45,013 nt of DNA from Acidobacteriota bacterium (GCA_028872975.1 JAGWNV010000001.1:1-45013), one strand, 5' to 3'; positions 1-45,013 are shown, counted from the first letter of the stretch. Notes: generated from the letters alone by a model not told the origin. Translations and numbers: made by a program.

Positions 1-420
1 GCCAACCAAGGCATCGGCAAGTCGAATCCCGCCCATACCGGCTGCGTCGGGCCCTCCACCACCACGACGGCGGCGCGAGGGCCGACGACCACGACCACCA
101 CCACCACGACGACGGCGGGCGGAACGGGCGGGGAGTCGGGGCCCACCTCGACCGGCCCACCCTCGTCGTCGGGCGGCACCGGCACCGCCGCGAGCCAGGC
201 CGTCGAGACGGCGCTCCGGACCTGGATCACCAACACCTCGGCCACCCACCCCACCGGCCCGGCCACGACGGCCGCCTCCGGGGCGGGCAGCCTGGCCTTC
301 ACCGGCGCCAACCTGGCCCGCGACGCCCTCCTCGGCGCGGCGTCGGTCCTGCTGGCGGCCATCCTCTATCTCGTCGACTCCCGGCTCCGTCGCCGGCGCC
401 TGGCCCCGCCCGTGCCCTGA
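1..420 (+). CDS. C-terminal part of a cell-wall-anchored surface protein (5' end outside the window). It has a Thr/Gly/Pro-rich stalk followed by an LAFTG sorting signal.
   Basis: Frame 1 is open from base 1 to TGA at 418-420. The translation ends ...TTTTTTTTTTAGGTGGESGPTSTGPPSSSGGTGTAASQ...GAGSLAFTGANLARDALLGAASVLLAAILYLVDSRLRRRRLAPPVP. LAxTG plus a hydrophobic helix plus a basic tail is the class E sortase substrate layout. It is absent from the ORF track because there is no start codon in the window. Confidence 0.6.
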   Translation, partial: ANQGIGKSNPAHTGCVGPSTTTTAARGPTTTTTTTTTTAGGTGGESGPTSTGPPSSSGGTGTAASQAVETALRTWITNTSATHPTGPATTAASGAGSLAFTGANLARDALLGAASVLLAAILYLVDSRLRRRRLAPPVP

Positions 421-566
421 CCCTCGTGGGCCGGGACCACCCCGGCCGGCCCGGGCGGACGACGGTGTCCGGCGGCGATGACTGAGGTGCCCCGAGGGGG
501 GGGCACAGAGAGGACCGTGACCGGCGGCGCACACCTCGAGCCGCGCCCCGGGGCCGGCTGACCGAC

Positions 567-692
567 GTGCCCGTCGATCCCCGCCCCGGGTGGCCCGCCC
601 AGGTCCAGGCCTTCGACCGTCTGGCGCCGGGGCGGACCCAGGTCTTCGACGAGATCCCGGTGGGCTGGCGCTTCAGGCTCACCAAGCGGTAG
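567..692 (+). CDS. Small hypothetical protein (41 aa from GTG), possibly the 3' part of a frameshifted gene of about 70 aa that starts at ATG 478
   Basis: VPVDPRPGWPAQVQAFDRLAPGRTQVFDEIPVGWRFRLTKR, with TAG at 690-692. Third-codon-position G+C is about 94% and second-position G+C about 50%, which is a coding-like signature. It is too short to appear in the ORF track and I recognised no family. Confidence 0.3.
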   Translation: MPVDPRPGWPAQVQAFDRLAPGRTQVFDEIPVGWRFRLTKR

Positions 693-698
693 GCCGGG

Positions 699-771
699 CT
701 GGCGGGGGAGGGCTCGAACCTCCAACATCCGGCTCCAAAGGCCGGCGTTCTGCCGATTGAACTACCCGCCA
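699..771 (-). tRNA. tRNA-Gln (anticodon UUG)
   Basis: The reverse complement reads TGGCGGG TA GTTC AATCGGCA GAAC G CCGGC CTTTGGA GCCGG ATGTT GGAGG TTCGAGC CCTCC CCCGCCA G. This gives a full cloverleaf with a U1-A72 pair and G73 discriminator, typical of bacterial tRNA-Gln. CCA is not encoded. Confidence 0.9.
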
Positions 772-853
772 CCGGAACTGGCTCCGGGACCTTCCCACGC
801 TACCGGTCGCGCTTGGCGCGTTCGGGCCGGCGGCCACTAACCTCGCCGGTGCC

Positions 854-955
854 ATGGGCTCCCTGATCAAGAAGCGCCGCAAGCGGATGCGCAAGAAGAA
901 GCACAAGAAGATGCTGAAGGCCACCCGCTGGCAGCGGCGGGCCGCAGGCAAGTAG
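854..955 (+). CDS. 30S ribosomal protein bS22 (actinobacterial 33-aa AURKAIP1/COX24-type micro-protein)
   Basis: MGSLIKKRRKRMRKKKHKKMLKATRWQRRAAGK. It closely resembles mycobacterial bS22 as I remember it (MGSVIKKRRKRMSKKKHRK...). It is not in the ORF track because of its length. Confidence 0.85.
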   Translation: MGSLIKKRRKRMRKKKHKKMLKATRWQRRAAGK

Positions 956-987
956 GCGCGGAGCCCCCGCCGGCGCTCCCCGCCGGC

Positions 988-1806
988 TCACCGTTCGACC
1001 GACGATCCCGCCCCTTCGGGCGGGATCGTCGCGTCGGGAGCAGGGACGGTGGTGACCGGCACCACCGGCGCCCGGGCGCCCCCGACGCGCAACTCGGCGC
1101 CGACGCGCCGGGCGAGGTTCCCCTCGGGGTCGCCGACGAACCAGGCCGAGCCGCTGCCTGCCAGTCGGGGCCGGGCACCGGTGGCGGCGCCGAAAGCCTC
1201 TCGCCACGCACCGAGCCCCGCCGCCACAGCCAGCGCCGCCTGCTCGAGGTCGTTGCCCCCGTCGTCTCCGGCGGCGGGCCGTCGTCCGTCGTCCCACGCC
1301 CGGTAGGCGGCGGCGGTGTCCACCGCCACCGGGGGGACGAGGAGGAGGAACCGCTCGGCCACGAACGGCACCGGCACCACCTCGTCGCCGATCCCGCCGA
1401 CCCGGGCGCGCCCGCCCACGACACAGAAGGGCACGTCGGCGCCGAGGCCGGCCGCCACCGCCGGGTCGGTCTCCCCCGCCCACCGCAGGACGGCGGCGGC
1501 GTCGCTCGACCCCCCGCCGAGACCGGCGCCGAGGGGGATGCGCTTCACGAGCCGCACGGCGGCCTCCCGGCCCACGGCGGCGAGGGCCCGGCCGACGAGG
1601 TTGGCGGGCCCGTCGTCGAGGTCGCCGAGGCCGGTCCCGCCCACCACCTCGTCGACGAGCTCGAGACCCGAGCCGGTGTCGAAGTCGAGGACGTCGGCGA
1701 GGTCGATGCTCGTCATCTCCGCCTCGAGGAGGTGGTAGCCGTCGTCCCGGACGCCGGTGATCCGCAGCGACAGCGTGAGCTTGGCCGGAGCCGTCAGCCG
1801 CTGCAT
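988..1806 (-). CDS. ispE: 4-diphosphocytidyl-2-C-methyl-D-erythritol kinase
   Basis: The internal start MQRLTAPAKLTLSLRITGVRDDGYHLLE... lies within ORF 988..2277. It carries the GHMP kinase motif PLGAGLGGGSSDAA. The start overlaps the rsmA stop by 13 nt. Confidence 0.9.
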   Translation of the reverse strand: MQRLTAPAKLTLSLRITGVRDDGYHLLEAEMTSIDLADVLDFDTGSGLELVDEVVGGTGLGDLDDGPANLVGRALAAVGREAAVRLVKRIPLGAGLGGGSSDAAAVLRWAGETDPAVAAGLGADVPFCVVGGRARVGGIGDEVVPVPFVAERFLLLVPPVAVDTAAAYRAWDDGRRPAAGDDGGNDLEQAALAVAAGLGAWREAFGAATGARPRLAGSGSAWFVGDPEGNLARRVGAELRVGGARAPVVPVTTVPAPDATIPPEGAGSSVER

Positions 1807-2624
1807 GCCGCCAGCCTGCCCCAGTCCTCGACCGAGAGCTCCTCGGCCCGGGCCCGGGGATCGATCCCGGCCTCGGCGAAGCACTCGGCGCCCACCACGC
1901 CGGCCAGGGCCCCCCGGAGCATCTTGCGCCGCTGCCCGAACCCGGCCCGCACCACGGTGAAGAGCCGCTCGGCGCCCACGACGGCGGGATCGACGGCGAC
2001 CCGGTCCCGGCGCTCGATGCGGACGAGTGTGGACTCCACCCGCGGCCGGGGGACGAAGACGGTGGCCGGCACCCGCCCCACCACGCGCGCCGTGGCGTAG
2101 TAGGCGACCTTCACCGACACGGCCCCGTAGTCCTTGCCGCCCGGCGCCGCCGCCAACCGCTCCCCCACCTCCCGCTGCACCATCACGGTCATGTCGGTCA
2201 CCCCCGGCGCCTCCTCGAGGATCCGCACCACCACCGGCACCGCCACGTTGTAGGGCAGGTTGGCCACCACCGACCACGAGTTGTCGGCGCCGAGCAGCGC
2301 GCCGAGGTCGATCGTCATGGCGTCGCCCTGGACGACCTCCACGCCGAGCCCGTCCACCTGCTCGTGGAGCGCCGGGAGCAACCGGGCGTCGGCCTCCACC
2401 GTCACCACCCTCGCCCCTGTCGCCGCCAGCGCCCGCGTCAGGGCGCCGAGACCGGCGCCGATCTCGAGCACGGCCCGGCCGGGCCCGACTCCCGACAGCG
2501 CCGCGATCCGCCGGACGGTGTTCGGGTCGGCCACGAAGTTCTGCCCGAAGGCGCGGCTCGGGTGCAGCCCGTGTCGCTCGAGGATGTCCCGCACCCGCTC
2601 CGGCCCGCTGCTCATCGCCGCCAC
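1794..2624 (-). CDS. rsmA: 16S rRNA (adenine1518/1519-N6)-dimethyltransferase
   Basis: FGQNFVADPN, VLEIGAGLGALT and VVANLPYNVA motifs. Synteny is rsmA-ispE. Confidence 0.92.
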   Translation of the reverse strand: MAAMSSGPERVRDILERHGLHPSRAFGQNFVADPNTVRRIAALSGVGPGRAVLEIGAGLGALTRALAATGARVVTVEADARLLPALHEQVDGLGVEVVQGDAMTIDLGALLGADNSWSVVANLPYNVAVPVVVRILEEAPGVTDMTVMVQREVGERLAAAPGGKDYGAVSVKVAYYATARVVGRVPATVFVPRPRVESTLVRIERRDRVAVDPAVVGAERLFTVVRAGFGQRRKMLRGALAGVVGAECFAEAGIDPRARAEELSVEDWGRLAACSG

Positions 2625-2646
2625 CCGCCCCCCGGCGGCCGGCGCC

Positions 2647-3231
2647 TCACCAGCTGACGCGCACCTCGATCACCCCGGCGGAGGGATCGGCCAGCCGGGA
2701 GAAGGTGGCCTCGGACAGGTCGAGCACCCGGCCGGTGCTGGCTGCCATGCGGTCGTCCACCGTGCACGTCACCGACCCCCCCGTGGCCAGGTCCGTCACC
2801 GACACCACCGTGCCGTAGGCGATGTCGGGGCTGGCGCAGGTGCCGGCGGGCGCCTGGTACCAGCTGGCCTGCCCGGTCTCCACGTGCGCCGGCGGTGGCG
2901 GTGCCGTCGTGGTCGTGGTGGGAGGCGCCGTGGTGGGAGGCAACGTGGTCACCGCCGCCACGTGCACGGCGGGGACCGGATCGGGCGGTGCCGTCGTGGT
3001 CGTGGTGGTGGTGGACGTGGCCGCGATGGGGTCGGCGGCGACGACGAGTCGGTCGGCCCAACTCGGCGCAGCGTGGGCCCGCGCCCGCTCGGGGCCGGCG
3101 CCGTGCCCGGCACGCGGGGAGCCCGCCGCGCCGGGACGGTTCCCGGTGCGGGCGTCGGAGACGGCGCGCCCTGGTGCGGCGAGCAGGAGGATCGGCACCA
3201 CCAGCACGGACACCACGCACCCGAGCCGCAC
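2647..3231 (-). CDS. Secreted RlpA-like double-psi beta-barrel (DPBB) cell-wall protein with a Thr/Pro-rich linker
   Basis: Signal-peptide-like N-terminus MRLGCVVSVLVVPILLLAAPG, a poly-T/P linker, and a C-terminal GQASWYQ...GTCASPDIAYGTVVSVTDLATGGSVTCTVDDRMAASTGRVLDLSEATFSRLADPSAGVIEVRVSW. Confidence 0.75.
   Translation of the reverse strand: MRLGCVVSVLVVPILLLAAPGRAVSDARTGNRPGAAGSPRAGHGAGPERARAHAAPSWADRLVVAADPIAATSTTTTTTTAPPDPVPAVHVAAVTTLPPTTAPPTTTTTAPPPPAHVETGQASWYQAPAGTCASPDIAYGTVVSVTDLATGGSVTCTVDDRMAASTGRVLDLSEATFSRLADPSAGVIEVRVSW
2898..3008. repeat. Two copies of a 24-nt direct repeat (gcggtgccgtcgtggtcgtggtgg) at 2898-2921 and 2985-3008
   Basis: Both copies are exact and in frame, 87 nt apart, inside the RlpA-like gene. 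They encode the poly-Thr/Pro linker. Confidence 0.8.
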
Positions 3232-3527
3232 GACGGGCCGAACGCCTCCGGCGCTGTTCGCCCTCAGATCTCCACCCTTCGTCTGCGGACCTGAACTGCA
3301 CTGCGTCGGAATCGAGGGTGAAGCTAGGCGCCCGGCAATTGCCCGGCAATTCGGGACGATGCCCCGACGACCGGCGAGCTGGCCACGACACGTCGCCGCG
3401 GCGCGCAGGAGGCGCGATCGCTACGAACGGTGGGAGTCCACCGTCGCCGATGGCCCGCACTGTGGCCGACTTATCCACAGAACGGTGTGCGGACGTGGGC
3501 TTTCGCGCGCTGCGCACCCGCCACCTC
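3232..3527 (-). promoter_or_regulatory. Long (296 nt) structured 5' leader or promoter region of the RlpA-like gene; candidate riboswitch
   Basis: No coding signal. On the minus-strand RNA there are hairpins CUGUGG-N9-CCACAG and ACGGUGG-ACUC-CCACCGU, and a 9-bp helix pairing 3315-3323 with 3270-3278. There is a tandem 11-mer at 3330-3351. The segments CCCGAAUUGCC and CGAUUCCGAC resemble the CCGAAUCCGAC core of the ydaO class. The class is unverified. Confidence 0.3.
3330..3351. repeat. Perfect tandem duplication of gcccggcaatt (2 x 11 nt)
   Basis: Read directly from the sequence. It lies inside the leader described above. Confidence 0.85.
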
Positions 3528-4331
3528 TCACGAGATCCCGAAGACACGACGGGCGGCCAACATCGACGCTGCCGCCACCGACTCGGGCTCGACGGCCTTG
3601 GCCGCCGCCACGGCGGCACCCACCTCGGCCACCCATGCCGGCCGGTTGGACCGGCCCCGGTAGGGCACCGGCGCCAGGAACGGCGCGTCGGTCTCGACGA
3701 GCAGGCGGTCGAGCGGGCAGAGCGCGGCGGCGTCACGCACCTCCTGTGCGCCGGCGAAGCTGACGATGCCGCTGAACGACAAGTAGGCGCCGAGATCGAG
3801 ACACGCCCGCGCCTCGTCGGGTCCGCCGGTGAAGCAGTGCAGGACCACCCGTTCGAGCGCGGCCTCGGCCAACATCGCCACGGTGTCGGGCCAGGCCTCC
3901 CTGGTGTGCACGACGAGCGCCAGGCCGAGCTCGGCGGCGAGGGCGATCTGGGCGGCGAACACCTCCCGCTGGGCGGGGCGCGGCGAGTGGTCGTAGTGGT
4001 AGTCGAGCCCGCACTCTCCCACCGCCACCACCGCGTCGCGCCGCCCGGGCAACGACGCCCGGAGCAGCGCCTCGACGTCACCGAGCCCGGTGCTCGCCTC
4101 GTGCGGATGGAGGCCGACCGTGGCCCACACGCCGACCGCGCCGTCCCCCTCCCGCCGGCCCGCGGCCAGCTCGAGGGCCTGGCGAGACGACCCGGCGTCG
4201 GTCCCCACGCAGACGACGCCCCGGACCCCCGCCGCCGCCGCCTCGTCGAGGACCTCCCCCGGCGTCCGGTCCTCGGGCCGGTAGGCGTCCTGGATGTGGC
4301 AGTGGGAGTCGAACCAGGCCGGCGTCGTCAT
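3528..4331 (-). CDS. tatD: TatD family metal-dependent hydrolase/DNase
   Basis: Internal start MTTPAWFDSHCHIQD... with later motifs GECGLDYHY and VETDAPFLAP. Its ATG overlaps the metG TGA (ATGA). Confidence 0.9.
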   Translation of the reverse strand: MTTPAWFDSHCHIQDAYRPEDRTPGEVLDEAAAAGVRGVVCVGTDAGSSRQALELAAGRREGDGAVGVWATVGLHPHEASTGLGDVEALLRASLPGRRDAVVAVGECGLDYHYDHSPRPAQREVFAAQIALAAELGLALVVHTREAWPDTVAMLAEAALERVVLHCFTGGPDEARACLDLGAYLSFSGIVSFAGAQEVRDAAALCPLDRLLVETDAPFLAPVPYRGRSNRPAWVAEVGAAVAAAKAVEPESVAAASMLAARRVFGIS

Positions 4332-5953
4332 GCCCGGCGGCGCGGGAAGAGCGGCGCGCCCTTCTCCACCGGCATCCCCCCGGGGTAGCCACCCCAGGCC
4401 AGCGCCTCGGGCACCACCACCTCGTCGGGCCGGCCGGGAAGGCCGAGGCGCCGCCAGATCTCGCCGCAGACGCCGGGCATGGCCGGGGAGGCGAGCACGG
4501 CCACGATCCGCAGGGCCTCGAGGGCGCTCCCGAGGACCCCGTCCACGACGGGTCCGGGATCGGCCTTCCACGGCTCGGTCGCCTCGAGCTCGGCGTTGGT
4601 CTCCCGGATGAGGTGCCAGGTGGCCTCGAGGGCCTCGTGGGGGGCGAGGCGGTCCCACGCCGCCACGGCGCGCGCCACCACCGCCGCCGACTCGGGCCCG
4701 AGGCGGCTGGCGGCGTCGGGGGCGGGGCCCACGCCCCCGCACTTCGAGCCCACCACCGTGGCCACCCGCGACACGAGGTTCCCGAGGTTGTTGGCGAGAT
4801 CGGCGTTGTAGCGCGCCGTGATCCCCTCGTAGGAGAACTCGCCGTCGGTCCCGAGCGGCGTGTCGCGCAGCAGGTGGTACCTGATGGCGTCCACCCCGAA
4901 GTCGTCGGTCAGCGCCGCCGGCGTGATCTCGGTGAGCTTGACGGGCTTCCCGCCGCCCTCGCCGGCGTCCCCGGCCGGGCCGACGGCGGCCTCGGCGGCC
5001 TCGGCCGCCTGGCGGATCCTCGTCTTCGACAACCGGCTCCCACCCACGAGCAGCCAGCCGTGGACGAAGACGTGGGCAGGCGGCTCGATGCCCGCCGCCA
5101 TGCACATGGCCGGCCACCACACGCAGTGGAACCGGAGGATCTCCTTGCCGATCAGGTGGTGGACGGCCGGCCACCACCCCTCGAACCGGGCCTCGTCCTC
5201 GCCGAAGCCGATGGCGGTGATGTAGTTGACCAGGGCGTCGTACCAGACGTAGAAGACGTGGGCCGGGTCCCAGGGGACCTCCACCCCCCACCGCGTCGAG
5301 GTCCGGGTGATCGAGATGTCGTGCAGTCCGCCCTTGATGAAGGCGAGGGCCTCGTTGCGCTTGCCCTCGGGCCGCACCGCCTCGGGGTTCGACTCGTACC
5401 ACTCGACGAGGCGGTCCTGGAAGGCGCTCAGCTTGAAGAAGTAGTTCTCCTCCTCGAGCCACTGCGCCGGCCGGTGGTGCTCGGCGCAGACGTGTCCCTC
5501 GAGGAGCTCCGACTCGTCCTTGTAGGCCTCGCAGCCCACGCAGTACCAGCCGCTGTAGGTCCCGGTCTCGATGAAGCCGTTGTCGTAGATCCGCTGCAGG
5601 AAGGCCTGCACGGCCCGGTGGTGCCGGGGCTCGGAGGTCCGGATGAAGTCGTCGTTCGAGACCTCGAGGGCCTTCCAGGCATCGACGAACCTCCCCGAGG
5701 TCCGCTCCGTCCACGCCGGCGGGTCGCTGCCGTGCTCCTCGGCGGACTGGGCCACCTTCACCCCGTGCTCGTCGGTGCCGGTGAGGAAGAAGACGTCGTC
5801 GCCGAGGAGCCGGTGCCACCGGGCGAGGGCGTCGGCGTTGACGGTGGCGTAGGCGTGGCCGACGTGGGGGACGTCGTTGACGTAGTAGATGGGCGTGGTC
5901 ACGTAGAACCGCGGCACCGCCCCAGGGTAGCGACCTCCGCCCGACAAGCTCAC
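4328..5953 (-). CDS. metG: Methionine--tRNA ligase
   Basis: PIYYVNDVPHVGHAY (HIGH-type motif), a WYCVGCEAY knuckle and an anticodon-domain ...NLGNLVSRV. The KMSKS position reads RLSKT and is followed by an insertion (see findings). The true start may be an internal GTG a few codons downstream. Confidence 0.92.
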   Translation of the reverse strand: MSLSGGGRYPGAVPRFYVTTPIYYVNDVPHVGHAYATVNADALARWHRLLGDDVFFLTGTDEHGVKVAQSAEEHGSDPPAWTERTSGRFVDAWKALEVSNDDFIRTSEPRHHRAVQAFLQRIYDNGFIETGTYSGWYCVGCEAYKDESELLEGHVCAEHHRPAQWLEEENYFFKLSAFQDRLVEWYESNPEAVRPEGKRNEALAFIKGGLHDISITRTSTRWGVEVPWDPAHVFYVWYDALVNYITAIGFGEDEARFEGWWPAVHHLIGKEILRFHCVWWPAMCMAAGIEPPAHVFVHGWLLVGGSRLSKTRIRQAAEAAEAAVGPAGDAGEGGGKPVKLTEITPAALTDDFGVDAIRYHLLRDTPLGTDGEFSYEGITARYNADLANNLGNLVSRVATVVGSKCGGVGPAPDAASRLGPESAAVVARAVAAWDRLAPHEALEATWHLIRETNAELEATEPWKADPGPVVDGVLGSALEALRIVAVLASPAMPGVCGEIWRRLGLPGRPDEVVVPEALAWGGYPGGMPVEKGAPLFPRRRA

Positions 5954-5969
5954 CGGTCGCCGGGACCGC

Positions 5970-6509
5970 TCACCAGTTCGCCACGTGACAGGCGCCGTGC
6001 CCGGTCTTCTCGACGTAACGCTGGTGGTACTCCTCGGCGGGCCAGAAGGTGGACGCCGGGGTGACCTCGGTGACGATGGGACGGGAGAACCGGTGCTGGA
6101 ACTCCTGGAGCGACGCCCGGGCGGCGGCCTCCTGGCCCTGGTCGTGGACGAAGACCGCCGAGCGGTACTGGGTGCCGACGTCGGGGCCCTGGCGATTGGG
6201 GGTCGTCGGGTCGTGATGGCGCCAGAAGGCCGCCAGCAGCTCGTCGTAGGTGACCCTCTTTGGGTCGAAGGTCACGAGCGCGGCCTCGGCGTGGCCGGTG
6301 CGACCGGAGCACACCTGCTCGTAGGTGGGCGCCCCCACGTGCCCCCCGGTGTAGCCGGAGACGGCGTCGACGACGCCGTCCACGTGGCGGAAGAAGTCCT
6401 CCACCCCCCAGAAGCAGCCCGCCGCGAAGGTGGCGAGCGCCAGGCCCTCCGGGGCGTCCCCCGGCTCCACCGGCGGCCCCTGCGTGGTGTCGTAGCGCCC
6501 TGCCCTCAC
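5970..6509 (-). CDS. msrA: Peptide-methionine (S)-S-oxide reductase
   Basis: [10 protein letters not shown] catalytic motif and [12 protein letters not shown]. Confidence 0.92.
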
Positions 6510-6563
6510 CGGCCACCTCCTCGTCCGGGCCCGTCGCCGGGCCCCTGCTGGCCGAACACCGGC

Positions 6564-7424
6564 TCAGTCCCCGCCATTCCTGGCCGTCCCCGCCTCGGCC
6601 AGGCCGAGCTCGTAGGCCCTGCGCCTCGACACCCCGAGCGACGCCGCCACCGACGCCGCCGCGTCCCGGAGGGTCTGGCCGGCCTCCAGGCGCGCCCGCA
6701 CCTGCCGGCGCACCGAGTCGTCGTCCGCCTCGGGCGGTGCCGGCGCCCCGTCGAGGACGACCACGATCTCGCCCCGGGGCTCCCGGGCGGCGAACTCGCC
6801 GGCGGCCTCGCCGAGGGTCCCCCGCCACAGCTCCTCGTGGAGCTTGGTCAGCTCCCGGGCGACGACCACCCGCCGGTCCGCCCCGCACGACTCGGCCAGC
6901 GCCGCCAACGTGTCGGCGAGGCGGGGGGCGGCCTCGTGCAGCAGGACGGTCCGCCGCTCCTCGGCGATCTGCTCCAGGCGCCGTCTGCGATCGGCGCCCC
7001 ACCGGGGCAGGAACCCCTCGAAGCAGAACCGGTCCGTGGGGAGCCCGCTCACCACCAGCGCGGCGAGCGCGGCGTTGGGCCCCGGGACGACGGTGACCTC
7101 GATGCCCGCGGCGGCTGCCGCCGCCACCAGCCGGGTGCCCGGGTCCGACACCCCCGGGGTGCCGGCGTCGCTCACGAGGGCCACCGTCCGGCCCGCCCGC
7201 AACTCCCCGACCACCTCGGCGATGCGGGCCTGTTCGTTGTGGCCGTGCACCGACAGCAGCCGCCGTCCCGTGATGCCGCCGTGGCTGAGGAGCTGTCGCG
7301 TCCGGCGGGTGTCCTCGCAGCACACGAGCGACGCACCGGCCAGCGCCGCGGCGGCGCGCGGCGAGAGGTCCCCGAGGTTCCCGATGGGGGTGGCCACGAG
7401 CACGAGCCGGCCGGCGGCCGTCAC
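6564..7424 (-). CDS. rsmI: 16S rRNA (cytidine1402-2'-O)-methyltransferase
   Basis: LVLVATPIGNLGDLSPRA..., CEDTRRT and SDAGTPGVSDPG motifs. The start is taken as GTG 7424, which overlaps the upstream TGA (GTGA). The N-terminal part of ORF-track entry 6564..7538 is not used. Confidence 0.88.
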   Translation of the reverse strand: MTAAGRLVLVATPIGNLGDLSPRAAAALAGASLVCCEDTRRTRQLLSHGGITGRRLLSVHGHNEQARIAEVVGELRAGRTVALVSDAGTPGVSDPGTRLVAAAAAAGIEVTVVPGPNAALAALVVSGLPTDRFCFEGFLPRWGADRRRRLEQIAEERRTVLLHEAAPRLADTLAALAESCGADRRVVVARELTKLHEELWRGTLGEAAGEFAAREPRGEIVVVLDGAPAPPEADDDSVRRQVRARLEAGQTLRDAAASVAASLGVSRRRAYELGLAEAGTARNGGD

Positions 7425-7777
7425 GACACCCGGTGCAGCTCGAGCTCGTCCCCGCGCTGGAGCTTCCACCGCTCGAAGGCGCCCGCCTCGGCTTCGAGCA
7501 CCCACCGGCAGCGCCATCGCGGCAGGCTGAGGCGCCACGGCACCATCTGCACGGCGTCGAGCACCCGGAGGTCCTGGTCGAGGAAGGCCACGTCGATGGG
7601 GAACCGCATGAAGAGCGTGTGCACGGCCTTGGCCCGAGGGAGCACGAGGGCCCCCTCGTAGCCGGCGCGGCCCAGGAGCCCCCGCAGGCGCGCCGGGACC
7701 GACTCGGCGACCTCGGCGGCGGCCAGCACGTCACCGCCACGCAGCAGCCACAGCGGGGCGCCGTCGTCTCCGGGCAC
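7421..7777 (-). CDS. DUF192 domain protein
   Basis: C-terminal 118 aa of ORF 7421..8560: ...RLRGLLGRAGYEGALVLPRAKAVHTLFMRFPIDVAFLDQDLRVLDAV...WVLEAEAGAFERW. A GTG start at 7777 lies just after the ychF stop. Confidence 0.7.
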   Translation of the reverse strand: MPGDDGAPLWLLRGGDVLAAAEVAESVPARLRGLLGRAGYEGALVLPRAKAVHTLFMRFPIDVAFLDQDLRVLDAVQMVPWRLSLPRWRCRWVLEAEAGAFERWKLQRGDELELHRVS

Positions 7778-7779
7778 CG

Positions 7780-8856
7780 CTACACGTTGAACCTGATCTC
7801 GAGGACGTCCCCGTCGGCGACGTGGTAGTCCTTGCCCTCGAGCCGGATCCGGCCCCCCGACTTGGCCGCCGTCCACGAGCCGCACTCGAGCAGCTCGTCC
7901 CAGTGGATCACCTCGGCGCGGATGAACCCCCGCTGGAGGTCGGAGTGGATGACCCCGGCGCACTCCGGGGCGGTGGCCCCGGCCCGGAAGCTCCAGGCCC
8001 GCGACTCCTTGTCCCCTGTGGTGAAGAAGATCCGCCGTCCCAGAAGCTCGTAGGCGGCCGCCGCCACCCGGGGGAGGGCGCCGGCGCCGAGGCCGAGTCC
8101 CTCGAGCAGCTCCTCGCGCTCGCCGGGAGCGAGCCGGGCCGCCTCGGCCTCGAGCTGCACGCAGACGGCGAGGGTCTCCCCGTGGCCGGCCAGCTCGCCG
8201 GCCACCGGGGCCGCCACCTCCGGCGCCGCCTCGAGCTGGTCCTCGCCCACGTTGACCACGGCCAGCACCGGCTTGTCGGTGAGGAGGAACAGCCCCCGGC
8301 GCAGGGCCCGCTCCTCGGGGTCGAGCCCGGCCCGGTACAGCGGCACCCCCGACTCCAAGGCGGCCTGGGCCTTCTCCATGGCGGCCACCTCGGCGGCGAG
8401 GCTCTTGTCCGCCCTGGCCGCCTTCCGGCGCTTGTCGAGCTGGGACTCCACCGTGGCGAGGTCGGCCAGGACGAGCTCGAGCTCGAGGGTGGCCAGGGCG
8501 CCGGCGGGGTCGGCCTCGCCGGGGACCTCGGGGTCGCCGAAGGCGCGGAGCACGAGGCACAGGGCGTCGACCTCCCGGATGCCGGCGAGGAATCGGTTGC
8601 CGAGGCCCTCCCCCGCCGACGACCCGGCCACGAGCCCGGCGATGTCGACCACCTCCACGCCGGCCCGCACCACCTTCTTGCTGGCGCTCATCTCGGCCAG
8701 GGCGTCGAGGCGGCCGTCGGGGATGGGCGCCACCGCCACCGAGGACTCGGTAGTGGTGAAGGGATGGGCCGCCACCGGGGCGCTGCCACCGGTGAGGGCG
8801 TTGAACAGGGAGCTCTTGCCGGCGTTGGGCAGCCCCACGAGGCCCAGACGCTCCAT
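7780..8856 (-). CDS. ychF: Redox-regulated ribosome-binding ATPase YchF
   Basis: The internal start is MERLGLVGLPNAGKSSLFNALT (P-loop). The C-terminal TGS/YchF region includes FFTTGDKESRAWSFRAGATAPECAGVIHSDLQRGFIRAEV. Confidence 0.92.
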   Translation of the reverse strand: MERLGLVGLPNAGKSSLFNALTGGSAPVAAHPFTTTESSVAVAPIPDGRLDALAEMSASKKVVRAGVEVVDIAGLVAGSSAGEGLGNRFLAGIREVDALCLVLRAFGDPEVPGEADPAGALATLELELVLADLATVESQLDKRRKAARADKSLAAEVAAMEKAQAALESGVPLYRAGLDPEERALRRGLFLLTDKPVLAVVNVGEDQLEAAPEVAAPVAGELAGHGETLAVCVQLEAEAARLAPGEREELLEGLGLGAGALPRVAAAAYELLGRRIFFTTGDKESRAWSFRAGATAPECAGVIHSDLQRGFIRAEVIHWDELLECGSWTAAKSGGRIRLEGKDYHVADGDVLEIRFNV

Positions 8857-8929
8857 CCCACCGACGCTACTCGCCGGTCCCGGGGCGGCCGTCTCGGGGC
8901 CCCCGCCCGACCCGCTAGCGTCGTGGCCC

Positions 8930-9013
8930 ATGTCGAAGCGGACCGTGAAGCGCAAGAACCGCTCCAAGAAGAAGGCCAACCACGGGAAGCGGCCCAACGC
9001 CGGCCGCGGCTGA
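8930..9013 (+). CDS. 50S ribosomal protein bL37 (actinobacterial micro-protein)
   Basis: MSKRTVKRKNRSKKKANHGKRPNAGRG. The ANHGKRPN core matches mycobacterial bL37 as I remember it. It appears only as the tail of a shadow ORF in the track. Confidence 0.75.
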   Translation: MSKRTVKRKNRSKKKANHGKRPNAGRG

Positions 9014-9064
9014 TCCCCTCGTCGGGGGAGGGCCGCCGCCCGCCTGAGGGCGCGCCGGCCGGAG

Positions 9065-9925
9065 TCAGCCGGCGGCGGCGAGTCCCCGGCGCTCGAGGAT
9101 CGGCACCAGGACCGAGGGCAGGTCGGTGATGATCCCGTCGACCCCGAGGTCGACGAGGCGCGCCATGGCCTCGGGGTCGTTGACCGTCCAGACGTGGACG
9201 GCCACCCCGGCACCGTGGGCGGCCGCCACCACCTCGCCGTCGACGACCGCCACGCCCTGGTAGGCCTCGGGCACCTGGAGCGCCACGTGTCGGTGGGCGG
9301 GCGGCGCCTGACCCTGGCGGACGGCCCGGACGAAGCCGGCCGTGGCCAGGGTGCCGGCCGAGGTGGCGATCTCGGGGGCGAGGCGGGCGAAGGCCTCGGT
9401 GGCGGCGTCCAGGAACGAGGCGACGATGACCCGTTCGGTGTGCCCGTGGCGGCGCAGCTCGGCGGCGAGGAGGTCCTCGTAGGGCTCGACGGCGGGTGCG
9501 GTCTGCTTGATGTCGAGGTTCACCGCCACCTGCGGGTGGTCGTCGAGGACCTCGAGCACCTCGGCCAGGGTGGCCACGGCGAAGGCCCGGTCGGCGGGGC
9601 CCCGGCCCCGGTACGGGTAGGCACCCGGATCGAGCCCGGGGGTGACGTCGGCGCCGGGCGCGAACCAGAAGGCGTTGTCGAGCCGCCGCAGCTCCTCCAA
9701 GGTGAGCTCGTTGATCGACCCCGTCCCGTCGGTGGTCCGGTCGACGGTGGCGTCGTGGCAGACCACGAGCCGCCTGTCGGCGGTGGCGTGCACGTCGAGC
9801 TCGATGCCCGTCGCCCCCTTCTCGAGGGCCCGGCCGATGGCGAACAGGGTGGAGGAGGGGGCCTCCCAGGCCCCGCCCTGGTGGGCGTAGGCGACGACCC
9901 GGCGCCCCAGCCAGGGGTTCGTCAC
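9065..9925 (-). CDS. Glycerophosphodiester phosphodiesterase family protein
   Basis: VTNPWLGRRVVAYAHQGGAWEAPSSTLFAIGRALEKGATGIELDVHATADRRLVVCHDATVDRTTDGTG. The GTG start overlaps the upstream TGA (GTGA). Confidence 0.85.
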   Translation of the reverse strand: MTNPWLGRRVVAYAHQGGAWEAPSSTLFAIGRALEKGATGIELDVHATADRRLVVCHDATVDRTTDGTGSINELTLEELRRLDNAFWFAPGADVTPGLDPGAYPYRGRGPADRAFAVATLAEVLEVLDDHPQVAVNLDIKQTAPAVEPYEDLLAAELRRHGHTERVIVASFLDAATEAFARLAPEIATSAGTLATAGFVRAVRQGQAPPAHRHVALQVPEAYQGVAVVDGEVVAAAHGAGVAVHVWTVNDPEAMARLVDLGVDGIITDLPSVLVPILERRGLAAAG

Positions 9926-10983
9926 CGCAGGCCGGTCACCGCCAGGCCGGCCGCCCGGGCGAGGGCCCGGAGGTCGGCCTGGGGTCGGGCGCCGAGGTGG
10001 GAGATGACCTCCGCCGCGCACAGCCCGCCGAGCCGGGCGGCCCGCTCGGGACGCTCCCCGTGGGTGAGCCCGTAGAGGAACCCCGCCGCGTAGAGGTCCC
10101 CGGCCCCGGTGGTGTCGACGACGGCCTCCACCGCCTCGGCGGCCACTTCGGTCACCCCGTCGGGCGCCACTACCACCGACCCCGCCGCCCCCCGGGTCAC
10201 GGCGCACAGCAGTCCCGTCTCGGCGCAGGCTTCGACGGCGCCCCCGAGATCGGCGGCGCCGAAGAGCAGCCGGACCTCCTCCTCGTTGGCGAAGAGGACG
10301 TCGACCTCGCCGTGGAGCAGCGACAGGAACTCCCGCCGGTGCCGTTCGACGCAGAAGGGGTCCGACAGGCTGAGGGCCACGAGGGCCTCGTGTCCGTGGG
10401 CGATCTCGGTGGCCCGCCGGATGGCCGCCTTGGCCGGGCCGAGGTCCCACAGGTAGCCCTCGACGTAGACCACCTGCGCCCTGGCCAGGAGCGCCTCGTC
10501 GACGTCCCCGGGCCCCAGCGTGGAGGCGACCCCGAGATGGGTGGCCATGGTGCGCTCGCCGTCGGGCGTGACGAAGACGAGGCAACGGCCGGTGGCGGCG
10601 TCCTCCCCGCCCTGGGCGAGGGGCCGGGCCCGCGTGGCGAGGGTGACGCCGACGGCGGTGAGGTCGTGGACGAACACCTCGCCCAGCTCGTCGTCGGCGA
10701 CGGTCCCGATGAACCCGGCCGTGCCGCCGAGGGCCGTCACCCCGGCCACGGTGTTGGCCGCCGAGCCACCCGACACCTCGGTACCAGGGCCCATGGTGGC
10801 GTACAACGCCGCCGCCCGGTCCAGGTCGACCAGGGCCATCGTCCCCTTGGTGAGCCCGGCGCCGGCCACCGCCTCCTCCTCGGCGTGGGCGAGCACGTCG
10901 ACGAGCGCGGAGCCGAGGGCCACGACGTCGATCGGCTCCCCGGGGGCATCGGTCGCCGGCACGGGGCCCGACCCTAGTGGCAC
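9922..10983 (-). CDS. PfkB-family carbohydrate/adenosine kinase
   Basis: GSALVDVL near the N-terminus, GGSAANT, and the C-terminal DTTGAGDLYAAGFLYG motif. The start is uncertain: GTG at 10983 or 10962. The track start at 11031 would overlap pepN. Confidence 0.8.
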   Translation of the reverse strand: MPLGSGPVPATDAPGEPIDVVALGSALVDVLAHAEEEAVAGAGLTKGTMALVDLDRAAALYATMGPGTEVSGGSAANTVAGVTALGGTAGFIGTVADDELGEVFVHDLTAVGVTLATRARPLAQGGEDAATGRCLVFVTPDGERTMATHLGVASTLGPGDVDEALLARAQVVYVEGYLWDLGPAKAAIRRATEIAHGHEALVALSLSDPFCVERHRREFLSLLHGEVDVLFANEEEVRLLFGAADLGGAVEACAETGLLCAVTRGAAGSVVVAPDGVTEVAAEAVEAVVDTTGAGDLYAAGFLYGLTHGERPERAARLGGLCAAEVISHLGARPQADLRALARAAGLAVTGLR

Positions 10984-11009
10984 GGGCGACGAAGTAGCCT
11001 GCCCCCGGA

Positions 11010-13628
11010 ATGACGGCCGGCGAGCACGCAACAGACCCTTCGGCGCGCCACCGCCTCCCCTACGACGTGAGCCCCCGGCGCTACGAGCTGCGCCTGGCGC
11101 CCGACGTCGACGCCGGCACCTTCGACGGGGAGGTCCGCATCGAGGCCCACGCCGAGCGCCCGGTGCAGCGCATCGTCCTCCACGCCCTCGACCTCACCGT
11201 CACCGCCGCCCGGGTGGTGACGAGCGGGAGCGAGGCCCTCGACGCCGAGACCGCTCCCGATCCCGACCACGCCGATCGCGTCGTCCTCGAGCTCCCCCAA
11301 CCGGTGGAGGCAGGGGACCTCCGCATCGATATGTCGTTCCGGGGGTCGTTCTCCGAGCAGCTCTGCGGGCTCTACCGCTCGACCTGGGTGGACGACGCCG
11401 GCCGAAGCCGCGCCCTCGCCCTCACCCAGTTCGAGGCCACCGACGCCCGGCGCGCCTTCCCCTGCTTCGACGAGCCCGACCGCAAGGCGTCCTTCGCCGT
11501 CACCGTCGACGTCCCCGCCGGGATGGACGCCGTCTCCAACGGCCCCGAGGTGTCGCGCCAGGACCTGGGCGGGGGCCGGACGCGGGTGCGCTTCGCCGAG
11601 ACCATCCCCATGTCGACCTACCTCGTCGCCCTCGTGGTGGGCCCCATCGAGTGCAGCGACCCGGTGGACGTCGACGGCGTGCCGGTGCGGGTCGTCCACG
11701 TGCCGGGCCGGGCCGGCCTCACCTCCTTCGCCCTCGAGGTGGCCGCCCACGCCCTGCGGTACTACGCCGAGTGGTTCGGCCTCCCCTACCCGGGCGAGAA
11801 GCTCGACCTCGTGGCCGTGCCCGACTTCGCCTTCGGGGCCATGGAGAACCTCGGGTGCGTGGTCTTCCGGGAGACGACCCTCCTCGTCGACCCCGGCCGC
11901 TCCTCCCGGCTCGAGCTCGAGCGGGTGGCCGACGTCGTCTCCCACGAGATCGCCCACATGTGGTTCGGGGACCTCGTCACCATGAAGTGGTGGAACGGCA
12001 TCTGGCTCAACGAGGCCTTCGCCACCTTGATGGAGCTCTTCGGCGTGGACCACTTCCGCGCCGACTGGGAGCGCTGGGTGAGCTTCGGCTCCGAGCGCGA
12101 CGCGGCCATGGCCACCGACGCCCTGCACACCACCCGCCCCGTCGAATACCCGGTGGGGCCGCCCGAAGAGGCCCAGGGCATGTTCGACGTCCTCACCTAC
12201 CAGAAGGGCGGCGGCGTCCTGCGCATGCTCGAGCGCTACCTGGGCGAGGACCGGTTCCGGGCCGGCATCCGCCGCTACCTCGCCGACCACCGGCTGTCGA
12301 ACACCGACACCGCCGACCTGTGGGACGCCATCGAGGCGGCGACCGGGGAGCCGGTGCGCCGGATCATGGACAGCTGGATCCTCCACGGCGGCTTCCCCCT
12401 CGTCTCGGTGTCACGGCGCGACGACGAGCTCACATTGCACCAGGAGCCGTTCTCCTACGCGACGGCCCGCGGGGAGAGCGCCATCGGGCACCGCTGGTCG
12501 GTGCCGATCCTCCTCCGCAGCCTCGACGGCGCCGGGACCACGGCCTCGAGGGTCCTCCTCGAGGAGGATGCCGTCACCGTGCCCGCCCCCGGTCCCGGCG
12601 CGGCGGTGGTGAACGCCGGGGGCTCGGGCTTCTACCGGGTCCGCTACGACGACGACTCCCGCCGGCGGCTCCTCGGAGCCCTCGACCAGCTCGACACCCT
12701 CGAGCGCTACAACCTCGTCTCCGACACCTGGGCCGCGGTGGTGGCGGGCCGGGTGGGCCTCGACGGGTTCCTCGAGGTGGCCGAGGCGCTGCGCGGCGAG
12801 GACCAGCCCGAGCTGTGGCGCCCCGTCACCGGCGCCCTCGGCTTCTTCGACCACGTCGCTGGCGACGGGGACCGCCCGGTGGTGGCCGGCTACGCCCGGG
12901 CCCTCCTCGCCGACACCGTCGAGGCCCTGGGCTGGGACCGCCGCTCCGGGGACCCCGAGCGGATCGCCACCCTGCGCGCCGACCTGTTGCGGGCCCTGGG
13001 CACCGTGGGCGCCGACCCCGAGGTCCGCCGGACGGCCATGGCCCGGCACGCCGCCTTCCTGGCCGGCGACGACACCGCCCTCGACCCCGACCTCGCCCCC
13101 GCCGTGGCCGCCGTGGTGGCCAGGGCCGGCGGCCCCGCCGAGTTCGACGCCTTCCTGGCCCGCCACCGCAAGCCGGCCACGCCCCAGGAGGGCGTCCGCT
13201 ACCTCATGGCCCTGGCCGGCTTCGAGGACCCCGCCCTCGGCGAGCGCGCCTACGCCGTCGCCACCACCGAGGCCCGCACCCAGGACGGCCCCTTCCTCCT
13301 CCAACTGCTCCTCTCCAGCCGGGCCCACGGCCCCGCCACCTGGACCCGGCTGGCGGCCGACTGGGAGTCGCTCGTGGGCCGGTTCCCGCCCAACGTCTTC
13401 ACCCGCATGCTCGAGGGCGTGAAGCTGCTCTGCAGGGATCCCGGCCTCGTCGACGAGGTCGGCCGGTTCGTCGCCGCCCATCCCCTCCCCACCGGCCAGC
13501 GCACCGTGGAGCAGTCCCTCGAGCGCCAGCGGGTGAACCTCGCCCTCGCCGGCAGGCTGGACGGTGCCCTCGTCCCCGCCCTCTCGGCCGGTGCCGACCG
13601 CCTGGCCCCGGGCGCCGGCAGCGCCTGA
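11010..13628 (+). CDS. pepN: Aminopeptidase N (M1 family)
   Basis: GAMENLG exopeptidase motif and HEIAHMWFGDLVTMKWWNGIWLNEAFA (HEXXH-18-E). Confidence 0.93.
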   Translation: MTAGEHATDPSARHRLPYDVSPRRYELRLAPDVDAGTFDGEVRIEAHAERPVQRIVLHALDLTVTAARVVTSGSEALDAETAPDPDHADRVVLELPQPVEAGDLRIDMSFRGSFSEQLCGLYRSTWVDDAGRSRALALTQFEATDARRAFPCFDEPDRKASFAVTVDVPAGMDAVSNGPEVSRQDLGGGRTRVRFAETIPMSTYLVALVVGPIECSDPVDVDGVPVRVVHVPGRAGLTSFALEVAAHALRYYAEWFGLPYPGEKLDLVAVPDFAFGAMENLGCVVFRETTLLVDPGRSSRLELERVADVVSHEIAHMWFGDLVTMKWWNGIWLNEAFATLMELFGVDHFRADWERWVSFGSERDAAMATDALHTTRPVEYPVGPPEEAQGMFDVLTYQKGGGVLRMLERYLGEDRFRAGIRRYLADHRLSNTDTADLWDAIEAATGEPVRRIMDSWILHGGFPLVSVSRRDDELTLHQEPFSYATARGESAIGHRWSVPILLRSLDGAGTTASRVLLEEDAVTVPAPGPGAAVVNAGGSGFYRVRYDDDSRRRLLGALDQLDTLERYNLVSDTWAAVVAGRVGLDGFLEVAEALRGEDQPELWRPVTGALGFFDHVAGDGDRPVVAGYARALLADTVEALGWDRRSGDPERIATLRADLLRALGTVGADPEVRRTAMARHAAFLAGDDTALDPDLAPAVAAVVARAGGPAEFDAFLARHRKPATPQEGVRYLMALAGFEDPALGERAYAVATTEARTQDGPFLLQLLLSSRAHGPATWTRLAADWESLVGRFPPNVFTRMLEGVKLLCRDPGLVDEVGRFVAAHPLPTGQRTVEQSLERQRVNLALAGRLDGALVPALSAGADRLAPGAGSA

Positions 13629-13653
13629 CCGGCGTCGGCCCGACGACCACCCG

Positions 13654-14313
13654 ATGACCGCTGGCCGGCGCCAGGAGCTCTTCGCCCAGGCGCGCGCCAC
13701 CAAGGGCTTCATGCCCGACGACGAGGGGGCCGCCCTCTTCGAGGCGGCGGCCCGCGCCGGGCGGAGCGCCCCGGGGGCGGTCCTCGTCGAGATCGGCGCC
13801 TGGTGCGGCAAGTCCACGATCTACCTGGGAGCCGCCGCCCTCGAGACCGGCGCCGTGCTCTTCAGCGTCGACCACCATCACGGTTCGGAGGAGAACCAGG
13901 CCGGCTGGGACCACCACGACCACGAGGTGGTCGACCCCCGAAGCGGCCGCATCGACACCCTCCCCTTCTGGCGCCGGGCCGTGGACGGCGCCGGCCTCGG
14001 CCACTGCGTGGTCGGGATGGTGGGCGACTCGTCCACCATCGCCTCCCGGTGGTGCACGCCGCTGCAGTTCTGCTTCGTCGACGGCGGCCACGGCGCCGAG
14101 CCGGCCTGGGCCGACTATCGGGGATGGGCGCCCAAGGTGGCCGAGGGGGGGTGGCTCGCCATCCACGACGTCTTCCCCGACCCCGCCGACGGCGGCCGCC
14201 CGCCCTACGAGATCTTCTGCGCCGCCCTCGACAGCGGGGAGTTCGCCGAGGACGGCGGCTGGGGGTCCCTCCGGGTGCTCAGGAGGGTGGCGCCGCCCGC
14301 CGGGGCTCGGTGA
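13654..14313 (+). CDS. Class I SAM-dependent methyltransferase (Methyltransf_24 / O-MT-like)
   Basis: Internal ATG giving MTAGRRQELFAQARATKGFMPDDEGAALFE...LVEIGAWCGKSTIYLG...FCFVDGGHG...WLAIHDV. Confidence 0.75.
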   Translation: MTAGRRQELFAQARATKGFMPDDEGAALFEAAARAGRSAPGAVLVEIGAWCGKSTIYLGAAALETGAVLFSVDHHHGSEENQAGWDHHDHEVVDPRSGRIDTLPFWRRAVDGAGLGHCVVGMVGDSSTIASRWCTPLQFCFVDGGHGAEPAWADYRGWAPKVAEGGWLAIHDVFPDPADGGRPPYEIFCAALDSGEFAEDGGWGSLRVLRRVAPPAGAR

Positions 14314-15430
14314 GGTCGAGCTCGGCCGGGAGCAGCTCCCCGCGGAACAGCCCCGCCGCCGGTGTGGCGTCGGACAGGGCGTCGGCGGCGAGGACGATGG
14401 CCGCCGCCGTGTAGGTGGTCCGCTCGCCGTGCGGGAAGGTCGTCTCCTCCGGGTAGACGAGCCCGGTCAGGTACGACCCGTCCTCGCACCGGTGGGCCTG
14501 CGCCCACGACAGCAGGTCCCGGGCCCGGGCCCGGCGCCCCAGGGAGTCGAGGGCGAGGGCGCACTCGGCCGTCTCGGCGGCGGTCACCCAGGGGCCAGTG
14601 GAGACGCAGCGGACGCCGAGGCCTTCCATCACGAAGGTGTCCCACCAGCTGTCGATCCGGTCGTGGGCCGCCCTGTCGCGCAGCGCCCCGCTCAGCACCG
14701 GGTAGTACCAGTCCATGGCGAACTCGGCCTTGGGCTCGAAGACATGGGGGGTGTGGGCCACGGCGTGCTCTAGGCGGCCGGCGGCGAGCTCCCACTCGGG
14801 TCGCTCGTCGCCCAGCGTCTCGGCGCAGGCCACGGCGCACCGGATGGCGTGGTAGATCGAGCACGACCCGGTGAGCAGCGGATAGCGCCCTGCCCTGCCG
14901 TCGGGGTCGACCGACCAGAGGATGGCGCCGTCGCTCTGCTGCCAGCGCAGCACGAAGGCGACGGCCCGCTCCACGGTGGGCCAGATCTCCTCGAGGGCGT
15001 CGAGGTCGCCGGTGATCCGGTAGTGGTGCCAGGCGCCGGTGGCGACGTAGGCGCACACGTTGGTGTCGAGCCGGGGGTCCTTCACGCCCGAGCCGGGCAG
15101 GTAGTAGTTGAACCACGACCCGTCGCCGAGCTGGGTCTCGGCCAGCCACCGGTAGGCCCGCCGGGACTCCTCGTAGAGGCCTCCCACGGTGAGGGCCATG
15201 GCCGACTCGACGTGGTTCCAGGGGTCGCAGTGGCCGCCCTCGAACCACGGGATCATGCCGTCGGGCCGCTGCACCGCCGCGATCGACCGGGCCGTGGACA
15301 GCACCTCGCCGGCGTCGATCACCCCGGGCACGTCGGGCAGGGGCACCTCGCCGCCCCGGGCGGCCGGGACGGTGACGGGCCGGGCCCCTCCGGGCGCCGA
15401 CGCGGTGAGGGCCTCGTCGACGGGCTTCAC
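14279..15430 (-). CDS. Prenyltransferase / squalene-oxidase-repeat-like (alpha/alpha toroid) protein
   Basis: VKPVDEALT...AVQRPDGMIPWFEGGHCDPWNHVESAMAL...LGDGSWFNYY...WQQSDGAILWS...HRCEDGSYLTG. The GTG start overlaps the upstream TGA (GTGA). Its 3' end overlaps the convergent methyltransferase by 35 nt. Confidence 0.7.
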   Translation of the reverse strand: MKPVDEALTASAPGGARPVTVPAARGGEVPLPDVPGVIDAGEVLSTARSIAAVQRPDGMIPWFEGGHCDPWNHVESAMALTVGGLYEESRRAYRWLAETQLGDGSWFNYYLPGSGVKDPRLDTNVCAYVATGAWHHYRITGDLDALEEIWPTVERAVAFVLRWQQSDGAILWSVDPDGRAGRYPLLTGSCSIYHAIRCAVACAETLGDERPEWELAAGRLEHAVAHTPHVFEPKAEFAMDWYYPVLSGALRDRAAHDRIDSWWDTFVMEGLGVRCVSTGPWVTAAETAECALALDSLGRRARARDLLSWAQAHRCEDGSYLTGLVYPEETTFPHGERTTYTAAAIVLAADALSDATPAAGLFRGELLPAELDLTEPRRAAPPS

Positions 15431-16140
15431 GCCGGGCGCTCCAGGTAGACGACGAGGCTCTTGCCGAGCAGGGGGTTGAGGAGCCGCTCGGTCACCCGGG
15501 TGAGCCGGGGTGCCTTCACGATGTCCCAGACGAGCACCCGGTGGTAGGCCCGCACGAGCACGTGGTCCGACCGCCGGGGGCCCACCCAGCACCGCAGCCA
15601 CCAGTAGGGCGAGTGCAGGGCGTGGGCGTGGTGGCTGCCCACAGGACGCAGCCCCACCCGCCGGAGGCGGCCCAGGAGGGCCGAGCGGCGGTAGATCCGC
15701 ACGTGGCCGCCGGGCACGTCGTGGTACTCGCGAGACAGCGCCCAGTTGACGGCCTCGGGGCCGGCCCGGGGCACCGTCACCGCCATGGTGCCGCCCGGCC
15801 GCAACACCCTGGCCAGCTCGGCCATGGCGGCGGCGTCGTCGGGGATGTGCTCGAGGACCTCGGCGGCGATCACCCGGTCGAAGGCGCCGTCGGGGAACGG
15901 GAGCCGCAGGGCGTCGCCCTGGACGGCACCGGCGCCCTCGGGGGCGGGGAGCTCGCCGGCGTCCACCATGGCCCCGATGGTGTCGCGCACCTGGGCGACC
16001 TCCTCGGCGCCGGCGTCGAGGGCCACCACCCGGGCCCCGAGCCTGGCCGCCTGGAAGGCGTGGCGGCCGGCCCCGCAGCCGAGGTCGAGGAGCCGCTCGC
16101 CGCTCGAGACGCCGAGCCGGTGGTAGTCGACGGTCAGCAC
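15427..16140 (-). CDS. Class I SAM-dependent methyltransferase (Methyltransf_11; Rv0224c-like by memory)
   Basis: Only the last 237 aa of ORF 15427..18114 are used: VLTVDYHRLGVSSGERLLDLGCGAGRHAF...VIAAEVLEHIPDD...LRPGGTMAVTVP...HAHALHSPYWWLRC. Confidence 0.85.
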   Translation of the reverse strand: MLTVDYHRLGVSSGERLLDLGCGAGRHAFQAARLGARVVALDAGAEEVAQVRDTIGAMVDAGELPAPEGAGAVQGDALRLPFPDGAFDRVIAAEVLEHIPDDAAAMAELARVLRPGGTMAVTVPRAGPEAVNWALSREYHDVPGGHVRIYRRSALLGRLRRVGLRPVGSHHAHALHSPYWWLRCWVGPRRSDHVLVRAYHRVLVWDIVKAPRLTRVTERLLNPLLGKSLVVYLERPA

Positions 16141-17543
16141 GCCGGCCGGTGCTCCTCGAGCAGGGCCCGGTACTGCGCGGCGGTCCCCTCGGCGGTGGCC
16201 CCCCACGTGTAGCGCCCGAGCACCCGCTCCCGCCCGCCCCGGCCGAGGCGCTCGGCCAGCGCCGGGTCGTCGAGCACGCGGCGGATCCCCGCCGCCAGGG
16301 CCTCGGGATCGTCGGGGGCCACGAGCAGGCCGGTCTCGCCGTCGGTGCCCACCACCTCGGGGAGGGCCCCGCCCGTGGTGGCCACGAGGGGCACCCCGCA
16401 GGCCATGGCCTCGATGGCCGGGAGCGAGAACCCCTCGTAGAGCGACGGCACCACCGCCACCTCGGCGCTGGCGTAGAGCTCGGCGAGCTCGTCGTCGGTG
16501 ATGCCCGACACGCACCGGACCGCCGGCCCCAGGCCGAGCCGCTCGATGGTCCGGGCCACCCGCCCCCCCTCGGTGGGCCGGCCCACCACGACGAGCTCGA
16601 GGTGGCGCTCGGTGCGGAGCTTGGCCACGGCCTCGAGCAGGGGCACGAGCCCCTTCATGGGGACGTCGCTCGAGGAGGTGACCATCACCCTGCCGGCGTG
16701 GCGGACCACGTCGGGCCGGGGCCGGAACACGGTGTGGTCCACCCCGACGGGCACCACCGTCATCCGGTGGAAGGGGACCCCCATCTGGGCGGCGATGTCG
16801 GCCTTCGACGACTCCGACACCGTGACGACCCTGGGCAGCTGCCGGGCCACGCGCTTTTGCATGTGGAGGAACCCGAACCAGCGCCTCTGGGTCCACCGGC
16901 GGTAGGCGTTCTCGGCCTTGGCCAGGGCGAGCTCCCGGTCGACGGTGATGGGGTGGTGCAAGGTGGTGAGCAGCGGCCAGCCGTCCTCGAGCATCCCGAG
17001 CAGCCCCGAACCGAGGCACTGGTTGTCGTGGACCACGTCGAACTCCCCCCGCCTGGCGGCGAGCAGCTGCCTGGCCCGCAGGGAGAAGGTCCGGGGCTCG
17101 GGGAACCCGGCCGTGCACATCACGGCGAACTCGAGGAGGTCGTGGCGGGAGCGGAACTCCCGGGGGTGGGGGACCCGGAAGGGGTCGGGGTCCCGGTACA
17201 GGTCGAGGCCGGGCACGGGGGTGAAGCCGACGCCGGCCTCGAGGTCGAGATGCGGCCAGGGCTGGCCGGAGAAGACCTCGACGCTGTGGCCGAGGGCGAC
17301 GAGCTCCCGGGTGAGGTGCCGGGTGTAGACGCCCTGGCCCCCACAGCGGGGATTGCCCCGGTAGACGAGGTAGGCGATCCGCAGCCCGCCCGGGCCGGGC
17401 GGTGCGGCGGGCACGGCCGGGGGCACCTCGATGCGGGTGCTGCGCTCCCAGGAGCCACGGATCTCGCCCACCCGGCGGCGCAGGTAGCCGGCCGCGGCGC
17501 CACCTGCGTCCCGCCCCAGCGCCAGCCCCCGCCCCACAGCCAT
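16134..17543 (-). CDS. Glycosyltransferase family 4
   Basis: GGQGVYTRHLTRELVALGHSVEVF near the N-terminus and the EGFSLPAIEAMACGVPLVATTGGALPEVV (E-x7-E) motif. The start may be downstream of 17543. Confidence 0.85.
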   Translation of the reverse strand: MAVGRGLALGRDAGGAAAGYLRRRVGEIRGSWERSTRIEVPPAVPAAPPGPGGLRIAYLVYRGNPRCGGQGVYTRHLTRELVALGHSVEVFSGQPWPHLDLEAGVGFTPVPGLDLYRDPDPFRVPHPREFRSRHDLLEFAVMCTAGFPEPRTFSLRARQLLAARRGEFDVVHDNQCLGSGLLGMLEDGWPLLTTLHHPITVDRELALAKAENAYRRWTQRRWFGFLHMQKRVARQLPRVVTVSESSKADIAAQMGVPFHRMTVVPVGVDHTVFRPRPDVVRHAGRVMVTSSSDVPMKGLVPLLEAVAKLRTERHLELVVVGRPTEGGRVARTIERLGLGPAVRCVSGITDDELAELYASAEVAVVPSLYEGFSLPAIEAMACGVPLVATTGGALPEVVGTDGETGLLVAPDDPEALAAGIRRVLDDPALAERLGRGGRERVLGRYTWGATAEGTAAQYRALLEEHRPAC

Positions 17544-17641
17544 GGCCGGTCAGCCTCCCCCTGATGGTCCCCGAGGCGCAAACGACTGGGGGTAGCGTGT
17601 CCGACGCGGCACCCCGTCCGCTCCCCCGGAGCCGGTCACGC

Positions 17642-18904
17642 ATGGCCATCGAGATCCTGCACCTCTCCACCGTGGTGAAGAGCGCCGTCGTCGCCCGGGA
17701 CGGGGACCGCCTCGGCCGCGTGAGCGACCTCATCGTCCGCCTCGGCGACGCCCCGCACCCGCCCCTGAGCGGCGTCGTGGTCCGCATGGGCGGCCGGGAC
17801 CTCTTCGTCCCCATCGGCCGGGTGGTCTCCCTGGAACCGGGCCGCATGGAGCTGGCCGGCGACCAGGTGAGCCTCCAGCGCTTCGAGCGCCGGCCCGGCG
17901 AGCTGCTCCTCGCCGGGGACCTCCTCGCCCGCCACGTCATCAACCTCTCCGGCGCCCGGCTCATCCGGGCCAACGAGATCGAGCTGGCCAAGGCCGACGG
18001 GCGCTGGGAGGTGGTGGGCGTCGACACGAGCCCCCGGGTGGCCTTCCGCCGCCTCCTGCCCCGGGCCTGGCGGGCCCGGGTCTCCCCCGGCACGCTCGTG
18101 GACTGGGCCACCATCGAGCCCTTCGTGGCCCACGTGCCCTCGGCCCGCCTGCGGATCCCCTACCGCAAGCTGGCCCGGCTGCACCCCGCCCAGATCGCCG
18201 ACCTGGTGGAGGCCGCCTCCCACGAGGAGGGCGAGGAGATCATCGAGGCCGTCGGCCAGGACCGCGAGCTCGAGGCCGACGTCTTCGAGGAGCTCGACGA
18301 CGAGCACCGGGTCGAGTTCGTCCGGAGCCGGTCGGACGCCGAGGCGGCCCGGCTGCTCGCCTCCATGGCCCCCGACGACGCCGCCGACCTGCTCACCGAG
18401 CTCGACCAGGAGCGGCGCTTGCCGGTGCTCAACCTGCTCCCCGCCCCCCAGCAACGCAAGATCCGGGCGCTTCTCAATTACAACCCCGAGACGGCCGGGG
18501 GCCTCATGAGCCCCGACTTCCTCTGCCTGCCCGACTCCATGTCCGTCGACCAGGTCCTCGACCAGGTCCGGGCCAGCAAGGCCCCGCCCGAGGCGCTGGC
18601 CGTGGTCTTCGCCACCGACGGCGAGAGCCGGGTGTCGGGGACGGCCTCGGTGGTGCGCATCCTCCAGGCGCCGAGCGGCTCGCGCCTGGCGGACGTGATC
18701 CGCCCCGACCCCGCCCACGTGCACGCCGACTGGGACCTCCACGCCGTGGTCCGCAAGATGTCGGACTTCAACCTCACGGTGGCCCCCGTGCTCGACGAGG
18801 ACCACCGGACGATGATGGGTGTGGTCACCGTCGACGACGTCCTCGAGCTCCTCGTGCCCTCCGGCTGGCGCCGGGACTTCGGGATGGCCCAGGCAGAGGA
18901 GTAG
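17642..18904 (+). CDS. Soluble PRC-barrel + MgtE N-domain + CBS-pair protein. This is the MgtE cytosolic sensor module without a membrane pore.
   Basis: MAIEILHLSTVVKSAVVARDGDRLGRVSDLIV (PRC-like), then ...LHPAQIADLVEAASHEEGEEII...MAPDDAADLLTELD...LLNYNPETAGGLMSPDF (MgtE_N), then a CBS pair, then TAG with no hydrophobic segments. An alternative GTG start is at 17597. Confidence 0.8.
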   Translation: MAIEILHLSTVVKSAVVARDGDRLGRVSDLIVRLGDAPHPPLSGVVVRMGGRDLFVPIGRVVSLEPGRMELAGDQVSLQRFERRPGELLLAGDLLARHVINLSGARLIRANEIELAKADGRWEVVGVDTSPRVAFRRLLPRAWRARVSPGTLVDWATIEPFVAHVPSARLRIPYRKLARLHPAQIADLVEAASHEEGEEIIEAVGQDRELEADVFEELDDEHRVEFVRSRSDAEAARLLASMAPDDAADLLTELDQERRLPVLNLLPAPQQRKIRALLNYNPETAGGLMSPDFLCLPDSMSVDQVLDQVRASKAPPEALAVVFATDGESRVSGTASVVRILQAPSGSRLADVIRPDPAHVHADWDLHAVVRKMSDFNLTVAPVLDEDHRTMMGVVTVDDVLELLVPSGWRRDFGMAQAEE

Positions 18905-18913
18905 CATGCGGCC

Positions 18914-18937
18914 GGCGCCAGGGCATCGCCCGGCGCC
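18914..18937 (+). terminator. GC-rich hairpin 10 nt after the stop codon (possible attenuator or terminator, no U-tract)
   Basis: GGCGCCAGGG-CAUCG-CCCGGCGCC, 9 bp with one bulge. Confidence 0.25.
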
Positions 18938-19111
18938 GCCACGCAGGACGACGGAGGAGCACCGCTGCACGCTGACGGGTCACCTCGACCATCCAAGCGC
19001 GCATGCCCGTCTCCGGAAGGGGCCGCCGGCACCACCGGCGGGTGATCCGGGTAGGGCGTGGGCGCCGACACACGCACGCCCACGACGCCGGCACCGTCGG
19101 GAGGTCCAGCC

Positions 19112-20749
19112 ATGGCCGAAGAGGCCGTCGACACCGAGCACGCGAGCGCCGTCCTCGACGACGCGCACCTCGGGGACATCGTCGGCGCGCTCGGCCGGAT
19201 CAGCCAGCACGACACCGGCGGCCGCCGGGGCTGGGGCGCCCGGCTGCTCACCCTGGCCGCCATCGTCGGCCCCGGCCTCATCGTCATGGTGGGCGACAAC
19301 GACGCCGGCGGCGTCGCCACCTACTCCCAGGCGGGCCAGAACTTCGGCACGAGCCTGCTGTGGACGCTCCTGCTCCTCATCCCCGTGCTCGTCGTCAACC
19401 AGGAGATGGTGGTCCGCCTGGGGGCCGTGACCGGCGTGGGACACGCCCGGCTCATCAAGGAGCGCTTCGGGCGGTTCTGGGGTTGGTTCTCGGTGAGCAA
19501 CCTCTTCGTCCTCGACTTCCTCACCATCGTCACCGAGTTCATCGGCGTCGACCTCGCCCTGTCCTACTTCGGAGTGTCGAAGTACGTCTCGGTGTCGGTG
19601 GCCGCCGCCGGGCTCGTCGCCATCACCGCCACGGGGAGCTTCCGGCGCTGGGAGCGCTTCATGCTCCTGTTCGTGGCCGCCAACTTCCTCGTCATCCCCC
19701 TGGCCGTCTTCAGCCACCCCCACGCCGGGCAGGTGGCCCGCGACTTCGTCGTCCCGGGGATCGCCGGGGGGGTGAGCTCCACCTCGGTACTCCTCGTCAT
19801 CGCCATCGTCGGCACGACCGTCGCCCCCTGGCAGCTGTTCTTCCAGCAGTCGAACATCATCGACAAGCGGATCACCCCCCGGTGGATCAACTACGAGCGC
19901 GCCGACACCGTGCTCGGCTCGGTCGTGACCGTCATCGGTGCCGCCGCCATGGTGGTCACCTGCGCCTTCGCCTTCTCCCACAGCCACTACTTCGGGGCCT
20001 TCACCGACGCCGGCGGCGTGGCCCGGGGCCTCGAGCACCGCTTGGGCTCGCCGTCAGGGGCCCTCTACTCGGTGATCCTCCTGAACGCCTCCATCATCGG
20101 CGCCGCCGCCGTCACCCTCGGGACCTCCTACGCCTTCGGCGACATGTTCGGCGCCCGCCACTCGCTGCACCGGAGCTTCCTCGAGGCGCCGGGGTTCTAC
20201 GCCAGCTTCGCCGGCCTGGTGGCGGTGGCGGCCGGCATCGTCCTCATCCCCCACGCCCCCCTCGGGCTCATCACCACCGCCGTCCAGGCCCTGGCCGGGG
20301 TCCTCCTGCCCTCGGCCTCGGTGTTCCTGCTCCTGCTCTGCAACGACAAGGAGGTGCTCGGGCCCTGGGTGAACCGGCCCTGGCTCAACGCCGTGGCCGC
20401 CCTCGTGATCGGGACCCTCATCGTCCTCTCCCTCATCCTCATGGTGACGACGGTCTTCCCCCACACAGACGTGGTGGTCCTGCTCGTCGGGCTCTTCGCC
20501 GGGCTGGGGGCGGCGCTCGTCGTGGGCGGGTTCGGCTACGCCCGCACCGTCCGCCGGGCGGCCCGGGAGCACACCGTCGACCGCCGGCGCCGGGAGACCT
20601 GGCGCATGCCCCCCCTCGCCCTCCTCGGCCGCCCCGAGTGGACCCGGGGCCGGACCCTCGCCATGCGGGCCATGAGCGGCTACCTGGTGCTGGCCGTGCT
20701 CCTGCTCTTCGTCAAGGCCGGCCAGCTCGGGGCGGGCGGGGCCCACTGA
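19112..20749 (+). CDS. Nramp/SLC11-fold transporter of the non-canonical (NRMT-like, putative Mg2+) type
   Basis: GPGLIVMVGDNDAGGVATYSQAG replaces the canonical ...DPGN... motif, and IVGTTVAPWQLFFQQS replaces ...A..MPH.... There are 11-12 hydrophobic helices. The start is taken at ATG 19112, which is preceded by GGGAGG at 19099-19104. Confidence 0.8.
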   Translation: MAEEAVDTEHASAVLDDAHLGDIVGALGRISQHDTGGRRGWGARLLTLAAIVGPGLIVMVGDNDAGGVATYSQAGQNFGTSLLWTLLLLIPVLVVNQEMVVRLGAVTGVGHARLIKERFGRFWGWFSVSNLFVLDFLTIVTEFIGVDLALSYFGVSKYVSVSVAAAGLVAITATGSFRRWERFMLLFVAANFLVIPLAVFSHPHAGQVARDFVVPGIAGGVSSTSVLLVIAIVGTTVAPWQLFFQQSNIIDKRITPRWINYERADTVLGSVVTVIGAAAMVVTCAFAFSHSHYFGAFTDAGGVARGLEHRLGSPSGALYSVILLNASIIGAAAVTLGTSYAFGDMFGARHSLHRSFLEAPGFYASFAGLVAVAAGIVLIPHAPLGLITTAVQALAGVLLPSASVFLLLLCNDKEVLGPWVNRPWLNAVAALVIGTLIVLSLILMVTTVFPHTDVVVLLVGLFAGLGAALVVGGFGYARTVRRAAREHTVDRRRRETWRMPPLALLGRPEWTRGRTLAMRAMSGYLVLAVLLLFVKAGQLGAGGAH

Positions 20750-21482
20750 GGAGCTCCTCGAGCGACACTGCCGCCAGCTCGAGGTCGTCGAGGACGGGCC
20801 CGAGCAACTCGAGCGCCCCCTGGGTACGGCGGGCCGTGCCGGCCGGGGCGTCGACCTCGGTGTCGTGGAGCACCACGATCGCCCCGGGCTCGAGCCGGGG
20901 CGCCAGATGCGCCATGACGGACTCGGCGTCGGGCTCGGCCCACTCGTGGCCGAAGGCCGACCACAGGACCACCTCCATCCCCTGCCGCCTGGCCTCGAGC
21001 ACGGTCCGGGCGGTGAGCTGCCCGTAGGGCGGCCGGAACCACCGGGTCCGCACCCCGCAGGCGTCGAGGGCCTCGACCGCCCGGGCCAGGTCGTCCCTGA
21101 TCCACCGGGGGCTCCGCAGCAGGTGGTGCTCGTGGGAGAAGCCGTGGCTGCCCACGCCGTGTCCCCGGCGGACGATCTCGGCCACGAGCTCGGGATGGGC
21201 CCGGGCCTGGGTCCCGAGCACGAAGAAGGTGGCCCGCATGCCGAGCTCGTCGAGCAGGTCCAAGGTCCGCGGCGTGGTGTCGGGCGAAGGGCCGTCGTCG
21301 AAGGTGAGGGCCACGGCCCGGGCCCGGGCGGGGCCCCGCCACCGGCACAGCCCGGCCGGCAGCGCCCGCACCCACGAGGGGGACCACTGGCCCAGCACGC
21401 ACACGCTCGGCAGGTAGTGCGCCAAGGTGACGCCCGCCCCCACCACCGCCGGGCGCGCCCAGCGGGGGCGCCGCCGTGGCAT
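20712..21482 (-). CDS. Polysaccharide deacetylase (NodB / CE4 domain) with an N-terminal membrane anchor
   Basis: Last 256 aa of ORF 20712..22667: MPRRRPRWARPAVVGAGVTLAHYL...ALTFDDGPSPDTT...ATFFVLG...GHGVGSHGFSHE... Confidence 0.85.
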   Translation of the reverse strand: MPRRRPRWARPAVVGAGVTLAHYLPSVCVLGQWSPSWVRALPAGLCRWRGPARARAVALTFDDGPSPDTTPRTLDLLDELGMRATFFVLGTQARAHPELVAEIVRRGHGVGSHGFSHEHHLLRSPRWIRDDLARAVEALDACGVRTRWFRPPYGQLTARTVLEARRQGMEVVLWSAFGHEWAEPDAESVMAHLAPRLEPGAIVVLHDTEVDAPAGTARRTQGALELLGPVLDDLELAAVSLEELLSGPRPPRAGRP

Positions 21483-22771
21483 CAGGCCGCCCCCATGGCG
21501 GTGCCCGGCTCGTGCTCCTCCACGGCGAGGGGCAGCGGCCGGCGGCGCCTGCCGCCGGTGCCGACGAGGCGTGTCACGACGGCCGCCGCCACCGTGGCGA
21601 ACGCCCCCACCCCGAGGGCGACGCGGGGGCTCGCCGCCTGGCTGATCCACCCCACGAGGGGGCTGCCGATGGGGGTGGTGCCGAGGAAGGCGATGGCGTA
21701 GAGGGCCATGACCCGCCCCCGCATGGCCGGCGCGGCCTGGAGCTGCAAGGTGGCGTTGGCGGTGGCGATGAAGGCGATGGACAGCGCCCCCATGGGCACG
21801 AGCACGACGCCGGCGACGACGAGGGTGGGGCTCAGCGCCACCGCCAGGATGAGCACGCCGAAGCCGATGCCGATGGCGGTGAGCCGCTGCACGCTGGGCC
21901 GGTTCCGCCCGGCGACGACGAGGCCCCCGATCACCGCCCCGCCCCCCATGAGGGAGGTGAGCGCCGAGTACACCCCCGCCCCGCCGTGGAAGGTGAGCTT
22001 GGCCAAGAGCGCCAGGACCACCTGGAAGTTGTAGGCGAGGGTGCCCACCACGGCCACGAGGAGCAGCGGGTCGCGCAGCGCCGGGGTCCCCCACACGTAG
22101 CGGAGCCCCTCGCGCAGCTGGCCCCGGGCCCGGGCCACCGGCGGCGACCGGTGCAGCTCGCCCCGGCGCATGAGCGAGAGCCCGACGATCACCGCCAGGT
22201 ACGAGGCGGCGTTGACCTCGAAGCAGACGGCCAGGCCCACGAAGGCGATGAGGGCCCCGCCGATGGCGGGCCCGATCACCCGCGAGGCGTTCATGACGAC
22301 GCTGTTCAGGCTCACGGCGTTGGGCAGGTCGTCGCGCCCCACCATCTCCATCACGAAGGTCTGGCGGGCCGGGTTGTCCACCATGTTCACGAACCCCAGC
22401 CCGGCGGCGAGGAGGAACACCTCCCAGAGCCGCACCGCCCCCACCGAGGTGAGCAGGCCCAGCACGAGGGCGAGCACCCCCGCCGTCGACTGGGTGGCGT
22501 AGAGCAGCCGCCGCTTGTCGACCCGGTCGGCGACGAGCCCCCCGTAGGTCCCGAAGAGCAGCATGGGGAGGAACTGAAGCGCCGTGACCACCCCGAGGTC
22601 GACGCCCTGGCGGCCCGGCGGGGCCAGGCGGAGCACCAGCCAGGCCTGGGCCACGCTCTGCATCCACGTCCCGCTCACCGAGACGATCTGCGACAGGAAG
22701 TACAGCCGGTAGTTGCGCACCCGCAGCGACCGGAAGGTCTGGTCGCCGAACCGGCGCAGGGCGGGGGTCAC
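21482..22771 (-). CDS. MFS transporter (EntS/MFS_3-like)
   Basis: FRSLRVRNYRLYFLSQIVSVSGTWMQSVAQAWLVL..., about 12 TM helices, and GGLVADRVDKRRLL. Confidence 0.85.
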   Translation of the reverse strand: MTPALRRFGDQTFRSLRVRNYRLYFLSQIVSVSGTWMQSVAQAWLVLRLAPPGRQGVDLGVVTALQFLPMLLFGTYGGLVADRVDKRRLLYATQSTAGVLALVLGLLTSVGAVRLWEVFLLAAGLGFVNMVDNPARQTFVMEMVGRDDLPNAVSLNSVVMNASRVIGPAIGGALIAFVGLAVCFEVNAASYLAVIVGLSLMRRGELHRSPPVARARGQLREGLRYVWGTPALRDPLLLVAVVGTLAYNFQVVLALLAKLTFHGGAGVYSALTSLMGGGAVIGGLVVAGRNRPSVQRLTAIGIGFGVLILAVALSPTLVVAGVVLVPMGALSIAFIATANATLQLQAAPAMRGRVMALYAIAFLGTTPIGSPLVGWISQAASPRVALGVGAFATVAAAVVTRLVGTGGRRRRPLPLAVEEHEPGTAMGAA

Positions 22772-23259
22772 CGTCCTTCCACCAACCGTTCGAGCAGGGG
22801 CACCAGGGAGGCGAGCTGCCTGCGCTCCTCGTCGGAGAGCCGCCGGAGGCGCTTGGCCAGGAAGGCGTTGCGCATGGACCGGATCCGCAGGAGGGTGCGC
22901 AGGCCCTCGGCGGTGACCGCCACCCGCACCACCCGGCCGTCGGCGGGATCGCCGATGCGCCCGATCATCCCGGCCGTCTCGAGCACGGCCACCATCCGCG
23001 TCATGCTCGGCGGCTGCACCTGCTCGGCGGCGGCCAGCTCCCCGAGGGTGGGCGTCCCCAGCCGCTCGGCGGTGGCCAGCGCCGAGATCTGCGAGGGGGT
23101 GAGCCCGCCCGCCACCTGGAGGCGCAGCGGCCGGGCCAGCCGGGTGACCGCCAGCCGCAGCCGGGCGGCCAGCGCCGCCTCGGCGTCGGGGTCGATGGGC
23201 CCGCCCTCAGCCTCGGCCGTCGTCGCCGCCCCTGCCGGTCGCTCCGATGCCACGGTCAT
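22768..23259 (-). CDS. MarR family transcriptional regulator
   Basis: The winged-HTH region reads LTPSQISALATAERLGTPTLGELAAAEQVQPPSMTRMVAVLETAGMIGRIGDPADGRVVRVAVTAEG. It has an ATGA overlap with the MFS gene. Confidence 0.88.
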   Translation of the reverse strand: MTVASERPAGAATTAEAEGGPIDPDAEAALAARLRLAVTRLARPLRLQVAGGLTPSQISALATAERLGTPTLGELAAAEQVQPPSMTRMVAVLETAGMIGRIGDPADGRVVRVAVTAEGLRTLLRIRSMRNAFLAKRLRRLSDEERRQLASLVPLLERLVEGR

Positions 23260-23267
23260 CGTTCACT

Positions 23268-23281
23268 ATTCTAATTAGAAT
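23268..23281. promoter_or_regulatory. Perfect 14-bp palindrome ATTCTAATTAGAAT, with outer CGTT/AACG arms at about 23260-23263 and 23287-23290. Probable MarR operator overlapping a TAGAAT -10 box.
   Basis: It is an AT-rich island in GC-rich DNA, 9 nt upstream of the marR ATG. On the minus strand TAGAAT (23273..23268) lies 8 nt before the ATG. Confidence 0.5.
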
Positions 23282-23331
23282 CCCTAACGATCGTGCCGCG
23301 CCGGGGCGGCGGGAGGGCGGCGGCCCGGGTC

Positions 23332-23667
23332 CTAGGGCAGGCGGGGGACGTAGGCGCCGCGGCCCAGGGCGAGGCTCTCGTCGAGGTCCATGCTCTCGTC
23401 CACGCCCCCGGTGACCTCGGTCACCCAGGGGAGCCGGCCCCGGAGGATGCGCTCGACGCCCCCCTGGAGGGTGGACGAGGAGATGGCGCAGGAGCTGCAG
23501 GCCCCCCGGAGCTGGACCTCGACGGCACCCGCCTCGACGTCGAAGGCGACCAGCTCGAGGTCGCCGCCGTCGGCCTGGACGGCGGGCCGCATGAGCTCGA
23601 GGAGCGACCGCAGGTCGGCCTCCCGCTGGGCCCGCTCCTCCTCGGTCAGGGTGTCCACGACCTCCAT
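23332..23667 (-). CDS. NifU C-terminal (Nfu-type) Fe-S cluster scaffold/carrier domain protein
   Basis: LMRPAVQADGGDLELVAFDVEAGAVEVQLRGACSSCAISSSTLQGGVERIL (CxxC). Confidence 0.8.
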   Translation of the reverse strand: MEVVDTLTEEERAQREADLRSLLELMRPAVQADGGDLELVAFDVEAGAVEVQLRGACSSCAISSSTLQGGVERILRGRLPWVTEVTGGVDESMDLDESLALGRGAYVPRLP

Positions 23668-23738
23668 TGTGCCGTGGCCTGGGCCACCGTCGTGCCGCCG
23701 GGAGGTGACCCGGCGCCGGGGCGCGCGATAGTGAACCG

Positions 23739-24908
23739 GTGGGGCAGGACGTGAGCGTGGTGGGCGTGGGCATGACGCCCATGTCCCGGCGGGACCTCGA
23801 CCCGTCCTCCATGGCCCGCCAGGTCGTGGCCGAGGCCCTGGCCGACGCCGGCCTCGGCCCCTCCGAGGTGGGCCTCGTCGTCCTGGCCAACGCCCTGGGC
23901 GGCCGGCTCTGCGACCAGGGCTGCATCCGGGGCCAGGCCTGGCTCCGGGGTGCCGGGCTCGGCACCGCCGCCGTCGTGAACGTGGACAACTCCTGTGCCG
24001 GAGGTTCCTCGGCGCTGCACCTCGGGACGATGGCCGCCCAGAGCGGCGGGTCCCCGGTGCTCGTCGTGGGCGTCGAGAAGATGTGGACGGGCGACCGCGC
24101 CGCCACCCTGGCCGGGATCGAGGACGGCCTCCCCGCCGACGACCGCCACGCCCTCCGGACCCGGCTCGACAACGACTCGGGCAGCATCCTCATGGCGCTC
24201 AACGCCTCCTGGGTGCGCCACCAGGTCGAGGCCCGAAGCACCACCGTCGAGGACGTCGCCGCCACCGCCGCCAAGGCCCGCCGCCAGGCGTCGCAGAACC
24301 CGCTGGCGCAGTTCCCCACGGCGGTGACGGCCGAGGAGGTCCTGGCCTCCCCCGCCGTGGTGGCCCCCCTCACCCGCCTCATGTGCTCCTCGTTCACCGA
24401 CGGGGCCGCCGCCGTGGTGCTGACCGGCGGCAGCGCGCACGGGTCGCCCCGGATCACGGCGAGCGTGCTCCGGTCGGGGACGGGCGACATGGACTACCAC
24501 GACCGGCTCACCGAGACGGCCGAGGTGGCCTGGAAGGAGGCCGCCGTCGGCCCCGGCGACGTCGACGTCGTCGAGCTCCACGACGCCACCAGCGCCGAGG
24601 AGCTGTGGGCCCTCGAGGCGCTCGGCTTCTTCGCCGCCGGCGAGGCCGGCCCCGCCACCCGCCAGGGCCGCACCTCGGCGTCCGGCGCCGGCCCCTACGT
24701 CAACCCGAGCGGGGGACTCGTGGGCCGAGGCCATCCCCTCGGCGCCACCGGGCTCTGCCAGGTGGTGGAGGTCGTGACCCAGCTCCGTGGCCGGGCCGGC
24801 GCCCGCCAGCGGCCCGACAGCGCCGTCGGGGTCGCGGTCAACACCGGCGGGATCCTGGCCGGGCGCGACGCCGCCCTCGTCGCCGTCCACGTGCTCGAGG
24901 CCCGCTGA
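23739..24908 (+). CDS. Thiolase-fold protein (SCP-x / lipid-transfer-type thiolase)
   Basis: VVNVDNSCAGGSSALHLG (active-site Cys), VELHDATSAEELWALEALGF and NPSGGLVGRGHPLGATGLCQVVEVVTQLRGRAG. Confidence 0.85.
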   Translation: MGQDVSVVGVGMTPMSRRDLDPSSMARQVVAEALADAGLGPSEVGLVVLANALGGRLCDQGCIRGQAWLRGAGLGTAAVVNVDNSCAGGSSALHLGTMAAQSGGSPVLVVGVEKMWTGDRAATLAGIEDGLPADDRHALRTRLDNDSGSILMALNASWVRHQVEARSTTVEDVAATAAKARRQASQNPLAQFPTAVTAEEVLASPAVVAPLTRLMCSSFTDGAAAVVLTGGSAHGSPRITASVLRSGTGDMDYHDRLTETAEVAWKEAAVGPGDVDVVELHDATSAEELWALEALGFFAAGEAGPATRQGRTSASGAGPYVNPSGGLVGRGHPLGATGLCQVVEVVTQLRGRAGARQRPDSAVGVAVNTGGILAGRDAALVAVHVLEAR

Positions 24909-24910
24909 AG

Positions 24911-25870
24911 GTGCCCGGGGCCCGCATCACCGGCTGGGGGATGGCGGTCCCCGAGAAGGTCGTGACCAACGACGACCTGTCGGCCCGCCTCGACACGAGC
25001 GACGAGTGGATCACCGAGCGGACCGGCATCAGGCAGCGCCACGTCGGCGGGACCACCTCCCAGCTCGGCATCGACGCCGGGCGCCGCGCCCTCGACCAGG
25101 CCGGAGTCGACGCCGCCGACGTCGACGTGCTCGTGCTCGCCACCACCACCCCCGATGCCACCGTCCCGGGCACCTCCGCCACCGTGCAGCAGGGCCTCGG
25201 CGTGGCCGGAGGCGCCTTCGACCTGAACGCCGCCTGCTCGGGGTTCGTCTACGCGCTCGTGGTGGCCCACGGGCTCGTGTCCCTGGGTGCCCGGCGCATC
25301 CTCGTCGTGGGCAGCGAGACGCTGTCGCGCATCACCGACTGGGACGACCGGTCGATGGCGGTGCTCGTCGGCGACGGGGCGGGCGCCGTCGTCCTCGAGG
25401 CCACCGACGGCCCGGGCCAGCTCCTCGGCTGGGACCTCGGCGCCGACGGGTCGCTCCGGCACCTGCTCAAGTGCGACCTGGGCGGCTATCTCTTCATGAA
25501 CGGCAAGGAGATCTTCCGACACGCCGTGCGGGCCGTGGTCGACTCCTCCACCGCCGCCCTGGCCCGGGCCGGAGTGACGGCGGCCGACGTGGAGCTGTTC
25601 GTGCCGCACCAGGCCAACGCCCGCATCATCACCGCCGCCTCCCAGCGCCTCGGGATCCCCGCCGAGCGCTGCGTGGTGACCATCGACCGCTACGGCAACA
25701 CCTCCTCGGCGTCGATCCCCCTCGCCCTGTGCGACGCCATCGACACCGGCCGGCTCCGGCCCGGGGCGCTCGTGCTCCTCTCGGGATTCGGAGGGGGCAT
25801 GACGTGGGCCAGCGCCGTGTTGCGGTGGGGAGGGTGGCGCGACCGGGAGGCGACGCGCCGGCGCTCGTGA
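24911..25870 (+). CDS. fabH: 3-oxoacyl-ACP synthase III (KAS III)
   Basis: The GTG start lies 2 nt after the thiolase stop. Motifs are VPGARITGWGMAVPEKVVTNDDL...TSDEWITERTGIRQRH, AACSGFVYAL, VPHQANARI and GNTSSASIPLAL. Confidence 0.88.
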   Translation: MPGARITGWGMAVPEKVVTNDDLSARLDTSDEWITERTGIRQRHVGGTTSQLGIDAGRRALDQAGVDAADVDVLVLATTTPDATVPGTSATVQQGLGVAGGAFDLNAACSGFVYALVVAHGLVSLGARRILVVGSETLSRITDWDDRSMAVLVGDGAGAVVLEATDGPGQLLGWDLGADGSLRHLLKCDLGGYLFMNGKEIFRHAVRAVVDSSTAALARAGVTAADVELFVPHQANARIITAASQRLGIPAERCVVTIDRYGNTSSASIPLALCDAIDTGRLRPGALVLLSGFGGGMTWASAVLRWGGWRDREATRRRS

Positions 25871-26754
25871 TGCTGGCGGCGGGGATGGCCAAGCGCTACG
25901 GGGGCCCCAAGCCCCTCGCCCCGGTGGGGCTCCACGGCGAGGCCCTCGTCGACGTGGCCGCCAGCGACGCCATGGCGGCCGGCTTCGGCGAGATCGTCGT
26001 GGTCCTCGGCCCCCACAGCGGGCCGGCCATCGCCTACCACCTGGCCCGCAGCTGGCCCCCCTCGGTGCCGGTGTCGGTGGCCGAGCAGACCGTCCCCCTC
26101 GGCACCGCCCACGCCGCCCTGTGCGCCCGGCGCGCCGTGGGGGACCGACCCTTCGCCCTCGTGAACGCCGACGACGTCTACGGCACCGCCGCCCTGGCCG
26201 AGCTCTGCGCCCACCTGCGCGCCGGCGAGGACCACGCCAACGTCCTCTACCGCCTCGAGCACACCGTGCTCACCGACGACCCGGTGACCCGGGCCGCCTG
26301 CACGGTGACCCCCGACGGGTGGCTGGCCGCCATGGTCGAGCGCAAGCACGTCCACCGCGACGGCGACGGCGGGTTCGTGGCCGACGACGGCAAGGAGCCG
26401 GCCGCCCTCGCCCCCGACACCCTCGTCTCGGTGAACCTGTGGGGCATCCAGCCCGCCTTGTGGCCGGTCCTCGTGGCGGCCGTCACCGCCGTCCACCCCG
26501 CCGTCGGCCCCGACGGCACCGTCACCGGCGACCTCGCCGGCGACGAGGAGGTCCTCCTGCCCGAGGTGGTGGGGGCCATGGTGGAAGGCCGCGCCCCGGA
26601 CGGATCGGCCCCCCAGCGGGTGCGCGCCCTTCGCACCGACGGGCGCTGCATCGGCGTGACCCATGCCGAGGACCTCGCCGTGGCCCGCACCGAGCTGGCC
26701 CTCATGGTCGGCACCGGGGAGCGGGCCGAACGCCTCTGGAGCGGCCCGGGCTGA
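25867..26754 (+). CDS. Nucleotidyltransferase-fold protein (NTP_transferase / MobA-like N-terminus)
   Basis: (V)MLAAGMAKRYGGPKPLAPVG...LVNADDVYG. The GTG at 25867 or ATG at 25870 overlaps the fabH TGA. Confidence 0.65.
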   Translation: MMLAAGMAKRYGGPKPLAPVGLHGEALVDVAASDAMAAGFGEIVVVLGPHSGPAIAYHLARSWPPSVPVSVAEQTVPLGTAHAALCARRAVGDRPFALVNADDVYGTAALAELCAHLRAGEDHANVLYRLEHTVLTDDPVTRAACTVTPDGWLAAMVERKHVHRDGDGGFVADDGKEPAALAPDTLVSVNLWGIQPALWPVLVAAVTAVHPAVGPDGTVTGDLAGDEEVLLPEVVGAMVEGRAPDGSAPQRVRALRTDGRCIGVTHAEDLAVARTELALMVGTGERAERLWSGPG

Positions 26755-26826
26755 CCGGTGCCCGCCCGCCCCCGGAGGGCGGCGCCGGTAGGATCGGGGG
26801 CCGGAGCGACGGAGCGGGCCCAGGCC

Positions 26827-27750
26827 ATGGACGCACAGCGGAGCCGAAGCCGCCGGCTGGCGGTCGCCGTCGGGGTCAACCTGGCCCTCGCCGGCGCCCA
26901 GCTCGGGGCCGGGTTGGCGGGCCACTCGGTGGGACTGCTGGCCGACGCCGGGCACAACGTCACCGACGTCGCCGGCCTGGCCGTGTCGCTCGTCGCCGTC
27001 CGCCTGGTGTCGCGGCCCCGCAGCCCCGAGCGGTCCTTCGGCTACCACCGGTCGAGCATCCTCGCCGCCCTGGCCAACGCCACGGTCATCGCCGCCGTCA
27101 CGATGGCCATCGCCGTGGGTGCGCTCCTGCGGCTCCTCCACCCCCGCCCCGTCGACGGCGGGCTCATGGTGGTGGTGGCCGGGGTGGGCCTGCTCGCCAA
27201 CGGCGTCCTCGCCCTGGTGCTCCGCGAGGGCGGGGACCTTAACATGCGCAGCGCCGCCCTGCACATGGCCGGCGACGCCCTGGCCTCGCTGGCGGTGGTG
27301 GTGGCCGGGGCCCTCCTCACCGCCGACCCGGCGCTCCGGTGGGCCGACCCGGCCGCCTCCCTGGCCGTGGCCCTCCTCATCGTCGTCGAGGCCTACCGGC
27401 TGCTGCGCGCCGCCGTCGAGGTCCTCCTCGAGTCCTCCCCCGCCGACGTCGACCTCGAGCGGCTGACCGACACCATGCGGGAGGTCCCGGGGGTGGCCGA
27501 GGTCCACGACCTGCACGTCTGGAGCCTCTCCAGCGAGGTCCGGGCGCTCTCCGCCCATCTCGTCGTGACCGGCCACCCCTCCCTGGAGGAAGCCCAGGCC
27601 GTCGGCGACCAGGTGAAGGCGGCCGTGGGCGGCCCCTTCGCCATCGCCCACACGACCCTCGAGCTCGAGTGCGAGCGGTGCAACGACGAGGACGACCCGT
27701 GCCTGATGGACGGCCTGGTCGTCGCCCCGCCCCGCCGCGCCGGGCGGTGA
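26827..27750 (+). CDS. Cation diffusion facilitator (CDF) family transporter
   Basis: GHSVGLLADAGHNVTDV, HMAGDALASL, and a C-terminal HDLHVWSLSS dimerisation domain. The start is taken as ATG 26827; the track start at 26758 is also possible. Confidence 0.85.
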   Translation: MDAQRSRSRRLAVAVGVNLALAGAQLGAGLAGHSVGLLADAGHNVTDVAGLAVSLVAVRLVSRPRSPERSFGYHRSSILAALANATVIAAVTMAIAVGALLRLLHPRPVDGGLMVVVAGVGLLANGVLALVLREGGDLNMRSAALHMAGDALASLAVVVAGALLTADPALRWADPAASLAVALLIVVEAYRLLRAAVEVLLESSPADVDLERLTDTMREVPGVAEVHDLHVWSLSSEVRALSAHLVVTGHPSLEEAQAVGDQVKAAVGGPFAIAHTTLELECERCNDEDDPCLMDGLVVAPPRRAGR

Positions 27751-28040
27751 CGGGGACCGACGGGACGGTCCCGGTGGTCCGCCGCAGGGTCCTCGTGCGG
27801 GGACGGGTCCAGGGCGTGGGATTCCGGATGTCCTGCGCCCGGCGGGCCCGGGACCTCGAGCTGGGCGGCAGCGTCCGCAACCGTCCCGACGGGACCGTGG
27901 AGGCCGTCTTCGAGGGCCCCGCCGGTGCCGTGGAGCGAATGGTCGACTGGTGCCGCACCGGCCCGCCCCTGGCCCACGTGACCGGCGTCACCGTCGACGA
28001 CGAGGTGCCGGCCGGCGTGGCGGAGTTCGCCGTCGCCTGA
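27747..28040 (+). CDS. acyP: Acylphosphatase
   Basis: VLVRGRVQGVGFRMSCARRARDLELGGSVRNRPDGTVEAVFEG. It has a GTGA overlap with the CDF stop. Confidence 0.85.
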   Translation: MTGTDGTVPVVRRRVLVRGRVQGVGFRMSCARRARDLELGGSVRNRPDGTVEAVFEGPAGAVERMVDWCRTGPPLAHVTGVTVDDEVPAGVAEFAVA

Positions 28041-28058
28041 GGGTCGGGGGGCGCCCGG

Positions 28059-28316
28059 CGACGGGGCCCGGACGCGGCGAAGCCCCGAGTAGCCGGTTCG
28101 GCCGAAGCCGTCCGTGCTCCTCGGGGCGGTCGCCCTCGGTCTCAGGCACCCGGACCCGGGGTCGGACGACCCCCGGTCGGGCTGCCGGTCCGGGAGGTCC
28201 CAGGGAACCTACCGATCCTGCGTCCGTCGACCTGACCGAGGGCTCCGTCTCCCGGTCCTCCGGTAGACCACCTTGCGGCGATCCTTCCGTTCTTCCGGGT
28301 CGTGTTCCCGTCGGCT
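28059..28316 (-). ncRNA. Candidate structured RNA of about 255 nt (class unknown; a 6S/Ms1-like size and closed-ends architecture is only a hypothesis)
   Basis: On the minus strand TTGACT (28351..28346) is followed by 17 nt and then CACAGT (28328..28323). The predicted 5' end CGACGGG (28313..28307) and CCCGGA (28299..28294) pair in a nested way with UCCGGG (28072..28067) and CCCGUCG (28065..28059). Internal helices are CCCGGAC/GUCCGGG, CCGGGG/CCCCGG and CUACCG/CGGUAG, plus a cUUCGg tetraloop. No reading frame shows coding bias. Confidence 0.3.
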
Positions 28317-28360
28317 GGTGACACTGTGCGCCCGCCGCCGACAGGAGTCAACAGCACTTC

Positions 28361-28457
28361 GCGAAATCCCGATGTTGTCCAGAGAATTTCCCGATCCGTC
28401 CCCAAGGCACGGTCTTCTTTCCCCAGGTCCCCCTGTCGTGGTCCCCAGGAATTCCCC
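28361..28457. repeat. Phased array of short direct repeats with 21-22 bp spacing
   Basis: TCCCGAT starts at 28367 and 28389. TCCCCA(A)GG starts at 28399, 28420 and 28442. TTCCCCAAC is at about 28453. This is a locally AT-richer stretch immediately upstream of the candidate minus-strand promoter. Confidence 0.5.
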
Positions 28458-28458
28458 A

Positions 28459-28489
28459 ACGCGCCGGGGTCACGACGCGCCCGGCGCGT
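28459..28489 (-). terminator. 10-bp perfect hairpin abutting the SRPBCC gene stop codon (I-shaped terminator candidate, possibly bidirectional)
   Basis: ACGCGCCGGG-N11-CCCGGCGCGT. There is no clear U-tract. Confidence 0.35.
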
Positions 28490-28977
28490 CAGCGACGGTC
28501 GTCGTCGCCGGCGTGGGCGCCGAGGCCGCGGCCGCGCTCGCCGCTCTCGAGGAGCCGGCCGATCTCGGCGACCTCCTCGGCCACCGAACGGGCGAACCAC
28601 GACCGGGCGGTGGCGTCGAACAACACCCCGAGGAGCCCGTGGCCGAAGTCCATCTCCTCGACGTGGCGCATCCGGGTGCCCCCGGGCGCCTCTTCGATCT
28701 CGAACCAGGCGTGCAGCCGCCGGGGCACACCGTGCTCGAGCGTGACGTCGATGCTCGTGGGCCGTTCCCAGCGGTAGCGGGTCACGACCGACCCGGGGAA
28801 CTTCCCGAAGAACTTGCCGTCCTCGCGCGCCAGCATGCCGTCGGGGGTGTCGGCCAGCTTGGTGACCCACACCATCTTCGTGTCGGCCTTGGTGTACTGC
28901 GCCGGGTCGAGCACGAAGTCGAAGACCTCGTCGGGCGTGACGCCCGCCACGAACACCGTTCCCTCGCCACGGATCAT
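28489..28977 (-). CDS. SRPBCC (START / polyketide-cyclase-like) ligand-binding domain protein
   Basis: MIRGEGTVFVAGVTPDEVFDFVLDPAQYTKAD...VTRYRWERPTSIDVTLEHG.... Size and pattern fit SRPBCC. Confidence 0.7.
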   Translation of the reverse strand: MIRGEGTVFVAGVTPDEVFDFVLDPAQYTKADTKMVWVTKLADTPDGMLAREDGKFFGKFPGSVVTRYRWERPTSIDVTLEHGVPRRLHAWFEIEEAPGGTRMRHVEEMDFGHGLLGVLFDATARSWFARSVAEEVAEIGRLLESGERGRGLGAHAGDDDRR

Positions 28978-29201
28978 GTCCCTGCCGCCTCCTCGTCACC
29001 GGGCCACCGGGTGCCCGCCGCCGGCCGTCACCGCCGCCGGCGCCCGGACCGACCCTAGCCCCGGGCGCGGCCGGAACCCCCGGTGCCGCTCCGCCCGTCG
29101 AGAGCGAGCGGCGGCCCATGTATCGGAACGGGCTGCGGGGGTATGGCGCGTGGAGGCGAGCAACGTCCGACCCGACGGACGCGACGAGACAGGGAGATCC
29201 C

Positions 29202-29765
29202 ATGAGCGGTTCCGGTGACATGCACAGCGAGCTGGTGGCGCTGCTCCTGGCCGACCATCAGGAGGCCAAGAGGCTGCTCGAGCGGTTCGACGGCCTGCCG
29301 GCCTCGCAGCGCGACGAAGCCTTCTGCGAGGTGACCTACGAGCTTGTCCGCCACGAGGTAGCCGAGGAGGAGGTCGTCTACCCCGCCCTGCGCCGTTACG
29401 TCGACGGGGGCGACGACACCGCCGACGTCCGCATCGCCGAGCAGTCCACGGCCGAGCAGCTCCTGGCCGACATGGAGAAGGCCGGGGTGGAGAGCCCCGA
29501 GTTCCCCTCGATGTTCGCCACGCTCCGCACCGACGTACTGGCCCATGCCGAAGCCGAGGAGCGCACCGTGTTCCCCGAGCTGTCGAGCTGCATCGGCGCC
29601 GACGACCTGCGCCAGCTGGCCACGCGCTACGAGACGGCCAAGAAGGCGGCCACCGCCCATCCCCACCCGCACGCCCCCGACACCCCGCCCGGGAACCTCC
29701 TCCTCGGGCCGGTGGCGGCCGTCGTCGACAGGGTCCGCGACGCCGTGCGAGGCGTGCGCACCTGA
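29202..29765 (+). CDS. Hemerythrin (HHE cation-binding) domain protein
   Basis: ATG 29202 is preceded by AGGGAG. Sequence reads LLADHQEAKRLLERF...ELVRHEVAEEEVVYPALR...VLAHAEAEERTVFPEL. Confidence 0.8.
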   Translation: MSGSGDMHSELVALLLADHQEAKRLLERFDGLPASQRDEAFCEVTYELVRHEVAEEEVVYPALRRYVDGGDDTADVRIAEQSTAEQLLADMEKAGVESPEFPSMFATLRTDVLAHAEAEERTVFPELSSCIGADDLRQLATRYETAKKAATAHPHPHAPDTPPGNLLLGPVAAVVDRVRDAVRGVRT

Positions 29766-29771
29766 GCGGCG

Positions 29772-30803
29772 TCAGCCGCCCACGACGGCGGCGGTGACGA
29801 GGAAGCCGGCGTAGCCGGCCAGCACGCCCACACCCTGGAGGCGGGTGAGCCGGCCGTGCCGGAAGGCGAGCACGCAGACGAGGGCGGTGAGCCCCACGGC
29901 GAACCCGGCAGTGGCGAGACCGCCGGCGTCGGCGGCGCCGAGCCCGACGGCGGTCCCGGGCACGAGGAGCCCCAGCACGACGTTCAGGTTGTTCGAATTG
30001 AGCGCCGTGCTGAGCACGGCCGCCCCCCGTCCCCGGCGGGCCAGGTACAGGGCGGCCACGGCGTTGGGAAGGCTCGTCACCGCCGCCAGCACCACGGCCC
30101 CGGTCACGACCGCCGACAGCCCGCTCCGGCTGCCGAAGGTGGCGGCGGTGGCCTCCATGACGGCGCTCGCCGCGATCACCACGGCGAGGGCCCCGGCCGC
30201 CTCGAGGGCCCGGCGCCGGCCCCCCGGCCTCGGGTGGACGGCGGGGAGCAGCTCGAGCTCCTCCTCGGAGACGGCTTGGCGAAGCCAGCGGGCGACCGGC
30301 GGCGGCACGCCCCGGCGCAGGGCGGCTCCCGGGGCGGCGGAGACGGCCAGGTAGGGGACGACGACCACCAGCGCGCCCACGAGCGCCGCCCAGGGCCGCC
30401 CGCCGGTGCCGACGCCGCCCAGGGCGCACAGGGCGAGCCACAGCGAGACACCGCCGGCCAGCACCACGACCCGCCGGTGGAGGTGGACCGTGCCGGCCAC
30501 GACGGCCCCGAGCCCGAGGAGGGCGGCGAGGTTGAAGGCGTTCGACCCGAGGACCACCCCGGCGCCGATCCGCCGCTCGTGGCGCAGCAGGGCGGTGACG
30601 GCCGAGGTGATCTCCGGCCCGTTGGCGGCGAGCGCGGCGACCATGCCGAGCATCGCCTCGGAGAGCCCGAGGCTCGCCCCCAGCCGCTCCAGGCGCACCA
30701 CGAGCACGCCGCTGGCGAGCAGGCTCACGGCGGCGGCGGCGACGAAGGCCGCAACCAGCGCGCCGGTGGGCACCGCCGCCACGAGCACCGGGCCGCCTCC
30801 CAT
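29772..30803 (-). CDS. Ca2+/Na+ antiporter (CaCA / YrbG-like) family membrane protein
   Basis: It has two Na_Ca_ex alpha-repeats, GPEITSAVTALL...GSNAFNL and LPNAVAALYLA...ALNSNNLNV. Confidence 0.8.
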   Translation of the reverse strand: MGGGPVLVAAVPTGALVAAFVAAAAVSLLASGVLVVRLERLGASLGLSEAMLGMVAALAANGPEITSAVTALLRHERRIGAGVVLGSNAFNLAALLGLGAVVAGTVHLHRRVVVLAGGVSLWLALCALGGVGTGGRPWAALVGALVVVVPYLAVSAAPGAALRRGVPPPVARWLRQAVSEEELELLPAVHPRPGGRRRALEAAGALAVVIAASAVMEATAATFGSRSGLSAVVTGAVVLAAVTSLPNAVAALYLARRGRGAAVLSTALNSNNLNVVLGLLVPGTAVGLGAADAGGLATAGFAVGLTALVCVLAFRHGRLTRLQGVGVLAGYAGFLVTAAVVGG

Positions 30804-30875
30804 GTCCGCACCTCCGCGTCCGACGAGGGTGCCGACCAGGCTTCCCGGCGCGCCGGTGCCAGTGTACGGGTGGTG

Positions 30876-32534
30876 TCAGCCGGCCACGGTGGGGAACCAG
30901 CCCGACACCGCCGAGGCCACGGCGTCGTCGAGTGCCCCGAGGGCGCGTCGCGCCTCGGCGAGCTCGACCGGCTCGAAGCACACCCGCCGTCCCGGCGCCA
31001 GGTGGGCGAGGCGGTGCAGGTCGGCGCGGGCCACCACCGCCACCACCGGATAGCCGCCGACGGTGGCGTGGTCGGGGCCGAGCACGACGAGCTCCCCGCC
31101 CGGTGGTGCCTGCACGGCCCCGGCCACCATCCCCCGTGACACCACATCGGTGATGCCCCCGGCCGGCGCCACGCCTCCGGTCAGGCGGACGCCCACCCGG
31201 TTGCTCTCGGGGGCCACCGTCCACTCCCCGGCCGGCACGCCGAGTGGCCCGGCCTCGGGCCCGGCCACGACCCGGAGCCGCACGACGTCGCCGCCGGCCT
31301 CCCCGGCGAACCGGATCCGGCCCCGGGGCCGGCCGGCCTGCCCCACGGCCAGCTCGTCGCCGGCCCGCAGCGGCCCCTGCCCGAGCCCGCTCAAGAGGTC
31401 GGCCGACTTGCTCCCGAAGAGCGCCGGCACCTCGAGGCCGCCTCCCACCGCCACCACCGCCCGCAGCGCCACCCCGGCGCTCGGGACCTCGACGGCCTGG
31501 CCGGGCCCGACCGACACCACGGTCGCCTCGGGCACGGGCCGGCCGTCCACCCGCACGTCGACGGCACCGGGCCGCCCGGGGTCGCCCACCACGGCGAGCT
31601 GCACGGGGCCGCCCCCGGCGCGCAGGGCCGGCCCCCTGCCGGTCACCTCGAGCACGGCCTCGCCGCCGCCGTTGCCGACGAGCCGGTTGGCGAGGGCGAG
31701 GGCCACGGCGTCGAAGGCCCCGGCGCGCGGCACCCCCAGTCCCGCCACCCCCCGCCGCCCGCCGTCCTCCACGAGCGTGCAGGCCCCGGCCGCCTCGACG
31801 ACGAGGGAGGGCCCCCGGCCCACCCGCAACACGGGGCGCGGAGGCGCCGGCGGGGGCGCCGGCTCGTCGCGGGCGCGGACGATCCGCACGGCGCGGCCCG
31901 GGGACAGCACGGCGTGGGGGGGCCGGTGGGGGTCGAACAGCGACGCCCCCGTCCGGCCCACGAGCTGCCAGCCCCCGGGCGTGGCCTGCGGGTACACCGC
32001 CGCGAAGCCGCCGGCCAGCGCCACCGATCCGGGCGGCACCTCCGGACGGGGCCGGTGCCGGCGGCCGAGCCCGGCCAGGACGGGCGAGAGCCCCCCCAGG
32101 TAGGCGAAGCCGGGCGAGAACCCGAGGAAGGCGACCCGCAGCGCGCTGGCGCACAGCTCGTCGACCACCCATGCCGGTGACCGGCCGAGCCCGGCGGCGA
32201 CCTCCTCGAGGTCGGGTCCGTCGAACCAGACCGGGATCTCGAAGGGGGCCTCCCCGCCGACGGCGCCGGCACCCCCCGGCCGGGCCCGAGCGGCACCGGA
32301 GAGGACGCGGCGGGCCAAGTCGCCGAGGGCGGCGGCCAGCTCGGCACCGTCCACGGCCAGGGGGTCGAAGACGACGGTGAGGGTGCCGAGGCCGACCACG
32401 GCCTCCTCGACGGCCAGGGCGGCGGCACGGCGAGCCTCGTGGACGAGGTCGGCGAGACGCCAGGCGGCCTCCATGTCGCGGAGGTCGACGAGGACGGCGG
32501 CGTCGCCGAGGGGGGAGACCTCGGCGGCGCTCAG
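30876..32534 (-). CDS. Fused 5-oxoprolinase subunits B and C (KipI-KipA / allophanate hydrolase subunits 1+2)
   Basis: The N-terminal half reads SPLGDAAVLVDL...PVWFDGPDLEEVA...AFLGFSPGFAYLGG...GGWQLVG (PxpB). The C-terminal half reads LVVEAAGACTLVEDGGRRG...VPRAGAFD...SNRVGVRL...GGYPVVAVV (PxpC). The only start-like codon at the conserved N-terminus is CTG 32534, which overlaps the pxpA TGA (CTGA). Confidence 0.8.
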   Translation of the reverse strand: MSAAEVSPLGDAAVLVDLRDMEAAWRLADLVHEARRAAALAVEEAVVGLGTLTVVFDPLAVDGAELAAALGDLARRVLSGAARARPGGAGAVGGEAPFEIPVWFDGPDLEEVAAGLGRSPAWVVDELCASALRVAFLGFSPGFAYLGGLSPVLAGLGRRHRPRPEVPPGSVALAGGFAAVYPQATPGGWQLVGRTGASLFDPHRPPHAVLSPGRAVRIVRARDEPAPPPAPPRPVLRVGRGPSLVVEAAGACTLVEDGGRRGVAGLGVPRAGAFDAVALALANRLVGNGGGEAVLEVTGRGPALRAGGGPVQLAVVGDPGRPGAVDVRVDGRPVPEATVVSVGPGQAVEVPSAGVALRAVVAVGGGLEVPALFGSKSADLLSGLGQGPLRAGDELAVGQAGRPRGRIRFAGEAGGDVVRLRVVAGPEAGPLGVPAGEWTVAPESNRVGVRLTGGVAPAGGITDVVSRGMVAGAVQAPPGGELVVLGPDHATVGGYPVVAVVARADLHRLAHLAPGRRVCFEPVELAEARRALGALDDAVASAVSGWFPTVAG

Positions 32535-33310
32535 GACGCGAACGGCGCCACCTCGACCTGGGCGCCGGCGAGGGCGTGCCGCACGGCGTGGGCCAGGCCG
32601 GCGGCCCCGGGGGTGTCCCCGTGCAGGCACAGCGAGGCGGCCCGGACCTCGACCCACCGCCTCCCGGCCCGCACCCGGCCGTCGACCACGAGCGAGAGGG
32701 CCTGGTCCACGACGGCCGCCTCCTCCTGGAGGACGGCGCCGGGGTCGCCGCGGGGCACGAGCCCGCCGTCGGGACCGTAGGCCCGGTCGGCGAAGGCCTC
32801 GGTCACCGCCGCCACGCCGGCGCGCTCGAAGCGCCCGGTCGTGACCGCACCGGCCGGGAGGAGCACGGCGAGATCCCCGGCGTCGCGCACCACGGCGGCC
32901 ATCAGCCGGGCCACGGTGTCGTCGGCGGCGCAGTCGTGGTACAGCGCCCCGTGCGGCTTCACGTAGCGCAGGGCCGTCCCGGCTCCGGCGGCGAGCCGGG
33001 CCACGAAGGCGATCTGGGCCGCCAGCGACGCCGCCAGCTCGGCCTCGTCCACCACGGCCCGGCGCCTGCCGAAGCCGGCACGGTCGGGGTACGAAGGATG
33101 GGCGCCGACGACCACGCCGGCGGCGACGGCACGGCGCACGGTGCCCACGATGCCCTCGGCGGTGCCGGCGTGGGCGCCACAGCAGACGCTGGCGCTCGTG
33201 ACGGCGCCGAGCAACGCCGCCTCGGCGGCAGCCGGCGCCGTGCCCTCGCCGACGTCGGCGTTGAGGTCGACCCTCGACACCGTCCCAGCATCGCGCCCGG
33301 CGCCCGGCAC
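32531..33310 (-). CDS. pxpA: 5-oxoprolinase subunit A (LamB/YcsF family)
   Basis: VDLNADVGEG, SVCCGAHAG and YVKPHGALY motifs. A GTG at 33280 is an alternative start. Confidence 0.88.
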   Translation of the reverse strand: MPGAGRDAGTVSRVDLNADVGEGTAPAAAEAALLGAVTSASVCCGAHAGTAEGIVGTVRRAVAAGVVVGAHPSYPDRAGFGRRRAVVDEAELAASLAAQIAFVARLAAGAGTALRYVKPHGALYHDCAADDTVARLMAAVVRDAGDLAVLLPAGAVTTGRFERAGVAAVTEAFADRAYGPDGGLVPRGDPGAVLQEEAAVVDQALSLVVDGRVRAGRRWVEVRAASLCLHGDTPGAAGLAHAVRHALAGAQVEVAPFAS

Positions 33311-33390
33311 TACAGTCCCCCGCCATCGACGACGCCGACGCCTTCGGCCACGCCCTCGCCGACTGGGCCGCAGGCGGCACGGACCTCGAG

Positions 33391-34056
33391 GTGCACGAAC
33401 GTCGCGACGGCCTGCTCGAGGAGGGGGCCGGGCCCGACCTCTACCTCGCCCCCTTCGGCGACTGGCCGCCGGCCGAGCAGGCGGCGGCCGGCTCTGCCCG
33501 CGGGCGCGTCCTCGACCTCGGCTGCGGCGCCGGACGCCTGGCGCTGCACCTCCAGCACACCGGCCTCGACGTGGTGGGCGCCGACGCCTCCCCCCTCGCC
33601 GCGGCCGTCGCCCGGCGCCGGGGCCTGCGCCAGGCCCGCGTGGCCACCTGGCAGGAGCTCTCGGCCGAGATCGGCTCGTTCGACACGGTGGCGCTCTTCG
33701 GCAACAACGCCGGCATCTTCGGCACCCCGGCCCGGCTGCAGGCCGTCCTCGCCCGGTGGGCGAGGCGCATGGGGCCCGACGCCACGGTCCTGGCCGAGAG
33801 CACGAGCCCCTACGCCGGCACCGCCCCCCTCCTCGACGCCGCCCACCGCCGGGCCAACCGCGCCGCCGGGCGCATGCCCGGCCAGCTCCGGCTCCGCTAC
33901 CGCTACGGCGGTCACGTCTCGCCCTGGTTCGACTGGCTCTTCCTCTCCCCCGCCGAGCTCCGCCGCCTCCTCAGAGGCACCGGCTGGGGCGTCGAGACCC
34001 TGCTCGACGACGGCCCCACCCAGCCCTTCGTGGCGGTGCTCCGCCGGCGGCCCGCC

Positions 34057-34071
<15 letters not shown>
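33391..34071 (+). CDS. Class I SAM-dependent methyltransferase
   Basis: RVLDLGCGAGRLALHL and FDTVALFGNN. The in-frame upstream codons (33325 onward, IDDADAFGHALADWAAGGTDLE) look protein-like but contain no ATG, GTG or TTG, so the N-terminus is uncertain. Confidence 0.72.
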
Positions 34072-34845
<774 letters not shown>

Positions 34846-34878
34846 GTCTCCTCCCTCGGACGCCCGGAGACTACAGTC

Positions 34879-34892
34879 CAGACACCTGTCTG
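34879..34892. promoter_or_regulatory. Inverted repeat CAGACA-CC-TGTCTG in the SDR/CMD divergent region
   Basis: Read directly from the sequence. It lies 34 nt upstream of the SDR start and is followed by CCTAGG. Confidence 0.3.
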
Positions 34893-34985
34893 CCTAGGGA
34901 CGAGGCGGCCTCGGCGGGGACGACCGACAGCTGGGCATGACGGAGAGGCGGAGTCGACCGAGGTGGCGATGACCGAGAGGTGGCG

Positions 34986-35366
34986 ATGACGGCCGAGCAC
35001 CGGCCTCCCAGGCCGGACCGGGAGGCCGGCCGGCGGCGGATGCAGGAGGTCTACAACTTCGAGGTCGACCCCGACGCCGTCGAGGGCGACTTCGTCGCCT
35101 ACACCGTCGACCACCTCTTCGGCGACGTCTGGTGCCGGCCCGACCTCGACCTGCGCCAGCGACGCCTCCTCACCATCGGGGTGCTGGCCGCCCTGGGACG
35201 GACGGAGCTGCTCGACGTGCAGTTCCAGAGCGCCCTCGACAACGGCGAGCTCACCGAGGCCCAGGCGCGCGAGGTGGTGGTCCACCTCGCCCACTACGTG
35301 GGATGGCCCCTGGCCACGGGCGTCAGCGAGTCGGCCGAGCGCATCATCGCCCGCCGCCGCCGCTGA
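34986..35366 (+). CDS. Carboxymuconolactone decarboxylase (CMD/AhpD-like) family protein
   Basis: MTAEHRPP...VDHLFGDVWCRPDLDLRQRRLLTIGVLAALGR...EVVVHLAHYVGWP. It is preceded by two ATGA-linked mini-ORFs (see findings). Confidence 0.75.
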   Translation: MTAEHRPPRPDREAGRRRMQEVYNFEVDPDAVEGDFVAYTVDHLFGDVWCRPDLDLRQRRLLTIGVLAALGRTELLDVQFQSALDNGELTEAQAREVVVHLAHYVGWPLATGVSESAERIIARRRR

Positions 35367-35370
35367 CCTA

Positions 35371-35421
35371 TTGACAACCGTCGATCGGTCGACCCATACT
35401 CCCATCGACGGTCATCGATGG
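35371..35421 (+). promoter_or_regulatory. Candidate promoter and operator of the arsenic operon
   Basis: TTGACA (35371-35376), then 18 nt, then CATACT (35395-35400). An inverted repeat CCATCGA-N6-TCGATGG lies at 35402-35421, directly before the GGGAGGAGG Shine-Dalgarno sequence. Confidence 0.4.
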
Positions 35422-35433
35422 GAGGAGGCCCTG

Positions 35434-35823
35434 ATGCCCCGTGTCCAGCTCGCCCTCAACGTCCCCGACGTCACAGCCGCCGTCGAGTTCTATTCGAAGC
35501 TCTTCGGCGCCCCACCGGCGAAGGTCCGCCCCGGCTACGCCAACTTCGCCCTCGAGGACCCGCCGCTCAAGCTGGTGCTGATCGAGGGCGCCGCCACGCC
35601 GGGGTCGATCAACCACCTCGGGGTGGAGCTCGACGCCCCCGAGGACGTGGTGGCGGCCCGGCGGCGCCTCGAGGGCGTGGGGATCGCCACCACCGACGAG
35701 CAGTCCGTCGACTGCTGCTACGCCCTGCAGGACAAGGCGTGGGCGCACGGTCCCGACGGCACGGCGTGGGAGCTCTACACGGTCCTCGCCGACACCGAGA
35801 CCACGCCCGCCTGCTGCGGGTGA
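35434..35823 (+). CDS. ArsI/CadI-type VOC (glyoxalase-fold) metalloenzyme
   Basis: MPRVQLALNVPDVTAAVEFYSKLFG...INHLGVEL...SVDCCYALQDKAW (vicinal Cys 94/95)...WELY...TPACCG. The start is taken at ATG 35434 because of the strong Shine-Dalgarno sequence. Confidence 0.8.
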   Translation: MPRVQLALNVPDVTAAVEFYSKLFGAPPAKVRPGYANFALEDPPLKLVLIEGAATPGSINHLGVELDAPEDVVAARRRLEGVGIATTDEQSVDCCYALQDKAWAHGPDGTAWELYTVLADTETTPACCG

Positions 35824-36548
35824 CCGCCGGGCCCGACCAGCTGGCCCGCCGGGCCCTGGCCGAATTCCTCGGCACCGGGCTCCTCGTGGCCGGCGTGGTG
35901 GGATCGGGCATCGCCGCGGCGCGCCTGTCCCCCGGCGACGTCGGCCTCGAGCTCCTCGAGAACGCGCTGGCCACCGCCGCGGTGCTGGCGGCGGTCATCG
36001 TGGCGGTGGGGCCGGTGTCCGGCGCCCACCTGAACCCCCTCGTCACCCTCGCCGACCGGTGCTTCGGCGGCATCGGGACCTCGGCGGCGGCCGCCTACGT
36101 CGGCGCCCAGCTCGCCGGCGGCGCCCTCGGGGCAGTGGTCGCCAACGCCATGTTCTCGAGGCCCGCCTTCGAGCTCTCCACCAAGGCCCGCACCGGCGGC
36201 GGGCTCGCCCTGGCCGAGGCGGTGGCCACCTTCGGGCTGCTCCTCGTGGTGTTCGGACTGAGCCGCACCGGCCGATCCTCGGCCGCCCCCTTCGCCGTCG
36301 GGGCCTACATCGGCGGCGCCTACTTCTTCACGTCGTCCACCAGTTTCGCCAACCCGGCGGTGGCGGTGGCCCGGATGCTCACCGACACCTTCTCCGGGAT
36401 CCGCCCCTCGTCGGTGCCGGCCTTCGTGGGCGCAGAGGTTGCCGGCGCCGCCGTGGCCGTGGCCGCCGTGGCCGTGCTCTATCCCCGGGCCCGCGCCGGG
36501 GCCGAGCGCGTGGTGGTCCCCCGGGTGGAGGAGGCCGGCCGTGGCTGA
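35820..36548 (+). CDS. Aquaporin / MIP family channel (AqpS-like, arsenite context)
   Basis: It has NPL and NPA boxes (SGAHLNPLVTLAD and SFANPAVAVAR) and a GTGA overlap with the preceding gene. Confidence 0.85.
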   Translation: MTAGPDQLARRALAEFLGTGLLVAGVVGSGIAAARLSPGDVGLELLENALATAAVLAAVIVAVGPVSGAHLNPLVTLADRCFGGIGTSAAAAYVGAQLAGGALGAVVANAMFSRPAFELSTKARTGGGLALAEAVATFGLLLVVFGLSRTGRSSAAPFAVGAYIGGAYFFTSSTSFANPAVAVARMLTDTFSGIRPSSVPAFVGAEVAGAAVAVAAVAVLYPRARAGAERVVVPRVEEAGRG

Positions 36549-36948
36549 GCGACCCGTCGTCCTCTTCGTCTGCGTCCACAACGCCGGGCGCTCCCAGATG
36601 GCCGCCGCCCTGCTCGAAGAACGCGCCGGCGACGACGTCGAGGTCCGCTCGGCGGGCAGCGCGCCGGGCACCGAGGTGCACCCGCTCGTGGTGGCGGCCA
36701 TGGCCGAGATCGGGATCGACCTCTCGGCGCGCCGGCCCAAGGCCCTCACCGACGACCTGGCCCGGGAAGCCGACGTGGTGGTGACGATGGGCTGCGGGGA
36801 CGCCTGTCCCGTCTACCCCGGCACCCGTCGCCTCGACTGGGCGCTCGAGGACCCGAGTGGGAAGGACCTCGACGGTGTGCGGGCGATCCGCGACGAGATC
36901 GGCCGGCGCGTGGCGGCGCTCGTGGGCGAGCTCACGGGCGGCCGCTGA
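36541..36948 (+). CDS. arsC: Arsenate reductase, LMW-PTP type
   Basis: VVLFVCVHNAGRSQMA (CX5R P-loop) and TMGCGDACP. The GTG start overlaps the aquaporin 3' end by 8 nt. Confidence 0.85.
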   Translation: MAERPVVLFVCVHNAGRSQMAAALLEERAGDDVEVRSAGSAPGTEVHPLVVAAMAEIGIDLSARRPKALTDDLAREADVVVTMGCGDACPVYPGTRRLDWALEDPSGKDLDGVRAIRDEIGRRVAALVGELTGGR

Positions 36949-36954
36949 GGGCTC

Positions 36955-38040
36955 TCAGCCTCCGGCGGGGCGCCCGTTGCCGACCAGGCCGGTCCAGGCC
37001 CCTGCCCCGTCGTCGTCGCGGCCCCAACGGGTGCTCCGCCGGTTCGCGCCCACCACGTCACGGAGCACGAGCCGGAGCCGGTCGCGCTCGGCCGGGTCGA
37101 ACAGGGGCGAGAGGCACTCGTAGACCTCGCCGGCCGCCCTCTCGTCGAGGGGATGGAGCTGGCGGAGGAAGAAGGCGTAGAAGGTCTCGAACAGCAACCT
37201 CGAGCGGGTGGTGTCGCCGTCCTCGGCGCGACGCCGGGCGTAGGTGGCGGCGTCGATGAAGACCGCCGCGCCGAGGTCGACGTGGTCGCGCAGGACGAGG
37301 AGCTCGGTGCCGATCCCGCCGCGTCCCCCCATGAGCGACTCCATGAGCTCCTGGCTGGGAGGCTCGACCTCGACGAAGGCGAACCGGCGCATGAGGGCGA
37401 AGGACATCCGGTAGAGCGTCTCGCGGTCGAGCTCGTTCATCGTGCCGATGATCCGCCACCGGGTGGGCACCTGGATGGCCTCGGTGTGCGGAGGCGGGTC
37501 CACACCCGAAGGCACGAGCGAGAGATACGACGAGTGGCCGACCCGCTTGAAGGGAAGGGTCACGGGCTGGTTGGCGAAGATCGTGAAGAGGGGGCCGAAC
37601 GCCTTGTCGAAGTCGGCCCGGTTGAGCTCGTCCACGATGAGCCACCGGCCCCGCTGGATGGCCTCGAGGATGAGCCCGTCGCGGAAGACGGGTCCCTCGG
37701 GGGTGTCGTAGTACCGGCCCACGGTCTGGCTGATGTCCCAGTCGGTGCTGGCGGTGGCCGCCACGTAGCCGTTGCACCGGTAGGCCCGCTTGGCCAGGTC
37801 GGCGGCGAGGAAGGCCAGGGAGGTCTTGCCCGACCCGGGAACGCCGGTGAGCATCACGTGCTTGCCCGAGTCGAGCGCCGCCACCACGGCGGCGAGGACG
37901 TGGCGCGGGAAGACGAGGCCGCGCTCGATGGCGAGCGCTTCGAGCTCGTCGGTGAGGAACTCTGCCGTCGGACCCCTCCTCGACTCATGGCGGCCGGCAC
38001 GAGGGCCGCCCACCGGGTGGAACGTGATTCGCGTCTGCAT
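36955..38040 (-). CDS. AAA_5 / McrB-like AAA+ NTPase (orphan)
   Basis: The start is taken at MQTRITFH. Motifs are Walker A MLTGVPGSGKT, Walker B WLIVDELNRA, IIGTMNELDRE (McrB-like GTMN signature) and MRRFAFVEV. Confidence 0.75.
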   Translation of the reverse strand: MQTRITFHPVGGPRAGRHESRRGPTAEFLTDELEALAIERGLVFPRHVLAAVVAALDSGKHVMLTGVPGSGKTSLAFLAADLAKRAYRCNGYVAATASTDWDISQTVGRYYDTPEGPVFRDGLILEAIQRGRWLIVDELNRADFDKAFGPLFTIFANQPVTLPFKRVGHSSYLSLVPSGVDPPPHTEAIQVPTRWRIIGTMNELDRETLYRMSFALMRRFAFVEVEPPSQELMESLMGGRGGIGTELLVLRDHVDLGAAVFIDAATYARRRAEDGDTTRSRLLFETFYAFFLRQLHPLDERAAGEVYECLSPLFDPAERDRLRLVLRDVVGANRRSTRWGRDDDGAGAWTGLVGNGRPAGG

Positions 38041-38111
38041 GCATCGTCGGCCACGCGTGAAGGCACCGGTAGGTCCGAACGGCCCGAAACCGGCCCAGTC
38101 TCCCGGTAGGG

Positions 38112-38822
38112 TTGGCTCCCGTGAACGGCGCGGTGTTCCTCGGCCTCGCACCCTGGTTGGTGATGGTCCTCGCCGTCCGGAACACCGGGGTCGGTGCCGC
38201 CGTCGGCGGCCTCTTCGCCGCCGTCACCGCCTGCCTGGCCGTGCTCCACGCCCACCGCCGGCGCGCCTCGGCGCTGTTCGAGACGTTGTCACTGGCAATC
38301 TTCGTCGCCATCAGTCTGGGGGCGTGGCTGGCCCCGGAGTGGACGACACCGGGCCTCAACGCCTACGCCCGGGCCATCACGGCGGGGGCCATGGCCGTCG
38401 TCGCCCTCGTGTCCCTCGCCTTCCGGCCCCTCACCGTCCAGTACACCCGGGAGCTCGTGCCCGCTCCGGTGCTGCGGACGAGGGCGTTCGAGCGGGCCAG
38501 CCGGGTCGACACCGCCCTGTGGGCGGCGACCGCCCTGGCCATCACCGGCTGCTTCCTCGCCGGCGCCGGGCTGCGGAGCCATCTCGACCAGACGGCGTTC
38601 AACTGGCTCCTCCCCCTGGGCCTGAGCGTGGGCTGCGTCCGGCTGCTGGCCCGGCGGTGGTCGGCCCTCGAGACCCTCGAGGACACCACCTCGATGCTCG
38701 TGGCCGCCCTCGACGTGCCCCGGACCGGGCCGGGGGGACAGTCGGGGCCCCGCCCTCGGCGCGCCCGGCCGGCACCCCGCCTCCGCCTCGTCCCCGGCGA
38801 CCGAGCCGAACGCCGGGCCTGA
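38112..38822 (+). CDS. Hypothetical integral membrane protein (about 5-6 TM helices with a basic Pro/Arg-rich tail)
   Basis: Third-position GC is very high throughout. The hydrophobic helices include AVFLGLAPWLVMVLAV, AAVGGLFAAVTACLAVL and LSLAIFVAISLGAWL. No family was recognised. The start is TTG 38112 or GTG 38121. Confidence 0.7.
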   Translation: MAPVNGAVFLGLAPWLVMVLAVRNTGVGAAVGGLFAAVTACLAVLHAHRRRASALFETLSLAIFVAISLGAWLAPEWTTPGLNAYARAITAGAMAVVALVSLAFRPLTVQYTRELVPAPVLRTRAFERASRVDTALWAATALAITGCFLAGAGLRSHLDQTAFNWLLPLGLSVGCVRLLARRWSALETLEDTTSMLVAALDVPRTGPGGQSGPRPRRARPAPRLRLVPGDRAERRA

Positions 38823-38870
38823 GCGGCGCACCGCCTCACCAGGCGCGCCGGGAGACGGCGTGCTTGACCG

Positions 38871-39145
38871 CTAGGGCTGGAGCATGGTGTTGCCGATCGT
38901 CGTGTAGGCCACGAGGACGACCGGCATGAGGGCGGCGAAGCCGATGACGACGTCGAGCCTGCCGCGCCGCTTGAGGACGGCGGACAAAGCCACGAGCGCC
39001 GGGAATCCCCACGCCACGAGCCTGGGTTGAATCCGAGCTGATTGCTCACGAAGAGCAGGGCGAGCAGTCCGGCGCAGTACAGGTTCACGAAGGAGGGGAG
39101 CCTGGCGCGCCAGAGGGCGTAGGCGGCAGTCAGCACGGCCGCCAC
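38871..39145 (-). pseudogene. Disrupted small membrane-protein gene (at least one frameshift near 39020-39030)
   Basis: One frame gives ...GPGWLEWIG(V)AAVLTAAYALWRARLPSFVNLYCAGLLALLFVSNQLGFNP. Another frame then continues RLVAWGFPALVALSAVLKRRGRLDVVIGFAALMPVVLVAYTTIGNTMLQP. A third frame has coding-like GC3 between 39180 and 39281. Confidence 0.35.
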
Positions 39146-39281
39146 CCCGATCCATTCGAGCCAGCCCGGCCCGGCGTAGTCGGCCGCCGACGGGTCCGGC
39201 CCATGGGAGCGAGGGGGAGGTGCCGTCGAAGGTGGTCTCCCCCGACCCGTCGGGGGAGCCTCCGTCAGGGGCGGGACGCCC

Positions 39282-40220
39282 TCAGGCGTCGCGGTGGAGG
39301 GTCCAGCGGAAGGCGAAGACGACGAGGAGCGCGGCCAGGATCACGAAGATGCCGGCCTCGATGCCCTGGAACGCCCAGAACCGGACGGCCGGCTGGTACG
39401 TCACGGTCATCCGGTACCCGTGGTGGGCGAGACAGGAGCCGATGAGGCCCTTGCTGGCGAACCCCGTCGTCGTACAGACGGGCGTGACCGAGAAGAGGTT
39501 GCCCGTGGTGGCACCGCCGGGGCCGACCAGGGACTGGGACAGGAGCCACGATCCGGGCGGCCCGAGGCCCGAGGACGCCAGCGACGTCGTGGCCCGCACC
39601 GGCGTGAGGAAGTGGGGGCGGAGGTAGACGGCGATGGGGACCCGGACGGCGAGGAAGGTGGCAATGGTGACGGCCAGCGCCGGGAGCACGCGCCGCGCCA
39701 CCGAGCCGATGGCGATCCCGAGGGCGACGGCGAACAGGGCGTAGGCCACGGGCACGATCCCTTGGATGTCGAACGCCGCGAACCGGGAGTCGAGGGCGTT
39801 CTCGGGGTAGCGCCACCAGCTCACGAGCGCCGCCATCGCCCCGCCCCACAGCGCCGCCGCCGCCAGCGCCCAGCCGACGGTGGAGGTGAACCACCGACGC
39901 CTCGGCACGCTCTGGGTCCACACCAGGTTGTGGGTGCCGTCCTCGAGCTCCTTGGCCAGGAGCGGGGCACCCCAGAACAGGCCGAACAGCAGTGGGACCA
40001 CCACGGTGAGGTTGACCAGGTCGATGATCATCCCGTCGCCCCGGAAGAGCTGGCTGCCGAGATCGGCGCAGCTCTGGCTGGCCCGGCAGTCGGCGAGGGC
40101 CCGGTCGTAGTCGTGGGCCATGACCGACCCGGTGACGAGGAGGATCACGGCCAGGACGGCCAGGGCGAGGGCGGCGAAGCGCACCTGGTTGCGGTGCAGG
40201 CGCCAGACGAGGAGGTTCAT
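39282..40220 (-). CDS. ABC-2 type transporter permease
   Basis: Internal ATG giving MNLLVWRLHRNQVRFAALALAVLAVILLV..., about 6 TM helices, and an ATGA overlap with the ATPase gene. Confidence 0.75.
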   Translation of the reverse strand: MNLLVWRLHRNQVRFAALALAVLAVILLVTGSVMAHDYDRALADCRASQSCADLGSQLFRGDGMIIDLVNLTVVVPLLFGLFWGAPLLAKELEDGTHNLVWTQSVPRRRWFTSTVGWALAAAALWGGAMAALVSWWRYPENALDSRFAAFDIQGIVPVAYALFAVALGIAIGSVARRVLPALAVTIATFLAVRVPIAVYLRPHFLTPVRATTSLASSGLGPPGSWLLSQSLVGPGGATTGNLFSVTPVCTTTGFASKGLIGSCLAHHGYRMTVTYQPAVRFWAFQGIEAGIFVILAALLVVFAFRWTLHRDA

Positions 40221-41146
40221 GCCGTGGCCCCCAGTCCGACGGTCTGCTGCTCGACCCCGTCGGCGTCGCGGCCCATGTAGGCCAGGATGACGTCCTCGAG
40301 GCCGACCTCGCTCACCTGCCAGGAGGGATCGGCGATGGGACCGTCGGTCCGCACGAGCACCCGGGACTGGCGGGCGGTCTGGGTCACCGAGACGGCGTCC
40401 ATGGCCCGCTCGATCTCGGCCGCCGGCCGCCTGGGCCCGACCAGGAACCGATGGGTGTCGAGGATCTCCTCGATGTCGGCGCAGAGCTGGACGCGTGAGG
40501 CCGAGAGGAGGATCACGAAGTCGCAGACCCGCTCGAGGTCGTGGACGAGGTGGGAGGAGAGCACCACCGACACCTCGTCCTCCGCCACCGCCCCCGCCAG
40601 CGCGGCCAGGAATTCCCGCCGGGCGAGCGGATCGAGGGCGGCGACGGGCTCGTCGAGGAGCAGCACGGCCGGGCGCTTGGCCAGGGCCAGGCCCAGGGCC
40701 ACCTGGGCGCGCTGGCCACCGGAAAGGGTGGACACGGGGCGGTCGGTCGGCACCCGCAGGGCCTCGAGACGGGCGATCGCCGCCTCGCCCTCCCACCGCC
40801 GGTTGAGCCCGGCGCCGACCTCGACGTGCTGGCGCGCCGTCATCCGGCGGTAGAGGGGGACGTCCTGGGCCAGGTACCCGATGGTGGACAGGAACTCCTC
40901 GGACTGCTCGGGCCGTCGCCCGAGGATCCGGGCCTCACCCGTGGTCGGCCTGCTCAAGCCGGCGAGCATCCGCAACAGGGTCGTCTTGCCGGCGCCGTTG
41001 GGCCCGACGAGGGCCACCACCCGGCCTCGGGGCACCCGGACCGAGCAGTCCTGGAGCGCCCAGAGCTTCCCGAACCGCTTGCCGAGCCCGGCCGTCTCGA
41101 CGGCGGACGAAGGCGGGCTCGGGGCCAGGGAGCCGAGGCGGGTCAT
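40217..41146 (-). CDS. ABC transporter ATP-binding protein
   Basis: GPNGAGKTTLL (Walker A), LSGGQRAQVAL (signature) and LLLDEPVAALD (Walker B). Confidence 0.9.
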   Translation of the reverse strand: MTRLGSLAPSPPSSAVETAGLGKRFGKLWALQDCSVRVPRGRVVALVGPNGAGKTTLLRMLAGLSRPTTGEARILGRRPEQSEEFLSTIGYLAQDVPLYRRMTARQHVEVGAGLNRRWEGEAAIARLEALRVPTDRPVSTLSGGQRAQVALGLALAKRPAVLLLDEPVAALDPLARREFLAALAGAVAEDEVSVVLSSHLVHDLERVCDFVILLSASRVQLCADIEEILDTHRFLVGPRRPAAEIERAMDAVSVTQTARQSRVLVRTDGPIADPSWQVSEVGLEDVILAYMGRDADGVEQQTVGLGATA

Positions 41147-41559
41147 GCCGACCTGGCCGGCGTCGCGGCCCGGAGGATCGCTCGCAGGAGGGCCTCGATG
41201 GACTCGTCGTCGAGGCCCTCGCGCCGGGCCGTCTCCACCCAGCGCTCGAGGCTCCGGGCCAGCCTGGCCTGGGTGCTCGGCGGCGGCCCGCTCGGCCTCC
41301 GGGAGACGAAGGTGCCCACCCCCTGGCGGCCTTCCACCAGTCCCTCGTGCTCGAGCTCCCGGTAGGCCTTCAAGACGGTGTTGGGGTTGACGGCCACCTC
41401 GGTGACGACCTCCTTCACCGTGGGGAGCTTGTCGCCCACCTGGAGGACCCCCATCCGGATGGCTTGGCGGACCTGCTGGACGAGCTGGAGGTAGGCGGGC
41501 ACGCCCGAGTCGGGGACGAGCTGGAAGCTCATCGTCTGCGGGAGTACTTCTCTACTCAC
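41143..41559 (-). CDS. GntR family (YtrA-like) transcriptional regulator
   Basis: GDKLPTVKEVVTEVAVNPNTVLKAYRELEHEGLVEGRQGVGTFV. It has an ATGA overlap with the ATPase gene. The start is GTG 41559 (leaderless fit) or ATG 41532. Confidence 0.85.
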   Translation of the reverse strand: MSREVLPQTMSFQLVPDSGVPAYLQLVQQVRQAIRMGVLQVGDKLPTVKEVVTEVAVNPNTVLKAYRELEHEGLVEGRQGVGTFVSRRPSGPPPSTQARLARSLERWVETARREGLDDESIEALLRAILRAATPARSA

Positions 41560-41566
41560 CTAGGTA

Positions 41567-41594
41567 ACTATACTAGGGCTGAAGCGGGAGTCAA
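41567..41594 (-). promoter_or_regulatory. Near-consensus promoter that predicts a leaderless gntR mRNA
   Basis: The minus strand reads TTGACT (41594..41589), then 16 nt, then TATAGT (41572..41567), then 7 nt, then GTG (41559). An imperfect inverted repeat CTAGGTA-ACTA-TACTAG overlaps the -10 box. Confidence 0.5.
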
Positions 41595-41712
41595 TCCCCC
41601 CGGGGGGGCACACACGCTCCGGTCGGCGATCGGGGCCAGACCCGCAGGGCGATGCCGTGCTCGGGCGCGCCCGTCTCGGCGGGCCGGGTGCCGGCACGCT
41701 CTGATCCGCCTC

Positions 41713-42372
41713 TCAGGCGTCGGAGACGAGGAGCACCTCGACGAGTGTCCGGCGGATCCACGCTGCGTAGTGGGTGGCGTCCCACCCTCGGATGGAACGC
41801 AGGAGGAGGAAGACGTCGACGCTGGCGATGGCCCAGGCGGTGTCGGTGGCCTCCTCGTGTGACTGTCGGAGCGCGTCCGGCGGGAGCATGGCGATCATGC
41901 CGGCGAACGTCTGGTGACGTCGATGATGGGCGGCCACGAGGTTGGCGGCCGCCTTGGCGTCGACGGCGGCCGCCTCTCGGTATGCCACCCACACCGGGGC
42001 GAGGCGCTCCATGGTGGCAACGATCAGATCGGCGGCCATCTCCACCTGGCGGACGCGGTTCGACTCTTCGGCGATGGCGGTGTAGCTCGGCCGATCGAGG
42101 AGCATGACGTCCCGGTCGTCGCCCGCCACGGCCAGGTCCGTCACCAGGTGCAGCAGCTCCGCCTTGCTCCGCCCCGCGCTGTAGACCGACTGGAGGGCGA
42201 CGCCGGCCTCCTGGGCGATCTCCGCCATGGTCGTGGCGACGTACCCCTTGGTGAGAAAGAGCGTCCGAGCGGCCTCCACCACCCGCGAACGGGTCGCCCG
42301 ACGCTCCTCCTCGGCGCGCGCCCGGCGGCGCCGGGCGTCGTAGGGCCGCTTGACCGTCGGAGGGTTCGCCAT
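41713..42372 (-). CDS. TetR/AcrR family transcriptional regulator
   Basis: The HTH region reads RVVEAARTLFLTKGYVATTMAEIAQEAGVALQSVYSAGRSKAELL. Confidence 0.88.
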   Translation of the reverse strand: MANPPTVKRPYDARRRRARAEEERRATRSRVVEAARTLFLTKGYVATTMAEIAQEAGVALQSVYSAGRSKAELLHLVTDLAVAGDDRDVMLLDRPSYTAIAEESNRVRQVEMAADLIVATMERLAPVWVAYREAAAVDAKAAANLVAAHHRRHQTFAGMIAMLPPDALRQSHEEATDTAWAIASVDVFLLLRSIRGWDATHYAAWIRRTLVEVLLVSDA

Positions 42373-42377
42373 CGCCC

Positions 42378-42407
42378 TTGACTTTAGAGCACTCTTCTGT
42401 GCAGAAT
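42378..42407 (+). promoter_or_regulatory. Candidate promoter with an overlapping TetR-type operator
   Basis: TTGACT (42378-42383), then 18 nt, then CAGAAT (42402-42407). The inverted repeat TTCTG-TG-CAGAA at 42395-42406 overlaps the -10 box. GAGGAGG lies before ATG 42441. Confidence 0.35.
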
Positions 42408-42440
42408 CATCCTCTACGCTGATATCGAGGAGGCAGGGCC

Positions 42441-43085
42441 ATGACCACGACCGCTGCGACGGACCCGGGCTCGCGGATCCAGCTCGCCGTCCACCGCGCC
42501 GTTCGCCGTGACACGGATCGGCTCGCCGCCGCCCTGGCCGGCGGGGACGAGATCCCCGTCGACGCCGTGCAGGCCTATTGGGCCGTCACCGCCGCCCAGC
42601 TCCATCACCACCATGAGCTCGAGGACACGGTGATCTGGGCCCTCCTGGGCGAGCGCCTCGGTGAGCGGGTCGCTCTCCTCCTCGCCCGAAACGCCGAGGA
42701 GCACCAGGTGATGGCCGCGGCCATGGACGAGTTCGACGCCGCCTTGGTGGAGATCGCCACGAGTCCGGCTGCGGCGCGCCAGGCCCTCGAGCGCATGCAG
42801 GGGGCGATCGAGACCCATCTCGCCCACGAGGAGGCAGACGTGCTGCCGCTCGGCGCCGAGGCCTTCACCATGGAGGACATCGCCTTCTTCCGTGCCGAGG
42901 ACGCCAAGACGAACTCACCCGACGCATTCCTGCCCTGGCTGCTCGACGCAGCACCGGAGGACGACCTCACGTTCTTCACCTCCGCCATGCCTGCCCCGGT
43001 GCGGGCCCGACTGGACTCGGACTGGATGCCACGGAGGCAGATGGCCGTCGAGGGCCTTCGCCGATCGGTCGCCGCCACGTCCTGA
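42441..43085 (+). CDS. Hemerythrin (HHE) domain protein
   Basis: AVHRAVRRDTDRL...LHHHHELEDTVIWALL...HLAHEEADVLPL. Confidence 0.75.
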   Translation: MTTTAATDPGSRIQLAVHRAVRRDTDRLAAALAGGDEIPVDAVQAYWAVTAAQLHHHHELEDTVIWALLGERLGERVALLLARNAEEHQVMAAAMDEFDAALVEIATSPAAARQALERMQGAIETHLAHEEADVLPLGAEAFTMEDIAFFRAEDAKTNSPDAFLPWLLDAAPEDDLTFFTSAMPAPVRARLDSDWMPRRQMAVEGLRRSVAATS

Positions 43086-43163
43086 TCGGCGACCAGCCAA
43101 CATCTCGAGCACGCTCGACACGCACGTCTCACCACCGCTCGCTCCCGACCAAGGAGTCTCATC

Positions 43164-43613
43164 GTGACCACCGCTACCGAATCGTCCTCCTCCCTCGGCG
43201 CCGTCCCGGCCGTGGCGGGCATCAGCCACATCGGGCTCACGGTCCGCGACATCGTCGCCAGCGAAGCCTGGTACGGCGAGGTGCTCGGGCTCGTCCGAGC
43301 CTTCGTCGAGCCACACCGGACCGGCGACGGCTACGCCGTCGTCATGACACGCCCTGGGACCGGGCTCTTCGTGGGCCTCGACCACCATCCCGGGGCCTCC
43401 CGGGAACGGTTCAGCCCCCTGCAGACCGGGTTGGACCACGTGGCGCTCCACGTCGCCGCCAGGGAGGATCTCGACGAGTGGATCAGCCACCTGGACGCCC
43501 TGGGGATCGAGCACGGAGGCGTCCACGAGACCGCCGAGCCGGCCCCGCACGCCCTCGTACTCCTCCGGGACCCGGACGGGATCCCGATCGAGCTCTTCTG
43601 GTTCGGGGGCTGA
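43164..43613 (+). CDS. VOC (glyoxalase / bleomycin-resistance / dioxygenase) family protein
   Basis: The GTG start is preceded by AAGGAG. Sequence reads ISHIGLTVRDIVASEAWYGEVLG...LDHVALHV...DPDGIPIELF. Confidence 0.8.
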   Translation: MTTATESSSSLGAVPAVAGISHIGLTVRDIVASEAWYGEVLGLVRAFVEPHRTGDGYAVVMTRPGTGLFVGLDHHPGASRERFSPLQTGLDHVALHVAAREDLDEWISHLDALGIEHGGVHETAEPAPHALVLLRDPDGIPIELFWFGG

Positions 43614-43614
43614 G

Positions 43615-44115
43615 GTGACCGGCGAATCCGACCTGCCGAGGAGACCGGGGACCCGGCCGCGGACCACCACGCGGATCCCGCACAGCCAACTCGATCAGCA
43701 GCCCGCCGACGCCGGGCACGTCGACGCCATCCTCGCCGAAGCACGCACCTGGCCCGGCGTGGTCGAGGGCCCATCACAGATCTCGGTGGAGGGCGCCCGC
43801 GCCCTCACCCTGGACGGGACCTCCCCAGGCGCGGCCGCCGAGTCCTTCATGGTCGGGCGCGAGTTCTGCCATGTCCACGCCCAGGGCGACTTCAGCCTGC
43901 ACGCCATGCTGCCGCTCCCGCTGGCCGAGGCCGCCGAGCGCGCCGGATGGGCCGAACCCCACTTCCTCGTCCGCACCGGCCAGGCGCCCCCGACGGTCGT
44001 CATGATCTACGCCCCGCGAGACGAAGGGGAGCAGGCCGTCGTCCAGCAGCTGGTCCGGGCGTCCTACGAGTTCGCGCTCGATCCGGACTCGGCGCTCCCG
44101 GTGCGAGAGTCCTGA
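43615..44115 (+). CDS. Luciferase-domain (DUF5519-like) family protein
   Basis: REFCHVHAQGDFSLHAMLPLPLAEAAERAGWAEPH matches my memory of this small family. GC3 is high. Confidence 0.5.
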   Translation: MTGESDLPRRPGTRPRTTTRIPHSQLDQQPADAGHVDAILAEARTWPGVVEGPSQISVEGARALTLDGTSPGAAAESFMVGREFCHVHAQGDFSLHAMLPLPLAEAAERAGWAEPHFLVRTGQAPPTVVMIYAPRDEGEQAVVQQLVRASYEFALDPDSALPVRES

Positions 44116-44314
44116 CGGTCGGTCCGGCGCCGAGGTCCCGGCGTCCTGGAGCGGTTCACGGATGGTGGTAGCCCCCTGGTCCTCGTACTGACGACCTTGT
44201 CCGTACCTCTTGGCACGTGCCCAAATGAGCTCGACGCGTGAGTCGTCTCACGCCTCAGGCTGGATCAGTGGGATGCGCTGGAGGGAACAATGGCTATCGA
44301 TCGGTACGGCCCCG

Positions 44315-44605
44315 ATGACGATCGTGTCCGTCTGCCCAGGTTGTCTCGCCGTCGCTCTTGGCGCCGGTACCGACTGTTCCTCGGCGGGCTCCTAGGCTTC
44401 GCAGGGGGCCTTGTCGCCGGCCATCTCGGCTGGTGCCGGGGCGGCCACGGCGCCGAGCCTGGTGCCGGGCAACTGGCTCTACAGCATCATCGGAGGGACG
44501 ACCTCGGTGCCTTCCCCGGTCGCCGTGGTCGGCCAACCCCTTGGCCACGACACGCTTCGCGCTGCAGAAGCCGTCGCCGGCCTGGGGGCGTCCCCGAGCG
44601 CCTGA
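44315..44605 (+). pseudogene. Possible degraded ORF interrupted by an in-frame TAG (44393-44395)
   Basis: MTIVSVCPGCLAVALGAGTDCSSAGS*ASQGALSPAISAGAGAATAPSLVPGNWLYSIIGGTTSVPSPVAVVGQPLGHDTLRAAEAVAGLGASPSA. Across 44411-44605 this frame has the best GC3 (about 85%). The overlapping 180-aa track ORF 44290..44832 has weaker codon bias. Confidence 0.2.
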
Positions 44606-45013
44606 GACCGATTGGCCTGCGACCCGGGCCGGACCGCTCGGAATTGAACGGCTGGGAGCCGGATGGGGGATACGGAGGCCCTCAGGGACGCTGCCAGTTC
44701 TGTGTCAGCGACGGGGTTGTTCCCAGCGGTGGCCAGCCCGACGACCGCGGAGATTGCACACGGATCGCGCACGGGAGGCCGGATTCCACCACTTTTGGTG
44801 ATGTCCGTCCCGCCACGGTAAGCGCACACTGACCGAAGGACGGGGCTCCAGGGGGTCCCTGCCCGGGGCTCGGCGCCAGCGGAATCGATGGGCGCCGAGG
44901 CCTCGACGACTAAAGGGGGACGGATCGGGGGCCGGTGACTCGGCCCCTGGTTCGTGCTTGGCTATCGGAACCGCACATGACCAACCGAGGGGTCGCCATG
45001 AGGGCGCGTCGTT

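What the first reader, a model, noticed from the sequence alone, without database searches (positions are those of the whole stretch)
17597..20749. Pore-less MgtE-type Mg2+ sensor module encoded next to an Nramp-fold transporter that lacks the transition-metal site
Seen in the sequence: gene 1 (17642-18904) has PRC-barrel-like repeats, an MgtE N-domain (...MAPDDAADLLTELD...NYNPETAGGLMSPDF) and a CBS pair. It then stops with no transmembrane segment, so it is the complete cytosolic regulatory half of MgtE without the channel. Gene 2 starts 207 nt downstream on the same strand and has the SLC11/Nramp fold. In TM1 the canonical DPGN reads DAGG (MVGDNDAGGVATYSQAG). In TM6 the A-x-x-M-P-H motif reads TTVAPWQ, so Met is replaced by Ala and His by Trp. 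Established knowledge: the TM6 Met and the TM1 Asn are the ligands that give Nramps their Mn2+/Fe2+ selectivity. An Nramp-related clade lacking them (NRMT, characterised from Eggerthella lenta) transports Mg2+. In MgtE the N-domain plus CBS domains close the pore when Mg2+ is bound. Inference: this pair may be a two-polypeptide Mg2+ uptake system in which a free MgtE-like sensor gates or regulates an NRMT. I do not know of any description of such a system.
Basis: partly seen in the sequence, partly recalled or inferred. Interest (0 to 1): 0.72.

Follow-up and report, generated by a model that had tools for sequence, protein, structure and literature searches.

The report
Known NRMT transporter with MgtE-like partner
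This is a real two-gene unit, a soluble copy of the magnesium-sensing half of the MgtE channel next to an Nramp-related magnesium-type transporter, but the pairing and the idea that the sensor regulates the transporter were already published in 2014, so this is a new example of a known and still unresolved system.

Summary
Gene 1 (17642-18904, 420 aa) has tandem PRC-like barrels, an MgtE_N domain, a CBS pair and no membrane segment. Gene 2 (19112-20749, 545 aa) is an Nramp-fold protein of the NRMT type. Its TM1 reads DAGG and its TM6 reads TTVAPWQ. Its best solved relative is EleNRMT (E 2e-57), against 1e-16 or weaker for MntH-type proteins.

The adjacency is strongly conserved. Of 80 genomic loci with a gene-1 homologue, 79 carry an NRMT-type gene nearby, usually immediately downstream. 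Of 45 informative NRMT metagenome loci, 40 carry the partner. Partner lineages track the transporter subtype.

The novelty claim fails. Shin et al. 2014 (PLoS Genet, PMC4072509) described this "MgtE-like fragment" next to most nrmT genes. They co-expressed one pair without effect and proposed cytoplasmic feedback regulation.

This work adds four points:
- Most of MgtE's Mg2+ ligands at the N-domain/CBS interface are conserved across the family.
- MgtE's acidic plug helix is replaced by a basic W-R-R tail.
- The PRC-like barrels are a constant part of the partner.
- M-box riboswitches precede this NRMT subtype in relatives but not here, where only a conserved leader block remains.

Verdict: new member of a known kind. 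The partner's mechanism is still untested.

The parts
17642..18904 (+). Gene 1: soluble MgtE-like partner protein (420 aa), with tandem PRC-like barrels, MgtE_N, a CBS pair and a basic tail
   Evidence: ORF and translation. Pfam hits. PDB sequence search. AF2 model with pLDDT 87; Foldseek top hits are MgtE cytosolic domains. No TM segment.
17660..17854 (+). PRC barrel 1 (residues 7-71)
   Evidence: Pfam PF05239, 21.9 bits on the whole protein and 25 bits on the fragment. The hit is present in 27 of 36 diverse family members, best E 4e-12.
17876..18166 (+). Second beta-rich, PRC-like region with an insertion (residues 79-175)
   Evidence: No Pfam hit. hhalign against barrel 1 gives probability 77%, E 2e-5. 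The AF2 model shows beta strands at 87-128 and 152-160.
18179..18487 (+). MgtE_N domain (residues 180-282). It carries D213, D245 and D249, which align with MgtE residues E59 (site Mg7), D91 (Mg4) and D95 (Mg6).
   Evidence: Pfam E 6e-21. Residue mapping from the alignment and the site list in PMC5882242. Conservation is 35/36 (D or E), 34/36 and 36/36 in alignment A1.
18491..18856 (+). CBS pair (residues 284-405). D399 aligns with MgtE D247, E402 with D250, and N377 with D226.
   Evidence: Conservation: D399 in 35/36, an acidic residue at 402 in 29/36, N377 in 33/36.
18857..18901 (+). C-terminal tail P406-x-x-W409-R410-R411. It occupies the place of MgtE's acidic plug helix (E255, E258, D259) but is basic.
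   Evidence: Alignment A1. Counts: P 33/36, W 27/36, R or K 31/36 at position 410. AF2 pLDDT falls from 70 to 48 here, so the tail is probably flexible on its own.
18950..19111 (+). Conserved leader block immediately 5' of gene 2. It contains two purine-rich SD-like stretches and a possible 11-12 bp long-range helix.
   Evidence: Alignment of spacers. RNAalifold. Covariance model R1 scores 136 bits here and 159-179 bits in six of the seven relatives, with L100 at 65 bits, always just 5' of the NRMT start. In L100 the block lies directly 3' of a true M-box. RNA structure is not proven: MFE z-score is -0.18.
19112..20749 (+). Gene 2: NRMT-type (Nramp-related magnesium transporter) protein, 545 aa, subtype A
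   Evidence: Pfam Nramp E 2e-75. EleNRMT 7qia scores 198 bits, against 62 bits or less for all other SLC11 structures. Homologue lengths support the start.
19295..19312 (+). TM1 motif DNDAGG (residues 62-67). D64 aligns with EleNRMT D55 and G67 with G58. It replaces the DPGN of Mn/Fe Nramps.
   Evidence: NDAGG is present in all 73 adjacent Nramp-fold genes for which this segment was recovered across loci L002-L081.
19814..19834 (+). TM6 motif TTVAPWQ (residues 235-241). T235 aligns with EleNRMT T224. Ala replaces the Nramp Met and Trp replaces the His.
   Evidence: GTT(V/I)(A/T)P(W/Y/F) is present in every adjacent transporter for which this segment was recovered.
20459..20746 (+). Subtype-A C-terminal extension. 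It has two extra hydrophobic segments (about 453-475 and 517-538) flanking an Arg-rich loop with a conserved W-R-M-P-x-L-x-L-L. EleNRMT and subtype B lack it.
   Evidence: Hydropathy. Alignment A4. No Pfam hit.

Best explanation
The pair is an Acidimicrobiales member of the two-gene module described by Shin et al. 2014. The module consists of an NRMT (an Nramp-fold transporter that lacks the transition-metal ligands and the proton path, and most likely carries hydrated Mg2+ and also Mn2+ down the membrane potential) and a soluble MgtE-type sensor.

Shown here: the identity of both proteins, the absence of a pore domain in gene 1, the near-obligate adjacency, the co-diversification of the two genes, and the conservation of most of MgtE's N-domain/CBS-interface Mg2+ ligands.

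Inferred: the partner binds cytosolic Mg2+ (possibly with ATP) between its N and CBS domains, as MgtE does. It would then switch conformation and act directly on the transporter to throttle an otherwise uncoupled influx when Mg2+ is sufficient. The PRC-like barrels and the basic W-R-R tail, which replaces MgtE's acidic plug helix, are the candidate docking or plugging elements.

In this genome the riboswitch layer seen in relatives (an M-box 5' of the NRMT) is absent. The protein sensor would therefore be the main Mg2+-responsive control.
For: Domain assignments. AF2 and Foldseek.

NRMT identity: 198 bits to EleNRMT against 62 bits or less to MntH-type structures, with DAGG and TxxAPW motifs.

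EleNRMT is an uncoupled Mg2+/Mn2+ transporter in which T224 and G58 shape selectivity (PMC8806188). An uncoupled importer needs feedback control, as the MgtE channel does.

Adjacency: 79 of 80 genomic loci spanning Acidimicrobiia, Thermoleophilia and Dormibacterota. 40 of 45 informative NRMT-first metagenome loci. Three more distant family members are also linked to an Nramp gene. All adjacent transporters for which the motif segments were recovered carry NRMT motifs.

Partners of the subtype-B transporters form one clade in a neighbour-joining tree.

Ligand positions: D91, D95, E59, D247 and D250 equivalents are conserved in 29-36 of 36 sequences, down to 26% identity (sites from PMC5882242).

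M-box riboswitches (RF00380, 83-142 bits) lie directly 5' of this NRMT subtype or of the pair in relatives L100, L102, L122 and L134, and 5' of paralogues in L113, L143, L147 and L153.

Prior description and the same hypothesis: PMC4072509.
Against: No evidence of physical contact was obtained, because complex prediction was not possible with the tools.

In the only published test, co-expressing Acp2976 with Acp2977 did not alter rescue. That transporter behaved mainly as a Mn2+ importer, so the partner may respond to Mn2+ or do something else (PMC4072509).

NRMTs work without the partner.

The Mg5 ligand D226 is Asn in 33 of 36 family members. The plug-helix ligands of sites Mg2 and Mg3 are lost. 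MgtE-like sensing is therefore not fully retained.

5 of 45 NRMT loci lack the partner within 6 kb.

The window has no M-box.
Confidence: 0.55

Rival explanations
1. The module is primarily a manganese (or broader divalent cation) importer rather than a magnesium system. The partner would sense Mn2+ or another signal such as adenine nucleotides through its CBS pair.
For: A. capsulatum Acp2977, which also has an adjacent MgtE-like gene, rescued a Mn2+-uptake mutant and only weakly rescued Mg2+ auxotrophy (PMC4072509). EleNRMT transports Mn2+ as well as Mg2+. The window has no M-box. MgtE's CBS domains also bind ATP (PDB 5x9g appears among the hits).
Against: M-box (Mg2+) riboswitches directly precede this same NRMT subtype in several relatives. 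The TM1 and TM6 residues match those shown to support Mg2+ transport in EleNRMT. Five of MgtE's six cytosolic N-domain/CBS-interface Mg2+ ligand positions (E59, D91, D95, D247, D250) are conserved; the sixth, D226, is usually Asn.
Confidence: 0.2
2. The partner is not a gate. It acts at another level, for example as a metallochaperone handing off imported ions, as an assembly or stability factor, or as a regulator that binds the conserved leader RNA or DNA between the two genes.
For: The chaperone alternative was raised by Shin et al.. PRC barrels occur in proteins that bind other macromolecules (my own knowledge). A conserved 160-nt block with two SD-like stretches lies between the genes. Co-expression had no visible effect on transport-dependent rescue.
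Against: The leader block is confined to a narrow clade, whereas the gene pairing is very broad. L092 has the block but no partner gene within the 1.6 kb upstream and 1.5 kb downstream that the contig provides. Gene 1 has no nucleic-acid-binding domain detectable by Pfam.
Confidence: 0.15
3. Gene 1 is the detached half of a split MgtE channel whose pore domain is encoded elsewhere, and its position next to the Nramp-fold gene is incidental.
For: Gene 1 aligns to MgtE through the end of the CBS pair.
Against: Adjacency to NRMT-type genes holds in 79 of 80 loci across three high-rank lineages. No MgtE TM domain is in the neighbourhood. The family has its own constant additions (PRC barrels, basic tail) and lacks the acidic plug helix that couples MgtE's sensor to its pore. 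The family has 491 50%-identity clusters at E<1e-30; among the best 150 listed, the full-length members are about 400-450 aa.
Confidence: 0.03

Closest known systems
NrmT with 'MgtE-like fragment' operons (Shin et al. 2014, PLoS Genet; C. acetobutylicum Ca_c0685 operon; A. capsulatum Acp2976/Acp2977)
   Same: Same two-gene architecture. A soluble homologue of the MgtE cytoplasmic domain is encoded immediately upstream of an Nramp-related transporter that lacks the Mn/Fe signature. The same regulatory hypothesis was proposed there.
   Different: There is no M-box in this window. The transporter belongs to a longer subtype with a conserved N-terminal cytoplasmic segment and two extra C-terminal hydrophobic segments. 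The tandem PRC-like barrels and the basic tail of the partner are not mentioned in that paper: a text search for 'PRC' found nothing.
EleNRMT (Eggerthella lenta; PDB 7qia/7qic; Ramanadane et al. 2022, eLife)
   Same: Closest solved relative of gene 2 (E 2e-57). It shares D-A-G-G in TM1, T-x-x-A-P-W in TM6, the TM3 Glu, and a Gln in TM10 that sits one position off EleNRMT Q379 in the ungapped alignment.
   Different: About 33% identity. EleNRMT lacks the N- and C-terminal extensions (subtype B in my loci resembles it more closely). It was studied alone, and that paper does not discuss a partner.
MgtE Mg2+ channel (Thermus thermophilus; PDB 2yvx/2yvy)
   Same: The N domain and CBS pair are homologous (E 1e-26). 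The acidic residues forming sites Mg4, Mg6 and Mg7 and half of Mg5 are conserved.
   Different: There is no pore domain. The acidic plug helix (sites Mg2 and Mg3) is replaced by a basic W-R-R tail. D226 is Asn. About 175 residues of PRC-like barrels are added at the N terminus. The partner would have to act in trans on an unrelated fold.
M-box (ykoK) riboswitch-controlled Mg2+ transporter genes
   Same: Relatives of this locus carry true M-boxes 5' of the same transporter subtype.
   Different: The window has only the block that lies 3' of the aptamer in L100. No aptamer is detectable at E<=1.

Membership tests
NRMT (Nramp-related magnesium transporter clade of Pfam PF01566) | Nramp/LeuT-type fold | tested here: met
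   PF01566 E 2e-75, full-length match 1-356 of 357.
NRMT (Nramp-related magnesium transporter clade of Pfam PF01566) | TM1 D-A-G-G in place of D-P-G-N (the Asn ligand replaced by Gly) | tested here: met
   DNDAGG at residues 62-67, aligned to EleNRMT NDAGG.
NRMT (Nramp-related magnesium transporter clade of Pfam PF01566) | TM6 T-x-x-A-P-W in place of A-x-x-M-P-H (Met ligand lost, Thr gained, proton-path His lost) | tested here: met
   TTVAPWQ at residues 235-241, followed by LFFQQS with no His, against EleNRMT TTIAPWMMFFNQS.
NRMT (Nramp-related magnesium transporter clade of Pfam PF01566) | Closer to characterised NRMT than to MntH/Nramp | tested here: met
   198 bits to 7qia against 62 bits or less to every other SLC11 structure. 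NCBIfam MntH models score far below their cut-offs: 93 against 430. No full phylogeny was built.
NRMT (Nramp-related magnesium transporter clade of Pfam PF01566) | Transports Mg2+ without proton coupling | not testable with these tools
   Inferred only from motif identity and from M-box linkage in relatives.
NrmT-associated MgtE-like fragment (Shin et al. 2014) | [quoted passage not shown] | tested here: met
NrmT-associated MgtE-like fragment (Shin et al. 2014) | No transmembrane pore domain | tested here: met
   The protein ends 15 residues after the CBS pair. Maximum hydropathy is 1.23. There is no PF01769 hit.
NrmT-associated MgtE-like fragment (Shin et al. 2014) | Encoded next to, usually just upstream of, an nrmT gene | tested here: met
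   207-nt spacer on the same strand in the window. 79 of 80 and 40 of 45 loci in the two censuses.
MgtE channel (TIGR00400 / PF01769) | C-terminal five-helix pore domain | tested here: not met
   TIGR00400 scores 103 bits against a cut-off of 233, covering only profile positions 26-252 of 450. Gene 1 is therefore not an MgtE channel.
MgtE channel (TIGR00400 / PF01769) | Acidic plug helix carrying Mg2/Mg3 ligands (E258, D259) | tested here: not met
   Replaced by W409-R410-R411, and basic across the family.
M-box riboswitch (RF00380) controlled operon | M-box aptamer in the 5' leader | tested here: not met
   No hit in the window at gathering score. No hit at E<=1 across 17300-19300. The aptamer is present in relatives L100, L102, L122 and L134.

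The most novel reading that the evidence does not exclude
The soluble PRC-PRC-MgtE_N-CBS protein is a trans-acting, Mg2+-sensing (possibly also ATP-sensing) gate. It would dock on the cytoplasmic face of a LeuT-fold uniporter and insert or withdraw its basic W-R-R tail. MgtE's sensor would thus have been re-used on an unrelated transporter fold. In lineages like this one, the protein sensor would have taken over from an M-box riboswitch whose aptamer has decayed, leaving only the downstream leader.
Probability: 0.35. Interest if true: 0.55.

Novelty: new member of a known kind. Interest (0 to 1): 0.3.

Why it matters
NRMTs are the fourth class of bacterial Mg2+ importers and are uncoupled, so something must stop them from overloading the cell. 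The MgtE-like partner has been the obvious candidate since 2014, but the library searched here holds no experimental follow-up of it. The comparative data here sharpen that question:
- They show which MgtE sensor residues are kept and which are replaced.
- They identify the PRC barrels and the basic tail as family-constant features that mutagenesis could target.
- They show that the module is very widespread in soil Actinomycetota and neighbouring phyla.
- They show that riboswitch control and protein-sensor control coexist or alternate in close relatives.

None of this changes the classification. The system is already in the literature.

Tried and rejected
1. Complex prediction. Both genes are in the same frame, so I tried a read-through translation as one chain. 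A Gly-Ser fusion aligned with homologues of both proteins gave a scrambled MAFFT alignment (A7), so I did not submit it. No interface evidence was obtained.

2. Locus scan with the 36-sequence alignment A1. It was too diverse for the pattern search. The narrower A2 was used instead, so the genomic census reaches only down to about 45% identity to gene 1.

3. NRMT-first census. The metagenome scan kept only subtype-A relatives (56% identity or more), so it says nothing about subtype B or about Firmicutes NRMTs.

4. Specificity-determining positions in the partner that would separate A-linked from B-linked proteins. None passed strict thresholds.

5. RNA structure of the leader block. Pair counts look good but come from a model-fitted alignment. 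The window copy folds no better than shuffles (z -0.18). I do not claim a structured RNA.

6. A conserved small ORF in the leader. Only a possible CTG-started peptide with four loosely conserved codons was seen by eye. It is not convincing.

7. Split-MgtE idea. Rejected, as set out under rival explanations.

Full report
**1. What is in the window**

The window has 71-80% G+C. The closest homologues of both proteins come from Acidimicrobiales metagenome-assembled genomes.

Gene 1 (17642-18904, + strand, 420 aa) matches three Pfam families:
- PRC at residues 7-71, marginal at 21.9 bits against a cut-off of 21.2.
- MgtE_N at 180-282, E 6e-21.
- CBS at 350-404, E 2e-14.

The NCBIfam MgtE equivalog matches only its cytosolic part (profile positions 26-252 of 450), at 103 bits against a cut-off of 233. 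Residues 177-405 align with the crystallised cytosolic domain of Thermus thermophilus MgtE (2yvy, E 1e-26). An AlphaFold2 model (mean pLDDT 87, pTM 0.62) finds MgtE cytosolic domains as its best structural matches. No stretch is hydrophobic enough to span a membrane.

Gene 2 (19112-20749, + strand, 545 aa) is a full-length Pfam Nramp match (E 2e-75). Its best solved relative by a wide margin is EleNRMT from Eggerthella lenta, at 198 bits (E 2e-57). Every Mn/Fe-type SLC11 structure scores 62 bits or less. The one nuance is that only the first PRC barrel is a database hit. The second (residues 79-175) is supported by an internal profile-profile match (hhalign 77%, E 2e-5) and by the beta-rich model.

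**2. Transporter type**

TM1 reads D64-A-G-G67 and TM6 reads T235-T-V-A238-P-W240. These align position for position with D55-A-G-G58 and T224-T-I-A-P-W of EleNRMT. In EleNRMT:
- D55 and Q379 are essential.
- T224 is needed for Mg2+ transport.
- G58 replaces the Nramp Asn.
- The two TM6b histidines of the proton path are Trp and Asn.
- Transport of Mg2+ and Mn2+ is not coupled to protons (PMC8806188).

Gene 2 has Trp and Gln at the two histidine positions. It keeps the TM3 Glu and a TM10 Gln. It therefore meets every sequence criterion of the NRMT clade. Substrate and coupling remain inferred.

Compared with EleNRMT, gene 2 has three additions:
- A conserved N-terminal cytoplasmic segment (AVLDDAHxGDIxGAxG).
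- Two extra C-terminal hydrophobic segments.
- An Arg-rich loop between those segments containing W-R-M-P-x-L-x-L-L.

I call this subtype A. A shorter subtype resembling EleNRMT, subtype B, also occurs next to gene-1 homologues.

**3. Is the pairing real?**

The gene-1 family is large. There are 491 clusters (at 50% identity) with E<1e-30 and 3774 with E<1e-10. Among the best 150 listed, the full-length members are about 400-450 aa and align over nearly the whole query (alignment A1).

A scan of one genome per species returned 80 loci from Acidimicrobiia, Thermoleophilia (Solirubrobacterales, Gaiellaceae) and Dormibacterota. In 79 of them an Nramp-fold gene lies nearby, usually directly downstream on the same strand. 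The single exception is cut by a contig end. Every one of those transporters for which the motif segments were recovered has NDAGG in TM1 and GTT(V/I)(A/T)P(W/Y/F) in TM6. None has the Mn/Fe signature.

The reverse census started from the transporter, using 80 metagenome loci that were all subtype A. Of the 45 loci with at least 1.7 kb of upstream sequence, 40 have the partner. The other five have no family member within the flanks, even by HMM search.

Three further family members, two without BLAST-level similarity to gene 1 and one 607-aa variant, are also linked to Nramp genes.

In a neighbour-joining tree of the partners, those next to subtype-B transporters form one clade. That clade is separate from the partners of subtype A found in the same orders. 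The two genes have therefore diversified together as a unit. The genes flanking the pair in the window are unrelated: glycosyltransferase, methyltransferases, M1 peptidase, polysaccharide deacetylase, MFS with MarR, NifU and thiolase.

**4. Already described**

Shin et al. 2014 (PLoS Genet 10:e1004429, PMC4072509) defined NrmT. [quoted passage not shown] That gene is often co-transcribed under an M-box riboswitch.

They co-expressed the A. capsulatum pair (Acp2976/Acp2977) and saw no further rescue. [quoted passage not shown]

Later papers in the searchable library do not take up the partner. These include the EleNRMT structure paper and Cellier's evolutionary papers. No solved structure of a partner or of a complex appears in the PDB searches. 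The mechanism is still open.

**5. What the sequence says about mechanism**

I mapped the Mg2+ sites of T. thermophilus MgtE onto the family. The site list comes from PMC5882242: Mg2 E258, Mg3 D259, Mg4 D91/D247, Mg5 D226/D250, Mg6 D95, Mg7 E59. The mapping uses the alignment, and the counts over 36 diverse members come.

| MgtE residue (site) | Gene-1 residue | Conservation in 36 members |
|---|---|---|
| E59 (Mg7) | D213 | D or E in 35 |
| D91 (Mg4) | D245 | D in 34 |
| D95 (Mg6) | D249 | D in 36 |
| D247 (Mg4) | D399 | D in 35 |
| D250 (Mg5) | E402 | D or E in 29 |
| D226 (Mg5) | N377 | N in 33 |

The acidic clamp between the N domain and the CBS pair drives MgtE's Mg2+-dependent closure. 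It is largely retained down to 26% identity.

MgtE's acidic plug helix (E255, E258, D259) bridges to the pore through Mg2+. In its place the family has a conserved P-x-x-W-R/K-R/K tail (P in 33, W in 27, basic at position 410 in 31 of 36). In the monomer model the tail has low confidence.

The tandem PRC-like barrels are a constant N-terminal addition. Pfam PRC hits 27 of 36 members. The 2014 paper does not mention them.

My reading is that the sensor half works as in MgtE, while the output half has been rebuilt for a different target. The barrels and the basic tail are the likely contact elements. This last step is inference only.

**6. Magnesium link from relatives, and a side finding**

The window has no M-box. 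The 207-nt spacer nevertheless contains a 160-nt block (18950-19111) that is conserved in the closest relatives. A covariance model built from it finds the block only just 5' of subtype-A transporter starts. It scores 136-179 bits in the window and six of the seven relatives, 65 bits in L100, and is weak elsewhere.

In one of these relatives, L100, a true M-box aptamer (RF00380, 126.7 bits) sits between the partner gene and this block. By eye, the L002 group seems to keep only the closing stem of that aptamer around a short hairpin.

M-boxes confirmed by Rfam also occur in these positions:
- 5' of the subtype-A gene in L102 and L134.
- 5' of the pair in L122.
- 5' of a second subtype-A-like paralogue without its own partner in L113, L143, L147 and L153. 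That paralogue has TM1 DNDAGA and is about 55% identical to gene 2.

This ties the subtype to Mg2+ by the same logic Shin et al. used. It also suggests that riboswitch control and protein-sensor control coexist or alternate.

Whether the block is a structured RNA is unproven. The pair statistics come from a model-fitted alignment, and the window copy folds no better than shuffled sequence. Translational M-box platforms with paired SD-like elements have recently been described in mycobacteria (PMC12810186). That is a lead, not a test.

**7. Verdict**

The locus is a new, riboswitch-less, long-subtype member of the known NrmT/MgtE-like module. Interest is modest, because a specialist would recognise it at once. 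The useful residue is a sharper, testable picture of the partner (conserved clamp, rebuilt output end, PRC barrels) and a set of about 120 natural pairs for co-evolution or multimer modelling.

Noticed in passing
window 18950-19111: A conserved ~160-nt block lies immediately 5' of the NRMT gene and is shared with seven relatives. It has two SD-like purine runs and a possible 11-12 bp long-range helix (GCGCGCAYGCC with GGCGTGSGCGC). It has no Rfam match and no thermodynamic signal. In relative L100 the same block lies directly 3' of a true M-box aptamer.
   Followed up: partly
L100:1990-2160; L102:212-378; L134:120-291; L122:3682-3866: True M-box riboswitches (RF00380, 127-142 bits) sit 5' of subtype-A NRMT genes, or of the partner-NRMT pair, in soil metagenome relatives. 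In L100 the M-box lies between the partner gene and the transporter gene, so there only the transporter appears to be under riboswitch control.
   Followed up: partly
L147:2247-3899(-), L113:1893-3572(-), L153:8243-9973(+), L143:3892-5574(-): A second subtype-A-like NRMT paralogue lies next to the partner-linked copy. Its TM1 reads DNDAGA instead of DNDAGG, and it is about 55% identical to gene 2. It is preceded by its own M-box and has no partner gene of its own.
   Followed up: partly
window 19112-19246 and 20459-20746: Subtype-A NRMTs carry a conserved N-terminal cytoplasmic segment (AVLDDAHxGDIxGAxG). They also carry two extra C-terminal hydrophobic segments around an Arg-rich loop containing W-R-M-P-x-L-x-L-L. 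EleNRMT and subtype B lack these features, and none has a Pfam match.
   Followed up: partly
L081:6682-8286 and 8753-10387: Two subtype-A NRMT genes in tandem follow a single partner gene.
   Followed up: no
L083:293-2116 (protein P0391): A 607-aa member of the partner family scores much higher against the family profile (715 bits) than the ~420-aa members do. This suggests duplicated or extra domains. It too is followed by an Nramp gene.
   Followed up: no
window 20712-20749: The 3' end of gene 2 overlaps by about 38 nt the 3' end of a convergent polysaccharide deacetylase gene on the minus strand.
   Followed up: no
window 699-771 (-): This tRNA gene is the only Rfam match at gathering score in the whole window.
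   Followed up: no
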